From NCBI GenBank assembly GCA_028867755.1, contig JAGWFT010000001.1:1060727-1124726 (forward strand): a DNA stretch of 64,000 nt, in the 5' to 3' direction. Below, piece by piece: positions 1 through 64,000 of this stretch (the first letter of the stretch is position 1; each line of letters begins with the position of its first letter). This stretch comes from Nitrososphaerota archaeon. Lineage in GTDB: Archaea > Thermoproteota > Nitrososphaeria > Nitrososphaerales > Nitrosopumilaceae. A model generated the notes under the pieces. The model saw only the letters and a program-made list of their open reading frames with translations. It was not told where the DNA came from and searched no databases. The position numbers and the translations under genes are program-made.

Positions 1-33
1 ATCAGTTTTATTTAAGAGGGATAAGAAAAAACA

Positions 34-870
34 GTGCAAATTCCATCGAACTCGGCGGATTCTTTTGTAAAATCAATGTCAGAAAAGAGTGAACAGATAC
101 GCTTGTTGTTCCTTGAACATATCAAGAATCTTACCGTCAAGGCACAAGTAAAAGTAATGCTAGGAGATGGCACTGTTTCAGATCAAGAGTCATTTGACCC
201 AGCGGCAGTAAGACAATTTTATGATTCCATTTTAAGAAAATTGCCAGATTGGACAACTGATGGTGTATCAGTCACAACAGATCGAGACCTAAGACGCAGT
301 TTTATCAAGATTGAAGCAAGAGATGGAAATTACATCTTGTCGGCACATATGTCACTTCAGTATCATGCCTTACTTTTCTATAAACTTGACCATGCTGTAC
401 TTGACATACAAAAAGAACTATCAGAAATAAGCGACAAAGTAAAGGAACTTCTGGAGAACATGGCACCACAAAGCGATAGAGCAATAGAAGAAAAATTAAA
501 ACAAAAAGGATATGAGGGCATGGATCAGCAAAAACTCTTCGAAGTTTTATTCGAACATGACGACTTGACACAGGAACTAACAGAATCGCTGAAGTCAAGC
601 CAAAAACAAATTAATGATCTAAAAGAAAGACAGAGTTTTCTTTTCAAAGAACTAGATAATATGTTAATTGAAGTATATCATACAACTCCAGTAATGATCG
701 ATGAGATGAAAATGATTGCTGCAGAAGAAGGTTGTCTGTGTGTTTTCAATTTAGAACATATGAAAAGTAACTCAAGAGAGGGAAATCTTGATCCTGCAAG
801 AATACAACCAAAGATAAAAGATAATTTGCTCAAACATATGGACGATATAGAAAAAGTGTTAAAAATTTAA
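34..870 (+). CDS. Hypothetical protein with coiled-coil C-terminal half
   Basis: 278-aa ORF with long charged helical segments (IQKELSEISDKVKELLE...; QKQINDLKERQ); no recognisable catalytic motif. Confidence 0.7.
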   Translation: MQIPSNSADSFVKSMSEKSEQIRLLFLEHIKNLTVKAQVKVMLGDGTVSDQESFDPAAVRQFYDSILRKLPDWTTDGVSVTTDRDLRRSFIKIEARDGNYILSAHMSLQYHALLFYKLDHAVLDIQKELSEISDKVKELLENMAPQSDRAIEEKLKQKGYEGMDQQKLFEVLFEHDDLTQELTESLKSSQKQINDLKERQSFLFKELDNMLIEVYHTTPVMIDEMKMIAAEEGCLCVFNLEHMKSNSREGNLDPARIQPKIKDNLLKHMDDIEKVLKI

Positions 871-1158
871 AAATTGTTTATATCTTGGTCTTTTTTATCT
901 ATTGATACTTTAGTCAAGGGGCCCATGGAACTGGGACGAGGTGTCTCATAGATATGGGGAGTTGACACCAAGTGACCCCTTGACTTCTTAGATCTGAGAT
1001 CTCAACCAAATGATATTTAGCCTTTTCCAGATCCTTGAAAATTTTAGAAAAAAAGAAACATGCAATGTAATTTTTGCATTAATTGTACCCAAAAAGCAAA
1101 AATGCTCAATATTTTTTGGCCTTGAATTATTTAAGAAACCAAATATACGGTAATCAGA

Positions 1159-2379
1159 GTGAGGATGTTGTTGAATCTAACCTATGATGATATTGTAAAA
1201 TCCCAAAAAATCCAGGGGAGAGTAATACGTAGGACCCCCCTGGAATTATCACGTACTTTTAGCCAGATGACAGGTTCCCAAGTTTACCTAAAATCAGAAT
1301 GTTTGCAAAAAACTGGCTCATTTAAGGTTCGTGGGGCATATGCAAAGATTGCTACTTTGACTGCAGAAGAGAAAAGGAAAGGAGTGATTGCAGCATCGGC
1401 CGGAAACCATGCTCAAGGTGTTGCATTTGCGTCAGCATTAGAAAAAATTCCATGCACGATTGTAATGCCTGTCACTGCATCGCCTGCAAAGGTGTCAGCA
1501 ACTAGATCATATGGTGCAAATGTTGTACTATATGGCACCATTTATGACGAATCATGGTCTAAGGCGCAAGAACTATCAAAAAGAACTGGAGCCACAATAA
1601 TACATGCATTTGATGATGAAACTGTTATCGCAGCACAAGGAGTAATAGGCCTTGAGATAATGCATGATCTTCCAAACGTTGACGAGATCTATGTTCCAAT
1701 AGGAGGCGGCGGTCTTGCAGCTGGAATTTTGAGAGCAGTCAAGTCAAAAAAGCCACATGTCAAAGTCATTGGAGTCCAGTCATCTGCATTTCCAGCGATG
1801 AAGAAATCCTTTGACTCGGGCAAACTTGAAGCAGTGCGAGGACAGAGAACAATCGCAGATGGCATCTCAGTAAAAAAGCCTGGCGAGTCCACATTTAAGA
1901 TAATCAATGAGATGATTGACGATGTAGTTCTAGTGGATGATTCTCAGATTGTCAAGGCCATGTTTCTTTTAATGGAGAGGGCTAAAATGGTAGTAGAGCC
2001 AGCAGGAGCAGTGAGCCTTGCATATCTTCTTGACAAAAAGCCTACCAAAGGAAAGAGAGTGGTCCCAATACTCTCTGGAGGTAATGTTGACATGTACTTG
2101 CTTGGTCAAATAGTTGCCAAAGGTCTAACCGAGATGAGAAGGATGGTCAAGATCTTCATTGTGCTTACTGACAAGCCAGGAGCCCTAAAAGAAGTGGTGG
2201 ATGTGATATCATCCCTAAGCGTGAACATAGTTGAAGTTGTTCATGACAGATTGAGCTCAAACATTCCAGCTGGTACAGCCGGGGTAACTTTGAGTCTAGA
2301 AACTGAGAATCCCAAGCATGCAGAACGCCTCATAGCAAATCTAAGGCAAAGAAACATCATATTCAAGATAGTCACCTGA
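1159..2379 (+). CDS. ilvA: Threonine ammonia-lyase (dehydratase) with a single C-terminal ACT domain
   Basis: PLP lysine motif LQKTGSFKVRG, SAGNHAQG, PIGGGGL, VEPAGA, ACT-like C-terminus (DKPGAL). Confidence 0.93.
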   Translation: MRMLLNLTYDDIVKSQKIQGRVIRRTPLELSRTFSQMTGSQVYLKSECLQKTGSFKVRGAYAKIATLTAEEKRKGVIAASAGNHAQGVAFASALEKIPCTIVMPVTASPAKVSATRSYGANVVLYGTIYDESWSKAQELSKRTGATIIHAFDDETVIAAQGVIGLEIMHDLPNVDEIYVPIGGGGLAAGILRAVKSKKPHVKVIGVQSSAFPAMKKSFDSGKLEAVRGQRTIADGISVKKPGESTFKIINEMIDDVVLVDDSQIVKAMFLLMERAKMVVEPAGAVSLAYLLDKKPTKGKRVVPILSGGNVDMYLLGQIVAKGLTEMRRMVKIFIVLTDKPGALKEVVDVISSLSVNIVEVVHDRLSSNIPAGTAGVTLSLETENPKHAERLIANLRQRNIIFKIVT

Positions 2380-2393
2380 GAGAGTGTCTAGTG

Positions 2394-3647
2394 TTAACCA
2401 CTTTGCCCAGAAACTAGCATGTAAGAATCAAGTGTAATTATCAACATAGTGAAAAACACTGCTACAATTGATGTTATTTTCCTATTTACAAACTGCCCCA
2501 TAATTTTCTTGTTTGTTGTAAATATTACTAATGGGATAATCGCTAATGGTATCAATAGACTGAGTATCACTTGACTGTATACTAGTATCTGTAATGGATC
2601 AAATCCCAAAAATATTGCAACAGTTGTTGGTATGACATTTATGAATCTCGTGACCAATCTCCTAATCCAGACATTGACCTTTCTACCAAGAAACCCTTCC
2701 ATTACCACCTGTCCTGCCAATGTACCTGCCACAGATGAAGCCAGTCCAGAGGACAGTAGTGTGATCAGAAAAATCATGCCAGCTGCAATCCCAAATACTG
2801 GGATGAGGGTCTTGTAAGCGTCTGAAATTGATTCTATCTGAGAGTGTGCTGGGTTGAATGCAACTGCTGACATTATCAAAATTGCCGCATTTATGATACC
2901 AGCTATTGTTAGAACTATGACAGTCTCAGCGAGATGAAATTTTCTCATCTTGTTTTTTGCTTCAATAGTTTTTCCTTGCGCTCTCTCCTTAGTTAGGGAA
3001 GAATGTAGAAATACAACATGCGGCATTACAGTTGCACCAATTATCCCTACTGATACAAACAATGCATGAGCATTTTCAAATCCAGGTACAAGAGAGTGCA
3101 AGACTATTTGTGTAGGATCTGGTCTTGCAGTAAGTATCTCGTACAAATAACCAAAACTTATGATTGAGACAAAAAGTAAAAAGAGTTGTTCAAGAAGACG
3201 AAACCTCCTAGAGGTCAATCCAATGATAACTATTACATCTACTGCACCAAATATTGCAGCATACATTAGAGGTACATTAAACAAGAGATTTAGAGCGATA
3301 ACAGTTCCAAGATACTCTGCAAGATCAGTAGCTGCAACTACAATCTCAGTACTCAGCCAATATGGAATAATGAAAATTCTTCTGCCAAGTTTTTCGCGTA
3401 GTATCTCTGCCAGTGATTTCCCAGTGGCAATGCCCAATTTCCCTGAGAGATATTGAATCAACATGGCCATAGCACTTGATAGCCAGACTATCCAGAGTAG
3501 AGAGTACCCAAAAGATGCACCACCTTGGATATCAGTGCCATAGTTTCCAGGATCCATATATCCAATACTTACAATTAGAGCAGGACCAGAGTATGCGATG
3601 AATCTAGATATTGCATTCCTAGTTTCCACTAGTCGATTGGATATCAT
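2394..3647 (-). CDS. mntH: NRAMP-family Mn2+/Fe2+ transporter
   Basis: YMDPGN (DPGN motif), GATVMPH, about 11 hydrophobic helices. Confidence 0.93.
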   Translation of the reverse strand: MISNRLVETRNAISRFIAYSGPALIVSIGYMDPGNYGTDIQGGASFGYSLLWIVWLSSAMAMLIQYLSGKLGIATGKSLAEILREKLGRRIFIIPYWLSTEIVVAATDLAEYLGTVIALNLLFNVPLMYAAIFGAVDVIVIIGLTSRRFRLLEQLFLLFVSIISFGYLYEILTARPDPTQIVLHSLVPGFENAHALFVSVGIIGATVMPHVVFLHSSLTKERAQGKTIEAKNKMRKFHLAETVIVLTIAGIINAAILIMSAVAFNPAHSQIESISDAYKTLIPVFGIAAGMIFLITLLSSGLASSVAGTLAGQVVMEGFLGRKVNVWIRRLVTRFINVIPTTVAIFLGFDPLQILVYSQVILSLLIPLAIIPLVIFTTNKKIMGQFVNRKITSIVAVFFTMLIITLDSYMLVSGQSG

Positions 3648-3695
3648 GTGTTGTATGAACAGAATTTCTAATATAAAACTTAGCTTAATCTACAT

Positions 3696-3715
3696 AATTT
3701 AGCTTAGCCTAAATT
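3696..3715. promoter_or_regulatory. DtxR/MntR-type operator upstream of mntH
   Basis: AATTTAGCTTAGCCTAAATT: 7-bp inverted repeat; core TTAGCTTAGCCTAA is 13/14 identical to the DtxR half-operator TTAGGTTAGCCTAA; degenerate second copy at 3680-3693. Confidence 0.7.
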
Positions 3716-3763
3716 TGAATGGTAGAAGGGATGTTATTATAGAGAAAATCAAAACGTACCTAG

Positions 3764-4195
3764 TTGACAAGATCAAAACATCAATGGAAAGGTAATTTAC
3801 GTCTTAATTGGACGGATATCGAAACCTGTGTAAAGATTCTTTCAAACAAGATAAGAGACACAGGTTTTGAATTTGAAAAGATTGCCACAGTATCAAGAGG
3901 GGGATTGATTCCTGCCAGATTGATAGCCGACCAATTTGATGTAAAGACAATACTTGTTGACAGGCATAAGATTCCAGCAAAAACACTATTTGTAGATGAT
4001 ATCTATGATTCTGGCAAAACTTTCAGGAAAATCATTTCGCAAGTAAAATCACCTGAAAGTTTTGTGTATGCTACACTAATGGCACGAAACAGGACAAAAT
4101 ATCCAAAACATCTAGTCTATGCAAAAAAAACCAAAGGCATGGAATATGTGGTATTTCCTTGGGACATGATAGAACATGACCTAAAAAATAATTAA
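3764..4195 (+). CDS. Type I phosphoribosyltransferase (purine salvage-like)
   Basis: VSRGGLIPA, PRPP-binding loop LFVDDIYDSGKT, C-terminal YVVFPWD. Confidence 0.85.
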   Translation: MTRSKHQWKGNLRLNWTDIETCVKILSNKIRDTGFEFEKIATVSRGGLIPARLIADQFDVKTILVDRHKIPAKTLFVDDIYDSGKTFRKIISQVKSPESFVYATLMARNRTKYPKHLVYAKKTKGMEYVVFPWDMIEHDLKNN

Positions 4196-4220
4196 TATCG
4201 GCAATAATCATTTAACCAAG

Positions 4221-4673
4221 ATGGCATTTGATGATATTGACACTCTAAGTCTTACATTTGATAAACTACAATACATTTTTAGAGGATATGATGCAATTCT
4301 GAATTCTTTTCTTGAGACAAATGCAGCTTATAGACAAGGAACTGTTTCAGATCGAGAGTTTTTTGACAAAATACAGGAAAGCATAATGCGCTTTTCTGCA
4401 TTAGAGTTTTTATCAATAAAATCTATTTTTGAAATTAAGAAAACACTAAACCGAGGAGTTGTGGCTAAAAATATTACTACGATTGGAGACCAATCTGCTA
4501 CAAGTGCTCGCACCACAAGCCACTCGGTTGCTTCGTTTGTTGTTGCAGGAACTTTACCTAGATCAGACACACAGACAACTATTCCTCAAACCAAGAACAA
4601 GAACTGCATGCAATGCGGAAGTTTGATCAGACAGAATTCAAAGTTTTGTACTAACTGCGGCAATAAGGCTTGA
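4221..4673 (+). CDS. Hypothetical protein with C-terminal zinc ribbon
   Basis: Ends in CMQCG...KFCTNCG. Confidence 0.75.
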   Translation: MAFDDIDTLSLTFDKLQYIFRGYDAILNSFLETNAAYRQGTVSDREFFDKIQESIMRFSALEFLSIKSIFEIKKTLNRGVVAKNITTIGDQSATSARTTSHSVASFVVAGTLPRSDTQTTIPQTKNKNCMQCGSLIRQNSKFCTNCGNKA

Positions 4674-4720
4674 ATTTGTAATGCTCAATAACTGTGCGGT
4701 AAACTGTATTTTGTATATAA

Positions 4721-4922
4721 CTAGGCGCCAGTTTTCATTTGTTTTGATCTGCGCTTTGCTATTGCACCACTTATTATGGAAACAACTAGAAGTGCAAAAG
4801 CTATTTCAGTATAATATTGATAATTTACACTTTTGATATCCATGAATGATACAATGATGAAAACAAATCCAATGGCTGCCAGTACAAAACTTAGAACACC
4901 GAGGCTATTTTTTGACGTGCAT
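4721..4922 (-). pseudogene. Small two-helix membrane protein gene with a +1 frameshift just after the ATG
   Basis: ATG at 4922 reads MHVKK*; the +1 frame is open to TAG 4721 and gives ...NSLGVLSFVLAAIGFVFIIVSF...IAFALLVVSIISGAIAKRRSKQMKTGA*; 202 nt = 67 codons + 1. Confidence 0.5.
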
Positions 4923-5021
4923 TATGTGTAAATTGAGATATATTTCAACACTGCCATACGATTATTTTTGATGGATCTTTATTATAACAATTAATATCAA
5001 CTTCGTACGTAGTGAAAAAAA

Positions 5022-5804
5022 ATGAAAGATAAAGACGCTCGGTCAGGGGCTCAAGTAATGCTAAACAAGGTTCCCGAAATCACGTTGTTTTTTTGGGCAA
5101 TAAAGATCCTATGCACCACGGTTGGTGAAACGGGTGCAGATTTTTTGAATACAAAGTTGAATCTTGGACTAGACGGAGTAACGTTAATCATTGGAACAAT
5201 GCTTGCTGTAGCACTAATCTTTCAATTCAAATTCAAAAAATATGTGCCTGGAATTTACTGGCTTGCAGTTGTTCTAATAAGCATAGTGGGAACCCTCATC
5301 ACAGATAATTTGACTGATAACCTTGGGATATCTTTGATGATCTCTACCATAATCTTCACCGTCTTGCTTTCAATAGTCTTTGCTGTTTGGTATAAGAAAG
5401 AAAAAACATTGTCAATACATACAATCATCACTACAAGAAGAGAGGCGTTTTATTGGCTAGCCATTCTGTTTACATTTGCACTTGGAACCGCTGCAGGGGA
5501 TCTATTAGCTGAGACCATAAACCTTGGCTACCTGCTCTCTGCAATCATTTTTGGTGTTCTAATTGCATCTGTTGCGATAAGTCATTTTGTTTTCAAGGTA
5601 AATGCTATTTTGGCATTTTGGATAGTATACATTCTAACTCGTCCTCTTGGGGCCTCTATAGGTGACTATCTCTCGCAAGATTTGAGTAACGGTGGCCTGG
5701 GATTGGGAACTGTAATAACAAGCATGATTTTCCTTGTTACGATCTTAGCTACAGTCATCTATCTAACGGTAACAAAAAAAGATGTCATTAGGAAACAGAC
5801 TTGA
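5022..5804 (+). CDS. COG4705/DUF347-repeat membrane protein
   Basis: NKVPEITLFFWAIKILCTTVGETGAD and the second repeat REAFYWLAILFTFALGTAAGD; YILTRPLGASIGD. Confidence 0.8.
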   Translation: MKDKDARSGAQVMLNKVPEITLFFWAIKILCTTVGETGADFLNTKLNLGLDGVTLIIGTMLAVALIFQFKFKKYVPGIYWLAVVLISIVGTLITDNLTDNLGISLMISTIIFTVLLSIVFAVWYKKEKTLSIHTIITTRREAFYWLAILFTFALGTAAGDLLAETINLGYLLSAIIFGVLIASVAISHFVFKVNAILAFWIVYILTRPLGASIGDYLSQDLSNGGLGLGTVITSMIFLVTILATVIYLTVTKKDVIRKQT

Positions 5805-5906
5805 ATCATGTAGGCCATAAAGTTAAGTCTCTTCTTTAATTTACTATTCAAGATACGGAAAATGTATTTTAAAAAATGACAGTATATTGTCCTAGATTAA
5901 AAGGGA

Positions 5907-5979
5907 TGGATCGGAAGGGATTTGAACCCCTGACCACTGCAGTGTGAGTGCGGTATCCTACCAGCTAGACCACCGATCC
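5907..5979 (-). tRNA. tRNA-Val(CAC), no intron, CCA not encoded
   Basis: GGATCGG/CCGATCC acceptor stem, anticodon loop CT-CAC-AC, T-loop TTCAAAT, discriminator A; 73 nt. Confidence 0.93.
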
Positions 5980-6104
5980 AAGCCTTCTGGAAAGCATGTA
6001 CCTATTTTGTCTTTGCACAAAACCATTACCTAATCAAGAAAAAGTTTTTCCATTCTCATGAACTTGCTTATATGGCATAAGGTTTAATTCAACAACAAGA
6101 TCAA

Positions 6105-7964
6105 GTGCAGAACATGCGTATATTGCAGCTTCACTGCGATTACATCGAGTTTACTCCAGTTAAAAAAGAAATCAAATCAGCAGAAGAAATCGACCCTCAA
6201 TCAAAACACTTTGATGAAATAGTAGTAGCTTTTGTTGCAGTTGAAGATGGAGACAATTCAGAAGTAGCAAAAAAAGCAATGAATGAAATTTCTGAATCCA
6301 TGAAAAAAGTTGGCTGCGGCAAGCTATTGTTATATCCTTACGCACATCTAAGCTCAAAACTAGCATCACCTAGTACGGCACTATCAATTCTAAAAGAAAT
6401 GGGAGAAAAAAGAGATGGTCTTGAGATCAATAGAGCTCCATTTGGATGGACAAAATCATACAAGATTCAGGTAAAGGGCCACCCACTTGCAGAGAATTCC
6501 AAGACCATTTCAGCTGGCGAGGAAAAAGAATCTACTTCGGAGGCATTAAAGGCAGAATCCAAGATCCAGTCCTTCTGGCACATCATGACACCTGACGGCA
6601 AGATGCATGATATTGACAAGTTTAATTTCGCAAAATATCAGAGTTTAGAGGTTCTTGCAAAATACGAGTCTGCAAAAAAGCGTTCAGTGGATGAGCCTCC
6701 ACCGCATGTAAAACTAATGAAAAAATTAGCTATTGCCGATTATGAACCAGCTTCTGATGCAGGCAATATGCGATTTTTCCCAAATGGCAGGCTAATGAAA
6801 TCGCTCATTGAAAGATATGTTACAGATAAAGTAGTAGAATATGGCGGGTTTGAGGTGGAGACACCCATCATGTATGATTCGCACCACCCAAGCATGGAAA
6901 GTTATTTCAACAGATTTCCTGCAAGACAATACAACGTAAACTCTGAAGGAAAACAGCTCTTCTTGAGGTTTGCAGCATGTTTTGGACAGTTTCTCATGGC
7001 TAAAGACTTTCAAATGTCATACAAGAATCTCCCGCTAAGGTTGTACGAGCTTACTCGCTATAGTTTTAGAAGAGAGCAATCTGGAGAATTAGTGGGACTT
7101 CGAAGACTCAGGGCGTTTACCATGCCAGATTGCCATGCAATGTGTAAGGATATGGAGCAGGCAAAAGAAGAATTTCGAAAAAGATTTGATTTGTCACGCC
7201 AAGTAATCCGAGGTCTTGGAATGAATGAATCAGAGTTTGAGATGGCAATAAGATTTACAGAGGAGTTTTACAACGAAAACAGGCCACTTGTGGAGGAGCT
7301 TGTCAGTAAGATAGGAAAACCAGTGCTAGTAGAGATGTGGAAGGAGAGATTTTTCTATTTTGTTCTCAAATGGGAATTTAACTATGTAGACAGTTCAGGT
7401 AAAGCTTCTGCCCTGTCAACAGACCAAATCGATGTTGAGAATGGCAAGAGGTACAATATTGAGTTCATCGATGAGAACAACAAGCCGCAAAATCCAATCA
7501 TACTACACAACTCTCCAAGCGGGGCAGTAGAGCGTGTGATATATGTATTGCTTGAAAAGGCTGCAAAAGATCAAAGAGAAGGACGAAAGCCTGGGCTGCC
7601 CTTGTGGCTTGCGCCAACTCAGGTAAGAGTAATTCCAGTAAAACCAGAGTTTCTTGACTATTGTGAAAAACTAGCTGAAAAAATATCGCAAAATGATATT
7701 CGGGTAGACTTGGATGACAGAAATGAGAGCGTTGGCAAGAGTATTAGAGATGCAGAAACAGACTGGATAAGATACATCATAGTAATTGGGGAAAAAGAAG
7801 TGAGTGCGACCAAACTAAGTATTAGAGACAGAAAGACTGGAACTGTTAAGGAGCTTGCAGTAGATGAGCTTGTCAAAGAGATCAAAGAGGAGACAAATGG
7901 TATGCCATTTTTGAGGATGAATATGAGTAGATATGTCTCAAAGAGACCTCAGATAATGGTCTAG
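6105..7964 (+). CDS. thrS: Threonine--tRNA ligase, archaeal type with N-terminal editing domain (start may be ATG 6114)
   Basis: MRILQLHCDYIEF, LYPYAHLSS, RAPFGW, motif 2 FRREQSGE...LRAFTMPDCH, LHNSPSGAVER, anticodon-binding C-terminus. Confidence 0.95.
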   Translation: MQNMRILQLHCDYIEFTPVKKEIKSAEEIDPQSKHFDEIVVAFVAVEDGDNSEVAKKAMNEISESMKKVGCGKLLLYPYAHLSSKLASPSTALSILKEMGEKRDGLEINRAPFGWTKSYKIQVKGHPLAENSKTISAGEEKESTSEALKAESKIQSFWHIMTPDGKMHDIDKFNFAKYQSLEVLAKYESAKKRSVDEPPPHVKLMKKLAIADYEPASDAGNMRFFPNGRLMKSLIERYVTDKVVEYGGFEVETPIMYDSHHPSMESYFNRFPARQYNVNSEGKQLFLRFAACFGQFLMAKDFQMSYKNLPLRLYELTRYSFRREQSGELVGLRRLRAFTMPDCHAMCKDMEQAKEEFRKRFDLSRQVIRGLGMNESEFEMAIRFTEEFYNENRPLVEELVSKIGKPVLVEMWKERFFYFVLKWEFNYVDSSGKASALSTDQIDVENGKRYNIEFIDENNKPQNPIILHNSPSGAVERVIYVLLEKAAKDQREGRKPGLPLWLAPTQVRVIPVKPEFLDYCEKLAEKISQNDIRVDLDDRNESVGKSIRDAETDWIRYIIVIGEKEVSATKLSIRDRKTGTVKELAVDELVKEIKEETNGMPFLRMNMSRYVSKRPQIMV

Positions 7965-8046
7965 AATAAGATTCTGCTCAGAAAACTATTGATGCCTTTA
8001 GGATTAATTATAATTTCATTCGAGAGCATAGTTCAATCAAGAAAAC

Positions 8047-8065
8047 TCCTGCGGAACAAGCAGGA
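8047..8065. terminator. GC-rich hairpin between convergent genes, possible minus-strand terminator
   Basis: TCCTGC-N7-GCAGGA, followed on the minus strand by GTTTTCTT. Confidence 0.35.
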
Positions 8066-8138
8066 ATAAAGTTAGATTTAGGTCAGAATAGGATGAAAAT
8101 CTAATTAAATTAGCATCAAAGATGATAAGAGAATAAAA

Positions 8139-8696
8139 TTATGTTATAATGGAATTATCATGCAATATAATCTCAGTACGATCAAAATGTCCTTCCATTC
8201 TATATTGATATTTTTGGTTATTGGTATGACTGGTGTACCAAATTATCAATCCAAAATAACAGGTATTAGAGGATAACATGGCGTTGAGATGAAAACCTTA
8301 CTCATTGGAATGTCTACACCATATGATTCCTGTGGGGCGAGTGGAGCTTCAGTTTTTCCATCAGGAAATCCATCCAATTCAGATGTTTTTAGATTTGATT
8401 CTGTACCATTTTCTACAATTTTCACATAGTACTCAGTTCTAACATTAGTAGCAGGGAGAGAGCCAAAATTTTTGATACGAAATAATGCCTTAGTATGTAA
8501 TTTCATTTGTTCAATATCTTCTTTAGGAAAAGTCATATGCATTCTTGATAATGATGGTCGGTACCTGATTCTCAATTCCTCTTTTAGTAAATTATTAGAT
8601 TGACCAGTTCGTACAGCCGTCACTATGGCTACACTTAAGGTAGCAACAACTAACGCAATCTGTACTCCTAATTCAAATTCACCTATTTTTAATCAC
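8139..8696 (-). pseudogene. Doubly frameshifted membrane-anchored hypothetical gene (includes track ORF 8246..8623)
   Basis: GTG 8696 frame stops after 5 codons; the +1 frame carries a TM helix (IALVVATLSVAIVTAV) and the domain body; the original frame resumes near 8279 (MLSSNTCYFGLIIWY...) to TAA 8139. Confidence 0.5.
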
Positions 8697-8840
8697 CAGT
8701 AGGAAATATACCACATAGAAAATAAGCATATCATCAAAATCCCGATAAGTTAGTGGAAGTATATTTCACAATACTTAATAGATAAACGACAAAAATCAGA
8801 AATTAATTACATTTCATAATGTGTTAAACAGGTTTTCTAG

Positions 8841-9728
8841 TTATTTGTGAGAAAGATTCATGGCTATGACTTCTGCCATCAATTTTGCAGCAATAGAAGC
8901 GGTTGCCCCATTGTCATATGGAGGACATAATTCCACAATATCCATGCATCTAATCGTGTTGTTTTCCATCGCATATACCATGTCAAACAACTCACGTGAT
9001 GTAATGCCAAGCGCCTCTGGGTTTCCAACACCTGGGGCAAATGCAGGGTCAAGTACATCCAAATCGATGCTCAGATATACCCTATCAAATGTCGAGAGGG
9101 CATCTTTTACAAGTTTTGGCCCCTTGCCATCCCTAATGTCTTTATCAGTTACTGTTCTAACCTTATGTTCAGTTTTGAAAGCAAGCTCTTCGCTTACAAA
9201 AGAGCGCGCACCAACATGTACGATATTATCAGCACCACGTTTTTCAATAATTCTTCTAAGATATGCCGCATGACTTAGCTTGATGTCTGCATATTCGTCT
9301 CTTAGATCATAATGTGCGTCAAATACGATATATCCAGTATCTTTTGGAAAGCTCATGTATGTTCCATATGTGATGAGATGCTCGCCACCCAGTATTATGA
9401 GCTGTTTATTGCGCAAGACAAGCTCTGATGTTATCTTTCCTATCATATCAAGCACCTCGGTTGCCACTACAGTGTGTCTTGTATTTCCAAGATCTTCCAC
9501 ATTTACAGATTCCAAATCAACGTTGAACCTATTTGAAAAGATCTCAATGTTGTTAAACGCAAGTCTGATTGCATCAGGACCAAACCTGGTTCCTGGTCTA
9601 AAAGAGTGTGTTGAATCAAATGGAATCCCATATACTATTGCTGAAACATCACCTTTTTCGTTTGGACTAGTAATCAGAGGATTTCGATTCATGTACAAAT
9701 CAGTGAAACTCATCAAAAACGCTGACAT
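8841..9728 (-). CDS. speB: Agmatinase
   Basis: Ureohydrolase motifs GGEHLIT, FDAHYD, SIDLDVLDP...PG. Confidence 0.92.
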   Translation of the reverse strand: MSAFLMSFTDLYMNRNPLITSPNEKGDVSAIVYGIPFDSTHSFRPGTRFGPDAIRLAFNNIEIFSNRFNVDLESVNVEDLGNTRHTVVATEVLDMIGKITSELVLRNKQLIILGGEHLITYGTYMSFPKDTGYIVFDAHYDLRDEYADIKLSHAAYLRRIIEKRGADNIVHVGARSFVSEELAFKTEHKVRTVTDKDIRDGKGPKLVKDALSTFDRVYLSIDLDVLDPAFAPGVGNPEALGITSRELFDMVYAMENNTIRCMDIVELCPPYDNGATASIAAKLMAEVIAMNLSHK

Positions 9729-9956
9729 TATACCTGAGATATAATGTTATGGAAATTGAATTGCAGTATCACAAGTTCTGCAAAAATGTAATCCTGTCAT
9801 GATTACACAGTTGGCGAGAACGCCATGATGGGGTTTAATCGATAGGCCAAAAAATTAACCTACGCGTTCTCGTCACGGTTTATTGCAGGAATTACTATTT
9901 ATTGGTAGATTAACTTGGTTAACTCTGATCTCAAGAGATACATGGTATCAAGAAAA

Positions 9957-10124
9957 TTAGTTCAGGATTAGGGTGCCATCAAGGGTTTCACAGCCTATGT
10001 GAAACTGGGATTCGCTAGGCTTGTTGCATGATCTACATACCATGCTGATCACTTCATTGCATGTACTACAGCGTTGAAATTCTTTCATATCTTCACCGCA
10101 AGTTCTACATGAATCCATTCTCAT
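9957..10124 (-). CDS. 55-aa Cys-rich micro-protein (not in ORF track)
   Basis: Manual translation MRMDSCRTCGEDMKEFQRCSTCNEVISMVCRSCNKPSESQFHIGCETLDGTLILN*: three CxxC plus HxxC. Confidence 0.7.
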   Translation of the reverse strand: MRMDSCRTCGEDMKEFQRCSTCNEVISMVCRSCNKPSESQFHIGCETLDGTLILN

Positions 10125-10212
10125 ATATACAAAATTTACAAAATCCTCTTATAAATTGTATTAATATTAGTCTTGACTAACAGAGTGAAAAATACTTGCT
10201 AAACAGACCACC

Positions 10213-11622
10213 TCAGGACGATAACAGTCTCTTTCTTATCAATTCAAGTGTGGTGCCAGGACTTGCTTTTCCCTTTGTCTTTTTCATGACCTTGCCTACG
10301 ATATAGTTTACTGTATCAGGATTCTGCTTTGCCTCTAATACTGCCTTTTCCTCTTCTTTGAATACTTCATCTATTATTTTTTCAAGAGATGATACATCAC
10401 TTACATTGCCCAAGTCAAGACTTGATTTTACATCAGACAAGGATTTTCCTGTCTTTACCATCTCTTGGAGTGCAATCTTGCCAGAGTTTCTTGTTATAGT
10501 GCCATTCAAAATTGCATCTGCCAAATCGGATATATGTTTTGGAGTTATTTTCAGATCCAGTTTCTTTTCCCTAGTATCTGCAAAACCCATCAAGTCTGTT
10601 GTTATTATATTTGCTATTTCTTTTGCGTTAGTATCAGTATGGGCATTTTCAAATAAATCAGAATAAAACTTGTCTGATGATAGAACATCTGCAACTTGTG
10701 GCGGAATGCCATATTTTTGTGCATAGCGTTCCTTTTTAGCAATGATGCTTTCAGGCATGTTTTCTTTGAGTGCAGCAATTTTGTTTTGTGCTATCTGTAT
10801 TATTGGAATATCGGCTTCAGGAAGATAACGATAGTCTTGTTCTTCCTCTTTTGACCTTGATGAAACTGTGATCTTTCTTGCTTCATCCCAATGCCTTGTT
10901 TCTGCTACCACAGGTATGTTTCTTTCAACCAAGCTTTGTTGTCTTGTTATTTCAAAATGCAGTGCTTTTTCTATATCGCGAAATGACCCTACGTTTTTTA
11001 TCTCAACCCTATTTGCTTTTTCAACAGATATGTTACCATCTACTCTCATGGCACCCTCAAGATACGGATCTGAAACACCAAGATTTTCTACCAAATCTGC
11101 AAGAACGTTAAGAAAGATACGAACTTGTTTTGGGTTTTCAAAGTCGGGTTCTGTCACTATCTCCACTAGTGGCGCTCCTGCCCTGTTATAATCAACAAGC
11201 GTAATCTGCGTTTTCTCCGAGCTTCCCTCATACACCAGCCTGCCAGGGTCTTCTTCTAGCTGTATCCTCCTTATCCTGATTTTTTTTTCTTCTATCTGTA
11301 CTACACCGTCTGAGCCTATGCTTGTTGGCCCGTATGCGTTGTATTGAGTGATTTGAAAGCCCTTTGGAAGATCAGGATAAAAATAATTTTTTCTAAAAAA
11401 GCTTATCTGCTCTGGGATTTTGCATCCAAGGGCAAGTGAGATCATTGTGGCTTTCTCTACTGCTTTTTTGTTAAGTATCGGCAATGAGCCTGGAAGACCA
11501 ATGCAGACAGGGCAGATGTTTGAATTTGGCGACAGGTTTCTGTAATCTGCCTTGCAACTGCAGAACAGCTTGCTTTCAAGCTTTGTTAGTTGACAATGTA
11601 TTTCAAGCCCTATCTTTGTCAA
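10213..11622 (-). CDS. gatB: Asp/Glu-tRNA amidotransferase subunit B
   Basis: IGLEIHCQL, RKNYFYPDLPKGFQITQY, DYNRAGAPLVEIVTEPD, DYRYLPEADIP. Confidence 0.96.
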   Translation of the reverse strand: MTKIGLEIHCQLTKLESKLFCSCKADYRNLSPNSNICPVCIGLPGSLPILNKKAVEKATMISLALGCKIPEQISFFRKNYFYPDLPKGFQITQYNAYGPTSIGSDGVVQIEEKKIRIRRIQLEEDPGRLVYEGSSEKTQITLVDYNRAGAPLVEIVTEPDFENPKQVRIFLNVLADLVENLGVSDPYLEGAMRVDGNISVEKANRVEIKNVGSFRDIEKALHFEITRQQSLVERNIPVVAETRHWDEARKITVSSRSKEEEQDYRYLPEADIPIIQIAQNKIAALKENMPESIIAKKERYAQKYGIPPQVADVLSSDKFYSDLFENAHTDTNAKEIANIITTDLMGFADTREKKLDLKITPKHISDLADAILNGTITRNSGKIALQEMVKTGKSLSDVKSSLDLGNVSDVSSLEKIIDEVFKEEEKAVLEAKQNPDTVNYIVGKVMKKTKGKASPGTTLELIRKRLLSS

Positions 11623-13070
11623 ACTGGCACCTCCGGAAGATGTGTTGTCTGTTGTAATGCATATGCTGCCTGCAACAAATTCTTGTCTTGAAATGAATTT
11701 GCAAAAATTTGGATTCCTATTGGAAGCCCAGAACTAGAGATTGCAAATGGCACAGAAATGGCTGGAATCCCAGTCAAGTTAGCCATGATGGTGTTAGCAT
11801 CAAGCAAATAAAGCGTCAGAGGATCATCTATTTTTTCTCCAATTTTGAAAGGCAGTATTGGCATGGTTGGTGCAACAAGAAAATCAACTTTTTTGAATGC
11901 ATCGTCAATTTGAGATTTCATCATTGCCCTCACCTTTTGGGCTTTTAGGTAATACTTGCCGTAATATCCTGCAGATAGCACAAATGCACCAAGCAACATC
12001 CTACGTGTTACCTCTGGCCCAAAATTACTTCTCACTTTTGACACGTATGCCTTGAACTCATAGCCTTCGGTGCCAAGATCAAATCCGTATCTCAAATTGT
12101 CGTATCTTGAGAGATTACTACTTGCTTCTGCTGACGCAATGGTATAATACGCTGCTACAGAGTGCTCTACTGAATCAAGTGATATTGGAATACACTCAGC
12201 CTCAAGATCTTGAAATTTTGATACAGCTGCGTTTGTTGCAGAGGATACCTCCTTGTCTACCCCATCCCCTGTCATTTGGGATACAAGGCCAATTTTTTTT
12301 CCTTTCACCCCAGCATTCAAATCTTGAAGGTAGTCTACTCTTCCTTTTTCCACGGTGGTATCATCGTGTGAGTCATGGCCTGAGATTGTATTCATGATCA
12401 AGGCAATATCTTCAACTTTTCTTGCAACTGGTCCTATCTGCTCTATACTGTTAGCATAAGAAACAAGACCGTATCGGCTCACAAGACCATAAGTTGGTTT
12501 TAGTCCCACCACAGAACAAAAACTCGCAGGACTTCGGACTGAACCACCAGTATCAGAACCAAGCGATGCAACGCATTCAAGAGCGCTAACAGATACACCA
12601 CTTCCGCCTGATGATCCTCCTGGCACATATTCCACGTTCCAAGGATTTCTGCTCGGTCCAAAGCAGCTAAATTCTGTAGTGGAGCCCATAGCAAATTCAT
12701 CAAGGTTTACTTTTCCAATTATTATTGCATCATCTTGCTTGAGTCTTGATACTACGGTTGCGTCATATGGTGCAATAAAATTCTCTAGCATTTTTGACGC
12801 GCATGTAGTTCTAATGCCCGAAGTGCAAATATTGTCTTTAATTGATATTGGCATGCCAAAAAGCGCGCCGATTCTTTCTTTTGCTTTTATTTTTTTATCA
12901 ATGATTCTTGCTTGGTTTAGGGCATTTTGTTCATCGATTGTAATGTAGGCATGGACTTTGCCTTCAACTGTACGAATACGATCTAGTGTCTTTGCGATAA
13001 ATTCTTCAGCAGATATTTGGCCGTTACGTATCTGTGACACATACTCTGTTGCGGAAATTCCAAGATTCAT
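11619..13070 (-). CDS. gatA: Amidotransferase subunit A
   Basis: Amidase signature GGSSGGS, LGSDTGGSVRSPA; overlaps gatB start. Confidence 0.96.
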   Translation of the reverse strand: MNLGISATEYVSQIRNGQISAEEFIAKTLDRIRTVEGKVHAYITIDEQNALNQARIIDKKIKAKERIGALFGMPISIKDNICTSGIRTTCASKMLENFIAPYDATVVSRLKQDDAIIIGKVNLDEFAMGSTTEFSCFGPSRNPWNVEYVPGGSSGGSGVSVSALECVASLGSDTGGSVRSPASFCSVVGLKPTYGLVSRYGLVSYANSIEQIGPVARKVEDIALIMNTISGHDSHDDTTVEKGRVDYLQDLNAGVKGKKIGLVSQMTGDGVDKEVSSATNAAVSKFQDLEAECIPISLDSVEHSVAAYYTIASAEASSNLSRYDNLRYGFDLGTEGYEFKAYVSKVRSNFGPEVTRRMLLGAFVLSAGYYGKYYLKAQKVRAMMKSQIDDAFKKVDFLVAPTMPILPFKIGEKIDDPLTLYLLDANTIMANLTGIPAISVPFAISSSGLPIGIQIFANSFQDKNLLQAAYALQQTTHLPEVPV

Positions 13071-13346
13071 TCAGATCATCTTGGGAGCCCGAACAAAACT
13101 ATTTTGGTCTCTCTTCAATTTACTGATGAGCGACATGCCATCAGTCATAAATGGCTCATGTTTGTCTTCTCTTAGACTCTCATACGGTATCTCTTTTCTG
13201 AGCGTTTTGTCAGAATCATACTCTACTTTATCTAAATTGTTAAAATAATTTAAAATTTGATCAACTTGATGAATATATTTTTCTGGATCTTGTAATTCAA
13301 CTTTGACCAAATCGCCAAGATGTTCGATTTCTTTTCTATCTACCAT
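13071..13346 (-). CDS. gatC: Amidotransferase subunit C
   Basis: 91 aa, QILNYF..LD, LREDK, FVRAPKM; directly upstream of gatA. Confidence 0.9.
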   Translation of the reverse strand: MVDRKEIEHLGDLVKVELQDPEKYIHQVDQILNYFNNLDKVEYDSDKTLRKEIPYESLREDKHEPFMTDGMSLISKLKRDQNSFVRAPKMI

Positions 13347-13355
13347 TTTAATTCA

Positions 13356-14666
13356 CTACGGTGTAAGTCTATCAACGTCTCTTGGATAAAATGTGGTATC
13401 CCTTATGTTTTCCGTGCCAGTTAGAGCCATCATCAGACGTTCTAAACCTATACCGCAACCAGCATGTGGAGGAACTCCATAGTCAAAGACCTTGAGATGG
13501 TAATCAAATGCATCAAGCTTAAAGCCTTTGTTCTTCATCCTTTCTTCAAGTTCGTTTCTTTTCTCAATTCTTGTACTGCCAGAAGACAATTCAAGATCAC
13601 CGAACATCAAATCAAATGATTCTGAAATTTTTGGATCATCTTTTTTTGCTTTGACATAAAATGGCTTTGGGGCAAGCGGCCAATCTTTAACAAAATAAAA
13701 CCCTGTTACGTCTATTTTTCTTAGTTGCGAGGGGTAAAGATCGTCTCCCCATTCAATTTTTGCCCCAACATTTTTCATTTTATCAACAAGTTCAGAATAC
13801 GAGTATTGAGGTATAGTACTTGGAACTTCGGGCACCTGATACTCAAATCCTGTGAGTGTGGCGACATAATCTTTTACTACTTTAATTGACTTTATTATGA
13901 TATTTTCAATATGCTTCATTATGTCATTATAATCTACAAATGCCTCTTCAAGATCTATTGAGATTGCTTCTGACAAATGCCTGTTGGTTCTAGACGGTTC
14001 TGCCCTAAATATTGGTGCAATCTCAAAAACTTTTTCAAATCCTAATGTCAATTGTTCTTTGTAAAGCTGTGGGCTCTGAGCAAGAAATGCTTCCTTATTA
14101 TAATAAAATATTGGAAATAATGCAGCGCCTCCCTCGGTTGCAGTAGCAATCATCTTTGGAGTATTAACTTCAAGAAAACTCTTGTCATAAAGATATTCTC
14201 TAATGGATTTTAGAACAAGGCTTCTCATTTTGAATACATGTTGTAATACATTTCGTCTCAAGTCTATTGCACGAATCTCAAGCCTAGTGTCGATGTTTGC
14301 GACAGTTTTTGTCTGCCAAGTAAACGGTGCAATTTTTTCTACACTTGAAAATATTTTCATTTCAGATGGAATTATTTCAGCACCATGCGGAGCCTTGTTT
14401 GATGGTTTAACAATTCCTTTCACTGCTATGGTTGATTGTTCTTTTATTTTTCCAAGTGCATTTTTTATATCATCTGAACAAACTCCAGATTTTGCCGTAA
14501 TTTGCATTTCTCCATCTTTGTCATTTAACATAACAAACACCAAATTTCCATGGTCACGCACACTTGATACCCACCCCATAACCGTTACTTCTTTTCCTTC
14601 AAGAGATGGATTGATTTCATTAGAATATGTAGTTCTTCGCCAATTTCCAAGTTCTGTATCTATCAT
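13356..14666 (-). CDS. aspS: Aspartate--tRNA(Asp/Asn) ligase, probably non-discriminating (start ATG 14666 preferred over track start 14771)
   Basis: WRRTTYS, OB-fold GWVSSVRDHG, L1 loop KAPHG with Pro, LAQSPQLYKE, FRAE, PPHAGCGIGLER, YPRD; operonic with gatCAB. Confidence 0.93.
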   Translation of the reverse strand: MIDTELGNWRRTTYSNEINPSLEGKEVTVMGWVSSVRDHGNLVFVMLNDKDGEMQITAKSGVCSDDIKNALGKIKEQSTIAVKGIVKPSNKAPHGAEIIPSEMKIFSSVEKIAPFTWQTKTVANIDTRLEIRAIDLRRNVLQHVFKMRSLVLKSIREYLYDKSFLEVNTPKMIATATEGGAALFPIFYYNKEAFLAQSPQLYKEQLTLGFEKVFEIAPIFRAEPSRTNRHLSEAISIDLEEAFVDYNDIMKHIENIIIKSIKVVKDYVATLTGFEYQVPEVPSTIPQYSYSELVDKMKNVGAKIEWGDDLYPSQLRKIDVTGFYFVKDWPLAPKPFYVKAKKDDPKISESFDLMFGDLELSSGSTRIEKRNELEERMKNKGFKLDAFDYHLKVFDYGVPPHAGCGIGLERLMMALTGTENIRDTTFYPRDVDRLTP

Positions 14667-14991
14667 TCTTTTCACCAAATGTGCTCTTGTTAGTGTTAAT
14701 TTATGTATCGAGTGGTTCGAATAATTCTCTAAATCTTGGCGGATGTACAAAATATCAACCAAGAAGATCAAGACGAGCCAACTTGTGATTTAAAATATAT
14801 TTTTCCACTATTGGCGTTGACCAAATGTTGCTCATCACTCTATATCATAATTTAGTAATATATGAAAAATTTCATAAAATTTGAAATAATCGATGCAATT
14901 ATTTCCATAAAATGGAGTAATTCACCAAAAAGTTATAATCTAGCATGTTATTTCCCATATATGGAGAATAAGTGTTTGTTTATCGATATTT

Positions 14992-15930
14992 TTGCACATG
15001 AAAAGAGGTTTAAGACAAATGTGGGTATTTGAGTCACCTGCACTTTCAAGCCCATTAAGAAATTACATATCACTATTTGTATCGTTAGCTAAATCCCGAA
15101 GTCTGGTCTATGGATTTGTCATAGCAACTCTTGGCACATTCCTAATTGCGACGTCTGCACACGCAATTAATTTTTCAGTAGCAATAAGATTACTTGTTTC
15201 AGTATATGCAATAGCACTTGCAACTTATGTCTACAATGATCTTACGGATCAAGAAATTGACCACAGAAATGAGAAGAAAAAGTCAAGTGGGATTCAGCAA
15301 GATCAATATCTGCAAACTAGAAATTATGTGGTTTTCTTCTTTGCCCTTTCCAACATACTAGCATTCTCAATAAACTGGCAAACAGGTTTAGCTGATTCAT
15401 TAGCTGTCGCATTGGCAATTGTCTATTCACATCCAAAAACCCATTTGAAAGACAAATTCATTTTAAAAACTGTAATTACTGGCAGTGGAGGATTCATTGC
15501 ATCTATCATGGGATCCCTAGCTGTAGGAAATGTCCCCCCGCTTGCATTTGTAGCATCATTTACAGTGTTCCTTTTCTATTTCTTGTTAGGTCCACTTGGG
15601 GATATTACAGATATGAAAGGAGATAAAGAGGCTGGAAGAAGAACAATACCCATAGTCATTGGGATACCAAAGAGTTTCTTTTTGATGACATCTGTAGTAT
15701 TGTTTATTGCTAGCATGATTGTCGCATCTTACTTTATATTCGGATTGAACATAATATCAATGGTCATAGGATTAACAATTTGTTCTTATGCAATAATACA
15801 AATAAAAACTACATCAAAGATCTTTTTCAATAAAGAAAAAATGAATAAGACTAGAACAATTCTACGATTTAGTTTCTTTGGCATACAACTTGCTCTAATG
15901 AGCGGGGCGTTGTTAAGCTCAGTAATTTAA
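14992..15930 (+). CDS. UbiA-family prenyltransferase (start uncertain)
   Basis: Asp-rich motifs YNDLTDQEID and DITDMKGD, GRRTIP, multiple TM helices. Confidence 0.85.
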   Translation: MHMKRGLRQMWVFESPALSSPLRNYISLFVSLAKSRSLVYGFVIATLGTFLIATSAHAINFSVAIRLLVSVYAIALATYVYNDLTDQEIDHRNEKKKSSGIQQDQYLQTRNYVVFFFALSNILAFSINWQTGLADSLAVALAIVYSHPKTHLKDKFILKTVITGSGGFIASIMGSLAVGNVPPLAFVASFTVFLFYFLLGPLGDITDMKGDKEAGRRTIPIVIGIPKSFFLMTSVVLFIASMIVASYFIFGLNIISMVIGLTICSYAIIQIKTTSKIFFNKEKMNKTRTILRFSFFGIQLALMSGALLSSVI

Positions 15931-15933
15931 CAA

Positions 15934-16902
15934 TTATTGTGTTTTTTTGACTAATTGAGGAGGATTTGGTGATGCGGTTTGCCATAGGCCATCAAAAACA
16001 TGTTTCATCTGCTTTGCCACGCTAGAATTATTAGCATAAATCGACAAACTGAACTTGTCAGGATTATGTTTATCTATAATCTCGATGCCGACATGAGAAT
16101 CATCAATAATAATTAGACTAAATGGGACGTTACTATATTTCCTTTCAATCTTTAGAGGATAAAATGGATTAGCTACCACTTGGTTTCTCTCGTTTGTATT
16201 TTTATCTGAGACCATCATCTTGCTTGCTTCTTGAGAGATATATCCACCCACAGTGTTTATGTCGCCTAGTGCTTTAACTTTGGTTCCCATATTTGCTTTT
16301 TTCAACATTGAGTTTATGATGAGTTCGTTTGGATATCTACTCATGAGTATAATCTCTTTTTGAGCTAATTCTATGATCTCTATTGCTTTTGTAACCATAT
16401 CATCATAACTTGAAATGATTTTTAGCGACATTGATTCATTTTTTACTGGATTATCATCAAATCCAATTTTTGTTAGGAAACTAGATATTTCCTTAGAGTC
16501 AAACTTTGAGCTCTTCTTCAACAAATCAATCATTTCTAATTCTTTGATATTTTCTACATTATCGAGAAGACCTACAACATGTTTGTTATAGATAATGGTT
16601 CCAAAACTAGTGTGAGTGTAAGTATTTTCTTTCTTAACCATCAAGCCAAGCTCACAGAGCTGTTTTAGTCTAGTGTAGTATTGTTTCTTGGTAAGACCTA
16701 TTTTTTGAGGTGTATCTAACTCAGATCTAAAACCAGTTTTTGCTAATACGAAAATTTCCAGCGCATCCAATTTTGATAATACTGAGAGTACATCTTCCAT
16801 TCGCTTGAGTGTACTGGTGTTTTTTACTGACAGAATTGAGCCTATTTTCTCATAGCTTGGATCTGTTCCAACTAACGCTGGAGAAGACTTGCGGTTTGCC
16901 AA
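15934..16902 (-). CDS. Putative TrmB-like regulator (N-terminal winged HTH plus C-terminal PLD-like effector domain)
   Basis: LTKKQYYTRLKQLCELGLM HTH; AIEIIELAQKEIILMS and FSLIIIDDSHVGI resemble the TrmB effector domain. Confidence 0.6.
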   Translation of the reverse strand: MANRKSSPALVGTDPSYEKIGSILSVKNTSTLKRMEDVLSVLSKLDALEIFVLAKTGFRSELDTPQKIGLTKKQYYTRLKQLCELGLMVKKENTYTHTSFGTIIYNKHVVGLLDNVENIKELEMIDLLKKSSKFDSKEISSFLTKIGFDDNPVKNESMSLKIISSYDDMVTKAIEIIELAQKEIILMSRYPNELIINSMLKKANMGTKVKALGDINTVGGYISQEASKMMVSDKNTNERNQVVANPFYPLKIERKYSNVPFSLIIIDDSHVGIEIIDKHNPDKFSLSIYANNSSVAKQMKHVFDGLWQTASPNPPQLVKKTQ

Positions 16903-17006
16903 TGAGTTTTTGTAATATTATACCCATACTTATCTATTTTGAGAGAATAAGGTAGAATTTTCGCCTATATGGCTATAATATAACATAATTTCTACATCTC
17001 CATGCT

Positions 17007-17022
17007 ACGCATAAAAATGCGT
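17007..17022. promoter_or_regulatory. Perfect palindrome in the divergent promoter region
   Basis: ACGCAT-AAAA-ATGCGT. Confidence 0.4.
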
Positions 17023-17192
17023 CATCCCTAATAGGATAACAGCAAATATCGCTTTACATGTGACCACATTTAATATTTAAAGCAAAAAGAACTGTAGTCA
17101 AGTCATTCATTTCATAAAACTATACCAAAGATTGGGGTTTACCAGTCATCAGATCATAAAACTAAAATTAAAATTTCAAAAGCCAAACATCT

Positions 17193-17408
17193 ATGGTTTT
17201 AACAACACGTGAAAAATGTATAATCGCAATATCACATGCGATGATTCTCTATTCAGCCAGTATGAGAAATGAGGAAAATCCTGGACACAAGTCTGTAATA
17301 GATTTCATATTAAAGAACATACCCCAGGAATTAAAATCAGAGGTATCAATGGAATTAATAGATGACATATTCGAATTTATTTCGAATTCTAAGATGGAAC
17401 TTTCATAA
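17193..17408 (+). CDS. Small hypothetical protein upstream of purP
   Basis: 71-aa ORF with ATG, 25 nt before purP on the same strand. Confidence 0.65.
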   Translation: MVLTTREKCIIAISHAMILYSASMRNEENPGHKSVIDFILKNIPQELKSEVSMELIDDIFEFISNSKMELS

Positions 17409-17433
17409 ATACCCATCATTATAGAAACATCAT

Positions 17434-18462
17434 ATGACTTCTATTGCGACTCTTGGGTCTCATTGTTCATTACAAGTGTTAAAGGGTGCAAAAGATGAAG
17501 GTTTTAGAACTGTCCTAGTTTGTGAAAAAAAACGAGAACGACTGTATCGTCGTTTTTCCTTTATTGATGAGTTAATCCTAGTAGACACTTTTAACGAGAT
17601 ATTAGATCAGCACTGCTCTTCACAACTTGTTGAAAAAGATTCTATTATGATTCCACATGGAACATTGATTTCACAAATGACTTCATCTGAAATAGAATCA
17701 ATAAAAATTCCAATTTTTGGTAACAAGTGGATTCTAAGATGGGAATCAGATAGGAAGATGAAAGAAAAACTCATGATAGAAGCAAAACTCCATGTTCCAA
17801 AATCAATTTCCAGTCCTAAAGAAATCAATGGATTGTGCATAGCAAAGAGACATGGAGCTGCAGGCGGCAAGGGATATTTTTTAACAACAAGCAAAAAAGA
17901 TTATGAAAAAAAGAGAGACATGTTGATTTCAGATGGTCTGATTAAAGGTGACAGTGACCTGTATCTTCAAGAATATGCTTATGGGGTTTCAGCATACTTG
18001 CAGTATTTTCATTCTGCCATAAATGAACAGCTGGAATTTTTTGGAGTTGATCGTAGATATGAATCAGATATTGATGGTCTTGGTCGCATTCCTGCACTAC
18101 AACAGATGGAAATCAATAAAATTCCGTCATTTAACGTGGTAGGAAATAGCCCATTGGTGCTAAGAGAATCTCTTTTAGACGAGGTTTATGCGATGGGTGA
18201 AAGATTCGTAACTTCAGCAAAGGAATTGGTTTCACACGGTGGCATGATTGGCCCATTTTGTCTAGAAGGAGTGTATGATGACAATGGCAAGTTTACTTCT
18301 TTTGAATTTTCAGCTAGAATAGTGGCAGGAACTAATCTCTACATAGATGGGTCACCATATTCAAGCCTAACTTATGGCGAACCAATGAGTATGGGAAAGA
18401 GAATAGCCAAAGAGATTAAAGATGCAAAAAAGAAAGACCAATTACAAAAAATAATTACTTGA
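17434..18462 (+). CDS. purP: 5-formaminoimidazole-4-carboxamide ribonucleotide synthetase (PurP family, ATP-grasp)
   Basis: IATLGSHCSLQVLKGAKDEGF, IPHGT, GAAGGKGYF, DRRYESDIDG, FEFSARIVAGTN. Confidence 0.92.
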   Translation: MTSIATLGSHCSLQVLKGAKDEGFRTVLVCEKKRERLYRRFSFIDELILVDTFNEILDQHCSSQLVEKDSIMIPHGTLISQMTSSEIESIKIPIFGNKWILRWESDRKMKEKLMIEAKLHVPKSISSPKEINGLCIAKRHGAAGGKGYFLTTSKKDYEKKRDMLISDGLIKGDSDLYLQEYAYGVSAYLQYFHSAINEQLEFFGVDRRYESDIDGLGRIPALQQMEINKIPSFNVVGNSPLVLRESLLDEVYAMGERFVTSAKELVSHGGMIGPFCLEGVYDDNGKFTSFEFSARIVAGTNLYIDGSPYSSLTYGEPMSMGKRIAKEIKDAKKKDQLQKIIT

Positions 18463-18508
18463 TTCCTTTAACTCCAAGTTCAACGTCAATAAAAAATTAC
18501 TAAAGTAA

Positions 18509-19894
18509 TCATCCCATAGTTAATGTTGCAGTATGAAATTTTACTATAATACTATATGTTCTATCATTATAGGTAGCTGTAAATGATTTGTCTCTAGGTG
18601 CGTTATTTTTTATTATTATGTCAGCTATGCCTCCAGTATCATAATCAGAAAATATTCCTGCATTAGGTACAAGCTCATGAATAGTGAGTGGAACAGATAA
18701 TGAATTAATGGATTCTGTACGCTTTAGCCCGCGGCTGTCAGAAAATAATGTTTGGATTCCATTGCTTTGTTGGTTTGCTACAACTACTCCTTGCGGATTA
18801 GGATTTTCAGTCAATCTGCCATTATGGTTAAACATGAAGGTTGTCAGATTACCAATAAGATTCTGCATTGCAAGGGTTCCGTCTGCATCAGGTTTGCCAT
18901 CATTTCCAAATGCCATATAATATAATGTGTTGTTAGTAATTGAAGCCCCCCAAGTCCAAGAATCTTCTGAAGTAGGATCAATGTTGAGCTGTGGATCAAG
19001 CAGATCCCCTTGAACTTGAGAACCTTGAGGAAAGTCAGGCCTATCTGCAAAGACGTGAATCAAATTAGTTGGGATTCTGTCAAAAGTTAGATTAACTATT
19101 TGATCTCCTCCAGCGTTTTGATAATCAACTGTTACAGGAGTTGGAATTGCTGAAAAATCATACAATTGTATAATTGGCCAAACATTTTCATAAGTGGTAC
19201 CTGCTGCAAATCCATTTACATTTGTGTTTAAAGTCTTATTCTCCCGTATTACATGCTCCATTTGATTTGTGGTCAGTGTTCCCTGCACATTTGTACATAC
19301 GGGTAAATTGGATGGAGTGATTTTGGCTCCACCGTTATTAGTGTCATTAATCGAGCCATATCCACCCCTAGCAATTGTAAACCCAGTAGTATCAGAATAA
19401 TCGACTCCAGAGTGAGGTGAGAAGGAACTACCAGGATTACAAAAACCGCCAAAATCCAACCCTTTACCAGAAAGTACTGCAGTGTTAGCAGCTGCAATTG
19501 CCTGATTTCTATCGGCAAAATAACCATACCAGTTACCATCAGTACCTTGTGCCAGCCTCAGCCTTTTACCATTTACAGTTACTACAGGTTCTCCATAAGA
19601 TTGATCTAATCGCTGTATATTTGGATCAGACACTATAACTTCTATTACCATGGGTCCAGCAAAATAATTTTTGAATAACGGATTTTCTGCAGAAACATAC
19701 AGATTTGGATTAGACGATACGTGTTGAACTGGTTCATATTTTGGAAGTAATCCTTCCATGGCATGTACTGGTTTTATTGTAGTTGGTAAAAGAACAATAA
19801 AACTAGATACAAGTATCAAAAGAATAAACAGAAAAATCTCCCCTGTGCTTAATGGTTTAAAAATCAACCCATTATCCCGGACAAAACCAAGCAT
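18509..19894 (-). CDS. Exported protein homologous to the N-terminal part of the thaumarchaeal S-layer protein
   Basis: Signal/TM segment, then NLYVSAENPLFKNYFAGPMVIEVIVSDPNI...GEPVVTVNGKRLRLAQGTDGNWYGYFAD and DPQLNIDPTSEDSWTW, recalled as S-layer N-terminal motifs; ends at 461 aa. Confidence 0.7.
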   Translation of the reverse strand: MLGFVRDNGLIFKPLSTGEIFLFILLILVSSFIVLLPTTIKPVHAMEGLLPKYEPVQHVSSNPNLYVSAENPLFKNYFAGPMVIEVIVSDPNIQRLDQSYGEPVVTVNGKRLRLAQGTDGNWYGYFADRNQAIAAANTAVLSGKGLDFGGFCNPGSSFSPHSGVDYSDTTGFTIARGGYGSINDTNNGGAKITPSNLPVCTNVQGTLTTNQMEHVIRENKTLNTNVNGFAAGTTYENVWPIIQLYDFSAIPTPVTVDYQNAGGDQIVNLTFDRIPTNLIHVFADRPDFPQGSQVQGDLLDPQLNIDPTSEDSWTWGASITNNTLYYMAFGNDGKPDADGTLAMQNLIGNLTTFMFNHNGRLTENPNPQGVVVANQQSNGIQTLFSDSRGLKRTESINSLSVPLTIHELVPNAGIFSDYDTGGIADIIIKNNAPRDKSFTATYNDRTYSIIVKFHTATLTMG

Positions 19895-19954
19895 TTAATC
19901 TTATAGCTAATAAAATGTATACTTGTACGTATTTTTCATTTCCTAAAACTAAAA

Positions 19955-20800
19955 TTATGCTCCGCCCATTGTAACTATAAGATCAGTGATAAATCCTGCA
20001 CAGACACCAACAAAGATGCCAAGCATTATGACATTATTTGTGGTCTGTTTTCTTCCTGAATTATACATCAGCATCGAGACATAAATCAGTGCACCTCCAG
20101 CAATTGACAAAAATAGAATGTAAGCGACATTTGAGAATATTAAACTTCCAAGTACTGTTCCAAGAAATGTCGGGCCACCACCTATGAGGCCTGCCAATAA
20201 CAAAAATCTGACAGTTGGTTTTTTTAACACCCCAGTGAGAGGACCTGCGATTCCAAATCCTTCAGTAGTATTATGAGCACCAAATCCAATTATTAGTAGA
20301 ATAGCTAGCCCTATTTCGCCTGCAGCATATGATTGTCCGATGGCCAGACCCTCACTAAAGTTATGAGCACCGATTCCTACAGCAATCATCATAGCTAGTC
20401 GATATGCATTTGTATCGTGAAGTGTTTGACGTAGATGATCATCTCCTTTTTGGATATTTTCAAGTGAAAGAATCTGTGGTACATTTTTTGTCATGGTCTT
20501 GTGTTCAAACCATGTAAGTCCAAGTAATCCAATTGCAATACCACCAAAAAATACTAAAAGATCAATGACAGCACCGCCAAATGGTGCTTTACCTGAGAAT
20601 GCACCAATCACAGCATCAGATTCAGATTCGTAACTATGACTGAACACATCAATTATGAGAAATACTAGAATGCCTAACGCAACTGCATTGAGGAACCCCT
20701 TCTTTTTTGTGCTCAAGTTCTTCATTACTGCAAGTGGCAAGCCCAAAAAAATTGTAAAGCCTGCAATTGCTCCCAACATAATTAGCTGCCAGTAATCCAT
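19955..20800 (-). CDS. ZIP-family divalent metal transporter
   Basis: IGAHNFSEGLAIG and GAHNTTEGFGI (ZIP TM4/TM5), AGGALIYV. Confidence 0.9.
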   Translation of the reverse strand: MDYWQLIMLGAIAGFTIFLGLPLAVMKNLSTKKKGFLNAVALGILVFLIIDVFSHSYESESDAVIGAFSGKAPFGGAVIDLLVFFGGIAIGLLGLTWFEHKTMTKNVPQILSLENIQKGDDHLRQTLHDTNAYRLAMMIAVGIGAHNFSEGLAIGQSYAAGEIGLAILLIIGFGAHNTTEGFGIAGPLTGVLKKPTVRFLLLAGLIGGGPTFLGTVLGSLIFSNVAYILFLSIAGGALIYVSMLMYNSGRKQTTNNVIMLGIFVGVCAGFITDLIVTMGGA

Positions 20801-20807
20801 TCAACCG

Positions 20808-20821
20808 TTAGGATAAGCTAA
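20808..20821. promoter_or_regulatory. DtxR/MntR-type operator between the ZIP TATA box and start codon
   Basis: Minus strand TTAGC-TTAT-CCTAA, 3 nt downstream of TTTAAATA (20832-20825). Confidence 0.7.
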
Positions 20822-20883
20822 CTTTATTTAAACCCCAAACTTATTCTAAAAATTTAGAATACCACCACATCTGGTTTAAATAG

Positions 20884-20897
20884 TTAGGCCCACCTAA
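20884..20897. promoter_or_regulatory. DtxR/MntR-type operator upstream of the wHTH regulator
   Basis: TTAGG-CCCA-CCTAA, 1 nt downstream of TTTAAATA (20875-20882). Confidence 0.7.
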
Positions 20898-20908
20898 TTC
20901 AAAAAACA

Positions 20909-21247
20909 TTGAAGAAAAAAATATCATTTGCACAGCTAAGAAAATATGATGTAAGTCAGAAAGTTTTTGAAGCGTTAGCTGATGCACAATCTCGCACAAT
21001 ATTATTTTCTATCATCAAAGAAGGAAAAACTGCAATGGAATTATCAGAAAAACATCGCATCCCATTAAGCTCAGTATACAAAAAAATTACAGATCTGGAA
21101 AATATTGCTCTTGTGAAAGTTGACAAATGGGAGTTATCAGATGGCGGTAAAAGATTCAAAGTTTACAAGAGTAGAATCAGCAAAGCTGAAATCAGTATCA
21201 AAAAACCAGAGCCTGCAATCATTCTAACCCCAAATCAAGATACATAG
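20909..21247 (+). CDS. ArsR-like winged-helix transcription regulator
   Basis: ALADAQSRTIL, KTAMELSEKHRIPLSSVYKKITDLENIALV; TTG start; divergent from the ZIP gene. Confidence 0.8.
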   Translation: MKKKISFAQLRKYDVSQKVFEALADAQSRTILFSIIKEGKTAMELSEKHRIPLSSVYKKITDLENIALVKVDKWELSDGGKRFKVYKSRISKAEISIKKPEPAIILTPNQDT

Positions 21248-21293
21248 AATTTCATATTTGTACTAGTCTTAACAAAATAGCACCAAAGTAGTT

Positions 21294-21977
21294 TTGACAA
21301 ATCCTAATATTGGCATAAAGTTCAGCAAAAACGTGAAAAAGCACTATGTTGTTATACCTATAGCTATAGCAATTGCTGCCGTATCGATATATCTATTCTA
21401 CCCACATGAAGACAGTACTGCCACCAATACAGTATCCGCCCAAACATTGATGGAGAATGGCTCACCCATATTGGGAGACCCTAATGCAAAAATTACCATT
21501 GTAGAGTTTGGAGACTATCAATGTACGTATTGTCATTTATTTCATCAAGATACCAAAGATCAGTTAATTCAAGAATATGTTAATACAGGAAAAGTAAATT
21601 TTGTGTTTCGAGACTTTCCTCTAAATGGTCCTGACTCGGTATTAGCTGCAGAAGCAGCATATTGTGCAAATGACCAAAATAAATATTGGCAATATCATGA
21701 TGAATTATACAATAATTGGGGCGGAGAAAGAACTGGATGGGTTAACCAAAAATCGCTTGATCAGTTTGCAACAAATGTTGGGCTTGATTTAGGCCAATTT
21801 GACAACTGTATGGACGCTAAAAAGTATGAAAGCAAAGTACTAGATAACCAAAAATTTGGTCAAGAGATCGGTATTGATGGAACCCCATCATTCATCATAT
21901 TTAATGACAAAAAGATCACAAGGGTTGTAGGTGCTCAGCCTTTCTCTTTTTTCAAGCAAGTACTAGATAACATCTAA
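21294..21977 (+). CDS. Membrane-anchored DsbA-like thiol oxidoreductase
   Basis: N-terminal TM, IVEFGDYQCTYC, GIDGTPSF (cis-Pro loop), GAQP. Confidence 0.9.
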   Translation: MTNPNIGIKFSKNVKKHYVVIPIAIAIAAVSIYLFYPHEDSTATNTVSAQTLMENGSPILGDPNAKITIVEFGDYQCTYCHLFHQDTKDQLIQEYVNTGKVNFVFRDFPLNGPDSVLAAEAAYCANDQNKYWQYHDELYNNWGGERTGWVNQKSLDQFATNVGLDLGQFDNCMDAKKYESKVLDNQKFGQEIGIDGTPSFIIFNDKKITRVVGAQPFSFFKQVLDNI

Positions 21978-21999
21978 TCTCATCTGGAAAGTAATGTAA

Positions 22000-23274
22000 A
22001 TGGTAAAACCAAAAATCGAAAAACAAGATTCTGTAAAACTATACAGGCTACGAAAAACACTAGAAGAGTTATCTGACAAAAGTGGACGTGGGACAGAATT
22101 AATCTCCCTTTATGCTCCACCAAAAAAAGCTCTTCATGAAATCATAAATGGGTTAAGAGAAGAGCAAGGTACTGCGGACAACATAAAATCAGACCTCACT
22201 CGTACTCATGTGGTTGATGCGTTATCAAGAGTAATCCAGCGTTTAAAATTATACAAAAAAACACCTGATACTGGATTAGTGATGTTCTGCGGTGCTCTCC
22301 CACCAGAGGGCGGAGGGCCTATTGGCAGCGAAGTCATAAAATTATACGAGATAGAGCCTCCAAAAGAACTCCAGACATTTCTTTATCGCTGCGATGATCA
22401 TTTTCACGTAGATATTCTAAAAGACATGCTCAAAGAAGAAAATATGATAGGATTTCTTGCAATAGATGCAAAAGATGCAGGATGGGGCCTGTTACATGGG
22501 GACAAATTGGATGTATTATCTGAAACATCATCAGGTGTTGCAGGCAAACATAGACAAGGCGGACAATCTGCAAGAAGATTTGAGAGATTAAGAGAGATGG
22601 AGCTCAATGACTATTATAACAGAGTAGCACATACAACAAAAGAATATTTCATAGATATCTATCCGATAAAAGGGCTCGTTGTTTCAGGACCTGGCCCAAC
22701 AAAAGAGAATTTTGTAAAAGAAGAATATCTAGAATACAGACTTCAGAATGCAATTATTGCCACACTTGATACGTCATATGCTGGTGCCGAAGGAGTAAGA
22801 GAGGCTTTCTCAAGAGCACAAGATGTACTTACGGACTTTAGAATGGTAGAAGAGAAAAGACTGGTAGAGAAGCTATTTTACGACATACATAACACAAATG
22901 GCCTTGCCACTTATGGTTTGAATGAGATAATAGACCTGCTCAAAAGAAATGTGGTAGATACCATACTGATAACCGATGACACTAATTTACGCAAGATTGA
23001 CATCACATGCAAGAGATGTCAAAATATACAATCAGAGATCCTAGAAAGACCAAAGGTAATATCAAGAATACAGGATCTCTTGAGTAAACCATGTCCTAGC
23101 TGCAAGAGCATGGATCTGGAATCATCAGAAAAGGACATTGTGGATTATTTGGCCTTACTTTCTGGCGAGACAGGAACCAAGATAGAGGTGATATCTGGCA
23201 CTACCGAGCATGGCGCAATGCTATCAAGCATAGGAAAAGTAGGTGCATTTTTGAGATACAATCCAAATCAATAG
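22000..23274 (+). CDS. prf1: Peptide chain release factor aRF1
   Basis: SGRGTELISLY, NIKS, YRCDDHF, GKHRQGGQSARRFER. Confidence 0.96.
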   Translation: MVKPKIEKQDSVKLYRLRKTLEELSDKSGRGTELISLYAPPKKALHEIINGLREEQGTADNIKSDLTRTHVVDALSRVIQRLKLYKKTPDTGLVMFCGALPPEGGGPIGSEVIKLYEIEPPKELQTFLYRCDDHFHVDILKDMLKEENMIGFLAIDAKDAGWGLLHGDKLDVLSETSSGVAGKHRQGGQSARRFERLREMELNDYYNRVAHTTKEYFIDIYPIKGLVVSGPGPTKENFVKEEYLEYRLQNAIIATLDTSYAGAEGVREAFSRAQDVLTDFRMVEEKRLVEKLFYDIHNTNGLATYGLNEIIDLLKRNVVDTILITDDTNLRKIDITCKRCQNIQSEILERPKVISRIQDLLSKPCPSCKSMDLESSEKDIVDYLALLSGETGTKIEVISGTTEHGAMLSSIGKVGAFLRYNPNQ

Positions 23275-23315
23275 TAAAGATTACAAAATTATGTAACTCC
23301 AAGTATCAAATTTTT

Positions 23316-24875
23316 TTATTTTGGAATTGTAAAAATAAATGTGGCCCCCTGACCATACTTACTTTCAAACCATAACTTTCCACCATGGGTTTCTACTATC
23401 CCTTTGCATATAACAAGACCAAGCCCACTACCACTTGACTCTCTAGTAGAAGAAGTATCCGCTTGATAGAATTTTCTAAATATTTTATCCTTGTCCTCAT
23501 CTCTGATACCCCTACCATTATCTTTAACTAAGATTTTGATTTCAGACGGTGAGTCGTTAGCGATAATTTCTATTTTCCCAGTTTGCGGATTACATACATT
23601 CAGGCTATTTTTAATCAGATTTGTTATGACTTGCTTAATTCTTGCATCATCATAACTTACAAAAATATCACTATTTACATGATTTACAAGTGAAATGGTT
23701 TTGTCTGAAGCAACTGTTTTCAATGCATCAACTGATTTTTTCACTGTATCTTTGATGTTATTTTTTTGTTTTATGATTTTTAGCTGACCCAATTCTAATT
23801 TTTGAACATCCAGTATATCGGATATTAGGTTTAACAGAGAACCAGCATTATCTTTTATTATTTGTAGTCTCTCCTTCTGATCATCAGTAAGATGACCTAG
23901 ATGACCGTTAAGCAGGATATCTGCATATCCTTGTATGGGGACTAGTGGCGTTTTCAATTCATGAGTTAACATTACAGCAAATTCATCCTTGGTTTTATCA
24001 GTCTGTAATAATTTTTCATGAACTTGCTCAAGTTGGACTGACTGCTTTTTGATAAAATTAGTCAGTCGTTGATATCTGATAATTAACAATGGTACAGATA
24101 CAAAAAGCAGGAACCCTGAAATAAGAAGAATTTGGCCATATGTATTGCCAGATTCATCAAATGGTGAATCCCAAATTTGATATTTGAGCACATAATAATT
24201 TTGTAAATTATATCCAAAGAGATCTGTATTTTTTTGTATAACTAGTGAGTTTTGTAACTCGTCAGCAGAAAAGAGGACATTACCTTGCTGGATTCGGCCA
24301 TCCTTAACCTCAATTTGGTATAAAGTCCTATTATTATCCTGATTGGACAATATCAACTTGAAATTATTACTAAATATTACAGGGTTTACAAAAGAATCAA
24401 ACGGGACCGAAAGTATGACCGCCTCACTAGGTTGAGAAAGCTGAAACACAGCATTCATTACCTTGACTCCTCCCAATTCTGCAGGATATTGTGCATACAG
24501 CGAGCTTACATTAGAGCCTTCAAATTCTTGATAAGGATAAGATTCAATAATTTTTCCATTATTCTCAACTATGATATTTTTTATTTGTGAGTTTTGTTCA
24601 AGTATTATTCTACTATAATTATCAAATTGTTGGTCACTTACTAATGATGATTGATTATAAAACTCATTTAGAGTAGCTGCAGCTTGTTTGATTTGATTAT
24701 CTTGCTTTGAGATTTCATCCTCTATTACTTTTCTTTCATCTTCTTTATTTTGACTGACAATTTGTGTTTGATAGTTAGTTATCTGATAATTTGTTATCAG
24801 TACAACAGCTAGAATTATAACACCTACTATGATCGGTTGGACATATGTGGTTTTGATTGACTGTGATTTAATAAT
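23316..24875 (-). CDS. Orphan sensor histidine kinase with extracellular CHASE-like domain; frame extends 133 codons upstream of the track start; the canonical start GTG 24891 is 1 nt out of frame
   Basis: H-box THELKTPL, N-box NLIKNS, G1 DNGRGI, F-box FRKFYQ, G2 GSGLGL; the upstream in-frame extension carries a TM helix (PIIVGVIILAVVLI). Confidence 0.8.
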   Translation of the reverse strand: MIKSQSIKTTYVQPIIVGVIILAVVLITNYQITNYQTQIVSQNKEDERKVIEDEISKQDNQIKQAAATLNEFYNQSSLVSDQQFDNYSRIILEQNSQIKNIIVENNGKIIESYPYQEFEGSNVSSLYAQYPAELGGVKVMNAVFQLSQPSEAVILSVPFDSFVNPVIFSNNFKLILSNQDNNRTLYQIEVKDGRIQQGNVLFSADELQNSLVIQKNTDLFGYNLQNYYVLKYQIWDSPFDESGNTYGQILLISGFLLFVSVPLLIIRYQRLTNFIKKQSVQLEQVHEKLLQTDKTKDEFAVMLTHELKTPLVPIQGYADILLNGHLGHLTDDQKERLQIIKDNAGSLLNLISDILDVQKLELGQLKIIKQKNNIKDTVKKSVDALKTVASDKTISLVNHVNSDIFVSYDDARIKQVITNLIKNSLNVCNPQTGKIEIIANDSPSEIKILVKDNGRGIRDEDKDKIFRKFYQADTSSTRESSGSGLGLVICKGIVETHGGKLWFESKYGQGATFIFTIPK

Positions 24876-25171
24876 TTAACTTTGAATCCACAGGATCTTA
24901 AGTATTACTCGTAGTACATCATGATCAGTTACAAAATCAACTCATTTTAGGCTCAGATTATCCAAATTCAGAGACTCTACTAATTCTTTCGAGAACCTCA
25001 GATTATGAAATGCCCTTTTTGTTCTTGTTTAACCTGCTTTATCTTACCCATTATTTCCTATCATATTCTACTCATGCGTGATTTGTACGAGTATCTTTGA
25101 AAGTATATCTAAAATCATTTCAATATGGAGGAGACATTACTATGAGTTGGTCCCTCATCGCAGATTGATAA

Positions 25172-25190
25172 TATCTGTATAGTACAGATA
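25172..25190. promoter_or_regulatory. 8-bp inverted repeat upstream of thioredoxin
   Basis: TATCTGTA-TAG-TACAGATA. Confidence 0.4.
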
Positions 25191-25223
25191 CCTCTAAATA
25201 ATTTACATTTTTCAATTTTACAT

Positions 25224-25544
25224 ATGGAGCACATTGCACCAGAAGAATTTGATTCAAAGATATTAAACAACGGCAAGAAAACGCTTGTTCTGTTTTATGC
25301 TAGCTGGTGCCCTTATTGTGCAAATTTCAAACCTTCTTTTGAATCTGCTAATGTTAACAATGTAGTAAAGGTTGAAGCTCTTGTAGATGAGGATGAGAAT
25401 CCACTTTGGGATAGATTTAACATTCAAGCAGTGCCCACAATGATTGCTTTTGAAAACGGTAAAGTAGTTGCTAGAAAGGATGCAAGAAAACATGTTGGCC
25501 TTACAAGAGAAGACATGGAATCAATAATAAAAGAATTAACTTGA
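25224..25544 (+). CDS. Thioredoxin
   Basis: FYASWCPYC, IQAVPTM. Confidence 0.9.
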   Translation: MEHIAPEEFDSKILNNGKKTLVLFYASWCPYCANFKPSFESANVNNVVKVEALVDEDENPLWDRFNIQAVPTMIAFENGKVVARKDARKHVGLTREDMESIIKELT

Positions 25545-25949
25545 TTTTATAAAACTCTTAATTTTATTAGATAATTCTGCCAATTCCTGATCAGTTACAA
25601 TCATTCTTCTTTTCCATGGATTAATCGTTTTTTCATATCTCGGGATTATATGTACATGAACATGTGGGATTATCTGATTTGCTACTCTACCATTATTTTG
25701 ACCAATGTTAAAGCCATCTGCGCCCGTAGCTTGTAATACTGCTCTTGCCACCAGCGGGACTTTGGCAAATAATGACGACACCCCATCTGTTGGCATGTCA
25801 ATTATTTTTTCATGGTGTTCTCGTGGAATAACAAGCGAGTGTCCAAGCTGTATTGGATATCTGTCCATTATTGCAATATGTGTCCTGTCTTCATAAATCA
25901 CATGCGCTTTTTTTCTTCCCTCAATTATATCACAGAAAATACAGGCCAT
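25536..25949 (-). CDS. HIT-family nucleotide hydrolase
   Basis: CIFCDI, GHSLVIP, histidine triad HVHVH. Confidence 0.92.
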   Translation of the reverse strand: MACIFCDIIEGRKKAHVIYEDRTHIAIMDRYPIQLGHSLVIPREHHEKIIDMPTDGVSSLFAKVPLVARAVLQATGADGFNIGQNNGRVANQIIPHVHVHIIPRYEKTINPWKRRMIVTDQELAELSNKIKSFIKSS

Positions 25950-26212
25950 GAGATTCTCCGTTTCTCCATTTTATTTATAGTATGGGACAGCAGAACAGAA
26001 TTCTTGTAAAATCAGTATCTAAAATTCTGATTTGTGATACATGCCATTTATACTGCATTCAACGTATAAAGCATTACAGGTAAGAGACACAACAAACAAA
26101 ACCAGTTGTCACATAGTTAATTTTGTAGATATGGTATTTTGTGGCATTCTCATAATTTCGATATAAAGTACATATTCAAGACCAAATAAATCATAGGCTA
26201 TAGAAAACGCTT

Positions 26213-26854
26213 ATGTATACGAGAAATCAACCTTCGCTAATGCACAAGCGAATTATTAAAACTTCAAGCGCAGTAGTAGCTGCGCTAGTTCTAACGCTTG
26301 TGGGAGCTAATTCATCTGCTTATGCACTGTCAGGTCATGGTGTATCTTATGCACCATCATTTGGTAGCACATATGCTGGTTCTGCACTAGGTAGTGTACC
26401 ATTATACTACAACGATGGTTTGACCATCAATGGACACACTTACAACATATCCAATTATGTACAAACAATACCAACCAAAACACTCTATGTAGGTTCACCT
26501 GCAACCATAACAGTCAAACTATGGGAATATGGCGGCACATACCAAATTCAAGGTGTTGCACTGTTCCTTAATGTAAGTGGCTATAGTCCAAGCGCTGGAG
26601 ACAGCGATACATGGGTACAATACTCCAAAATAACCGGGGTTACTGTACATGATCCTCATAACATGCTTGGTACAACCACAGCGGATGTCAAATATGACAA
26701 AGCCTTCATGTATGTAACATTCCATATGGTGCCAAGCAAACCAATGAATACGTCATGGATGATTTTTACAGCATGGGATCAGCAATTATCAGTCGGCACT
26801 GCAAAGGTAATCAATGGGGTTAATTTCTCATACGTGCCATTTGCATACCATTAA
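26213..26854 (+). CDS. Exported beta-rich hypothetical protein
   Basis: Signal peptide (AVVAALVLTLVGANSSAYA), then DGLTINGHTYNIS...TLYVGSPATITVKLWE, Ig-like pattern. Confidence 0.7.
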   Translation: MYTRNQPSLMHKRIIKTSSAVVAALVLTLVGANSSAYALSGHGVSYAPSFGSTYAGSALGSVPLYYNDGLTINGHTYNISNYVQTIPTKTLYVGSPATITVKLWEYGGTYQIQGVALFLNVSGYSPSAGDSDTWVQYSKITGVTVHDPHNMLGTTTADVKYDKAFMYVTFHMVPSKPMNTSWMIFTAWDQQLSVGTAKVINGVNFSYVPFAYH

Positions 26855-26984
26855 GTGTTAAACTCCCTCAAGTTTCATAACTTTTTTTGCTATCTTATTT
26901 GGTCAGTACTGGATTAACAATTTAACATAGAACACTATCGTCAGATATAGTTAATTAGGGTAGAATTTTGACGTTTATCGTTAA

Positions 26985-27587
26985 ATGGGCAAAAAAGAAA
27001 GAGAAGTACGAGAACAAGAACGTGAGAGCTTTTACGATAAACGTCAAAAACAGCAATTCAAGTACAAGGCAATTGGAATAGGAGTACTAGTGGGCATAAT
27101 AGCTGTACTTGCAGTTTCAAGTTATAATTTCTATATTTTATCCACTCAGGTGGTTCCACAAGGTATGCCTCCTGGAGCAGGTCATCTTGGAGGTGTCAAC
27201 ATGCGTGCCGGAATGCTAACTATGATTTTTGGCCAACAATTCGATTATTCGTCTCCTGCATACCAGATAAAAAGCAGATATATCGATTTTGAAAAGAGTA
27301 ATGGAGAAACAATACACATGCATGCGGCAAACGTAACCCTTGGTTTCTTGTTTAATTCATTACACATCGGAATAACCGACAAGTGTTTTACATTTCCTGA
27401 CAAGCGTGATTTTTGTACTGATGACAAATACAGTCTCAAGTTCTTTGTAAATCACCGTCAAGTTCAAGACATTACTAATTACGTGATCAAAGATAATGAC
27501 AGAGTTCTGATATCTTATGGCAACGAGAACTCCACACAAATAGATGCACAGTTAGCAAAGCTAGATACTTTTGATATTACGTCCTAA
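26985..27587 (+). CDS. Membrane-anchored thaumarchaeal conserved protein with extracellular beta-grasp-like domain
   Basis: Basic N-terminus, one TM, PAYQIKS, IHMHA..VTLGFLF, CF...FC, NDRVLISYG. Confidence 0.7.
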   Translation: MGKKEREVREQERESFYDKRQKQQFKYKAIGIGVLVGIIAVLAVSSYNFYILSTQVVPQGMPPGAGHLGGVNMRAGMLTMIFGQQFDYSSPAYQIKSRYIDFEKSNGETIHMHAANVTLGFLFNSLHIGITDKCFTFPDKRDFCTDDKYSLKFFVNHRQVQDITNYVIKDNDRVLISYGNENSTQIDAQLAKLDTFDITS

Positions 27588-28396
27588 GACTCGTTTAAAA
27601 TATCTTTTAATGTTTTAAATTCTTCAAGTGTAATCTCGCCTTTGGCCAATCTACTTTTTAGAACCATTAAAGCATAATCGTCTTTGGTTTCATTATCATC
27701 GTGGGATGACAATTCAGATTCTTTATTATCAGTAGTTTCAGAGTCGCATTTCTTCTTTCTTAGGTACAAAATTAACCCTACAATACCAGCTCCACAGATA
27801 GCCATGAGTGGATAAAGAATATTTTTGAAATCATAACTAGTTGAGGATTGTTCTGAATGATACACTGTTGAATTAATTTTTGATACTGTCACGGTATCAG
27901 TAATATTTACACTGTGTTCTACGATGGAATTAGAATGTTGTAAATTAAGCGACTTCAACACAGTATTATTTTCAGCGATATTTTGAGATGTTTGTGAGTT
28001 ATTTTGAGTAGATGTTTGATGATTTACTGGAGAGCCATCAGGAGAAAAGTCAAAAGATATGGTCTTTCCACCAGATTCATCGGTGACAAATGCTGTTGCT
28101 CCATATGTTCCCTTGAGAGAAAACTGGTTTGGATCATTAGTATTAATAATTATGTGGAAGATACCATTTGAATCAGACGCATTACTAGTAATCAGGACAA
28201 GTTTTCCATAAGGATCATGAATTACAAGGTTGACCGATTTTTGAGCATCTGCTTTATCAACAGTTCCTGTAAAATACATGTTCATATACGTAGCATATGA
28301 CGGTCTATCAGTTTGTAATGATTCCACTTCAGCATATGCTGGAATAATAGCTAGAGAAAACACGCACAGTACCAATAATGACACATGGCCAAACAT
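27584..28396 (-). CDS. Exported Ig-like protein with TM helix and cytoplasmic SHOCT domain
   Basis: Signal peptide, TDRPSY..VIHDPYG Ig motif, TM, C-terminal LKSRLAKGEITLEEFKTLK. Confidence 0.75.
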   Translation of the reverse strand: MFGHVSLLVLCVFSLAIIPAYAEVESLQTDRPSYATYMNMYFTGTVDKADAQKSVNLVIHDPYGKLVLITSNASDSNGIFHIIINTNDPNQFSLKGTYGATAFVTDESGGKTISFDFSPDGSPVNHQTSTQNNSQTSQNIAENNTVLKSLNLQHSNSIVEHSVNITDTVTVSKINSTVYHSEQSSTSYDFKNILYPLMAICGAGIVGLILYLRKKKCDSETTDNKESELSSHDDNETKDDYALMVLKSRLAKGEITLEEFKTLKDILNES

Positions 28397-28497
28397 CTCT
28401 GTTATTCCAATACTGGAAATTATTAAAAATACGTAGAATTGTGAAGAAGTGTTAATTAAATGAGAAATAGTTGACTAATCTCTTGGTCAGAACACGT

Positions 28498-28516
28498 CTT
28501 GTAAAGAAATTACAAG
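28498..28516. promoter_or_regulatory. 7-bp inverted repeat upstream of the NDH-2-like gene
   Basis: CTTGTAA-AGAAA-TTACAAG. Confidence 0.35.
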
Positions 28517-28633
28517 TAGTTTGTTCATCTCAATGGAGCTATGTGTCTAGTTCTTGTAGTTATGGTATTCTAATATCATGTATCCTATTTACAAAATATA
28601 TGACAAGAGCGACTAAATCTGTAGTGATATACA

Positions 28634-30016
28634 ATGATACGCAAAATTAGTCCAAAAGCATCTCGCAAGACGATGGTCTTAATACTTGGAGGAGGGTTTG
28701 CAGGAAGTAACGTACTGCGGGAGATTCAAAATAAGTTTAACAATGATGCTGAAGTAACTCTGATCAGTCAAGATAATTTTTTCCTTTTTACACCAATGTT
28801 GCCCGAGGTTTCTTCTGGAATGCTTCATCCAAGTGATATTTCCACTCCAATCAGAACTTTTTGTAAGACTGCAAATTTTTGCCATGCAAGAGTTCTTTCA
28901 ATTAACCTAGAAAGTAAAACAGTTACAGTGATTAGAATATTTGATCAAAAAGAGACTACGCTTGAATATGATTATATGGTTCTTGCCATGGGAAGCAAGG
29001 ATAACTTTTTTGGAAATGCCAACATTGAGGAATTTGCGTTTACAATAAAGACATTAGAAGATGCCATTGCAATAAGAAACCATATAATTAGCGTACTTGA
29101 ATGCGCAGACCAAGAAAGGGATAGCATACTGCAGGAACAACTTTTACGGTTTGTTGTAGTTGGAGGAGGGTTTGCTGGAGTAGAGATTGCAACAGAGATA
29201 AATCATTTCTTGCATGATGCTGCAAAAAACTTTTATAAAAATATAGATTTAAAAAAAATACAGACGATAATAGTTTCAGCAAGAAACGGAATCCTACCAG
29301 AAGTTGGAGAAGATCTTGGCAACTTTGCACTAGACTATGTAAAAAAGTCTGGAATCGAGGTAATAACAAATACAAAAGCAGTAGACGCGGGAGAAGACCA
29401 CATATTGCTCAGTGATAACACACTCATTCCATGTGCTACTATGATATGGGCTGGCGGTGTCATAGTAGATCCACTAGTATCATCACTCAAATGCGAGCAT
29501 GGCGCCTCAGGTCGTGTGATAGTTGATCAATATCTAAGACTCAAAGAACATCCAAACATATTTGCACTCGGGGATTGTGTACACTTGGTAGATCATCATA
29601 CCGGTTCAGTTTATCCCACTACAGCTCAAATTGCAATAAGACAAGCTAAAATTGTATCAGAGAATCTTGCTGCCAAGATATATGGTCAAGAGAATGCGAT
29701 GAAAATTTTTGACTATCAAAACAAAGGAGTCATGGCCACAATTGGAAAATGCACTGGTGTGGCATTAATTAATGGAAGAAAAGTTTTTGGATTACAAGCT
29801 TGGTTATTGTGGCGATTATTTTACTGGTTAAACCTACCTACAAATGAGAAGAAAGTAAAAGTTGCTTTTGATTGGCTTCTTCATGCCGTATTTAGGTCAG
29901 ACATAATGACAGTAGGGTTTATCAAGAAAAAGACTCTGACAAGACTTGAAACTCCAATCTATTCAGTTCTAGAAAGAAGCCAAGAAGAGTCTTTTGATAA
30001 CACGTCTTACCTATAA
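28634..30016 (+). CDS. Type II NAD(P)H:quinone oxidoreductase-like flavoprotein
   Basis: Two Rossmann motifs (LGGGFAG; VVGGGFAGVE), FLFTPMLPEV, IFALGDC, AQIAIRQ, WLLWRLFY. Confidence 0.85.
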   Translation: MIRKISPKASRKTMVLILGGGFAGSNVLREIQNKFNNDAEVTLISQDNFFLFTPMLPEVSSGMLHPSDISTPIRTFCKTANFCHARVLSINLESKTVTVIRIFDQKETTLEYDYMVLAMGSKDNFFGNANIEEFAFTIKTLEDAIAIRNHIISVLECADQERDSILQEQLLRFVVVGGGFAGVEIATEINHFLHDAAKNFYKNIDLKKIQTIIVSARNGILPEVGEDLGNFALDYVKKSGIEVITNTKAVDAGEDHILLSDNTLIPCATMIWAGGVIVDPLVSSLKCEHGASGRVIVDQYLRLKEHPNIFALGDCVHLVDHHTGSVYPTTAQIAIRQAKIVSENLAAKIYGQENAMKIFDYQNKGVMATIGKCTGVALINGRKVFGLQAWLLWRLFYWLNLPTNEKKVKVAFDWLLHAVFRSDIMTVGFIKKKTLTRLETPIYSVLERSQEESFDNTSYL

Positions 30017-30188
30017 GACATAAAATTTCAGATATTGCCAGATATTATTAGGAATAATGTTATGTATGTCTGAGATATATTCTAGAAATTTACTAAAAAT
30101 AGAGACTGGATTTAAATCGTATCATAAAGGCTGTTTTTAGTTTGAAATGGCAAAGTACAAAATGCTCTACTTACTTTAAAAAATCAAG

Positions 30189-31454
30189 TTGAAAAGAAGG
30201 CTATCACAGAGTCATGAAACTCTAATCCTTGTTACATCGCTTGTCATTTGTATCGCGTTTATTTGGTACTTGCCCTTGAATGTTTATGCACAATCTAACC
30301 AAAATGTAACCATTTCTTCAGGTATCAGCAGTTCACCGATACAGTTTGATAAAAAAGTCTTTTCTTGGACTGATAGAGTTGGCATCACAATATACGCTCC
30401 AGATTTTAATTCTGACCCTAACTTGATTGATACCATTGGGGATACAGAGGATGACAAGATAAATGTGTGTACAACTGGTCACTGCATTCCATACAAGCTA
30501 GTTGAGACTGGAACTAACACTGGTGTTTTTTCCGGTTATGTAGATCTGACAGGTGACCCCAGCCAGAAAGGAGCTTCAGGAATAGATGGAAATGGCGAGA
30601 ATCCATCTGGCATGACCTCAACATGCAATACGATATGTGGTCCTACAGATGGTATGCTTCCAACTACAGGAAACGATGGGATTTCTGTTTCTTTTGAGTA
30701 TTCACGAGATCAAACAGTAACAGGTTCTGCTCTAATTCGCTGGCACATGGGAGAAATTCAATGGTTGCAACCAAACTACTCATCAAGCAGTCAAGGCACG
30801 CTACAAATCGTAGATCCAGACATGAGCATTGTTCCAGATGCAATAAACAAGTTTGACACAAACGTCTGGTCAGACTCAGACTCGGGCGGAATTAAACTTA
30901 CAATGACTGAGACAGACAAAGGAACAGGGGTCTTTCAAGGTACAGTTGATTTTACTACACAGTATCCCTCTTCCGGAAACAGATTACATGTATCTGATGG
31001 TGATACCGTTACAGGTCAATATATCGACAGAACTCTACCTCCTCCATATTCTCCGTCAGATCAATCAAAATTAACTGCAGTTACTACAGTTGGTACTTTG
31101 TTGCCACCATTAGAAAGTGTCCCTGCCAGTAATGCAAGAATAATTGATTCCACTGGCAAAGAACTTGACAAGGTAATGACAGACCAGCAAGTGCAAATTG
31201 TTTCAGATGTCACAAACAAACTAAACAAAGATCAAGAGTTTGCCTACCTAGTACAGATTCAAGATAGTAATGGCATCACTCTTTCATTATCTTGGATAAC
31301 AGGTTCGTTATTACCAAACCAAAGTATGAGTTTGAGTCAATCGTGGAGCCCAAAGTCTCCTGGAACATACACTGCACAGATATTTGTATGGCAAGGTGTA
31401 ACTAGCCCTAATGCTTTATCTCCCCCGTTAACACTACAGATTCCTACATCGTAA
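30189..31454 (+). CDS. Exported protein homologous to the C-terminal part of the thaumarchaeal S-layer protein
   Basis: Signal peptide, FDKKVFSWTDRV.I.I.APD, LVETGTNTGVF, SALIRW, VWSDSDSGGI, FAYLVQIQDSNG, YTAQIFVW..PNALSPP. Confidence 0.75.
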   Translation: MKRRLSQSHETLILVTSLVICIAFIWYLPLNVYAQSNQNVTISSGISSSPIQFDKKVFSWTDRVGITIYAPDFNSDPNLIDTIGDTEDDKINVCTTGHCIPYKLVETGTNTGVFSGYVDLTGDPSQKGASGIDGNGENPSGMTSTCNTICGPTDGMLPTTGNDGISVSFEYSRDQTVTGSALIRWHMGEIQWLQPNYSSSSQGTLQIVDPDMSIVPDAINKFDTNVWSDSDSGGIKLTMTETDKGTGVFQGTVDFTTQYPSSGNRLHVSDGDTVTGQYIDRTLPPPYSPSDQSKLTAVTTVGTLLPPLESVPASNARIIDSTGKELDKVMTDQQVQIVSDVTNKLNKDQEFAYLVQIQDSNGITLSLSWITGSLLPNQSMSLSQSWSPKSPGTYTAQIFVWQGVTSPNALSPPLTLQIPTS

Positions 31455-31564
31455 TAAATCAAATTTCTAACAGCCTATAATTCCAAATCCAAAATTAAAG
31501 TTAGGTTGGAACTAATCTTAAGAAGGCTAAAATTATACCAAGTCTCAAGGCCTTTTGTTATCTA

Positions 31565-33241
31565 ATGGAAATATCAAGCAGAAATGTAGTTGATGGCCCG
31601 TCAAGGGCACCCCACAGAGCAATGTACAAAGCAATGGGGTTAACAGATAATGATCTTGGAAAACCATTCGTGGGAGTCTCACATACAGGTAATGAAGCAA
31701 CCCCATGTAATATTCACCTTGGTAGATTGGCCTTGCATGCAAAAAATGGTGTTCAAGAATCTGGCGGAACCCCAAGAGAGTTTTCTACAATTGCAGTAAG
31801 TGATGGAATAGCAATGGGTCACGAGGGCATGAAGTCTTCACTGGTCAGTAGAGAAGTAATAGCTGATTCTATTGAATTAATGGTAAGAGCACATCAGTAT
31901 GATGGGCTTGTAGGAATAGCAGGATGTGACAAGAGTTTACCAGGTTCTATGATGGCCATGGCACGATTGAACATCCCATCAGTTTTTGTTTATGGTGGAA
32001 CCATAATGCCTGGAATTTACGAAGGAAAACAAGTCACAGTTCAAGACGTTTACGAAGCAGTAGGGGCATATGATGCAGGACAGCTAACTCTTGAGGCGCT
32101 CAAGAATTTGGAGAACGTAGCATGCCCAAACGCTGGCTCTTGTGGAGGCATGTACACTGCAAATACAATGGCATCGATTAGTGAAGCCATTGGAATTGCA
32201 TTGCCTGGAAGCGCATCTCCTCCTGCAGAAGATCCTAGAAGAGAGAAAATTGTCTACCAAAGCGGCAAGGCAGTCATGAACTTGCTTGAAAATGGAATAA
32301 GGCCAAAAGACATTCTTACATATGAGGCATTTGAGAATGCAATAACTATTGCTAATGCCATAGGTGGTTCTACAAATGCAGTATTGCATCTTCTAGCACT
32401 ATCTAGAGAAATCGGCATAAACTTGACCCTTGAAGATTTTGAAAAAGTGAGAAAACGCACACCGCATATTGCAGATATGAGGCCTGGGGGATTTTATGTC
32501 ATGCTAGATCTTGATAAGATAGGCGGAATTCCTCTAATAATGAAAAGTCTGCAGAAAAAAAATCTCTTAAATGGAAATGCATTGACTGTCACAGGAAAGA
32601 CAATGAAGCAAAATTTGGATTCCATACAACTTTCTTTTGATGAGAATCAAAAAGTACTAAAACCTATAGAAGCACCAATTCACAGTGTAGGAACTCTAAC
32701 CATACTTCGAGGAACCCTTGCTCCAGATGGAGCTGTTGTCAAAGTAGCTGGAATGCATACAACAGAATTTCGAGGAAAAGCCAGAGTATTTGACAGAGAG
32801 GAAGATGCATTTGACGCAATATCAAAACGCGAGATTAAGGAAAATGATGTAGTTGTTATCAGGTATGAGGGTCCAAAGGGTGGCCCAGGTATGAGAGAGA
32901 TGCTCGGAGTCACAGCTGCACTGGTTGGACAAAAATTAGGTGAGAAGGTAGCACTTGTTACAGATGGAAGATTCTCAGGTGCCACTAGAGGTTTAATGAT
33001 AGGGCATGTATCTCCAGAAGCTGCAGTTGGCGGAAACATTGCATTGGTAAAAGACGGCGATGAAATTATAATCAACATTGAAAAGAACAGTATAGATATC
33101 ATGGTACCAGAAAATGAACTTGCAGAACGCAGAAAGCAATGGAAGCCAAGAAAACCAAATTATGAAAAAGGCGCATTGGCAAAATTTGCCTCACTTGTCA
33201 CCTCAGCATCTGAAGGGGCAATAACAAAACCCAAGTGGTAG
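31565..33241 (+). CDS. ilvD: Dihydroxy-acid dehydratase
   Basis: [54 protein letters not shown]. Confidence 0.96.
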
Positions 33242-33255
33242 TCTACATTACATCT

Positions 33256-33471
33256 TTAGTACTTTGGAATATGGTATTGACAGAAAAAGCGCATCTTTTG
33301 CCCTGTCTGTTTGGCAGTTACTGAAATCCCATCTTCTAGGCCTTTATCACATATAGTACATACTGCCTCTTTCACTGTTGTTTTTACTGACGCTTTTCTT
33401 TTTAAGAAATATAGATCTTGAAAAAGTAGAGCATTACTACTATTTGCTCGCCGAGCCAGTACCTGAGACAT
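33256..33471 (-). CDS. Small putative zinc-finger protein
   Basis: CTIC...FFCQYH. Confidence 0.6.
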   Translation of the reverse strand: MSQVLARRANSSNALLFQDLYFLKRKASVKTTVKEAVCTICDKGLEDGISVTAKQTGQKMRFFCQYHIPKY

Positions 33472-33566
33472 GCATTATAGATCGTCCCCAGCGCATATAA
33501 AGGTACCGTACCATACCGTAACTTCCACTTGTAAGGTAGCTTAATTTTAAATATAGATAGAACCGA

Positions 33567-33608
33567 ATGATTCGTATGGGTGGCCACATTTGGACATTCG
33601 AACCTTAA
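33567..33608 (+). other. Candidate uORF MIRMGGHIWTFEP* overlapping the trpE start (alternative ATG at 33576)
   Basis: ATG 33567 or 33576, TGG at 33591, TAA 33606-33608; TATA-like TTTTAAAT at 33545-33552. Confidence 0.3.
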
Positions 33609-34935
33609 GATAGTACCCCTAGATTATTCTGGCTCCCAATTTGATCTGTATAACAAAATCTCTAGGAACTTTGAGTATTCATTTCTCTTTGAATCATTAA
33701 CTGGACCTGAAGAGCTAGCAGAAACATCAATCATGGGGTTTGACCCTTCAGTTATAGTCAAAGGTTTTGCAGATAGAATAACACTTCATTACAAAAATGG
33801 TACAACTACTGTCATCAAGACAAAAGATCCACTATCAGAGATCAAAAAATTACTTCATCAGGTTCCAGATCAGAAATACAGATACGTTGGCGGAGCAGTA
33901 GGGGTCATCAACTATGACGCTATCAGATTGTGGGAAAAAATTCCAGATTCACATAACAAAAATAACTCACCTGTAATGGAATTTGGAATTTATGATGACG
34001 GGATTATTTATGACAATAAAGAAAAAAAATCATTTTATCTCTATTATGATATAAACAGAATACAAAGACTTTCTTACAACGATACCAACTTTGGAGAGTT
34101 TTCCATGTCAGACGTTGAAGAAAATCTAGACAAGGAATATTTTGAGAACATGGTAAAGAAAGCAAAAAAGTACATACACGATGGAGATATTTTTCAGGTC
34201 GTACTTTCAAGAAAATTTAATTTTAGTGCTAATGGGGATTTACTGAAAGTCTACAAATCACTCAGACAAGTTAATCCATCTCCCTACATGTATCATATAA
34301 AATTAAACAATAAAACCATGATAGGATCTAGTCCAGAAATGTTATTACGTATTACTGGAAACACTGCTGAAACTTTCCCTATAGCTGGAACAAGGCCAAT
34401 TACAGACGATGAAAAAAAGAACGAGTCTATGAAGGAAGAATTACTACATGATGAGAAAGAATTAGCAGAACATACCATGTTAGTAGACCTAGGTCGCAAC
34501 GATATTGGACGGGTTTGTAAATACGGCTCGGTGCACGTAAAGGATCTCATGGCAGTAAAGAGATTCAGCCATGTACAGCACATAGTTACCCACGTAGTGG
34601 GTACACTTGATAAAAAATACGACATGTTTGACGCAGTCAAGGCAGTATTTCCCGCTGGTACTGTTTCTGGTGCTCCAAAGATAAGGGCAATGGAAATAAT
34701 AGATGAATTAGAACCAGATGCAAGAGGCCCTTATGCTGGAGCTATAGGATATTTCTCTTTTAATGGATGCTGTGATTTTGCAATTGCAATAAGAACAATT
34801 TTCATGGATGGAACTCAAGGTTTTATCCAAACAGGTGCAGGAATTGTTTCTGATTCAGTATCAGAGAATGAATGGATGGAAACTCAGCACAAGGCAAATG
34901 CAATGATATCAGCCCTAAAGGAGGCCACCAGATGA
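33580..34935 (+). CDS. trpE: Anthranilate synthase component I
   Basis: FLFES, GDIFQVVLS, NPSPYM, SSPE, PIAGT, EHTMLVDLGRND, FPAGTVSGAPK. Confidence 0.95.
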   Translation: MATFGHSNLKIVPLDYSGSQFDLYNKISRNFEYSFLFESLTGPEELAETSIMGFDPSVIVKGFADRITLHYKNGTTTVIKTKDPLSEIKKLLHQVPDQKYRYVGGAVGVINYDAIRLWEKIPDSHNKNNSPVMEFGIYDDGIIYDNKEKKSFYLYYDINRIQRLSYNDTNFGEFSMSDVEENLDKEYFENMVKKAKKYIHDGDIFQVVLSRKFNFSANGDLLKVYKSLRQVNPSPYMYHIKLNNKTMIGSSPEMLLRITGNTAETFPIAGTRPITDDEKKNESMKEELLHDEKELAEHTMLVDLGRNDIGRVCKYGSVHVKDLMAVKRFSHVQHIVTHVVGTLDKKYDMFDAVKAVFPAGTVSGAPKIRAMEIIDELEPDARGPYAGAIGYFSFNGCCDFAIAIRTIFMDGTQGFIQTGAGIVSDSVSENEWMETQHKANAMISALKEATR

Positions 34936-35519
34936 AATTTTTAATCATTGATAATTATGATTCGTTTGTGTATAACATAGCTCAGCTTTTAGGCGAACTT
35001 GGAGTAGATTCTGATGTAATTAGAAATGACAAGATAACGCTAGACGAAATTAGAAAAGGAAATTATGATGCAATAATTATTTCACCAGGGCCGGGAACAC
35101 CAGAAGATGAAAAATATTTTGGAATTTGCACCAAGGTGATAAGAGAATTGGGCCCAACAAAACCAATCCTAGGGGTTTGCTTGGGTCATCAGGGAATAAT
35201 ACACGCATTTGGAGGAAAAGTCGTAAATGCAGTAAATGTGCGACATGGAAAAACTAGCCCTGTAAAACATCATGAATCTCCATTATTTGAGGGAGTTCAA
35301 AATCCATTCAGAGCTACAAGATATCACTCACTTGTAGGAGACAAAACAATAATTCCTGATGAGCTTAAAATTACTGCAGTTGCACAAGACGATGAGGAGA
35401 TAATGGCCATAAGCCACAAGAAATATCTCATCGAGGGAGTTCAATTCCACCCAGAATCAATCATGACAGGAGAGGGCAAAAAAATATTGAGTAATTTCAT
35501 AAAGTTGATCAAAAAATGA
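34932..35519 (+). CDS. trpG: Anthranilate synthase component II (start ATG 34932)
   Basis: IDNYDSF, SPGPG, GVCLGHQ, RYHSL, QFHPES. Confidence 0.95.
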   Translation: MKFLIIDNYDSFVYNIAQLLGELGVDSDVIRNDKITLDEIRKGNYDAIIISPGPGTPEDEKYFGICTKVIRELGPTKPILGVCLGHQGIIHAFGGKVVNAVNVRHGKTSPVKHHESPLFEGVQNPFRATRYHSLVGDKTIIPDELKITAVAQDDEEIMAISHKKYLIEGVQFHPESIMTGEGKKILSNFIKLIKK

Positions 35520-36562
35520 TTTCAGAAACAATAACAAAACTTTCGCATAATCAAGATCTTAGCTACGATGAGATGCTCAATGTCATGAATGAGGTACTTG
35601 ATGGCAAGATCTCTGTTCAAGAGACTGCGAATTTTCTCAAAAATCTTACTGCAAAAGGCGAATCAAATGAGGAGCTCTTGGCGATGCTTGATACAATGCA
35701 AAAATACGCCATACACATAGAACCAAAATGCCGTGGAAGGATAATTGATGTCTGCGGTACTGGAGGAGACAAAATGCACACATTTAACGTATCAACGACT
35801 GCTGCATTTGTTATTGCAGCAGGAGGAGTAAGTGTAGCAAAGCATGGAAACAGGTCAACTTCCGGTATAAGTGGTAGTGCTGACATATTCGAATATTTTG
35901 GATATGATATCAATATGGAACCAAAGAAAATTAGAGAGATAATTGAAAAATTCAATATTGGTTTTATGTATGCACAAAAATTTCATCCAGCCATGAAAAA
36001 TGTTGCAGAGGCAAGAAAGTTGTTAGAAGTAAGAACTGCTTTTAACTTACTTGGTCCCCTGAGTAATCCTGCCCAAGTCAGAAATCAACTTGTAGGTGTA
36101 TTCTCACCAGACTATTTGCAACGAATCGTAACACTACTGCAGTCAAGAGGAGCAGAGAATGTAATGACTGTAATCTCTAATGATGGACTAGATGAGCTAT
36201 CAACCACTTCAAAAAATCAAATATATCTTTTAAAAAATTCCGAAACTCACAATTTCATACTAGATCCAGCAGAACTTGGATTAGCAAAAGCAAATCTTAA
36301 GGACATACAAATATCAACAAAAGACGAGGCAATTAGATCATTTATTTCAGTTCTAAATGGAACCGGAAAAAAATCAATGATAGATATTACAGCGTTAAAT
36401 GCAGCAGCTGGATTTATTGTGGGAGGCATATCAGATAAGTTTGACGAGGCTTTGGAAATTGCATTTGACGTAATACATACTGGAAAGTCATTTGACCTTT
36501 TTAGGAATTTTATCAAATATTGTGGAAATATTAGCAAAGTGGAGGAGCTTGAGAACAAATGA
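35516..36562 (+). CDS. trpD: Anthranilate phosphoribosyltransferase
   Basis: DVCGTGGD, FNVST, KHGNRS, GSADI, FNLLGPL, DGLDE. Confidence 0.95.
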   Translation: MISETITKLSHNQDLSYDEMLNVMNEVLDGKISVQETANFLKNLTAKGESNEELLAMLDTMQKYAIHIEPKCRGRIIDVCGTGGDKMHTFNVSTTAAFVIAAGGVSVAKHGNRSTSGISGSADIFEYFGYDINMEPKKIREIIEKFNIGFMYAQKFHPAMKNVAEARKLLEVRTAFNLLGPLSNPAQVRNQLVGVFSPDYLQRIVTLLQSRGAENVMTVISNDGLDELSTTSKNQIYLLKNSETHNFILDPAELGLAKANLKDIQISTKDEAIRSFISVLNGTGKKSMIDITALNAAAGFIVGGISDKFDEALEIAFDVIHTGKSFDLFRNFIKYCGNISKVEELENK

Positions 36563-37335
36563 AAAATGTTCTAGAAAAACTTGCAGAAAACTCCCGAAGA
36601 GCGATAGATGAAGAAGTGTACAACATAGAATACCGACTGGAAAAATCAGATAAAAACATCATAAATGAGATTAAAAAAAATCCGCATGCATCACTCATAA
36701 CAGAGGTGAAATTTTCATCTCCATCGCTTGGCGACATACGACAAGTTTCCAACCCCTCCACAATTGCAAAGACAATGATTGAAGGAGGCGCCATTGGACT
36801 TTCAATTTTGACCCAGCCGTATCTTTTTAATGGATCGCCGAAGTACTTTGCAGAAATTAGAAAACAGATCAAAGCCCCCTTGTTGATGAAAGATATAGTT
36901 GTAGACAAGGTACAGATTGAAGCAGCAGAAAAACTGGGTGCAGACGTGGTGCTTTTAATTCAATCAATCTTTGACAAAAAGTACGCAAAAGAAATCGACG
37001 AATTTATAGAATATGCACATAAAAAGAATCTTCTTGTATTAATAGAATCACACACAAAAAAAGAATTTCTTGATTCTGCCAAGACGCAAGCTGACATACT
37101 TGGAATAAACAACCGTAATTTGGACACACTAGAAATCGATCTAAAAACTACAGAAACAATACTCAAAGACCAAAAAAAAGATGGTAGAATAGTCATATCT
37201 GAAAGTGGCATAGAAACTCCACAAGATATTATATTTCTCAGGCAATATGGTGCAGACGCCTTTCTTGTAGGTAGCAGCATCATGAAGAGTAAAGATATCA
37301 AGGGATTAGTTTCAAGTCTGGTGTCAGCAATATGA
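36559..37335 (+). CDS. trpC: Indole-3-glycerol phosphate synthase (not fused to TrpF)
   Basis: [37 protein letters not shown]. Confidence 0.93.
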
Positions 37336-38534
37336 AATTGGGATACCCAAAAAATGGCAAATTTGGAGAGTTTGGTGGTCGGTTTATACCTGAAACCTTG
37401 GTACCTGCAGTCGAAGAGCTAGAGCAGGCATATCTAAAATTCAAAGATAACAAGGATTTCAGACAGGAATTAGATTACTATTTAAAAGAATATGCTGGAA
37501 GACCCACACCACTTTACTTTGCCAAAAATCTCACCGAGTCTATCGGAGGCGCCAAGATATACCTAAAAAGAGAAGATCTTTTGCACGGCGGAGCACACAA
37601 GATCAACAATACCCTAGGACAAGGGCTATTAGCAAAGAGGATGAATAAGAAAAGAATCATCGCAGAAACAGGAGCTGGCCAACACGGAGTAGCAACTGCA
37701 ATGGCATGTGCATCCCTTGGACTACAATCCGAAGTGTACATGGGCTATAAAGATACACAGAGACAAAAATTGAATGTTTTCAGAATGAAACTTTTGGGTT
37801 CTATAGTACATCCTGTAAAAGACGGAACGCAGACACTCAAGGATGCTATCAATGAAGCCATACGAGATTGGATTACAAATGTAAAAACTACATATTATCT
37901 TTTAGGATCAGCAGTTGGGCCTCATCCATATCCGGTGATGGTCAGAGACTTTCAATCAGTGATAGGCAATGAAATATTATCACAGATGAAAGACTTGGAA
38001 AAGAAATCTCCTGACTCTGTAATAGCATGTGTGGGAGGAGGATCAAATGCAATTGGGACATTTTATCCACTCATTGACGAAAACACTCTCATGTTTGGAG
38101 TTGAAGCTGGTGGAGAGGGAATAAACACAGAACATCACTCTGCAACACTTGTAGCAGGATCTAAAGGAATTCTTCACGGCATGCTAACTTATCTTTTACA
38201 AGACAAGTACGGACAGATAAGAGATACACACAGCATAGCAGCAGGGTTGGATTACCCCGGAGTGGGTCCGGAACATTCCTATCTTAAAGATGCAAAGAGA
38301 GTAAAATATGATACAGTAAGTGATAATGATGCAATCCAGGCCTTCTTGATGCTTTCAAAACATGAAGGAATTATACCAGCCTTGGAATCATCGCATGCAG
38401 TAGCATATGCGATAAAGCAAGCAAAAAATATGTCAAAGAGTGAAACCATTGTAGTAACGCTATCTGGACGTGGTGACAAAGATGTTGAAGTCGTAGAGAA
38501 ATATTTGATGGAAAATGCCAAGAATTCAAGATAA
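37332..38534 (+). CDS. trpB: Tryptophan synthase beta chain
   Basis: [40 protein letters not shown]. Confidence 0.96.
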
Positions 38535-39321
38535 ACTTTCAGAGATGAAATCCAAGAACCAGAAGGCGCTTATAGCCTATGCTATGGCAGGCTATCCTAG
38601 TGAAAGCGGTACAATATCCATGGTTCGAGGACTGGTGCAAGGAGGAGCAGACATCATCGAACTCGGACTGCCATTTTCAGATCCTCTAGCAGATGGCCCA
38701 GTAATACAAAATGCAAGTTTTCTGGCATTACAGAAAGGCATGAATCTTGACAAATTTGTAAATCTAGTAAAAAAAATTCGAAAGGAAGCAGATATTCCAC
38801 TTGTCTTGATGACGTACGCAAATCTTTTGTATAGTCGCGGGTATGACAAGTTTATCTCAACTGTAAAAAAAGCCGGAATTGATGGCATCATATTACCAGA
38901 CATGTCAATCGAGGAAGCAGAAGGGTATCTTGAAATAGTTCATAAAAACAACATGGATGCCATCTTTCTCATATCCCCTAATACCTCAGAAGACAGGATA
39001 AAGAAAATTTCTGGTATGTCATCGGGTTTTATGTACCTAGTTTCCATATATGGCACAACTGGAGCACAGCAAAAATTTCAACAGTATACGCTTGACGCGA
39101 TAAGAAATGCAAAAAAGACATTAGGCGGCAAGATGCCTCTAGGAGTAGGTTTTGGGGTAAATAACGCAGATCAAGCAAAATTAATCCTGCAAACAGGCGC
39201 AGATGCAATAATTGTAGCAAGTGCATTTTTGCGATTAATTGAAAAAACGCCTCAAGCGAAGATCCAATCTAAAATCGCCTCATTTGCAAAAAATCTAAAA
39301 AAAGCAACTATCTCAGAATAA
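38515..39321 (+). CDS. trpA: Tryptophan synthase alpha chain
   Basis: [39 protein letters not shown]. Confidence 0.95.
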
Positions 39322-39352
39322 GAAATAAAAATAGCATCAATCCATCATAGAT

Positions 39353-40960
39353 ATGCAGACAGAAACGAGGTATATTTTTGTAACAGGCGGAGTCATGTCT
39401 GGACTTGGCAAGGGCGTAGTATCATCCTCTATTGCAAAACTCCTTCAGCTTTCAAACCAAAAAGTTTCTTGTATCAAGATTGACCCCTATCTAAATTACG
39501 ACGCAGGAACCATGAATCCAATTGCTCATGGCGAGGTATTTGTCACTGACGATGGCGGTGAATGCGATATGGATATTGGAAACTATGAGCGATTCCTAAA
39601 TCAAAGCATACCAAAAACCCACAATATTACTACAGCCCAGATATATTCAAGTGTAATAGAGTCTGAAAGACGAGGTGAATACTTGGGTGCTTGTGTCCAG
39701 ATAATACCTCATGTGACAGATGCCATAAAAGATAGAATTAGAAATATTGCAAAAAATGAAAACTTGGATGTCCTAGTGGTAGAATGCGGTGGAACTGTTG
39801 GCGATATTGAAAGCCTACCATTCCTAGAAGCGTTAAGACAGATGAGATTAGAGGAAGGATCAGATAAGATCATTTTTGTACATGTCACTCTAGCACCGTC
39901 TCTTGATGTAGTTGGCGAACAGAAAACAAAACCTACACAACATAGCGTACAAGAACTGAGAAGAATTGGTATCCAACCTGACTTGATGGCAGTAAGATGC
40001 AGCAGATTACTTGATACATCGGCAAAGAGAAAAATATCATTATTTTCTAATGTTTCTGAAAAAGACGTATTCTCGTGTCACGATGCAGAGTCCATACTGA
40101 CAGTACCACAAATGTTGTATGACCAAGGAATTGTTGATGTAATTTTTAAAAAGTTTGGCAAAGTAGGACTTGTAAACACATCAGCAAATTGGGACAAGTG
40201 GAATTCCATAGTAAATTCATTTGTCAATCTAAAAGACCAGGTAAGAATAGCTATGGTAGGCAAGTATGTCAAGTTAGCCGACAGCTATGTCAGTGTAAAT
40301 CACGCACTCAAACATGCCGGAGCAAAGATTGGCAAAAACGTTGCAATAGACTGGATTGACTCTGAAGAACTAAATGGCAGCATAGACAAGCTTTCCCAGT
40401 ATCAAGGAATTATCGTTCCAGGAGGATTTGGGGAAAGAGGGGCAGAAGGAATAATTAAAACAGCAAACTTTGCACGAGAAAAGAACGTACCATATCTTGG
40501 CATATGTTTTGGATTCCAGCTTGCAGCTGTTGCCTTTGGGCGTTATGTGTGCGGTTTATCAGATGCAAACTCAACTGAGATTAATCCAAATACAGAAAAT
40601 CCTGTCATTGATCTCCTACCAGAACAAAAATTCATCGAAAACAAGGGCGGGTCTTTGAGATTGGGAGCAAATGAGATCAAAGTGGACGATAGCACTCTTG
40701 GATTCAAACTCTACAAGTCAGCTACAATCTTCAAAAGACATAGACACAGATACGAATTTAACCAAAAATATCTAGAACTATTCAATACTAAGGGCCTCAG
40801 GTTTTCAGGATACAGTGACAACAAAAAACGTATGGAGATTCTTGAGATACCAAATCACAAGTTCTACCTAGGAGTTCAATTCCATCCAGAATTTAGTAGC
40901 AGACCAGGATATCCCGAAGAATCCTTTGAAGCCTTTATACGAGCAGCTTCTAGTGCCTAA
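39353..40960 (+). CDS. pyrG: CTP synthase
   Basis: GGVMSGLGKG, DPYLN, KTKPTQ, GICFGFQ, RHRHRYE, QFHPEF. Confidence 0.97.
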   Translation: MQTETRYIFVTGGVMSGLGKGVVSSSIAKLLQLSNQKVSCIKIDPYLNYDAGTMNPIAHGEVFVTDDGGECDMDIGNYERFLNQSIPKTHNITTAQIYSSVIESERRGEYLGACVQIIPHVTDAIKDRIRNIAKNENLDVLVVECGGTVGDIESLPFLEALRQMRLEEGSDKIIFVHVTLAPSLDVVGEQKTKPTQHSVQELRRIGIQPDLMAVRCSRLLDTSAKRKISLFSNVSEKDVFSCHDAESILTVPQMLYDQGIVDVIFKKFGKVGLVNTSANWDKWNSIVNSFVNLKDQVRIAMVGKYVKLADSYVSVNHALKHAGAKIGKNVAIDWIDSEELNGSIDKLSQYQGIIVPGGFGERGAEGIIKTANFAREKNVPYLGICFGFQLAAVAFGRYVCGLSDANSTEINPNTENPVIDLLPEQKFIENKGGSLRLGANEIKVDDSTLGFKLYKSATIFKRHRHRYEFNQKYLELFNTKGLRFSGYSDNKKRMEILEIPNHKFYLGVQFHPEFSSRPGYPEESFEAFIRAASSA

Positions 40961-41953
40961 TTATTTTGGGACTTCGTAGATTCGTTGCCTAGTATCTCGA
41001 AGTGACACCCTTCTTTTTACATAGCCTTTATCAAGTAAATGCCTCAAGGCCAGTCTTACGGTTCTATCTGGAAGAAGAGTTTTTGTAACTAGTTCCTTTT
41101 GAGTAAGAGATCCTTCGTATTCTAGTGTTTTAAGTAACAATTTTGAGCTTGGTGGCATGTTTAAGAGATCGTCTGCAAGTTTTACTTTTTTTGTCAAGGC
41201 AGAAACTGTGGTCGAGTCTTTTTTCATACGAATGACATTGGCTGTCTGTGGAAATTTTGTAAATTCCACAATTTTATCAACCTTGAATCTATCTTTTCCA
41301 TCCATTACAACTTCACATCTTAGACTAGACGATATATCATCAACCTCGACAAAATTATCTTCTGGAACTATCAATGGTCGCCTTGTTATATCAAGAGAGT
41401 TTACTGAAACAATACAAAGCACCTTAGAGCCTTGATAGATTGCTGGCCCTCCAGCAGACATGGAATATGCAGAAGATCCAATAGGAGTCGATATTATCAA
41501 ACCATCACTGCTATCATGCCAAAACTCTTCTCCGTTTACTCGTAAAACGTGTTCTACCAGAGTAGCACTTTTTGAAGAAAAAATTGCCACGTCGTTTAGT
41601 GCTGGGTAGACATTTTTTCCATCAATCTTAACCCCAATTCTAGTCAAGTTCTCTATTGTAAAATCTCCTTTTTTTAGCCTGTTAAGATAAGTTGGAAATT
41701 CTTTAAGATCAGTTTGAGCAAGATATCCACTTGATTCAAACTCATTAATTCCTAAAACTGGAATTGTGCTGTTTATGAATCGATGAAAATATGATCTTAC
41801 CCCTCTATCTCCACCAGTTACAACCACATAATCAATCTCTTTTCCAAATGTTTTGTTAGTAAGAACATGTGATTCTATGCCGTGGCTTTCAAGCGATAGC
41901 TTAACTGATTTTACAGTCTGGTCTTGTTCTTGACTATAGATAGCCACTTTCAT
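40961..41953 (-). CDS. NAD kinase with C-terminal MarR-like winged helix (start ATG 41953 preferred)
   Basis: TGGDRG, LNDVAI, DGLIISTPIGSSAYSMSAGGP; C-terminal PPSSKLLLKTLEYEGSLTQKELV...RTVRLALRHL. Confidence 0.88.
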   Translation of the reverse strand: MKVAIYSQEQDQTVKSVKLSLESHGIESHVLTNKTFGKEIDYVVVTGGDRGVRSYFHRFINSTIPVLGINEFESSGYLAQTDLKEFPTYLNRLKKGDFTIENLTRIGVKIDGKNVYPALNDVAIFSSKSATLVEHVLRVNGEEFWHDSSDGLIISTPIGSSAYSMSAGGPAIYQGSKVLCIVSVNSLDITRRPLIVPEDNFVEVDDISSSLRCEVVMDGKDRFKVDKIVEFTKFPQTANVIRMKKDSTTVSALTKKVKLADDLLNMPPSSKLLLKTLEYEGSLTQKELVTKTLLPDRTVRLALRHLLDKGYVKRRVSLRDTRQRIYEVPK

Positions 41954-41984
41954 ATCAAAGATGCAGTCCTTGCACAATAAAAGC

Positions 41985-42860
41985 CTAAACTTGAGAGAAC
42001 TTTACGAGGTTATACAAATAAGCAGCATTTTGTTGTATGGCACCAGAATTTGGGATTTTTGATAAACCTGTAGCTTTAGTGTCTAATGCAGCTTGAGCTG
42101 CTCCAACTGCAAAACAAATAGCCCATAGAGAATCTTTCTCTTTAAGATACGAACATGCAAATGCCGCACAGAATATGTCTCCTACGCCAGTTGTATCACC
42201 AATCACCATATTTGGAATGGTGAGATTATACAGCCTATCTTTCACTAGCATCGTTATGCTTTGTTTATTTGTGTAAAGAACATGTTTTACTCCTTTTTTT
42301 TGTAATGCAAGCATTGCCTCTTTTTCTCTTAGTCCAGTAAGATAGAAGGCTTCATCAGGATCTGTTTTAATTGCCGTTATTTTTGAGAGATCAAGTAATG
42401 TTTTTTCAAGATAAATTTTATTGTTATTATCAATTCTTCGTAAGAAACCTTGCGGATCAAATAGAAAAAAATCAGAATTGTCTCTTACTTGATCAAGTGT
42501 TTCTTCAGATACTTCATCAAAGACAGGGCTTACAATAAAACCATCAGCGTCAGAATTACTAAATTCTATTTGATCACATTTGGCTTTGAGATACAATTCT
42601 CTTTCCGTACCAGCAATATTTAGTAAAAAATGCGTAGTTGGATTACTAGAAGAAGAATTTGGCAGAAAAGTTAATCCTTTATTTTCAAGATCATGCTTGA
42701 ATTTAAAATCTGGGCCAACTCTAGTGTGTAATTCCACATCAAATTTCATATTTTTTGTAGTAAGTCCACAATAGGAAGCAGGTCCCCCAGGTGTTTCTAC
42801 TGTTTGCCCATTTCTTGATATCTCATCAATAGTGCAATGTGACAATATTGCAAGCTTCAT
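41985..42860 (-). CDS. PfkB/ribokinase-family kinase
   Basis: GGPASY, DPQG, DTTGVGDIF. Confidence 0.85.
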   Translation of the reverse strand: MKLAILSHCTIDEISRNGQTVETPGGPASYCGLTTKNMKFDVELHTRVGPDFKFKHDLENKGLTFLPNSSSSNPTTHFLLNIAGTERELYLKAKCDQIEFSNSDADGFIVSPVFDEVSEETLDQVRDNSDFFLFDPQGFLRRIDNNNKIYLEKTLLDLSKITAIKTDPDEAFYLTGLREKEAMLALQKKGVKHVLYTNKQSITMLVKDRLYNLTIPNMVIGDTTGVGDIFCAAFACSYLKEKDSLWAICFAVGAAQAALDTKATGLSKIPNSGAIQQNAAYLYNLVKFSQV

Positions 42861-42885
42861 CAATTATTTTCAGATACCTTTCCAT

Positions 42886-42996
42886 TTAGTCCTTCTTCTG
42901 ACGCTGTCTTTGAAGGCATGGAAGACAGATTATCTGACGTTTTTCTATCACTACCTCCACATTGGAACTAAGACATACGTGGCACAAGCCCCGCAT
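42886..42996 (-). CDS. 36-aa zinc-finger micro-protein (not in ORF track)
   Basis: MRGLCHVCLSSNVEVVIEKRQIICLPCLQRQRQKKD*: two CxxC. Confidence 0.55.
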   Translation of the reverse strand: MRGLCHVCLSSNVEVVIEKRQIICLPCLQRQRQKKD

Positions 42997-43106
42997 GTCA
43001 TGGTCTATGATATAGATACTTAAATTTCTTAATGAAGAATCAGACATTTATCAGAAAATTATCAGGCCGAATGCGTTTATTTAGTGGCATATTACAGTTA
43101 TATTAT

Positions 43107-43394
43107 ATGCCATTAAAGCGTGCAAGTAGAGGCAGGAAGAAGGGAGGCAAAGGATCCTCTGATCGTGTCCAATGCTCTAACTGTGGTGCAACCGTACCAC
43201 GTGACAAGGCAAAGAAAGTCACATCAAGACTAAATTTGGTAGAACATAGCTTAGCAAAAGAGCTTAGAGCACAAGGAGCATACATTGCCTCACCAACAGT
43301 ATTGAAACACTATTGCATTTCATGCGCAATTCATTTTGGCATATTAAAGATTAGATCAGCAGACTCTAGACGCCAAACTGGCAGACTCCGCTAG
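43107..43394 (+). CDS. rps26e: 30S ribosomal protein S26e (start ATG 43107)
   Basis: MPLKRASRGRKKGGKG, VQCSNCG..VPRDKAKK, YCISCAIH. Confidence 0.95.
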   Translation: MPLKRASRGRKKGGKGSSDRVQCSNCGATVPRDKAKKVTSRLNLVEHSLAKELRAQGAYIASPTVLKHYCISCAIHFGILKIRSADSRRQTGRLR

Positions 43395-43969
43395 TCGTTT
43401 ATCTTTTTGGCAGTAGCAATTATTCTTTGAATAAATGTAATTCCTGCTATGATGATTACTATTATGACAGCGTAATTGAGAAAAACCGCGCCTGCCATTC
43501 CAACAATTGCTATTACAAGTAATCTTTCTGCTCGTTCACCTATTCCAATTCCTTGAAGCTGAACACCTAACGATTCTGCCCTTGCCCTAGTATAACTTAC
43601 AAGCAATGACAAAGTAATTGCTAAAAGAACCAAGTATCCTTCGGAATAATTTCCAATCAATATGCCAAGAAATATTGCCACTTCTGCAATCTTGTCAAAA
43701 ACAGAATCTAGGAATGCTCCTTTTTTTGATACCTTGCCAGTTATTCTAGCTACTTGGCCGTCTACAATGTCAAAAAATCCTGATACTAGAAGAAGAATGC
43801 CACCAATTACAAATGAATACTGAAAATGAATTCCATAAACTATAGCTGATGCAAATGCAAATGCAAGACCAATCGCAGTCCAGAAATTTGCAGAAAGTCC
43901 AGTAGAAGCAAACGCTTTGCCTATACTTTGAAGAGTTGGTTTGAGGCCTTCTCTTAAATTGTTAAGCAT
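43391..43969 (-). CDS. CDP-alcohol phosphatidyltransferase (archaetidylinositol-phosphate synthase-like)
   Basis: DIVDGQVAR...GAFLDSVFD signature, SYTRARAE. Confidence 0.9.
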   Translation of the reverse strand: MLNNLREGLKPTLQSIGKAFASTGLSANFWTAIGLAFAFASAIVYGIHFQYSFVIGGILLLVSGFFDIVDGQVARITGKVSKKGAFLDSVFDKIAEVAIFLGILIGNYSEGYLVLLAITLSLLVSYTRARAESLGVQLQGIGIGERAERLLVIAIVGMAGAVFLNYAVIIVIIIAGITFIQRIIATAKKIND

Positions 43970-44058
43970 TTGACTCTCAATCGCTCTTTGGAATTAAAGC
44001 GTTTACGATACATAAATGGACCAAAAATACTCAAATAATATAGTGTAGAAGGTCTTGC

Positions 44059-44271
44059 ATGGGCATCATAGCAAAAGGTGCAAAGTGTAATGTTATTGGT
44101 TGCGATAAAGATGGGGTTCGCTCATTGACTACCTCAAAGGTAGAAGGCACCGGCTTGAGTATCACAGGTGTCGGAAAGAAAACTGTTCTATGCAAAGAAC
44201 ATTACAAAGAATGGAAAAAAGCCACAAAAGAAGACCGCGATGTAGAACGTGCCAGATACGACAGGTTTTAG
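44059..44271 (+). CDS. Small putative zinc-binding protein
   Basis: CNVIGC...LCKEH; 70 aa. Confidence 0.65.
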   Translation: MGIIAKGAKCNVIGCDKDGVRSLTTSKVEGTGLSITGVGKKTVLCKEHYKEWKKATKEDRDVERARYDRF

Positions 44272-44376
44272 CTCCTATCCTTAAACCCCGCAAGAATATA
44301 GCAAACAGACCTTATTCTATATTAGAGAAATACAATTCTTTCACGCTAAAAACCGAGGCCTTTATAATGCCCCAAT

Positions 44377-44976
44377 TTGTCAAACAATCCGATGAAGTCA
44401 AAACCAATGGGCGCACTATTTGGTGTTTTGGCTCTAGTTGCCATCATCGCAATAGCTCAACCAGCTTATGCAGCAAACGTCCCAATAACAATTAGCAAGG
44501 GCGCAAGTGCTACAAACGGAACATGCTCAGCAACAACCTGCTTCAATCCCCAAGTTGCAAACATCAACGTTGGAGACACTATAACCTGGACAAATGCTGA
44601 TACCGTTGGACATACTGCAACAAGCGGCAAGCCATCAGACAATCAGACAGGCACTGTCTTTGACAGTAGTTTGATTGCAGCTGGCAAATCTTACACGAGC
44701 ACTGCTTTCAATACAGCAGGCACATACAACTACTTTTGCATGGTTCATCCATGGATGACAGGCCAAGTAATTGTCGGAGCAGCCGCAACTAGTACACCAC
44801 CACCCACTAACGCGTCTTCAGGAAGCATGTCTGGAACGAACATGACTGGAAACAGTACCATGTCAGGAAATCAGACTGTACCAGAGTTTGGTCCTGTGGC
44901 CTCACTAGTTCTTGTAATTGCAATCATTAGTGTCGTCGCATTCACCGCAAAGACTAGAGGATTACCAAAACTCTAA
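44377..44976 (+). CDS. Blue-copper (plastocyanin-like) protein with PEFG-CTERM anchor
   Basis: Signal peptide, HTAT and YFCMVHPWM type-1 Cu ligands, S/T/N-rich linker, VPEFG + TM + basic tail. Confidence 0.9.
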   Translation: MSNNPMKSKPMGALFGVLALVAIIAIAQPAYAANVPITISKGASATNGTCSATTCFNPQVANINVGDTITWTNADTVGHTATSGKPSDNQTGTVFDSSLIAAGKSYTSTAFNTAGTYNYFCMVHPWMTGQVIVGAAATSTPPPTNASSGSMSGTNMTGNSTMSGNQTVPEFGPVASLVLVIAIISVVAFTAKTRGLPKL

Positions 44977-45142
44977 ATCTTCTATTTTTCTATTTTTAAT
45001 TCACAACATCTAGATGTATTTTTCTTATTTTCAAAATATGCAAGATCTTTGCAATACTTTCTCAGTGCATATTGAAGATTCTTGATTTTCTAGGTTTGTC
45101 AGTGTGTAATACACAATTACACTATACCAACACAGTTTTTGG

Positions 45143-45265
45143 TTATGAAGCAGCTAACTTGACTTCTGTTGCATAGTGCCGAGATACTTCATCATGCATG
45201 ATAACATGAGATTGTTCTTTGAAAACCAGGTTACATCGATAACATTTCCATGCTGTCATGCTCAT
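45143..45265 (-). CDS. 40-aa classical C2H2 zinc-finger micro-protein (not in ORF track)
   Basis: MSMTAWKCYRCNLVFKEQSHVIMHDEVSRHYATEVKLAAS*: C-x2-C-x3-F-x8-H-x5-H. Confidence 0.7.
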   Translation of the reverse strand: MSMTAWKCYRCNLVFKEQSHVIMHDEVSRHYATEVKLAAS

Positions 45266-45408
45266 TACTCACATAATGCAATTTTACTATATAAGACACA
45301 CTCATGATTTGTACTGTTGATAATTACCTAAAACAATTAACATGACTTGAAGTGAGCATTTGGTTCTTGTCATATAGTATTTTAATAACAACAAGGAACT
45401 CGATGTAG

Positions 45409-47181
45409 ATGCGCCCTTTTAAGATAGGCAAGTGGAACCTAAGTGAACTTGTAGTTGATCCATATTCCCCCGAGTTTAAGAGAAGGCTTGGTGCAATAGA
45501 TCTCAGAGTTAAAGAATTTGAAAAGAACAAGAAAAATCTAACTCCAAGTATTTCAGAAAAAAAATTCACAGCCATGCTTCATGATTTGGAAGAAATATCA
45601 GAAAAGTTCGGCATTGTGGCAGGTTATGCATCACTAGAATACTCCTCTGATACCCAGTCTGATAAGGTAACCTCACTTCTTACTAAAATGAGAAAATTTG
45701 GAGCAGAAGTTGACAACCGCACTTTATTTTTTGATCAATGGTGGAAAAAACAACTTGATGAAAAGAATGCAAAAAGACTAATGCGGCACACGGGAGAACT
45801 GCATGAATTTCTCAAACATAAGAGAGTGCTGGCACGATATTCGTTGACAGAACCTGAGGAGAAGATAATAAACACACTAGATGTCACAGGCCATTCTGCC
45901 CTCGTAAAGATATATGACAAAATTACAAATGCGTTCCAATTTACAGTAAAAGTGGATGGAAGAACAAGAACCTACACACGAGAAGAGCTTACTCAACTTG
46001 TGAGAAGCCCAAAGGCAAAAACAAGAGAGATTGCATACAAATCACTACTATCTCAATTTGACAAAAACAAAGGTGTTCTAGGTGAGATATATCAGAACAT
46101 TGCCACAAATTGGAGAGATGAGTGTATTCAAATCCGAGGATACTCTTCACCCATATCTGTCAGAAACATTGGAAATGACGTAGATGACAAAACTGTAGAG
46201 TCACTTATTTCGGTATGCAGGAGGAACTCTGATGTATTTCGAAAGTTTTTTTCATTAAAAGGCCGCATTCTAAAAGTAAAAAAACTCAGAAGATATGACT
46301 TGTATGCCCCTATTGAGAAAAAAGAGGAGAAAAAATACACATATGACAATGCAGTCAAAACTGTGCTTCAGACTCTTGGTAACTTTAGTCCCACACTGGG
46401 GGAGTTTGCAAAAAAAGTATTTGTGGAAAACCATGTTGACTCGCAAATAAGACCTGGAAAAAGAAGCGGTGCTTTTTGCAGTACAATTGCACCAAAGATA
46501 ACACCATTTGTTTTACTGAATTTCAAAGGAAGAACAAATGATGTCTTTACCATGGCGCATGAACTAGGACATGCAATACATAGCATTGCTGCAGCAGATA
46601 AATCAATTTTCATTCAGGAAGCACCACTGCCACTGGCTGAAACTGCATCTACATTTTCTGAGATGTTGTTATTTGATAGAATCTCAAATCAGGTCTCAGA
46701 GAAAGAACAACAACCAATTCTAGTTGAACACATAGATGATCTTTATGCCACGGTTGGAAGACAGGCCTACTTTACAGTTTTTGAGATAGCCGCACACCAG
46801 AGAATAGGGGAAAGCACAACAATACAAGACATCTCTGAAGAATACATGAGAACATTAAAAGAACAGTTTGGATCCTCGCTTTCAATTTCTCAAGACTTTG
46901 CAGTAGAATGGACATGTATCCCGCATTTCTTTCATTCTCCCTTCTATTGCTATTCATATTCATTTGGCAATCTACTGTCACTTTCTTTGTTCCAGAGATA
47001 CAGAAAAGAAGGACAATCATTTGCACCAACTTACGTAAAGATACTTTCTGCGGGAGGGGCAAAAAAACCAGAAGAGTTGCTCAGAGAACACGGAATAGAT
47101 ATAACATCTGAAAAGTTCTGGCAAGAAGGTTTTGATTATATCAAAAGTCAGATCAAAAGGCTTGAAAAAGTAGTATATTAA
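45409..47181 (+). CDS. pepF: Oligoendopeptidase F (peptidase M3B)
   Basis: WNLSEL, GKRSGAFC, TMAHELGHAIH, AETASTFSE, PHFFHSPFYCYSY. Confidence 0.92.
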   Translation: MRPFKIGKWNLSELVVDPYSPEFKRRLGAIDLRVKEFEKNKKNLTPSISEKKFTAMLHDLEEISEKFGIVAGYASLEYSSDTQSDKVTSLLTKMRKFGAEVDNRTLFFDQWWKKQLDEKNAKRLMRHTGELHEFLKHKRVLARYSLTEPEEKIINTLDVTGHSALVKIYDKITNAFQFTVKVDGRTRTYTREELTQLVRSPKAKTREIAYKSLLSQFDKNKGVLGEIYQNIATNWRDECIQIRGYSSPISVRNIGNDVDDKTVESLISVCRRNSDVFRKFFSLKGRILKVKKLRRYDLYAPIEKKEEKKYTYDNAVKTVLQTLGNFSPTLGEFAKKVFVENHVDSQIRPGKRSGAFCSTIAPKITPFVLLNFKGRTNDVFTMAHELGHAIHSIAAADKSIFIQEAPLPLAETASTFSEMLLFDRISNQVSEKEQQPILVEHIDDLYATVGRQAYFTVFEIAAHQRIGESTTIQDISEEYMRTLKEQFGSSLSISQDFAVEWTCIPHFFHSPFYCYSYSFGNLLSLSLFQRYRKEGQSFAPTYVKILSAGGAKKPEELLREHGIDITSEKFWQEGFDYIKSQIKRLEKVVY

Positions 47182-47252
47182 AATCGCCTGGCAGTCAAGC
47201 GCCCTCAACTGCCAGGCATGTTCCCCTACGGTTTGAACCGATGTCAGTGACT
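47181..47252 (-). ncRNA. Candidate structured small RNA (family not recognised)
   Basis: GC-rich intergenic island; 14-bp hairpin 47217-47186 with G-U pairs only on the minus strand; small hairpin CGGT-TCAA-ACCG; TTTAAA at 47275-47270 upstream; ends in ATTTT. Confidence 0.5.
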
Positions 47253-47366
47253 AGAGAGATACATTATAATTTAAACTATTGGGAGCAGATCTGAGCTATT
47301 TGTTGAGATGTAGGTTTGTTGCTAAAAATGTGTGAAGAATGGGTTTTTGCACTATCTTTCAATTTT

Positions 47367-48671
47367 TTAATTATTGATTAATTGTCTTTTTTTATATCGT
47401 ATTACAAACAGAATTGTGATAACAGAAATTATGCCTCCCACAATCAACCAAAGGTTGTTTGGCAGAGTCATTTCAGACTGAGTTCCAGTTGTCTTGTCCA
47501 TTAGTTCTAAAACTCCATGTGATGACGGTATTGACATGGTTGTTCCAGAAGGCCAAGATAACGCATAAAATGTACTACATGCAGAATTATTATTTCCAGA
47601 ACATGCTGATGCCTTTAACGAAATGCCATATCTATCTAAATTATGCAAAAGAGATAGTGGTATTCTAAATTCATATAGTCTGTGATCATAGTTTGATTCA
47701 ATAGGATCATTTGTGCTTGAGAACCCCATACTTGAATTATAACCTGAGGGTGGCACAAGGTCAATCGGATTACTTTGATTATCATATGTCCATACTTCGC
47801 TTCCAAAATTGGTACTCATTTTGGTTCCATTTAAGAAAGCATAGCTTGTTCCAACTCCTGTTTCGTTGACACTAAGAAAATTTCCCTGGGAGTTGCCTGA
47901 ATCAAAGATCATCAAGAAATGATATCCTAGTACAGGGGCGTAAGATGAATTTGTTTGGTCAGTCACAACATCAGCAAGAACGTAAAGAAAATTTGAATCA
48001 TGTTGTGCAAGGACATACATCTTGGACCCATTTCTCTCTGTGCTGACAGCTTTTGATGGATCCCACTCTGTAGTCCACTTTCCATTAATGATAGGAGGAG
48101 TATCGGTAAATGAAGCCTCCAATACTTGTGGTTTTCCAGACAAGGTAAAATTTTGAGCAACAGATCCTGCTGCAAGAGGGGCTTGTGTGAGCATCTGACT
48201 GCCTGTAATCTGAATCTCTTCTATTCCTTGATTGAATGCAATTTTTAAAATTCTGTTTGAAGGAGTTGTAGTCTCTTCATAGCCTAATCCGTGATTATTT
48301 CCACGTACCACAAAATGTGTCTCCTCGCCGTTCTTCGTGGCATCTATCAAAGTTCTTGGCAGATTTATTGTAAAGTTACCGTTCTTTGTTGTTTGTAAAG
48401 ATATGACAATAGAGTTGGATGTAGTATTGGCGTTTATTGAAACTAGTTTTCCTCCTGTAATATCATAGTTAACTGACATATTAGTTCCATTTACGCTAGC
48501 AAGATTATTCAAGTTGGCAGATGGCATCTGTTGACCAAATACAACTTGAGATGAGATGAAAATAGCAGTTAGTATTATAAATATAATCAAAACTCTACTG
48601 TTTTGGAAAATGTGTGTTTCAATATTAGATTTTGGGGACAATTTATTAGAAGGGTAAAATGAATCTATCAT
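47367..48671 (-). CDS. Exported multidomain surface protein (Ig-like plus DOMON/CBM9-like domain, C-terminal TM); start about ATG 48671
   Basis: Signal/TM segment, YDITGGKL...INLPRTLIDA, PPIINGKWTTEW...QHDSNFLYV, YEFRIPL, TM + KKR. Confidence 0.7.
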   Translation of the reverse strand: MIDSFYPSNKLSPKSNIETHIFQNSRVLIIFIILTAIFISSQVVFGQQMPSANLNNLASVNGTNMSVNYDITGGKLVSINANTTSNSIVISLQTTKNGNFTINLPRTLIDATKNGEETHFVVRGNNHGLGYEETTTPSNRILKIAFNQGIEEIQITGSQMLTQAPLAAGSVAQNFTLSGKPQVLEASFTDTPPIINGKWTTEWDPSKAVSTERNGSKMYVLAQHDSNFLYVLADVVTDQTNSSYAPVLGYHFLMIFDSGNSQGNFLSVNETGVGTSYAFLNGTKMSTNFGSEVWTYDNQSNPIDLVPPSGYNSSMGFSSTNDPIESNYDHRLYEFRIPLSLLHNLDRYGISLKASACSGNNNSACSTFYALSWPSGTTMSIPSSHGVLELMDKTTGTQSEMTLPNNLWLIVGGIISVITILFVIRYKKRQLINN

Positions 48672-48753
48672 ATTAAGAATTCGAAGCAAAAAAAGATTAC
48701 TAGATCCTCGCAACAGTTTTTCAAAATGATCGGACCTTATGGTACTTGAACAT

Positions 48754-49191
48754 TCAACCTGAAAAATAGAATGTTGTTTGAGATGTAACATTAGACGAAC
48801 CATATTGTGCTGATACAGCATATGTCCCACCAAGCTTCCAAATAGCAGGGGTAGTCATGATTGTAGCTTGAAATCTACCATCTAGAGAAACAGGAATTCG
48901 TTCAGCTTGTAAAAGTAAATTATTTGGATCAAGAATCAAAATTGTTACTGGAGTGCCAGCAACTGGCGATTTAACCATACCTGAAATTACGATTACATCG
49001 CCCATACTGTAAGAGGACTTGTCTGTGATAGCAGTGATAGAAGTCGGAGTAGGTTGGTTACTTGATTGTGTTATGCTGGATGTGGAATTGTTGACAGTGG
49101 TAACCTTGAATTCACCTTGTTCAAGATAGAGGATTATCGTTGTTATGACCACAATCACGACACATACTGCAATCAGGATTTTTCCATTCAT
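48754..49191 (-). CDS. Membrane-anchored single Ig-like domain protein
   Basis: N-terminal TM, TDKSSYSMGDVIVISG..VTILILDPN..GTYAVSAQYG. Confidence 0.75.
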   Translation of the reverse strand: MNGKILIAVCVVIVVITTIILYLEQGEFKVTTVNNSTSSITQSSNQPTPTSITAITDKSSYSMGDVIVISGMVKSPVAGTPVTILILDPNNLLLQAERIPVSLDGRFQATIMTTPAIWKLGGTYAVSAQYGSSNVTSQTTFYFSG

Positions 49192-49221
49192 GATTTAACT
49201 ATCCTACATTTCACGTATTAT

Positions 49222-50274
49222 CTAATGGCTAAATCTGACTCTGAAAATCAACAAGGAGATGATGGCAACCGTTAGAGTGACAAGAGTCGTGGTACCAAAT
49301 TCAGGAACAGTAGCTTTTTTCTGGGCACTGGAAGTTTGATTTTCTATTGAAAATTTTTGTACGGTGGGATGATATGGATTGCTGTCAGACACATACACAT
49401 TGCCCTCAGAATCAACTGTGATGCCTGTTGGCGACAAGAACTGGCCACTATCGGTTCCATTGGTTCCCCATGCGGTAACAAACTGTCCATCGTTTGTAAA
49501 TTTTTGTACATTTCTATTGCCAGCATCTGTGATGTATATATCATCATTTGAATCAATTGTGATTCCTATTGGTCTAGTAAATTGTCCATTTCCTGTACCT
49601 GAAGAACCCCATTTTGTTAGAAACTGGCCATCGTTTGTAAATTTCTGTATGCGATCGTTATTTGTATCAACCACATACACATTACCATTTTTGTCTAGCG
49701 CTATACCACTTGGGGTATCAAATTTTCCATCGTCGGTTCCAAGTGTCCCCCATGTGTTAATGGCATTACCATTGTTTGCAATTTCAAAGACAGAATTTTT
49801 TGATTGTTCTGTAAAATACATATTACCAGCAGAATCAACAGCAATACCAACAGGATACAACTGAGAAACAATAAATGATTTAACATAATTTCCTGAACTA
49901 TCAAATTCTTCGATCCTATTATTTGACTGATCAGTTACATAGATGCTTCCAGATGAATCAGCGGCAATATTTGTCGGTAAATTAAATTGCCCATAACCTG
50001 TTCCATATGTACCCCATGCAGAAAGAAACTTGCCATCATTTGAGAATTTCTCAACACGGTTATTGTTTGTATCAGTTACATACACATTATCATATGAATC
50101 CACTGCAACACCTACTGGTTCATTTAACATACCTTCAGAGTTACCTAAGGAACCCCACGAGGTAACAAAAGAGTATGTCTGTTGTGCAAGTGCAAATGCA
50201 AATGAAAAACCCGTACTAAAGTAAATCAATACACAGCCAATTATCAATAAAACCCAGGTCTTTTCTAATCTCAT
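49222..50274 (-). CDS. NHL-repeat beta-propeller with PEFG-CTERM anchor
   Basis: Six repeats of the type F..P.GIA.DS.GN.YV.D..N.R.QKF; signal peptide; VPEFG + TM. Confidence 0.9.
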   Translation of the reverse strand: MRLEKTWVLLIIGCVLIYFSTGFSFAFALAQQTYSFVTSWGSLGNSEGMLNEPVGVAVDSYDNVYVTDTNNNRVEKFSNDGKFLSAWGTYGTGYGQFNLPTNIAADSSGSIYVTDQSNNRIEEFDSSGNYVKSFIVSQLYPVGIAVDSAGNMYFTEQSKNSVFEIANNGNAINTWGTLGTDDGKFDTPSGIALDKNGNVYVVDTNNDRIQKFTNDGQFLTKWGSSGTGNGQFTRPIGITIDSNDDIYITDAGNRNVQKFTNDGQFVTAWGTNGTDSGQFLSPTGITVDSEGNVYVSDSNPYHPTVQKFSIENQTSSAQKKATVPEFGTTTLVTLTVAIISLLIFRVRFSH

Positions 50275-50654
50275 TTTTTAACTGACAAATTCTGGTTTTT
50301 TATTCTTTATTAAAGTTCGCCAACATGATAAAAACACAGATGAAGAAGAATGAGAAGTAAATCTGTAAGATGTCCTATTCTCTAAAATTGGATTTGATAA
50401 ATTGTTGATTTGTTTATCATGATGACAAAATACAGAATTGGGCGAATGAGTAGATGTAAAAAAACTCCAGTTTTTGCCAGATATGAACCAGTCAACGACA
50501 AACAAAGACATATCTAAAAGATAGAAAACTATGGAAAAAGAAGCCTAGTTCTCCAGCATGCATAGTTTTGCACGTTTTGTTCGTAATTCAAGTATAAAAA
50601 ATGCAATCAGCATAGCAAAAGCTATTTTATTTTACAATGCAAACTAATTTGTAA

Positions 50655-50810
50655 GTGAAATACCCCAGATGTTGCAATAAGGAACCAGAATATTTGATTA
50701 CATATGATTGTGGCCCAGATCCACAAGAGACCATGCTTGTATGCAAAGAACATTTCAAAGAAGAACCATTCCAGAGATTTGCAGTCAAGATAGAAAAACT
50801 GCGTGGGTAG
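50655..50810 (+). CDS. 51-aa Cys/His micro-protein (GTG start; not in ORF track)
   Basis: MKYPRCCNKEPEYLITYDCGPDPQETMLVCKEHFKEEPFQRFAVKIEKLRG*. Confidence 0.6.
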   Translation: MKYPRCCNKEPEYLITYDCGPDPQETMLVCKEHFKEEPFQRFAVKIEKLRG

Positions 50811-50842
50811 ACTTAATAATTCGAGCTAAAAAGTTGCATTAA

Positions 50843-52021
50843 ATGAAATATGTTGTCGTATCTTTATTTATCGTTACAGCTCTGATTAGTTCGATTACAA
50901 GCGTCTATGCACAACAGCCCCAGCTTGCAACATACAGAGAAACGGCACATGTGCTTGTAGATGATGTTTCTCAGAATCGAACTTCTGCCTTCATAACATT
51001 ATCCACTGACAGTAATCTAGAAATGCAAGTCCCAACATCTCTTGATAAAGAAATACACGATGCCCAAAATGTCACATCTGTTGACATAACAAATGTACCA
51101 AACTGTGTTTTAGGTGTACCGAGTAATGTAGGCTGTGTGGTAATAACAATGATAAATCCTTCATTGGTAGAATCACATGATATAGGAAAGATACAAGCTA
51201 ACGGACAAAAAGTTGGTGATTCAATTATAAAAGAAATAAACAAAGAGTTTAGTCTTGATTCTCAACTTTGGCAAGTTTATGTCAGACCTACACCTAAAAC
51301 AGAATTAAGTGCAACTCCCGGAACTTCTAACTCTTCTGCAAATATTTCAATTAATGCAGTATACACATTTTCGACTACCAAGACAGATTATCTGTTTGAT
51401 GACTTTTCTTCGGTGCTTTTAGCTAAACAGATTTCACATGCTGGAGGGTTTTATGATGTTGCAAAGACAATGGCAAGTAACAATGATTCAAGTATAACAT
51501 TTGCAATAATTCCTCAAAACAATACCTCACTTTATCAACTACAGGTTGCAAGATACTTTTCCTTGAATGAAACACTGCCCATCATAAAGCCCTTACAATT
51601 GTTTGGCATTAATCAATTAATTAGATCATCATATTTTGACGTTGGTTTCTTCCCTCTCAACTCGCTTCTAGATGTAACAATATTATCAAAACATGATTTA
51701 ACAATAACAAACCACGGAGGAGAACTTGTACCAACTACTATAAGAAACGGTCAACAAATACCAACTGTTCTTTCACAACCTGGCTGGATTTTTGACCCTG
51801 GTTCAGGAAAAAGCATTTTTGCAGTGTATCTCTTTGGAACAAACACGACAGCATCAAATGATGAGCTAACATTAACCATAGGTAACTCAACTGGACAAGT
51901 AGGTCCAACTCAAGGCACAGCAGCTACAAGTCAGTCAGGAACTGACTACTCAACGTATGCACTAATCGGAATTGTAATTGCAGGTGGCGCTGCAGTTTAT
52001 CTTTTCATTAAAAGAAAATAA
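50843..52021 (+). CDS. Exported hypothetical protein with C-terminal TM anchor
   Basis: Signal peptide, Cys pair NCVLG...GC, C-terminal TM + KRK. Confidence 0.75.
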   Translation: MKYVVVSLFIVTALISSITSVYAQQPQLATYRETAHVLVDDVSQNRTSAFITLSTDSNLEMQVPTSLDKEIHDAQNVTSVDITNVPNCVLGVPSNVGCVVITMINPSLVESHDIGKIQANGQKVGDSIIKEINKEFSLDSQLWQVYVRPTPKTELSATPGTSNSSANISINAVYTFSTTKTDYLFDDFSSVLLAKQISHAGGFYDVAKTMASNNDSSITFAIIPQNNTSLYQLQVARYFSLNETLPIIKPLQLFGINQLIRSSYFDVGFFPLNSLLDVTILSKHDLTITNHGGELVPTTIRNGQQIPTVLSQPGWIFDPGSGKSIFAVYLFGTNTTASNDELTLTIGNSTGQVGPTQGTAATSQSGTDYSTYALIGIVIAGGAAVYLFIKRK

Positions 52022-52022
52022 T

Positions 52023-52592
52023 CTAAAGTATCAAAACTGCGGCTGCAAATACAGTAGTCCATCTTCCGTGTGGGTCTCCAATAGCACTTTGAGTGATGTT
52101 TCTTGTTTTGTATATTTGGTTTGATATTTTCCACTGTTGTTTTTTCTCATCCCAGCTCTTGTTTACATCAAATTCTATTCCTAATGAAGATGCCAGCATC
52201 TGAGCAGCAATATCTTCAGCATACTCACCGGCTTCTTTTTCAGTCTCACCAAAGGAATGATACTCAGAAAGATAACCGTACTTTGTTTTGTCTTTTGGTT
52301 CTGCAATTCCTACTGATGAAGCAATAAGTCTGTGAGGCTCATTAGTATCATTTCTTGCATAAATTACAAATTGTATACTTCCAGGCCTTATCAATTTAAG
52401 ACCTTCAGCTTTTGAGATCAGTTTTGCACCAGGTGGAAAAATGCTAGAAATTAGAACAATGTTAGTGCCTGCAATTCCAGCATCACGAAGAGCATATTCA
52501 AAGCTTGTCAGTCTATCTTGATGTACACCCTTACCTCTGGTAAGAAATAGTTTTTTTGCAACAAGATCAAGCACATTCCATTCTAATTCCAC
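52023..52592 (-). CDS. pdaD: Pyruvoyl-dependent arginine decarboxylase
   Basis: LTSFEYALRDAGIA..NIVLISSIFPP (Ser-Ser self-cleavage site), YGYLSEYH. Confidence 0.9.
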   Translation of the reverse strand: MELEWNVLDLVAKKLFLTRGKGVHQDRLTSFEYALRDAGIAGTNIVLISSIFPPGAKLISKAEGLKLIRPGSIQFVIYARNDTNEPHRLIASSVGIAEPKDKTKYGYLSEYHSFGETEKEAGEYAEDIAAQMLASSLGIEFDVNKSWDEKKQQWKISNQIYKTRNITQSAIGDPHGRWTTVFAAAVLIL

Positions 52593-52624
52593 ATCTTTAA
52601 AAATTTATTGAAAATAAGGAAAAA

Positions 52625-53083
52625 TTAGTTCAAAGACTGTAATGCCTGGATAATTTCTTGTCCATGAGATTCGACGTTAACATCTCGAAATATCTTGGCA
52701 ATTTTTCCATCTTTATCTATGACAAATGTAGAACGTTTTGCAAGTCCAGCCAAGTTCAGCCCTGCGTAGATCTTACATGTAGATTTCGCAGTATCGCTCA
52801 GATGTAGGTAAGGAACCTTGTACTCATTAACGAACTTTTTCTGGTCATCAATTGTATCTACAGATATTGCAAAAAGCTCGGCATTTTGTTCCACGATTTT
52901 AGGATAAGCCCTTATAGTGGTTTCTGCCATCTGGAAAATTTTTTTTGACGGACATGCAAAGAGGTGGTTTTTTGGATAAAAACACAGTACGACATTTTTT
53001 CTTCCTCTAAAAGAGCCAAGTTTTATGGTATTTCCGTCATTTGCAACAAGTTCGAAATCAGGTGCAGCGTCCCCTTCTTTCAT
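52625..53083 (-). CDS. BCP/PrxQ-like peroxiredoxin with atypical active-site loop
   Basis: [38 protein letters not shown]. Confidence 0.8.
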
Positions 53084-53140
53084 GTAATAGTTTCACGCCA
53101 TGGGTTTATGACTATTTTGGATTTAGACAAATATGTGCGA

Positions 53141-53698
53141 TTAGATGAGATATGACTTTTTGAAGGTCTTTTGATAAAGTTTTACAGAGTTAATCACGAC
53201 CTTTTTTGCACTTGCGGCATTCTTCCAGCCCACAATCTCAACTTTTTTTCCTTCTAGTTGTTTGTAAACCTGAAAAAAGTGAGCTATTTCTTTTAGATGA
53301 TGTTTTTCTAGATCTCCGATGTCTTTTAGACTTGCATATCTTGGATCATCTTTTGCTACACAGAGAATCTTACTATCCATTTTGTTTGAGTCCTTCATTC
53401 TTAGCAAACCAATTGGTCTTGCCTCTATTAGAATTCCTGGAAAAGTAGGATTTGTAACCAAAACCAACGCATCTAATGGGTCGCCATCTTCAGCATAGGT
53501 CTGTGGAATTATTCCATAATCTCCAGGATAATACAGTGGAGAAAAAAGAACCCTGTCTAGTTTGATAATGTTATTTTTTTTATCATACTCATACTTGTTT
53601 TGAGAACCTTTTGGTATCTCGACTATCACATTCAAAATTGATGGTACTTTTGAGCCTGTTTCAATATCATGCCACAAATCCATAATGATTACTGTCAC
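53141..53698 (-). CDS. ppa: Family I inorganic pyrophosphatase (start probably MDLWHD at 53683)
   Basis: VEIPKGSQNKYEY, YPGDYG, DGDPLD, HFFQVYK. Confidence 0.95.
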   Translation of the reverse strand: MTVIIMDLWHDIETGSKVPSILNVIVEIPKGSQNKYEYDKKNNIIKLDRVLFSPLYYPGDYGIIPQTYAEDGDPLDALVLVTNPTFPGILIEARPIGLLRMKDSNKMDSKILCVAKDDPRYASLKDIGDLEKHHLKEIAHFFQVYKQLEGKKVEIVGWKNAASAKKVVINSVKLYQKTFKKSYLI

Positions 53699-53899
53699 AA
53701 AAAAAGCCTAATTTAATTGCCATCTAGTAATAAGATATCTTACATTACCAATGTTTTTTGATTTTTTAATCCATGGGTGTTATTTTCACTCAATAGATCT
53801 TAAATTCAAGATAAAATAGATCATCTTTTAAAAAACATTCAAATAATTACGGAATCTTAAATCAGAGAATACAAATAAGAAAGGATTCAGGATTATAAC

Positions 53900-54940
53900 A
53901 TGAAAGCAGCTTATGTAAAAGGGCCATCAAATGTAGAGATCAAAAATGTCGAAAGACCACAAGTCGGAAGTAGCGACGTCATAGTGACAATGAAGGCATG
54001 TGGGGTATGCGGATCAGACCTGGAAAAAATTTACGGGCAGTACAGTCAGCCATCCATGAGACTGGGCCACGAGCCATCTGGAACAATATCTCAAGTGGGA
54101 ACCAATGTAAAAGAATTCAAGAAAGGAGACAGAGTTTTTGTCCATCATCACGTACCATGTTACTCGTGCCACTTTTGTACGCACGGAAATGAGACAATGT
54201 GCCAGAAATATTCCGAGACAAATCTTAGTCCATGCGGTCTTGCCGAGGAATTTCTTGTCCCTGATTGGAACGTCTCCCACGGAGGAGTAATAAAATTACC
54301 AGATCACATAAGCTTTGAAGAGGCGTCCATGATAGAGCCCCTTGCATGTTGCATTAGAGCATGGAACAAAGTCAAGTTCAAACATGGAGACTCGGTTGCA
54401 ATTCTTGGGGCGGGCCCAACAGGTATGATGCATGTAATGCTAAGCAAAACTTTTGGAATAAAAGACATCTTCTGTTTTGACATAAACAATTTCCGACTAG
54501 ACTTTGCCAAAAAACTTGGAATAACGGATGCTATCCATTCTACCGACCCAGAAGCACATCAAAAAATTCTTGCCGGAACTGAAAATAGAGGAGTAGATAT
54601 AGCAATAGTGGCCACTGGAAGTCTTGGTGCAATTTCACAGTCAATTGACATAGTTAGAAAAGGCGGAACAGTAGTTCTTTTTGGCGTACCTTCAAAAGAT
54701 GCAAAAATGCCTATTGATGTTAGTAAAGTGTACTCAAAAGAGATAACTATAACACCAAGCTATGCTGCATCCGAAATCGATACAAATTCTGCGCTCAAAC
54801 TAATAGAAGAAAAAATAGATGTGAACAGATTGATTACACATAGGTTTGATCTTTCTGAATCTGCAAAAGCACTAGAATACGCTCATCAAGGAAACGATTC
54901 AATGAAGATAGTTGTAACAAATTCAGAAAGGCTTAACTAA
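53900..54940 (+). CDS. Zn-dependent MDR alcohol/polyol dehydrogenase
   Basis: CGSD, GHE, structural Zn CYSCHFC...C, EPLAC, GAGPTG, LITHRF. Confidence 0.9.
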   Translation: MKAAYVKGPSNVEIKNVERPQVGSSDVIVTMKACGVCGSDLEKIYGQYSQPSMRLGHEPSGTISQVGTNVKEFKKGDRVFVHHHVPCYSCHFCTHGNETMCQKYSETNLSPCGLAEEFLVPDWNVSHGGVIKLPDHISFEEASMIEPLACCIRAWNKVKFKHGDSVAILGAGPTGMMHVMLSKTFGIKDIFCFDINNFRLDFAKKLGITDAIHSTDPEAHQKILAGTENRGVDIAIVATGSLGAISQSIDIVRKGGTVVLFGVPSKDAKMPIDVSKVYSKEITITPSYAASEIDTNSALKLIEEKIDVNRLITHRFDLSESAKALEYAHQGNDSMKIVVTNSERLN

Positions 54941-54962
54941 GGCAAATTTTTTGGAAGAAGAT

Positions 54963-55817
54963 ATGGATTGGGGATTAAAAAATCGACTTGCACGCATAAT
55001 AAAACATCATGATAACCGAGGAGTAATGCTTGCTGTAGACCATGGCTATTTCCTAGGACCTACAGAAAGATTAGAAAATCCAAGAAAGACGATTGCGCCT
55101 TTGTTGCCTCATGCTGACTCATTAATGCTTACACGTGGGGTTTTGAGAACATCGGTAGATGCGTCATATCCTATTCCTGTAGTGCTTAGAGTTTCAGGTG
55201 GCTCTAGCATAATTGGCAAAGACCTCTCAAACGAAAAAATAACCACATCAATAAAGGAGGCAATTAGATTAAACGTGTCAGCACTTGCAATGTCAATATT
55301 TGTAGGCGCGTCTCATGAGCACGAATCACTTGTAAGCCTTGGCAATCTAGTAAACGAAGGCGAGGAATATGGAATACCAGTTCTTGCTGTCACAGCAGTA
55401 GGAAAGGAATTGGAAAAACGAGACGCAAGATACTTGGGTCTAGCATGCAGAATAGCTGCTGAATTTGGCGCACACCTAGTAAAAACATACTATTGTGAGA
55501 ATTTTGAAAAAGTTGTAAACGCTTGTCCTGTACCAGTCATAATTGCAGGAGGCCCAAAACTAGCAACAGAGTTAGATGCGTTAAAACTTACCTACGATGC
55601 AATCCATTCAGGTGCTGCTGGAGTAGACATGGGAAGAAACATTTGGCAATCAGATCATCCAGTTGCAATGCTCAAAGCTGTCAAAGCTATAGTACACCAG
55701 AATTTAACAGTAAAAGAAGCCTATGAGATATTCAACAAGCTAAAACATGTTGAAAAACCAGCAGCAGCAACAAAGCCTGCCACTAAATCTGGCCAGAAAT
55801 CTAGTCGGAAATCTTAG
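54963..55817 (+). CDS. lsrF: LsrF-like class I aldolase/thiolase
   Basis: MDWGLKNRL, MLAVDHGYFLGPT, LMLTRGVLR, VKTYY, CPVPVIIAGG, GVDMGRNIWQSDHPVAM match the recalled E. coli LsrF sequence closely. Confidence 0.8.
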   Translation: MDWGLKNRLARIIKHHDNRGVMLAVDHGYFLGPTERLENPRKTIAPLLPHADSLMLTRGVLRTSVDASYPIPVVLRVSGGSSIIGKDLSNEKITTSIKEAIRLNVSALAMSIFVGASHEHESLVSLGNLVNEGEEYGIPVLAVTAVGKELEKRDARYLGLACRIAAEFGAHLVKTYYCENFEKVVNACPVPVIIAGGPKLATELDALKLTYDAIHSGAAGVDMGRNIWQSDHPVAMLKAVKAIVHQNLTVKEAYEIFNKLKHVEKPAAATKPATKSGQKSSRKS

Positions 55818-56292
55818 ACAGATGCACGTGTACAATCTTCCATTTTTGGGACTTTACTAAAACAAATGTTCCTCGGCTTTCCATTGAAAGATGCTGGCCT
55901 CGAAAGCTATAGTTATCAACAATCATTCCAGTTTGTCTTATAACAAAAGTTACCACTGCGCAATTCTCAAATATGTCTACACGTGTATTTTTAATTTCAT
56001 GTTCATAATCAGATATACTAACAAACCTTAGCTGTTGTAATGCAATGGTAGTAGCATAGTCTTTCAAGTCAAAAGGCGGAACATCACTATAACTTGAAAA
56101 TCTAGGATCATCAAGTTGGATTGCACTTAGTGGTGCCAAGTTCTTTGTCTTTCCAGCGTTGAAGAAAGTTGCAACTATATCAATTATCTCGTCTTTATCG
56201 CCCAAAATCGATATGGTTTGAGATAATTCTAGTTTAAGTCTTGTGAAACGTAGACCAAATCTGTCACTAGTGTTGAAATATTCATGAGGCAA
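55801..56292 (-). CDS. NTF2/SnoaL-like (DUF4440-type) protein; start uncertain
   Basis: RGTFVLVK..KWKIVHVHLS C-terminus. Confidence 0.75.
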   Translation of the reverse strand: MPHEYFNTSDRFGLRFTRLKLELSQTISILGDKDEIIDIVATFFNAGKTKNLAPLSAIQLDDPRFSSYSDVPPFDLKDYATTIALQQLRFVSISDYEHEIKNTRVDIFENCAVVTFVIRQTGMIVDNYSFRGQHLSMESRGTFVLVKSQKWKIVHVHLSKISD

Positions 56293-56373
56293 TAATGGTA
56301 TTTTTGATAATTTTATTCGTTTTCACTAGCAATATTTATAAATTATTTCAGAGGGAAAAATCATAGACTAAAA

Positions 56374-56436
56374 ATGAAGTTAGGAGGTTCGGCAAGCATT
56401 TCTTGTATTCTGCTGCTAGTCGACCTTCTGCTGTAG
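56374..56436 (+). CDS. Putative ilv-leu leader peptide MKLGGSASISCILLLVDLLL*
   Basis: 20 codons, of which 7 Leu, 2 Ile, 1 Val; 8 of the last 9 are branched-chain; located between a TATA-like box (TTTATAAA 56335-56342) and ilvB. Confidence 0.65.
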   Translation: MKLGGSASISCILLLVDLLL

Positions 56437-56453
56437 ATTACAGCAAAGTTTTT
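56382..56453 (+). promoter_or_regulatory. Attenuator-like RNA: long hairpin 56382-56429 overlapping a terminator-like hairpin 56425-56448 plus U5
   Basis: AGGAGGUUCGGCAAGCA pairs with UGCUAGUCGACCUUCU (15 bp); CUUCUGCUGUA-GAU-UACAGCAAAG then UUUUU; TTCTGCTG repeated at 56408 and 56426. Confidence 0.6.
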
Positions 56454-56466
56454 GGAGTTAAAAATT

Positions 56467-58155
56467 ATGGAAAAAATGTCAGGTGCTAGGTCTTTAATGG
56501 TTGCCCTCGAGAAAGAGGGTGCAAACATAGTCTTCGGACTACCCGGAGGCGCAAATCTTCCAATTTATGATGAGCTTTACAAAAGCAACATCAGACATAT
56601 TCTTGTCAGACACGAGCAGTCTGCATCACACATGGCAGACGGTTTTGGAAGAGTCAGCAGAAGACCTGGAGTATGTTTTGCAACTTCAGGTCCTGGAGCA
56701 ACTAATATCGTAACGGGAATTGCTACTGCACAGGCAGATTCTGCCCCGATGATTGCAGTTACTGGACAAGTACCTACAAAAATGATTGGAAAAGATGCAT
56801 TTCAAGAAAGCGATATCATCGGAATTACAAACCCCATAGTAAAATATGCATTTCAGCCCATGACTGCAGCAGAAATCCCCGAAGTGGTAAAAAAAGCATT
56901 TTACATTTCATCTACAGGTAGACCTGGCCCTGTGCTAATTGATATTCCAAAAGATGTTCAACAAAATGAAGCTGAGATGGTATTTCCTTCAGAAGTAAAA
57001 ATAAGAGGATACCATCCATGGGTAGACCCAGACATTCGAGAAATTGAGCGAGCAATAAACATGCTACTTGCTGCTGAAAAACCAGTAATCTTGGCAGGTG
57101 GTGGTGTAATAATTTCTGGAGCCTTTGCAGAGCTCCAGTCAATAGCAGAATTATTAATGATTCCAGTAGTAACAACATTCAAAGGAAAAGGCTCATTTCC
57201 AGAAAATCATCCTCTTTCCCTAGGACCAATAGGAATGCACGGACATGCAGAAGCCAACAAGATCATGGTCGAAGCTGACTGCGTACTTGCATGTGGTTCT
57301 AGATTTTCAGATAGGTCTGTAGGAACATTTGAAGAATTTGAAAGAAATCTCAAGATAATACACATGGATGTAGACCCAGCTGAGATAGGAAAAAACCAAA
57401 CTACTCACATAGCAGTAGTGGGCGACATCAAGGCCTCGCTTAGAATAATGGTAAAAATGTTAATCCAAAAGGCCACCAAGCGACCTGGAGATAATCCATG
57501 GTTAAAGCGTGTGAACGAGACTAGAGAGTACTTTAGACAAAATCTAAAGCTTCATTCTCACCCATTGGGGGCAGCAAAGGTTCTAAGAAAATTAAGAGAG
57601 GTGCTCCCACCACAATCAATTGTAACAACCGAAGTAGGACAACATCAAATGTGGGCGTCATTATTTTTTGACGTTATACATCCAGGGACATTTTTTAGCT
57701 CCACTGGTCTTGGCACAATGGGTTGGGGTTTTCCTGCTGCGATTGGCGCCAAAGCTGCCAAGCCAGAAGTTCCAGTAGTAGACATAGCAGGAGAGGGAAG
57801 TTTTAACATGACTGAGAACTCACTTGCAGTTTCAGTATTAGATGACTTGCCTGTGATAGTATTTTTGTTAAACAACTTTTCACTTGGAATGGTTGCCCAG
57901 TGGCAGAGGACATTTTATGACAGACGCATGATAGGAATAGATCTCAAGAATTGCCCAGACTATGTCAAATTAGCCGAGTCTTACGGAGCCCAAGGCATAA
58001 GAGCACAGAGCATAGACGAGATTGGAAAGGCAGTTCAAACTGCACTAAAAAGCAACATAGCCACAGTAATTGACATTCCAATCGACCCTCAAGAAGATGT
58101 CTTGCCATTTGTGGCCCCTGGAACATCACTCAAGGAAATGATATTGCCATCATAA
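56467..58155 (+). CDS. ilvB: Acetolactate synthase large subunit (start ATG 56467, GGAG at 56454-56457)
   Basis: FGLPGGA, RHEQ, TSGPGATN, GPVLIDIPKD, GLGTMGWG, ThDP motif GEGS...NN. Confidence 0.95.
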   Translation: MEKMSGARSLMVALEKEGANIVFGLPGGANLPIYDELYKSNIRHILVRHEQSASHMADGFGRVSRRPGVCFATSGPGATNIVTGIATAQADSAPMIAVTGQVPTKMIGKDAFQESDIIGITNPIVKYAFQPMTAAEIPEVVKKAFYISSTGRPGPVLIDIPKDVQQNEAEMVFPSEVKIRGYHPWVDPDIREIERAINMLLAAEKPVILAGGGVIISGAFAELQSIAELLMIPVVTTFKGKGSFPENHPLSLGPIGMHGHAEANKIMVEADCVLACGSRFSDRSVGTFEEFERNLKIIHMDVDPAEIGKNQTTHIAVVGDIKASLRIMVKMLIQKATKRPGDNPWLKRVNETREYFRQNLKLHSHPLGAAKVLRKLREVLPPQSIVTTEVGQHQMWASLFFDVIHPGTFFSSTGLGTMGWGFPAAIGAKAAKPEVPVVDIAGEGSFNMTENSLAVSVLDDLPVIVFLLNNFSLGMVAQWQRTFYDRRMIGIDLKNCPDYVKLAESYGAQGIRAQSIDEIGKAVQTALKSNIATVIDIPIDPQEDVLPFVAPGTSLKEMILPS

Positions 58156-58164
58156 GGTATATTC

Positions 58165-58656
58165 ATGTGGTCCATAATTTCCGTACTTGTAGAAAATAAA
58201 CCTGGAGTGTTATTCAAGGTTACACATCTCTTCAGATCAAGAAATTACAACATAGATAGCATATCGGTTGGCATAACAGAAAATCCAGAATTTTCTAGAA
58301 TGACGATTACAACATCTGCTGACGAGAAACAACTCAACCAGATAATCAAACAACTCGATAAAATGATAGATACGGTAGAAGTAAAATTATTAGATGAGAA
58401 GAAGAGCATATACCGTGAGCTAGTACTAATGAAGATAAAAATAACAAAACCATCAGACATAATGGAGATAACTGATCTTGCAAACGCCTTCAAGTGTAAT
58501 GTACACGACGTAAGAAAGTCATCAATCATCGTGGAGATAACAGCAACACCCGACAGGATCAGTGCATTTGAAGATCTAGTCAGAGGATACGGTATACTTG
58601 AGATAACAAGAACCGGACTTTGTTCACTAGAGCGAGGAGTTGGAAATGAAAGTTAG
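58165..58656 (+). CDS. ilvH: Acetolactate synthase regulatory subunit
   Basis: VENKPGVL, RNYNIDSI, SRMTI, KQLDKMID, RELVL, EITRTG. Confidence 0.92.
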   Translation: MWSIISVLVENKPGVLFKVTHLFRSRNYNIDSISVGITENPEFSRMTITTSADEKQLNQIIKQLDKMIDTVEVKLLDEKKSIYRELVLMKIKITKPSDIMEITDLANAFKCNVHDVRKSSIIVEITATPDRISAFEDLVRGYGILEITRTGLCSLERGVGNES

Positions 58657-60163
58657 AATTTTTGATACTACTCTAAGAGATGGGGAACAAACACCTGGCG
58701 TTGCATTAACCCCAGAACAAAAGCTTTCAATTGCTCAGAAATTAGATGAATTGGGAGTGGATGCCATAGAAGCAGGCTTTCCAATAATCTCAGATGGCGA
58801 GAGAAAGGCGGTAAAAGATATAGCCCATGCTAATCTTAGGGCAGAAGTTTGCGGCTTGGCAAGAACTGAGAAAAAAGACATAGATGCCGCAGTGACAGCT
58901 GGGTTGAAGTACATACACACATTTATTGCAACATCTGACATTCACCTAAAATACAAACTCAATCTTACACGAGAGCAGGCAGTGGCAAAGGCAATCGAGG
59001 CAGTAGAATATGCAAAATCATGTGGATTACAAGTTGAGTTTTCTGCAGAAGATGCAACAAGAACTGACAGAGAATTTCTCAAAAAAGTTTTCAAAGCAGT
59101 AACAGAAGCTGGTGCCGATAGGATAGACATACCAGACACAGTGGGCTATTCTACTCCGCAGTATATAGCTTCAATTACAAAAGATGCGATTGATGTTACT
59201 CATTTACCTGTCAGTGTTCATTGCCACAATGACTTTGGTTTAGCTGTGGCAAATGCAATATCTGCAATTCAAGTGGGAGCACAGTGTGCACATGTTACAA
59301 TAAATGGCATCGGAGAAAGAGCAGGCAATGCATCACTTGAAGAACTTGTCATGGCACTACAATGCTTACAGTTTGATAAGAAATTTGAGACAAACATCAA
59401 TACCAAACTTCTCTATGAGACATCACGATATGTTTCAAAGATCGTTGGAGTCCAAGTACAACCAAACAAGGCCATAGTGGGAGAAAATGCATTTGGGCAT
59501 GAATCTGGAATTCACACCCATGGAGTATTGAATAATCCATTAACGTATGAACCAATCAGCCCAGAACTTGTAGGTAGGACGCGTTGGTTCCAGGTAGGAA
59601 AACATGCTGGAGCACATGGCGTTGCTGCAATGCTAGAGGAATACGGCATCCAGCCATCAAAGGAGCAGACACATGAGATACTAGAGAGAGTCAAGAAATT
59701 AGGAGACCAAGGAAAGCACGTCACAGATGTAGAATTACTATCAATCTCAGGTGAAGTTATGCATCAGGAAGGATTGAAAAGACTAGTCCACCTAACGGGA
59801 TTTTCAGTATCTACTGGAATTGGCAACATGCCATATGCATTTGTCAAACTAAACATAGAAGGAAAAGACTTTGTTGGCACAGATCATGGTGTTGGGCCTG
59901 TAGATGCATCAATTAATGCAATACAAAAAATCACTGGGGAGATTGCCAAAGTCAGAATAAAAGAATACAAGCTAGATTCAATTTCCGGCGGATCAGAGGC
60001 ATTATGTGAAGTAACAGTAAAGGTAGAGGATGCATATGGAAATCAGGCTTCTGCAAAATCTATTGGGGAAGATATTGTAATTACTAGTGTTCAAGCTATG
60101 ATAGATGGCATTAATAGAATAATGCTCAAAAAAATTCTTAAACAAAAAAACTTGGGACACTAG
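58646..60163 (+). CDS. leuA: 2-isopropylmalate synthase (LeuA/CimA family)
   Basis: DTTLRDGEQ, HCHNDFG, GERAGN, NKAIVG.NAF.HESGIH, regulatory domain GVGPVDA; CimA activity cannot be excluded. Confidence 0.85.
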   Translation: MKVRIFDTTLRDGEQTPGVALTPEQKLSIAQKLDELGVDAIEAGFPIISDGERKAVKDIAHANLRAEVCGLARTEKKDIDAAVTAGLKYIHTFIATSDIHLKYKLNLTREQAVAKAIEAVEYAKSCGLQVEFSAEDATRTDREFLKKVFKAVTEAGADRIDIPDTVGYSTPQYIASITKDAIDVTHLPVSVHCHNDFGLAVANAISAIQVGAQCAHVTINGIGERAGNASLEELVMALQCLQFDKKFETNINTKLLYETSRYVSKIVGVQVQPNKAIVGENAFGHESGIHTHGVLNNPLTYEPISPELVGRTRWFQVGKHAGAHGVAAMLEEYGIQPSKEQTHEILERVKKLGDQGKHVTDVELLSISGEVMHQEGLKRLVHLTGFSVSTGIGNMPYAFVKLNIEGKDFVGTDHGVGPVDASINAIQKITGEIAKVRIKEYKLDSISGGSEALCEVTVKVEDAYGNQASAKSIGEDIVITSVQAMIDGINRIMLKKILKQKNLGH

Positions 60164-61180
60164 ATGTACAAAATATCTCTTATAACTGGAGATGGCATAG
60201 GTCCCGAATTATCCGAATCTGTTATAGACATACTGCATGCGATAAATGACAAGATTGGACTAAAGATAGAAATCAATACAGTTGAAGCAGGTGATGCTGC
60301 ATTAAAAAAAACTGGCAAGGCACTTCCCGATTCAGCTCTGGATACAATAAAAAAATCTGATACATGCCTAAAAGCTCCAGTAGGAGAAAGTGCTGCAGAT
60401 GTCATTGTGTTTTTACGAAGAGAGTTGAACCTTTATGCCAACATAAGGCCTGCAAAATCATATCCCAACATGCCTGCCCTTAAAGAAAACATTGACTTGG
60501 TCATAGTACGAGAAAACACAGAAGACCTCTACACAGGAATGGAGTTTGAGGTAGACAACTCTGCAATTGCATTGAGAACCATATCAGAATATGCTTCAAA
60601 CCGTATTGCAAAATATGCCTGTATTGTTGCAAATCAAAGAAATAAGCAAAAAAGGGTAACCTGCGTTCACAAGTCAAATGTCATGAGAAAGACAGATGGC
60701 CTTTTTGCAAGATCATGTGCTGCGGCAGCAAAGGACTTTCCCAATATCACGTTTGACCAGATGTATGTAGATGCATGTGCCATGAACCTCATCAGACAGC
60801 CAGAGTCTTTTGATGTCATAGTGACAACTAACTTGTTTGGAGACATTTTATCTGATGAGGCTGCTCAAGTAGTTGGTGGGCTTGGTATGGCACCTGCTGC
60901 CAACATTGGAGATAATTTTGCCTTGTTTGAGCCTGTCCATGGAGCAGCTTTTGATATTGCAGGAAAACAAGCTGCCAATCCGTCTTCTTTTATCCTATCT
61001 GCAAAAATGATGTTTGAGTGGTTAGGAATGAAAAACAATGATGCAATGTCTTTTACTGTGGCAAAGAAGATAGAAGAGGCGGTGTATGGGGTCGTAAGAG
61101 AAGGAATCAAGACTAGAGACATTGGCGGAAACAAAACAACCAAAGAATTTACTCAGCATGTAATTTCAAAACTTACTTGA
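60164..61180 (+). CDS. leuB: 3-isopropylmalate dehydrogenase
   Basis: GDGIGPE, RENTE, HKSNV, NLFGDILSD, FEPVHGAAFDIAG; follows leuA. Confidence 0.88.
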   Translation: MYKISLITGDGIGPELSESVIDILHAINDKIGLKIEINTVEAGDAALKKTGKALPDSALDTIKKSDTCLKAPVGESAADVIVFLRRELNLYANIRPAKSYPNMPALKENIDLVIVRENTEDLYTGMEFEVDNSAIALRTISEYASNRIAKYACIVANQRNKQKRVTCVHKSNVMRKTDGLFARSCAAAAKDFPNITFDQMYVDACAMNLIRQPESFDVIVTTNLFGDILSDEAAQVVGGLGMAPAANIGDNFALFEPVHGAAFDIAGKQAANPSSFILSAKMMFEWLGMKNNDAMSFTVAKKIEEAVYGVVREGIKTRDIGGNKTTKEFTQHVISKLT

Positions 61181-61514
61181 GATCTGATACTGGGGGCTCT
61201 CTTGACCAAAAAAACATTGCAAAGCCAATTGGTATCATTATAGTTACTGCCACACCAAAACATACCCAATAAAATGTAGGGTCGATGCCTTTGATTAGAG
61301 GCACTGGAAATACAGTATAGGCCCACACAAAGGCAATAAACCCGAGAATTATCTTATTTTTCTTAAAAACTCTCCATCCAAGTTTTCGTTTTGTTATATA
61401 ACATTTTTTGCATCGTGTCCTGTCATCTGTCATGCATGAGTTACAACAATGCTTTTCACAAAAATAGCATGTGTGGTCGCCAAAACCAGAGCCGCAAAAA
61501 TCACACTGCTGCAC
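61173..61514 (-). CDS. Small membrane protein with N-terminal Cys-rich zinc finger
   Basis: CDFC..CYFC..CC..C..C..C followed by two TM helices. Confidence 0.75.
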   Translation of the reverse strand: MQQCDFCGSGFGDHTCYFCEKHCCNSCMTDDRTRCKKCYITKRKLGWRVFKKNKIILGFIAFVWAYTVFPVPLIKGIDPTFYWVCFGVAVTIMIPIGFAMFFWSREPPVSDLK

Positions 61515-61546
61515 AGGTAACTGTTGTAAGATCCAGATTTATCTTT

Positions 61547-62836
61547 TTACGGAAACAGCCTTTCTGGATCTCTTGGATAGAGAACAACTTCCCTTACATT
61601 ATCAATCTTAGTCAGGACTGACATTAATCTGTCAAGGCCCAGACCCCATCCAGAATGTGGAGGCATACCCCAATCAAATGCCTTGAGGTGATCTTCGAAT
61701 TGAGACGGGTTTAGTCCTTGTTCGGTCAATCTTTCCCTAAGCTTGTTTGGATCGTGCAGACGCCTTCCACCTGATGATAACTCAAGATACCCATATTGCA
61801 AATCAAATGACTTGGATAGTGATTGATCATCTTCTTTTTCGTGTATGTAAAATGGCTTGAGCTTCATAGGCCAGTCTATCAAAAAGTAGAACCCGGAATG
61901 TAGTTCTCCAAGTTTTCTCAAATGAGAGTCTAGTAAATCGTCACCATTTGCAAGACTAATGCCTTCTTTGCCAAGTTCTTCGATAGCTTGCTTGTAAGTT
62001 ATTTTCTCAAATGGCGTCTTGGGTTTTTTGATATCAATTCCTAGAATTTTTTGTTCGTCTATACAGTTCTTTTCAACATATTCAAAAACATTGGTCACAA
62101 GTTTTTCTAGAATTTCTGCAACATCAAGATAATCCATGAAATCAGCTTCAATGTCTACACTTGTAAATTCGGTAAGATGTCTAACGGTATGCGATTTTTC
62201 TGCCCTGTAAAACGATGCTATTTCAAAAACTCTTTCAAGCCCAATTGTTAGCTGCTCTTTGTAAAGTTGCGGGCTCTGTGCAAGATATGCTTGCTTGTCA
62301 AAATATTTCAGAGAGAACAGGTTTGCACCCCCTTCACTGGCGCTTCCAATTATTTTTGGTGTATTTACTTCAATGAAACCAAGATCTACCAAAGTTTTTC
62401 GCATTGATTGCAATACATGGTGGCGCATTTTGAAAATGGCCGCAGTTTTCTGATTTCTTAGATCAAGCGCTCGTGCATTTAATCTATTATCAATATTACT
62501 TTCTAACCTTCCTATTGGGTCAATTGGTAAAGGATGTACTGCACGTGACAAGATTTCTATCTTTTCTGATTTTATCTCAAATGGAAAATCTCTTGATTTA
62601 GTGTCTTGTATTGCACCAGTGATTCTCACTACACTTTGCCTATTGAGGTCTTTTACTTGCTTGATGCCCGCTTCTCCAACCACCACCACTTGGGCAACTC
62701 CTGTAACGTCTCTGAGTGTGAGAAAAGTGAGTTTTCCCAGTTCACGAAGGTCTTCTACCCAGCCTCCAACCACTACCTTTTGACCTTTCAGGGACTGGTT
62801 TATGCTACCAATATAGTGTGTCCTTTTCAAATCCAA
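61547..62836 (-). CDS. aspS: Second aspartate--tRNA ligase, probably discriminating
   Basis: KRTHY, GGWVEDLRELG, L1 loop TKSRDFPFEI without the ND Pro, LAQSPQLYKE, PPHSGWGLGLDR, YPRDP. Confidence 0.9.
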   Translation of the reverse strand: MDLKRTHYIGSINQSLKGQKVVVGGWVEDLRELGKLTFLTLRDVTGVAQVVVVGEAGIKQVKDLNRQSVVRITGAIQDTKSRDFPFEIKSEKIEILSRAVHPLPIDPIGRLESNIDNRLNARALDLRNQKTAAIFKMRHHVLQSMRKTLVDLGFIEVNTPKIIGSASEGGANLFSLKYFDKQAYLAQSPQLYKEQLTIGLERVFEIASFYRAEKSHTVRHLTEFTSVDIEADFMDYLDVAEILEKLVTNVFEYVEKNCIDEQKILGIDIKKPKTPFEKITYKQAIEELGKEGISLANGDDLLDSHLRKLGELHSGFYFLIDWPMKLKPFYIHEKEDDQSLSKSFDLQYGYLELSSGGRRLHDPNKLRERLTEQGLNPSQFEDHLKAFDWGMPPHSGWGLGLDRLMSVLTKIDNVREVVLYPRDPERLFP

Positions 62837-62845
62837 CTAGTTTTC

Positions 62846-63355
62846 TCACTTTCTTTCAAATTCAACAACTAGTTCTATCTTTCGCAGGTGTTGTGATATT
62901 ACGATTACTTTGTCTATATCAATTGGGAATCTTGGTGTCCTTCTTCCTGAAACTATGACCTTTGTCTTCCTAACTCCTCCAGGTGCCCACAATTGATTAA
63001 CTGCTAATATTTTGATTGGAAAGAACATGTCCTCAATGAACTTTTTATCATCACATCCTATTTCAACAAGCCAGATTTTGCCGATAAACTCGCCTTGAAG
63101 TATCCTGTAAAGTTCCCTACTTTGCCTTATAGTCATGATATCTGTACTGCTAAGATACAGTACGTAATTTCCGTTTGATTCCTGGCAGGAATTCAATGTG
63201 AATTTTTCAATTGGAGGTATTTTTTGGGATAGTTGAACTAACTTTATTGAGGCATCAACATCTGCCTTTGTGAGTTGTCCCGAGTCTAATTTGGACTCGC
63301 ATTGAGGACAAAGGATGCCATTCATAGCATCAAAGCTGCAAATAGGCGTCCTCAA
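62846..63355 (-). CDS. NusA-like KH-domain transcription factor (archaeal family with N-terminal Cys motif)
   Basis: PICSFD...ILCPQCE, FFPIKILAVNQLWAPGG. Confidence 0.7.
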   Translation of the reverse strand: MRTPICSFDAMNGILCPQCESKLDSGQLTKADVDASIKLVQLSQKIPPIEKFTLNSCQESNGNYVLYLSSTDIMTIRQSRELYRILQGEFIGKIWLVEIGCDDKKFIEDMFFPIKILAVNQLWAPGGVRKTKVIVSGRRTPRFPIDIDKVIVISQHLRKIELVVEFERK

Positions 63356-63494
63356 GGAAATCGATTTTTTGCTTACTTGAACTGGAAGATAAACTATGCG
63401 ATATCGGGCACTGTTGCGTTGTCAGGTGATCATTGATTTTCACTCAAAAATTCTACGTGTTACAGGTCGGGTGATAATAAAAATAATTAGGCAA

Positions 63495-63632
63495 TCATCT
63501 GCATTCTTTGCACCATGATTGCACCATTCTTACGCCCCCATTATTACGAATCCCGAAAAGTTCTTCTACTTTCGCAGAAGTATTGGCAACCTTTCCACAC
63601 TTGGGACATTCTGCACGGTCAAATTTTCCCAT
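63495..63632 (-). CDS. 45-aa zinc-ribbon micro-protein (not in ORF track)
   Basis: MGKFDRAECPKCGKVANTSAKVEELFGIRNNGGVRMVQSWCKECR*. Confidence 0.7.
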   Translation of the reverse strand: MGKFDRAECPKCGKVANTSAKVEELFGIRNNGGVRMVQSWCKECR

Positions 63633-63740
63633 AAAAAATAATGATCGCATATTGATATAAAGATCATGTTAATTCAACTTTATCTTTTAGTCAAGTGATC
63701 CTCAAACCGCTGGTTTTTTGATCACTCTGAAAGCAAGTCC

Positions 63741-63965
63741 ATGATGAAAAGGAATGAAAATAGATTCTTTTGGCGTGGTATCAAGCATGACATTCCTTTA
63801 TGTTGCATAATGTTCTTTGATTCAGCATGGGAATCCATTAGAAAAGATGTAAGAGAGTATGGTCAAACTATGTCTTTTCTAACTGATAATCAAGGTATAA
63901 TCATGTGTCCTGAATGTTTGCAAAAAAAACTCATGAGTTCAACTTTGCGTTCTGAATTAGCGTAA
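63741..63965 (+). CDS. Small Cys-containing hypothetical protein
   Basis: IPLCCIMFF...IMCPEC; 74 aa. Confidence 0.6.
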   Translation: MMKRNENRFFWRGIKHDIPLCCIMFFDSAWESIRKDVREYGQTMSFLTDNQGIIMCPECLQKKLMSSTLRSELA

Positions 63966-64000
63966 TCCATTTGTTATCTCCCTCTATCTTAATCCCTGCA

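Follow-up and report, generated by a model that had tools for sequence, protein, structure and literature searches.

Leader-peptide attenuation is a textbook bacterial mechanism that needs coupled transcription and translation, and in Escherichia coli the operons ivbL-ilvBN, ilvL-ilvGMEDA and leuL-leuABCD for the branched-chain amino acids (BCAA) all have attenuators of this type. The enterobacterial BCAA leaders contain a short open reading frame (ORF) rich in codons for the products of the operon, and between it and the first enzyme gene lie a hairpin and a U-run. In the E. coli pyrBI operon the leader ORF runs into the terminator hairpin and UTP is sensed through pausing of RNA polymerase, such that efficient translation leads to read-through. 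A stalled ribosome can also stabilise a message, as with ermC mRNA. The Corynebacterium glutamicum ilvBNC operon has a leaderless leader peptide, IlvL, and a three-hairpin model in which H1 limits initiation to nascent RNA and carries the control codons early, within its 5' side, and in which the H2 antiterminator overlaps the terminator (PMC11857589). Mycobacterial leaderless small ORFs (sORFs) encoding polycysteine form a 'Cys ribulon', in which a stalled ribosome blocks a duplex that sequesters the ribosome binding site (RBS) (bioRxiv 10.1101/834739). Full-text literature searches found no paper describing an archaeal leader-peptide attenuator.

Here we describe an upstream ORF (uORF) ending in a run of Ile, Leu and Val codons that precedes the ilvB-ilvN-leuA-leuB operon in the window, the whole analysed stretch of 64,000 nucleotides of DNA from a Nitrosotalea species. 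The features of the locus are:

56335-56342, + strand: TATA-like box TTTATAAA, putative leader/ilvB promoter, read from the sequence
56374-56436, + strand: leader uORF of 20 codons plus UAG, predicted product MKLGGSASISCILLLVDLLL, with its ATG at 56374 and its stop at 56434-56436
56407-56433, + strand: Ile/Leu/Val run I L L L V D L L L, codons 12-20, the presumed sensing codons
56449-56453, + strand: U5 tract, directly 3' of extended helix B (see below)
56454-56457, + strand: GGAG Shine-Dalgarno-like motif of ilvB, 9 nt 5' of its ATG
56467-58155, + strand: ilvB, acetolactate synthase large subunit (TIGR00118, 715.9 bits against a cut-off of 538)
58165-58656, + strand: ilvN/ilvH, acetolactate synthase small subunit (NF008864, 179 bits against a cut-off of 119)
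58640-60163 (start codon approximate), + strand: leuA, 2-isopropylmalate synthase (NF002085, 639.9 bits against a cut-off of 517)
60164-61180, + strand: leuB-type isopropylmalate dehydrogenase (TIGR02088, LEU3_arch, 402.5 bits, slightly below the cut-off of 409.8)

By profile the last of these is an isopropylmalate/isocitrate-type dehydrogenase, and we assign it as leuB because of its operon context. An earlier note on this DNA had placed the TATA-like box, the uORF with its Ile/Leu/Val codons, two hairpins, the U5 tract, the GGAG motif and the ilvB ATG, and all of them are found where it put them, as is the duplication of TTCTGCTG at 56408 and 56426. Codons 12-20 of the uORF read ATT CTG CTG CTA GTC GAC CTT CTG CTG, so that eight of the nine specify Ile, Leu or Val and four are CTG. 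The divergent neighbour at 55801-56292 was considered as a regulator and rejected, as its product is SnoaL-like and not a transcription factor.

Archaeal transcription starts at a usual distance from the TATA box, and at this locus it would start at approximately 56363-56366, 25-30 nt past the box, which itself lies 39 nt 5' of the uORF ATG. Because this predicted start is so close to the ATG, the uORF would be the first cistron of the transcript, with a leader of 0 to about 10 nt. The spacing is similar in relatives, with a TATA-like box 33-38 nt 5' of the uORF ATG at 74 of 76 Nitrosotalea-clade loci and 31-40 nt in most of the other families checked. Literature searches returned no start-site data for ammonia-oxidising archaea.

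The arrangement resembles the enterobacterial attenuators in having a conserved short ORF in the 5' leader of a BCAA operon, with codons for the operon's products and a hairpin plus U-run behind it. It differs from them in its archaeal TATA promoter, its putatively leaderless or near-leaderless uORF, a U-tract that is only partly conserved and a termination step that is a prediction. Moreover, its Ile/Leu/Val run takes up the final 7-9 codons, right up against the stop and the hairpin, and leaves no 'segment 2' further downstream that a stall could free.

The uORF is conserved well beyond the window. It was found in 27 of 29 members of an initial sample of relatives, and a homologous uORF is present at all 76 named Nitrosotalea-clade loci, in which the reading frame, ATG and stop are kept and the N-terminal residues vary. 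Across the class, an ORF with at least seven Ile/Leu/Val codons among its last ten precedes ilvB at 57 of 95 loci (1 of 95 in the reverse-complement control), and the qualifying loci span at least 12 families and extend into other orders, examples of their tails being ALIVLLIVV and IVLLIPLI immediately before the stop. The conservation of such a uORF before ilvB, which the earlier note had proposed to test for in relatives, is therefore borne out both within the clade and across the class. At the window locus the uORF and ilvB are in frame, 93 nt apart and with no stop between them, and a fusion of the two by read-through of the stop codon was entertained; we rejected it as coincidental, since relatives do not preserve the shared frame, their distance ranging from 91 to 98 nt and being 93 nt in only 15 of 76.

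Within its own genome the uORF stands out, although it is not alone in composition. At least eight Ile/Leu/Val codons among the last ten are found in 3 of 2,360 ATG-started upstream sORFs, or before 3 of 1,529 genes, and ilvB is the only one of these with BCAA genes downstream; lowering the threshold to at least seven gives 12 of 1,529 genes. The other high-scoring upstream sORFs precede unrelated genes, encoding NuoN, MtnA, a Pit-type transporter, CdvA and an F420 oxidoreductase. Chance is excluded as the source of the Ile/Leu/Val-rich uORF before ilvB. An upstream Ile/Leu/Val leader was looked for at ilvC, ilvD and leuC of the same genome and none was found, and when upstream sORFs across the genome were scanned for runs of any one amino acid, no leader for His, Trp, Thr or Phe was convincing.

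The substitution pattern of the run indicates what is being maintained. At loci pre-selected for Ile/Leu/Val-rich tails, the family-averaged frequency of these residues peaks at 0.8-0.9 over codons -2 to -7 from the stop. In the genus, entropy at codon positions 1, 2 and 3 is 0.52, 0.12 and 0.28 respectively; position 2 is a nearly invariant U (approximately 70% of position 2), while positions 1 and 3 drift, with position-1 substitutions swapping Leu, Ile and Val among one another. The remaining amino acids with NUN codons are avoided, with Phe accounting for none of 76 NUN-class residues in the genus (13.8% in the proteome) and Met for 3 of 76 (7.4% in the proteome). This constancy of U at position 2, together with the avoidance of Phe and Met, points to selection for Ile, Leu and Val codons as a class. 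We do not extend the argument to codon rarity: CUG makes up 10% of Leu codons in the genome but occupies four of the seven Leu positions of the leader, yet UUG takes its place in the sister subclade, and the preference may stem from RNA pairing.

A conserved and probably translated ORF with a hydrophobic C-terminus and a hairpin behind it might instead encode a functional small hydrophobic peptide, or be an independent mini-gene with its own terminator that happens to neighbour ilvB. However, only composition is kept between families, with lengths of 9 to about 55 codons and unrelated N-termini, and the hydrophobic stretch of 7-9 residues is too short for a membrane span. Phe, Met, Ala, Gly and Trp are all avoided in favour of the three products of the operon, and the linkage to ilvB is held in at least 12 families, so that we regard either version of this explanation as very improbable.

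Three helices can be drawn in the leader RNA:

56382-56398 (codons 3-9) with 56414-56429 (codons 14-19), + strand: helix A, predicted, 15 bp
56430-56435 with 56439-56444 (core, GCUGUA/UACAGC), extended form 56425-56448, + strand: helix B, predicted, spanning the stop codon
56403-56419 with 56428-56443, + strand: alternative helix X, predicted, taking up both arms of helix B

Helix A has a predicted energy of -19.3 kcal/mol (z -2.7; 1 of 200 shuffles equally good) and helix B of -8.4 kcal/mol (z -3.0; 2 of 200), and the fold of the whole leader has a z-score of -2.1. In a 74-sequence genus alignment 87% of cells are paired in helix A, compared with 22-55% in slid controls, and 98.6% in helix B, where five sequences share a G:C to A:U compensatory change. 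Overall the paired share of cells is 90% and some changes are compensatory, this covariation being thin in a set of sequences that are related to one another. Every lineage folded is predicted to pair its Ile/Leu/Val tail with the start-proximal portion of the uORF, and the hairpins of other families, which differ in sequence from helix B, begin no earlier than 6 nt before and no later than 9 nt after the stop codon's first base. Both stems, which the earlier note had proposed to look for in relatives, thus recur in many families with unrelated sequences and mostly negative z-scores. This conservation of the uORF together with both stems, in the face of differing sequences, strongly supports a translated leader that would sense the branched-chain amino acids.

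The earlier note had also raised the prospect that the palindrome in helix B (GCTGTA-N3-TACAGC) is a DNA operator only, and one can likewise imagine an RNA that binds a protein or metabolite, with no translation and an incidental ORF. The palindrome arms are indeed almost invariant within the Nitrosopumilaceae, but their spacing in relatives is N3, N4, N5 or N9, which is unusual for a dimer operator, and hairpins of unrelated sequence occupy the equivalent place in other families. Furthermore, the 5' arm is bound by the Leu and stop codons that it encodes and the 3' arm follows it, as in the G:C to A:U compensation, while the three-nucleotide periodicity (U at position 2) and the in-frame ATG and stop are kept throughout. 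Rfam leader families (Leu_leader and the other amino-acid leaders) gave no match at E<=10 in 55500-57000 on either strand. The palindrome as nothing but an operator fits these observations poorly, and we consider the whole no-translation reading to be extremely improbable.

The relationships among the three helices bear on how such a leader could work. The earlier note had described the two hairpins as overlapping, and this holds for the extended form of helix B, which shares 5 nt with helix A; the 15-bp helix and the core of helix B simply adjoin, and competition comes only from the 3-bp extension of helix B (56425-56427) and U56429. Similarly, its match to the bacterial layout stands as regards the product-rich leader ORF and the hairpin but fails for the run, which lies in the 3' arm of helix A and not in a 'segment 1' whose masking would release an antiterminator, so that trp-type logic would have the wrong sign for stalls at codons 12-15. 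Helix X, on the other hand, would take up both helix B arms; with the 5' arm of helix A removed, the minimum-energy structure predicted for 56399-56453 is X (-12.7 kcal/mol). It is paired in 81% of cells in the genus, although slid registers give 52-64% because CUGCUG is repeated in the region. A single covarying pair (C:G to U:A, joining nucleotide 1 of Leu codon 13 to nucleotide 3 of the stop) probably reflects one evolutionary event and lends it weak support. Helix X is a possible antiterminator-like competitor on these folding models.

With helix A as pause, X as antiterminator and B plus U5 as terminator, the leader could be read as a classical three-helix attenuator of the trp, leu or Corynebacterium ilvBNC type, in which an early ribosome delay in the uORF lets X form and RNA polymerase read through. 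All three helices can be drawn as mutually exclusive in the window, the geometry of hairpin plus U5 is terminator-like, and the C. glutamicum leader is likewise leaderless with a start-proximal hairpin, an ilvB gene downstream and a terminator-like hairpin before it (PMC11857589). The archaeal control codons, though, lie in the 3' arm of the first helix rather than its 5' side, and the evidence for X as an antiterminator is weak, with no X-like helix established in other families. The formation of X needs a ribosome at or before codon 6, or partly at Ile9. The Ile/Leu/Val run, by covering the 5' strand of X, makes stalls on the conserved codons 12-20 favour the terminator, which is the wrong sign; in contrast to the trp-type leaders, a stall here would free no antiterminator. 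The U-tract is poorly conserved as well. Finally, such an attenuator requires hairpin-dependent termination, which to our knowledge is not established for archaeal RNA polymerase. A classical attenuator is accordingly unlikely in our judgement.

We favour, at somewhat better than even confidence, a leader peptide whose translation controls ilvB-ilvN-leuA-leuB in cis, through occlusion of helix B by the ribosome. The anatomy, its conservation, the selection on codon class and the conserved helices are observations, and uORF translation, stalling and the output step are predictions of the model. The uORF would be translated as a near-leaderless first cistron, and when charged tRNA-Leu, -Ile or -Val is scarce the ribosome would dwell on the last nine codons, which would thereby serve as the sensor. 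With codons 16-20 occupied by a ribosome, the 5' arm of helix B would be covered and the helix held open (ON), and a ribosome that finishes and leaves would allow helices A and B to close, closed helix B being the OFF state. This would be direct occlusion and not a trp-type antiterminator relay, and helix A would probably also limit loading of the uORF to nascent or breathing RNA. As in pyrBI, a ribosome at the end of the leader ORF would physically prevent a terminator-like hairpin from forming, but the archaeal leader would sense tRNA charging, and it is the stalled rather than the fast ribosome that would turn the operon on. The geometry constrains this model, as a stall at Ile12 to Leu15 would leave helix B free and masking is confined to codons 16-20; in some families the hairpin begins 4-9 nt past the first base of the stop, and there almost no sense codon would mask it. 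At three loci of one other order (L072, L075 and L078) the stop of the uORF and the Shine-Dalgarno motif of ilvB overlap, with no hairpin, an arrangement that fits translational coupling better than occlusion.

How an open or closed helix B might be converted into operon output is constrained only loosely by the sequences that follow it. The U-tract to which the earlier note had assigned a role is present as T5 in the window, and the longest T-run is at least four at 41 of the 76 Nitrosotalea-clade loci; it is three at 22 and two or fewer at 13, and a U-run is absent in several other families, so that this part of the proposal holds for only some of the leaders. Across the 76 relatives, T makes up 53% of the nucleotides that separate helix B from the Shine-Dalgarno motif. 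Terminator-like sites are not enriched in the window (15, with 12.9 expected).

The Shine-Dalgarno motif itself is well maintained (GGAG, GGTG or AGGA before ilvB in 75 of 76 relatives) and has an unpaired probability of 0.78 in the partition function, the same at every ribosome placement modelled. Accessibility was modelled with a 28-nt ribosome mask laid over the start, codons -8 to -1 or the stop, in sets of 13, 22 and 31 representative leaders, and no systematic effect of ribosome position on the ilvB Shine-Dalgarno motif or AUG was found across the 31; the sole nominal signal is a median drop of 0.036 with the 5' arm masked. Sequestration of the ilvB RBS is unsupported by these folding models, whose scope is pairing and not steric hindrance by the adjoining hairpin. 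Pairing of CUUC in the uORF tail with GGAG as an anti-Shine-Dalgarno element was also set aside, as by reading of the sequences it comes to no more than 4 bp at this locus and the sister subclade lacks it. The leader resembles the Cys ribulon in its putative leaderless first-cistron sORF, its run of sensed codons and a stalled ribosome that would block an inhibitory structure, with terminators unneeded, but differs in that no modelled state of the window's leader is predicted to close the Shine-Dalgarno motif.

Several outputs are compatible with occlusion of helix B. Premature termination at the U-rich tract before the Shine-Dalgarno motif, either intrinsic or assisted by FttA/aCPSF1, is a reasonable candidate that we put forward tentatively, at rather less than even odds; hindered access of the 30S subunit beside the hairpin is a possibility to which we give about one chance in three; and an effect on mRNA processing or stability is a somewhat less likely possibility.

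A different reading dispenses with the hairpin as the switch, and supposes that the stalled ribosome keeps aCPSF-type nucleases away from the 5' end or from a cleavage site, with uncharged BCAA-tRNAs giving a longer-lived operon mRNA as in ermC. In most lineages checked the uORF is predicted to sit at the very 5' end of the transcript, and protection of this kind would need neither the inconsistent U-tract nor the unsupported RBS sequestration. It would also have the right sign for a stall at any Ile/Leu/Val codon and is compatible with slow-growing organisms. It leaves unexplained, however, why a stable hairpin should start at or near the stop, and we think such a switch quite unlikely as the account of this leader.

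Returning to the cis-acting leader peptide, we consider it probable that archaea have amino-acid sensors read by the ribosome and that an ancient and widespread Ile/Leu/Val leader controls ilvB operons across the Nitrososphaeria, with an architecture unlike that of any bacterial attenuator and a new output mechanism. If so, the architecture would be distinct in that the last codons of the uORF act as sensor, pair with its own start region and abut a hairpin that overlaps the stop, and the output could be novel in turn, for example through ribosome occlusion of a hairpin working with FttA/aCPSF1 or with 30S docking. The uORFs also represent an unannotated class of small ORFs that genome annotation should include. 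The leader would offer a mutable test bed for gene regulation by ribosome stalling in archaea, for the ways in which ribosome position may be communicated to archaeal RNA polymerase, FttA/aCPSF1 or initiation, and for how autotrophic ammonia oxidisers balance amino-acid synthesis.

The leader upstream of the ilvB operon contains a 20-codon ORF (uORF) in which codons 12-20 (ATT CTG CTG CTA GTC GAC CTT CTG CTG) specify Ile, Leu or Val in eight of nine positions. The elements that an earlier note listed in proposing a branched-chain amino acid (BCAA) leader-peptide attenuator were all recovered at their coordinates by sequence reading and folding. Profile scores assign the four downstream genes, ilvB, ilvN, leuA and leuB, to the large and small subunits of acetolactate synthase, 2-isopropylmalate synthase and a LeuB-type dehydrogenase. 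The leader elements, as read from the sequence, and the neighbouring genes are the following:

31610-33229, + strand: ilvD, away from the ilvB operon
53900-55817, + strand: Zn-dependent dehydrogenase (threonine-dehydrogenase-like), then LsrF/DhnA-type aldolase-thiolase (NF006081, 404.6 bits)
55801-56292, - strand: SnoaL-like gene, divergent, upstream of the leader; not a regulator
56335, + strand: TATA-like box TTTATAAA
56374-56436, + strand: leader uORF MKLGGSASISCILLLVDLLL, 20 codons from ATG 56374, UAG at 56434-56436
56449-56453, + strand: U5 tract UUUUU
56454-56457, + strand: GGAG, Shine-Dalgarno motif of ilvB
56467, + strand: ATG start codon of ilvB
61547-62836, - strand: class II aminoacyl-tRNA synthetase, Asp/Lys/Asn type (PF00152 and OB anticodon-binding domain), convergent with the leuB end

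The dehydrogenase and aldolase-thiolase pair sits upstream of the divergent SnoaL-like gene. The ilvC and leuC genes lie outside the window (C24:881581 and C24:626318 in the window's genome), scattered from the ilvB operon, and no Ile/Leu/Val-tailed uORF is present in the 260 nt upstream of ilvC, ilvD or leuC. The leader has seven Leu codons, of which four, in the Ile/Leu/Val run (56407-56433), are CUG, compared with 10% of Leu codons genome-wide; Val16 is GUC, which has a 15% share in the genome; the tRNA-Leu anticodons CAG, GAG and UAG are each represented by one gene among the 36 tRNAs detected (ARAGORN). The uORF and ilvB share a frame in the window (93 nt apart, with no stop after UAG 56434), such that read-through of the uORF stop would yield an N-terminally extended IlvB; this frame relation is not kept across relatives.

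Such tails are rare in the host genome. Crude gene calls on the 1.64 Mb sequence (38% G+C) were scanned for ATG-started small ORFs within 220 nt upstream; 3 of 2,360 such ORFs have at least eight Ile/Leu/Val in the last ten codons, and, counted per gene, 12 of 1,529 genes have one with at least seven. The other top-scoring small ORFs precede nuoN, mtnA, a Pit-type transporter, cdvA and an F420 oxidoreductase, and the ilvB leader is the sole Ile/Leu/Val-tailed uORF before a BCAA gene in this genome.

The window falls in Nitrosotalea, with the N-terminal 300 residues of IlvB being 91% identical to those of Ca. Nitrosotalea devanaterra (LN890280) and the best IlvB matches being Nitrosotalea MAGs. 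Conservation of terminal Leu/Ile/Val codons in relatives, put forward in the earlier note as a check, is borne out: the uORF is present in all 76 named Nitrosotalea-clade loci with sufficient upstream sequence, with tails including ILLLVDLML, ILLLVELVL and ILLLVEVVL. The N-termini in this clade are of two types (MKLGGS... and MTKVDS.../MKKVDS.../MVEIDS...), and the ATG, frame and stop are unchanged. Of 29 relatives in a first sample, 27 carry a comparable uORF that stops 29-74 nt ahead of ilvB, among them members of eight other families of the order. Alignment A1 takes two of its 19 rows from unpublished genomes (G017 and G011), which also account for 2 of the 29 first-sample loci; no conclusion rests on them, and a further genome, G010, contributed no locus. 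Across the class, an ATG-initiated uORF with at least seven Ile/Leu/Val in the last ten codons lies upstream of ilvB in 57 of 95 regions, against 1 of 95 on the reverse complement of the regions and 0.8% over all genes of the window's genome. Twelve families (anonymously labelled) qualify, along with two further ones with non-ATG starts, and two families of other orders have markedly different tails (ALIVLLIVV* and IVLLIPLI*/ILSIILIL*). Families f9 and f15 have weak versions only, the latter (two genomes) with 4/10 Ile/Leu/Val, and in this class-wide ilvB sample the uORF is absent from one 12-genome family and a few singletons.

In Nitrosotalea the ilvB start is marked by a conserved TTAAAATTATGG context. 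In four loci of other Nitrosopumilaceae genera (L055, L054, L059 and L063) this context is found 24-27 nt ahead of the aligned start of ilvB and opens either a second mini-ORF (e.g. MGIDLIE*, MGVMSL*) or an in-frame N-terminal extension, which may point to another small ORF with a sensing role or to an incorrectly assigned start codon.

Substitutions follow a pattern that points to translation of the frame and to selection on Ile/Leu/Val as a class. Over the last 11 codons of the unselected genus set, nucleotide entropy is 0.52, 0.12 and 0.28 at codon positions 1, 2 and 3, and position 2 is U in about 70%. Greater variability at position 1 than at 3 is predicted by selection for any of Leu, Ile or Val, because CUN, AUH, GUN and UUR interconvert there; codon 18, for example, is CUU, AUU or GUU depending on the species. 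Among NUN-class tail residues in the genus, Phe occurs in 0 of 76 and Met in 3 of 76, compared with 13.8% and 7.4% in the genome's proteome; their shares are also low in the other sets, although the tails there had been chosen for their Ile/Leu/Val content. Neither a generic hydrophobic peptide nor a pyrimidine-rich RNA strand would avoid Phe.

In 74 of 76 Nitrosotalea-clade loci the TATA-like box starts 33-38 nt before the uORF ATG; the distance is 39 nt in the window and 31-40 nt in most other families checked. From these distances and the usual archaeal spacing between TATA box and transcription start, we infer a uORF that is leaderless or preceded by no more than ~10 nt of transcript; a ribosome would meet it before anything else.

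Folding of the window's leader predicts two helices:

56382-56398 with 56414-56429: helix A, 5' part of the uORF with the Ile/Leu/Val codons; 15 bp, -19.3 kcal/mol, z -2.7
56430-56435 with 56439-56444 (core; extended 56425-56448, abutting U5): helix B, containing the stop codon; -8.4 kcal/mol, z -3.0

Folding of relatives, also suggested in the earlier note, predicts both helices on the same plan between families. In full leaders of unrelated families the Ile/Leu/Val tail forms the 3' arm and the start-proximal uORF the 5' arm, which in some families takes in the AUG, and the second hairpin starts near the stop codon, from 6 nt before its first base to 9 nt after it. Dinucleotide-shuffle z scores for 23 representatives are mostly negative (typically about -2 for the uORF-internal fold, -2 to -4 for the post-stop hairpin). 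Pairing in helices A and B reaches 90% across 74 Nitrosotalea-clade sequences, compared with 22-55% in slid registers, figures inflated by relatedness; helix B has a G:C to A:U double change in five sequences, and a few double changes are also seen in helix A. Recurrence of the predicted plan in families with different sequences is a stronger argument than pairing within the genus. The palindrome could alternatively be a DNA operator only, but the helix B arms are spaced by 3, 4, 5 or 9 nt depending on the genus, and this variable spacing favours an RNA hairpin over a dimer operator.

Bacterial toeprints and archaeal Ribo-seq suggest a ribosome footprint reaching ~12 nt past the A-site codon. 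On this assumption a ribosome held at codons 16-20 would cover the 5' arm of helix B, and one at codons 12-15 would open helix A and leave helix B free. If closed helix B is the OFF state, a ribosome resting on the final Ile/Leu/Val codons would hold it open and give the ON state; direct occlusion of this kind is the simplest model with the correct sign. Helix A may restrict uORF loading to nascent or breathing RNA, by analogy with hairpin H1 of the leaderless Corynebacterium glutamicum ilvBNC leader, for which such a limit has been proposed (PMC11857589). In three loci of family f21 from another order of the class (L072, L075 and L078) the uORF (...ILSIILIL*) stops 4-9 nt before ilvB and its UAG overlaps a GGAGG Shine-Dalgarno motif, without a hairpin between, an arrangement more suggestive of termination-reinitiation coupling than of occlusion of a hairpin.

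A classical relay is a less likely alternative and would work through an antiterminator-like helix X (56403-56419 with 56428-56443, -12.7 kcal/mol), which is the predicted fold of 56399-56453 once the 5' arm of helix A is removed and uses up both arms of helix B. Helix X is 81% paired in the genus, although the repetitive CUGCUG motif allows slid registers to pair too, and its one covarying pair, which joins nucleotide 1 of Leu codon 13 to nucleotide 3 of the stop codon and is C:G in three sequences and U:A in 15, probably reflects a single event. Helix X would need a ribosome no further along than codon 6, which leaves the conserved run at codons 12-20 unexplained. In the enterobacterial paradigm the regulatory codons are in segment 1 and the stalled ribosome frees segment 2 to form the antiterminator, whereas in the archaeal leader the run sits at the very end of the uORF (7-9 codons), where it supplies the 3' arm of helix A and directly adjoins the stop codon and helix B. 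The match to bacterial attenuators claimed in the earlier note holds for a mode of working like that of BCAA leader peptides, but fails for regulatory-codon placement, one of the defining trp-type features.

We consider it quite likely that the element is a sensor at all. Given a sensor, closed helix B might cause termination, to which we give somewhat less than an even chance: the extended hairpin abuts U5 in the window, only 5 nt before the Shine-Dalgarno motif, and hairpins with U4-6 occur in several other lineages, but the T-run does not exceed three in 35 of 76 close relatives and is missing from several families, the window shows no enrichment of terminator-like sites, and on kinetic grounds a ribosome that lags at codons 12-15 would promote termination, the wrong sign. 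Translational output through steric hindrance of 30S docking is a tentative second candidate, as in most lineages the gap between the hairpin and the Shine-Dalgarno motif is just 0-12 nt. An effect on stability, with the mRNA shielded by a ribosome stalled at its 5' end, is rather unlikely. Ribosome binding site sequestration of the mycobacterial kind (bioRxiv 10.1101/834739) is not supported, the Shine-Dalgarno motif being predicted open in every modelled state.

In its predicted leaderless arrangement the archaeal leader would resemble the C. glutamicum IlvL leader and mycobacterial poly-Cys small ORFs. No Rfam leader family matches the leader, and a full-text literature search turned up no account of an amino-acid leader peptide in archaea; a commentary from 2025 on coupling in archaea counts attenuation among the established general roles of transcription-translation coupling and gives no archaeal example (PMC13681488). 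The leader uORF is real, conserved and almost certainly functional, and very probably serves the ribosome as a gauge of Ile/Leu/Val supply. It would represent a known type of control in variant form, in a domain, the archaea, for which we found no published description.
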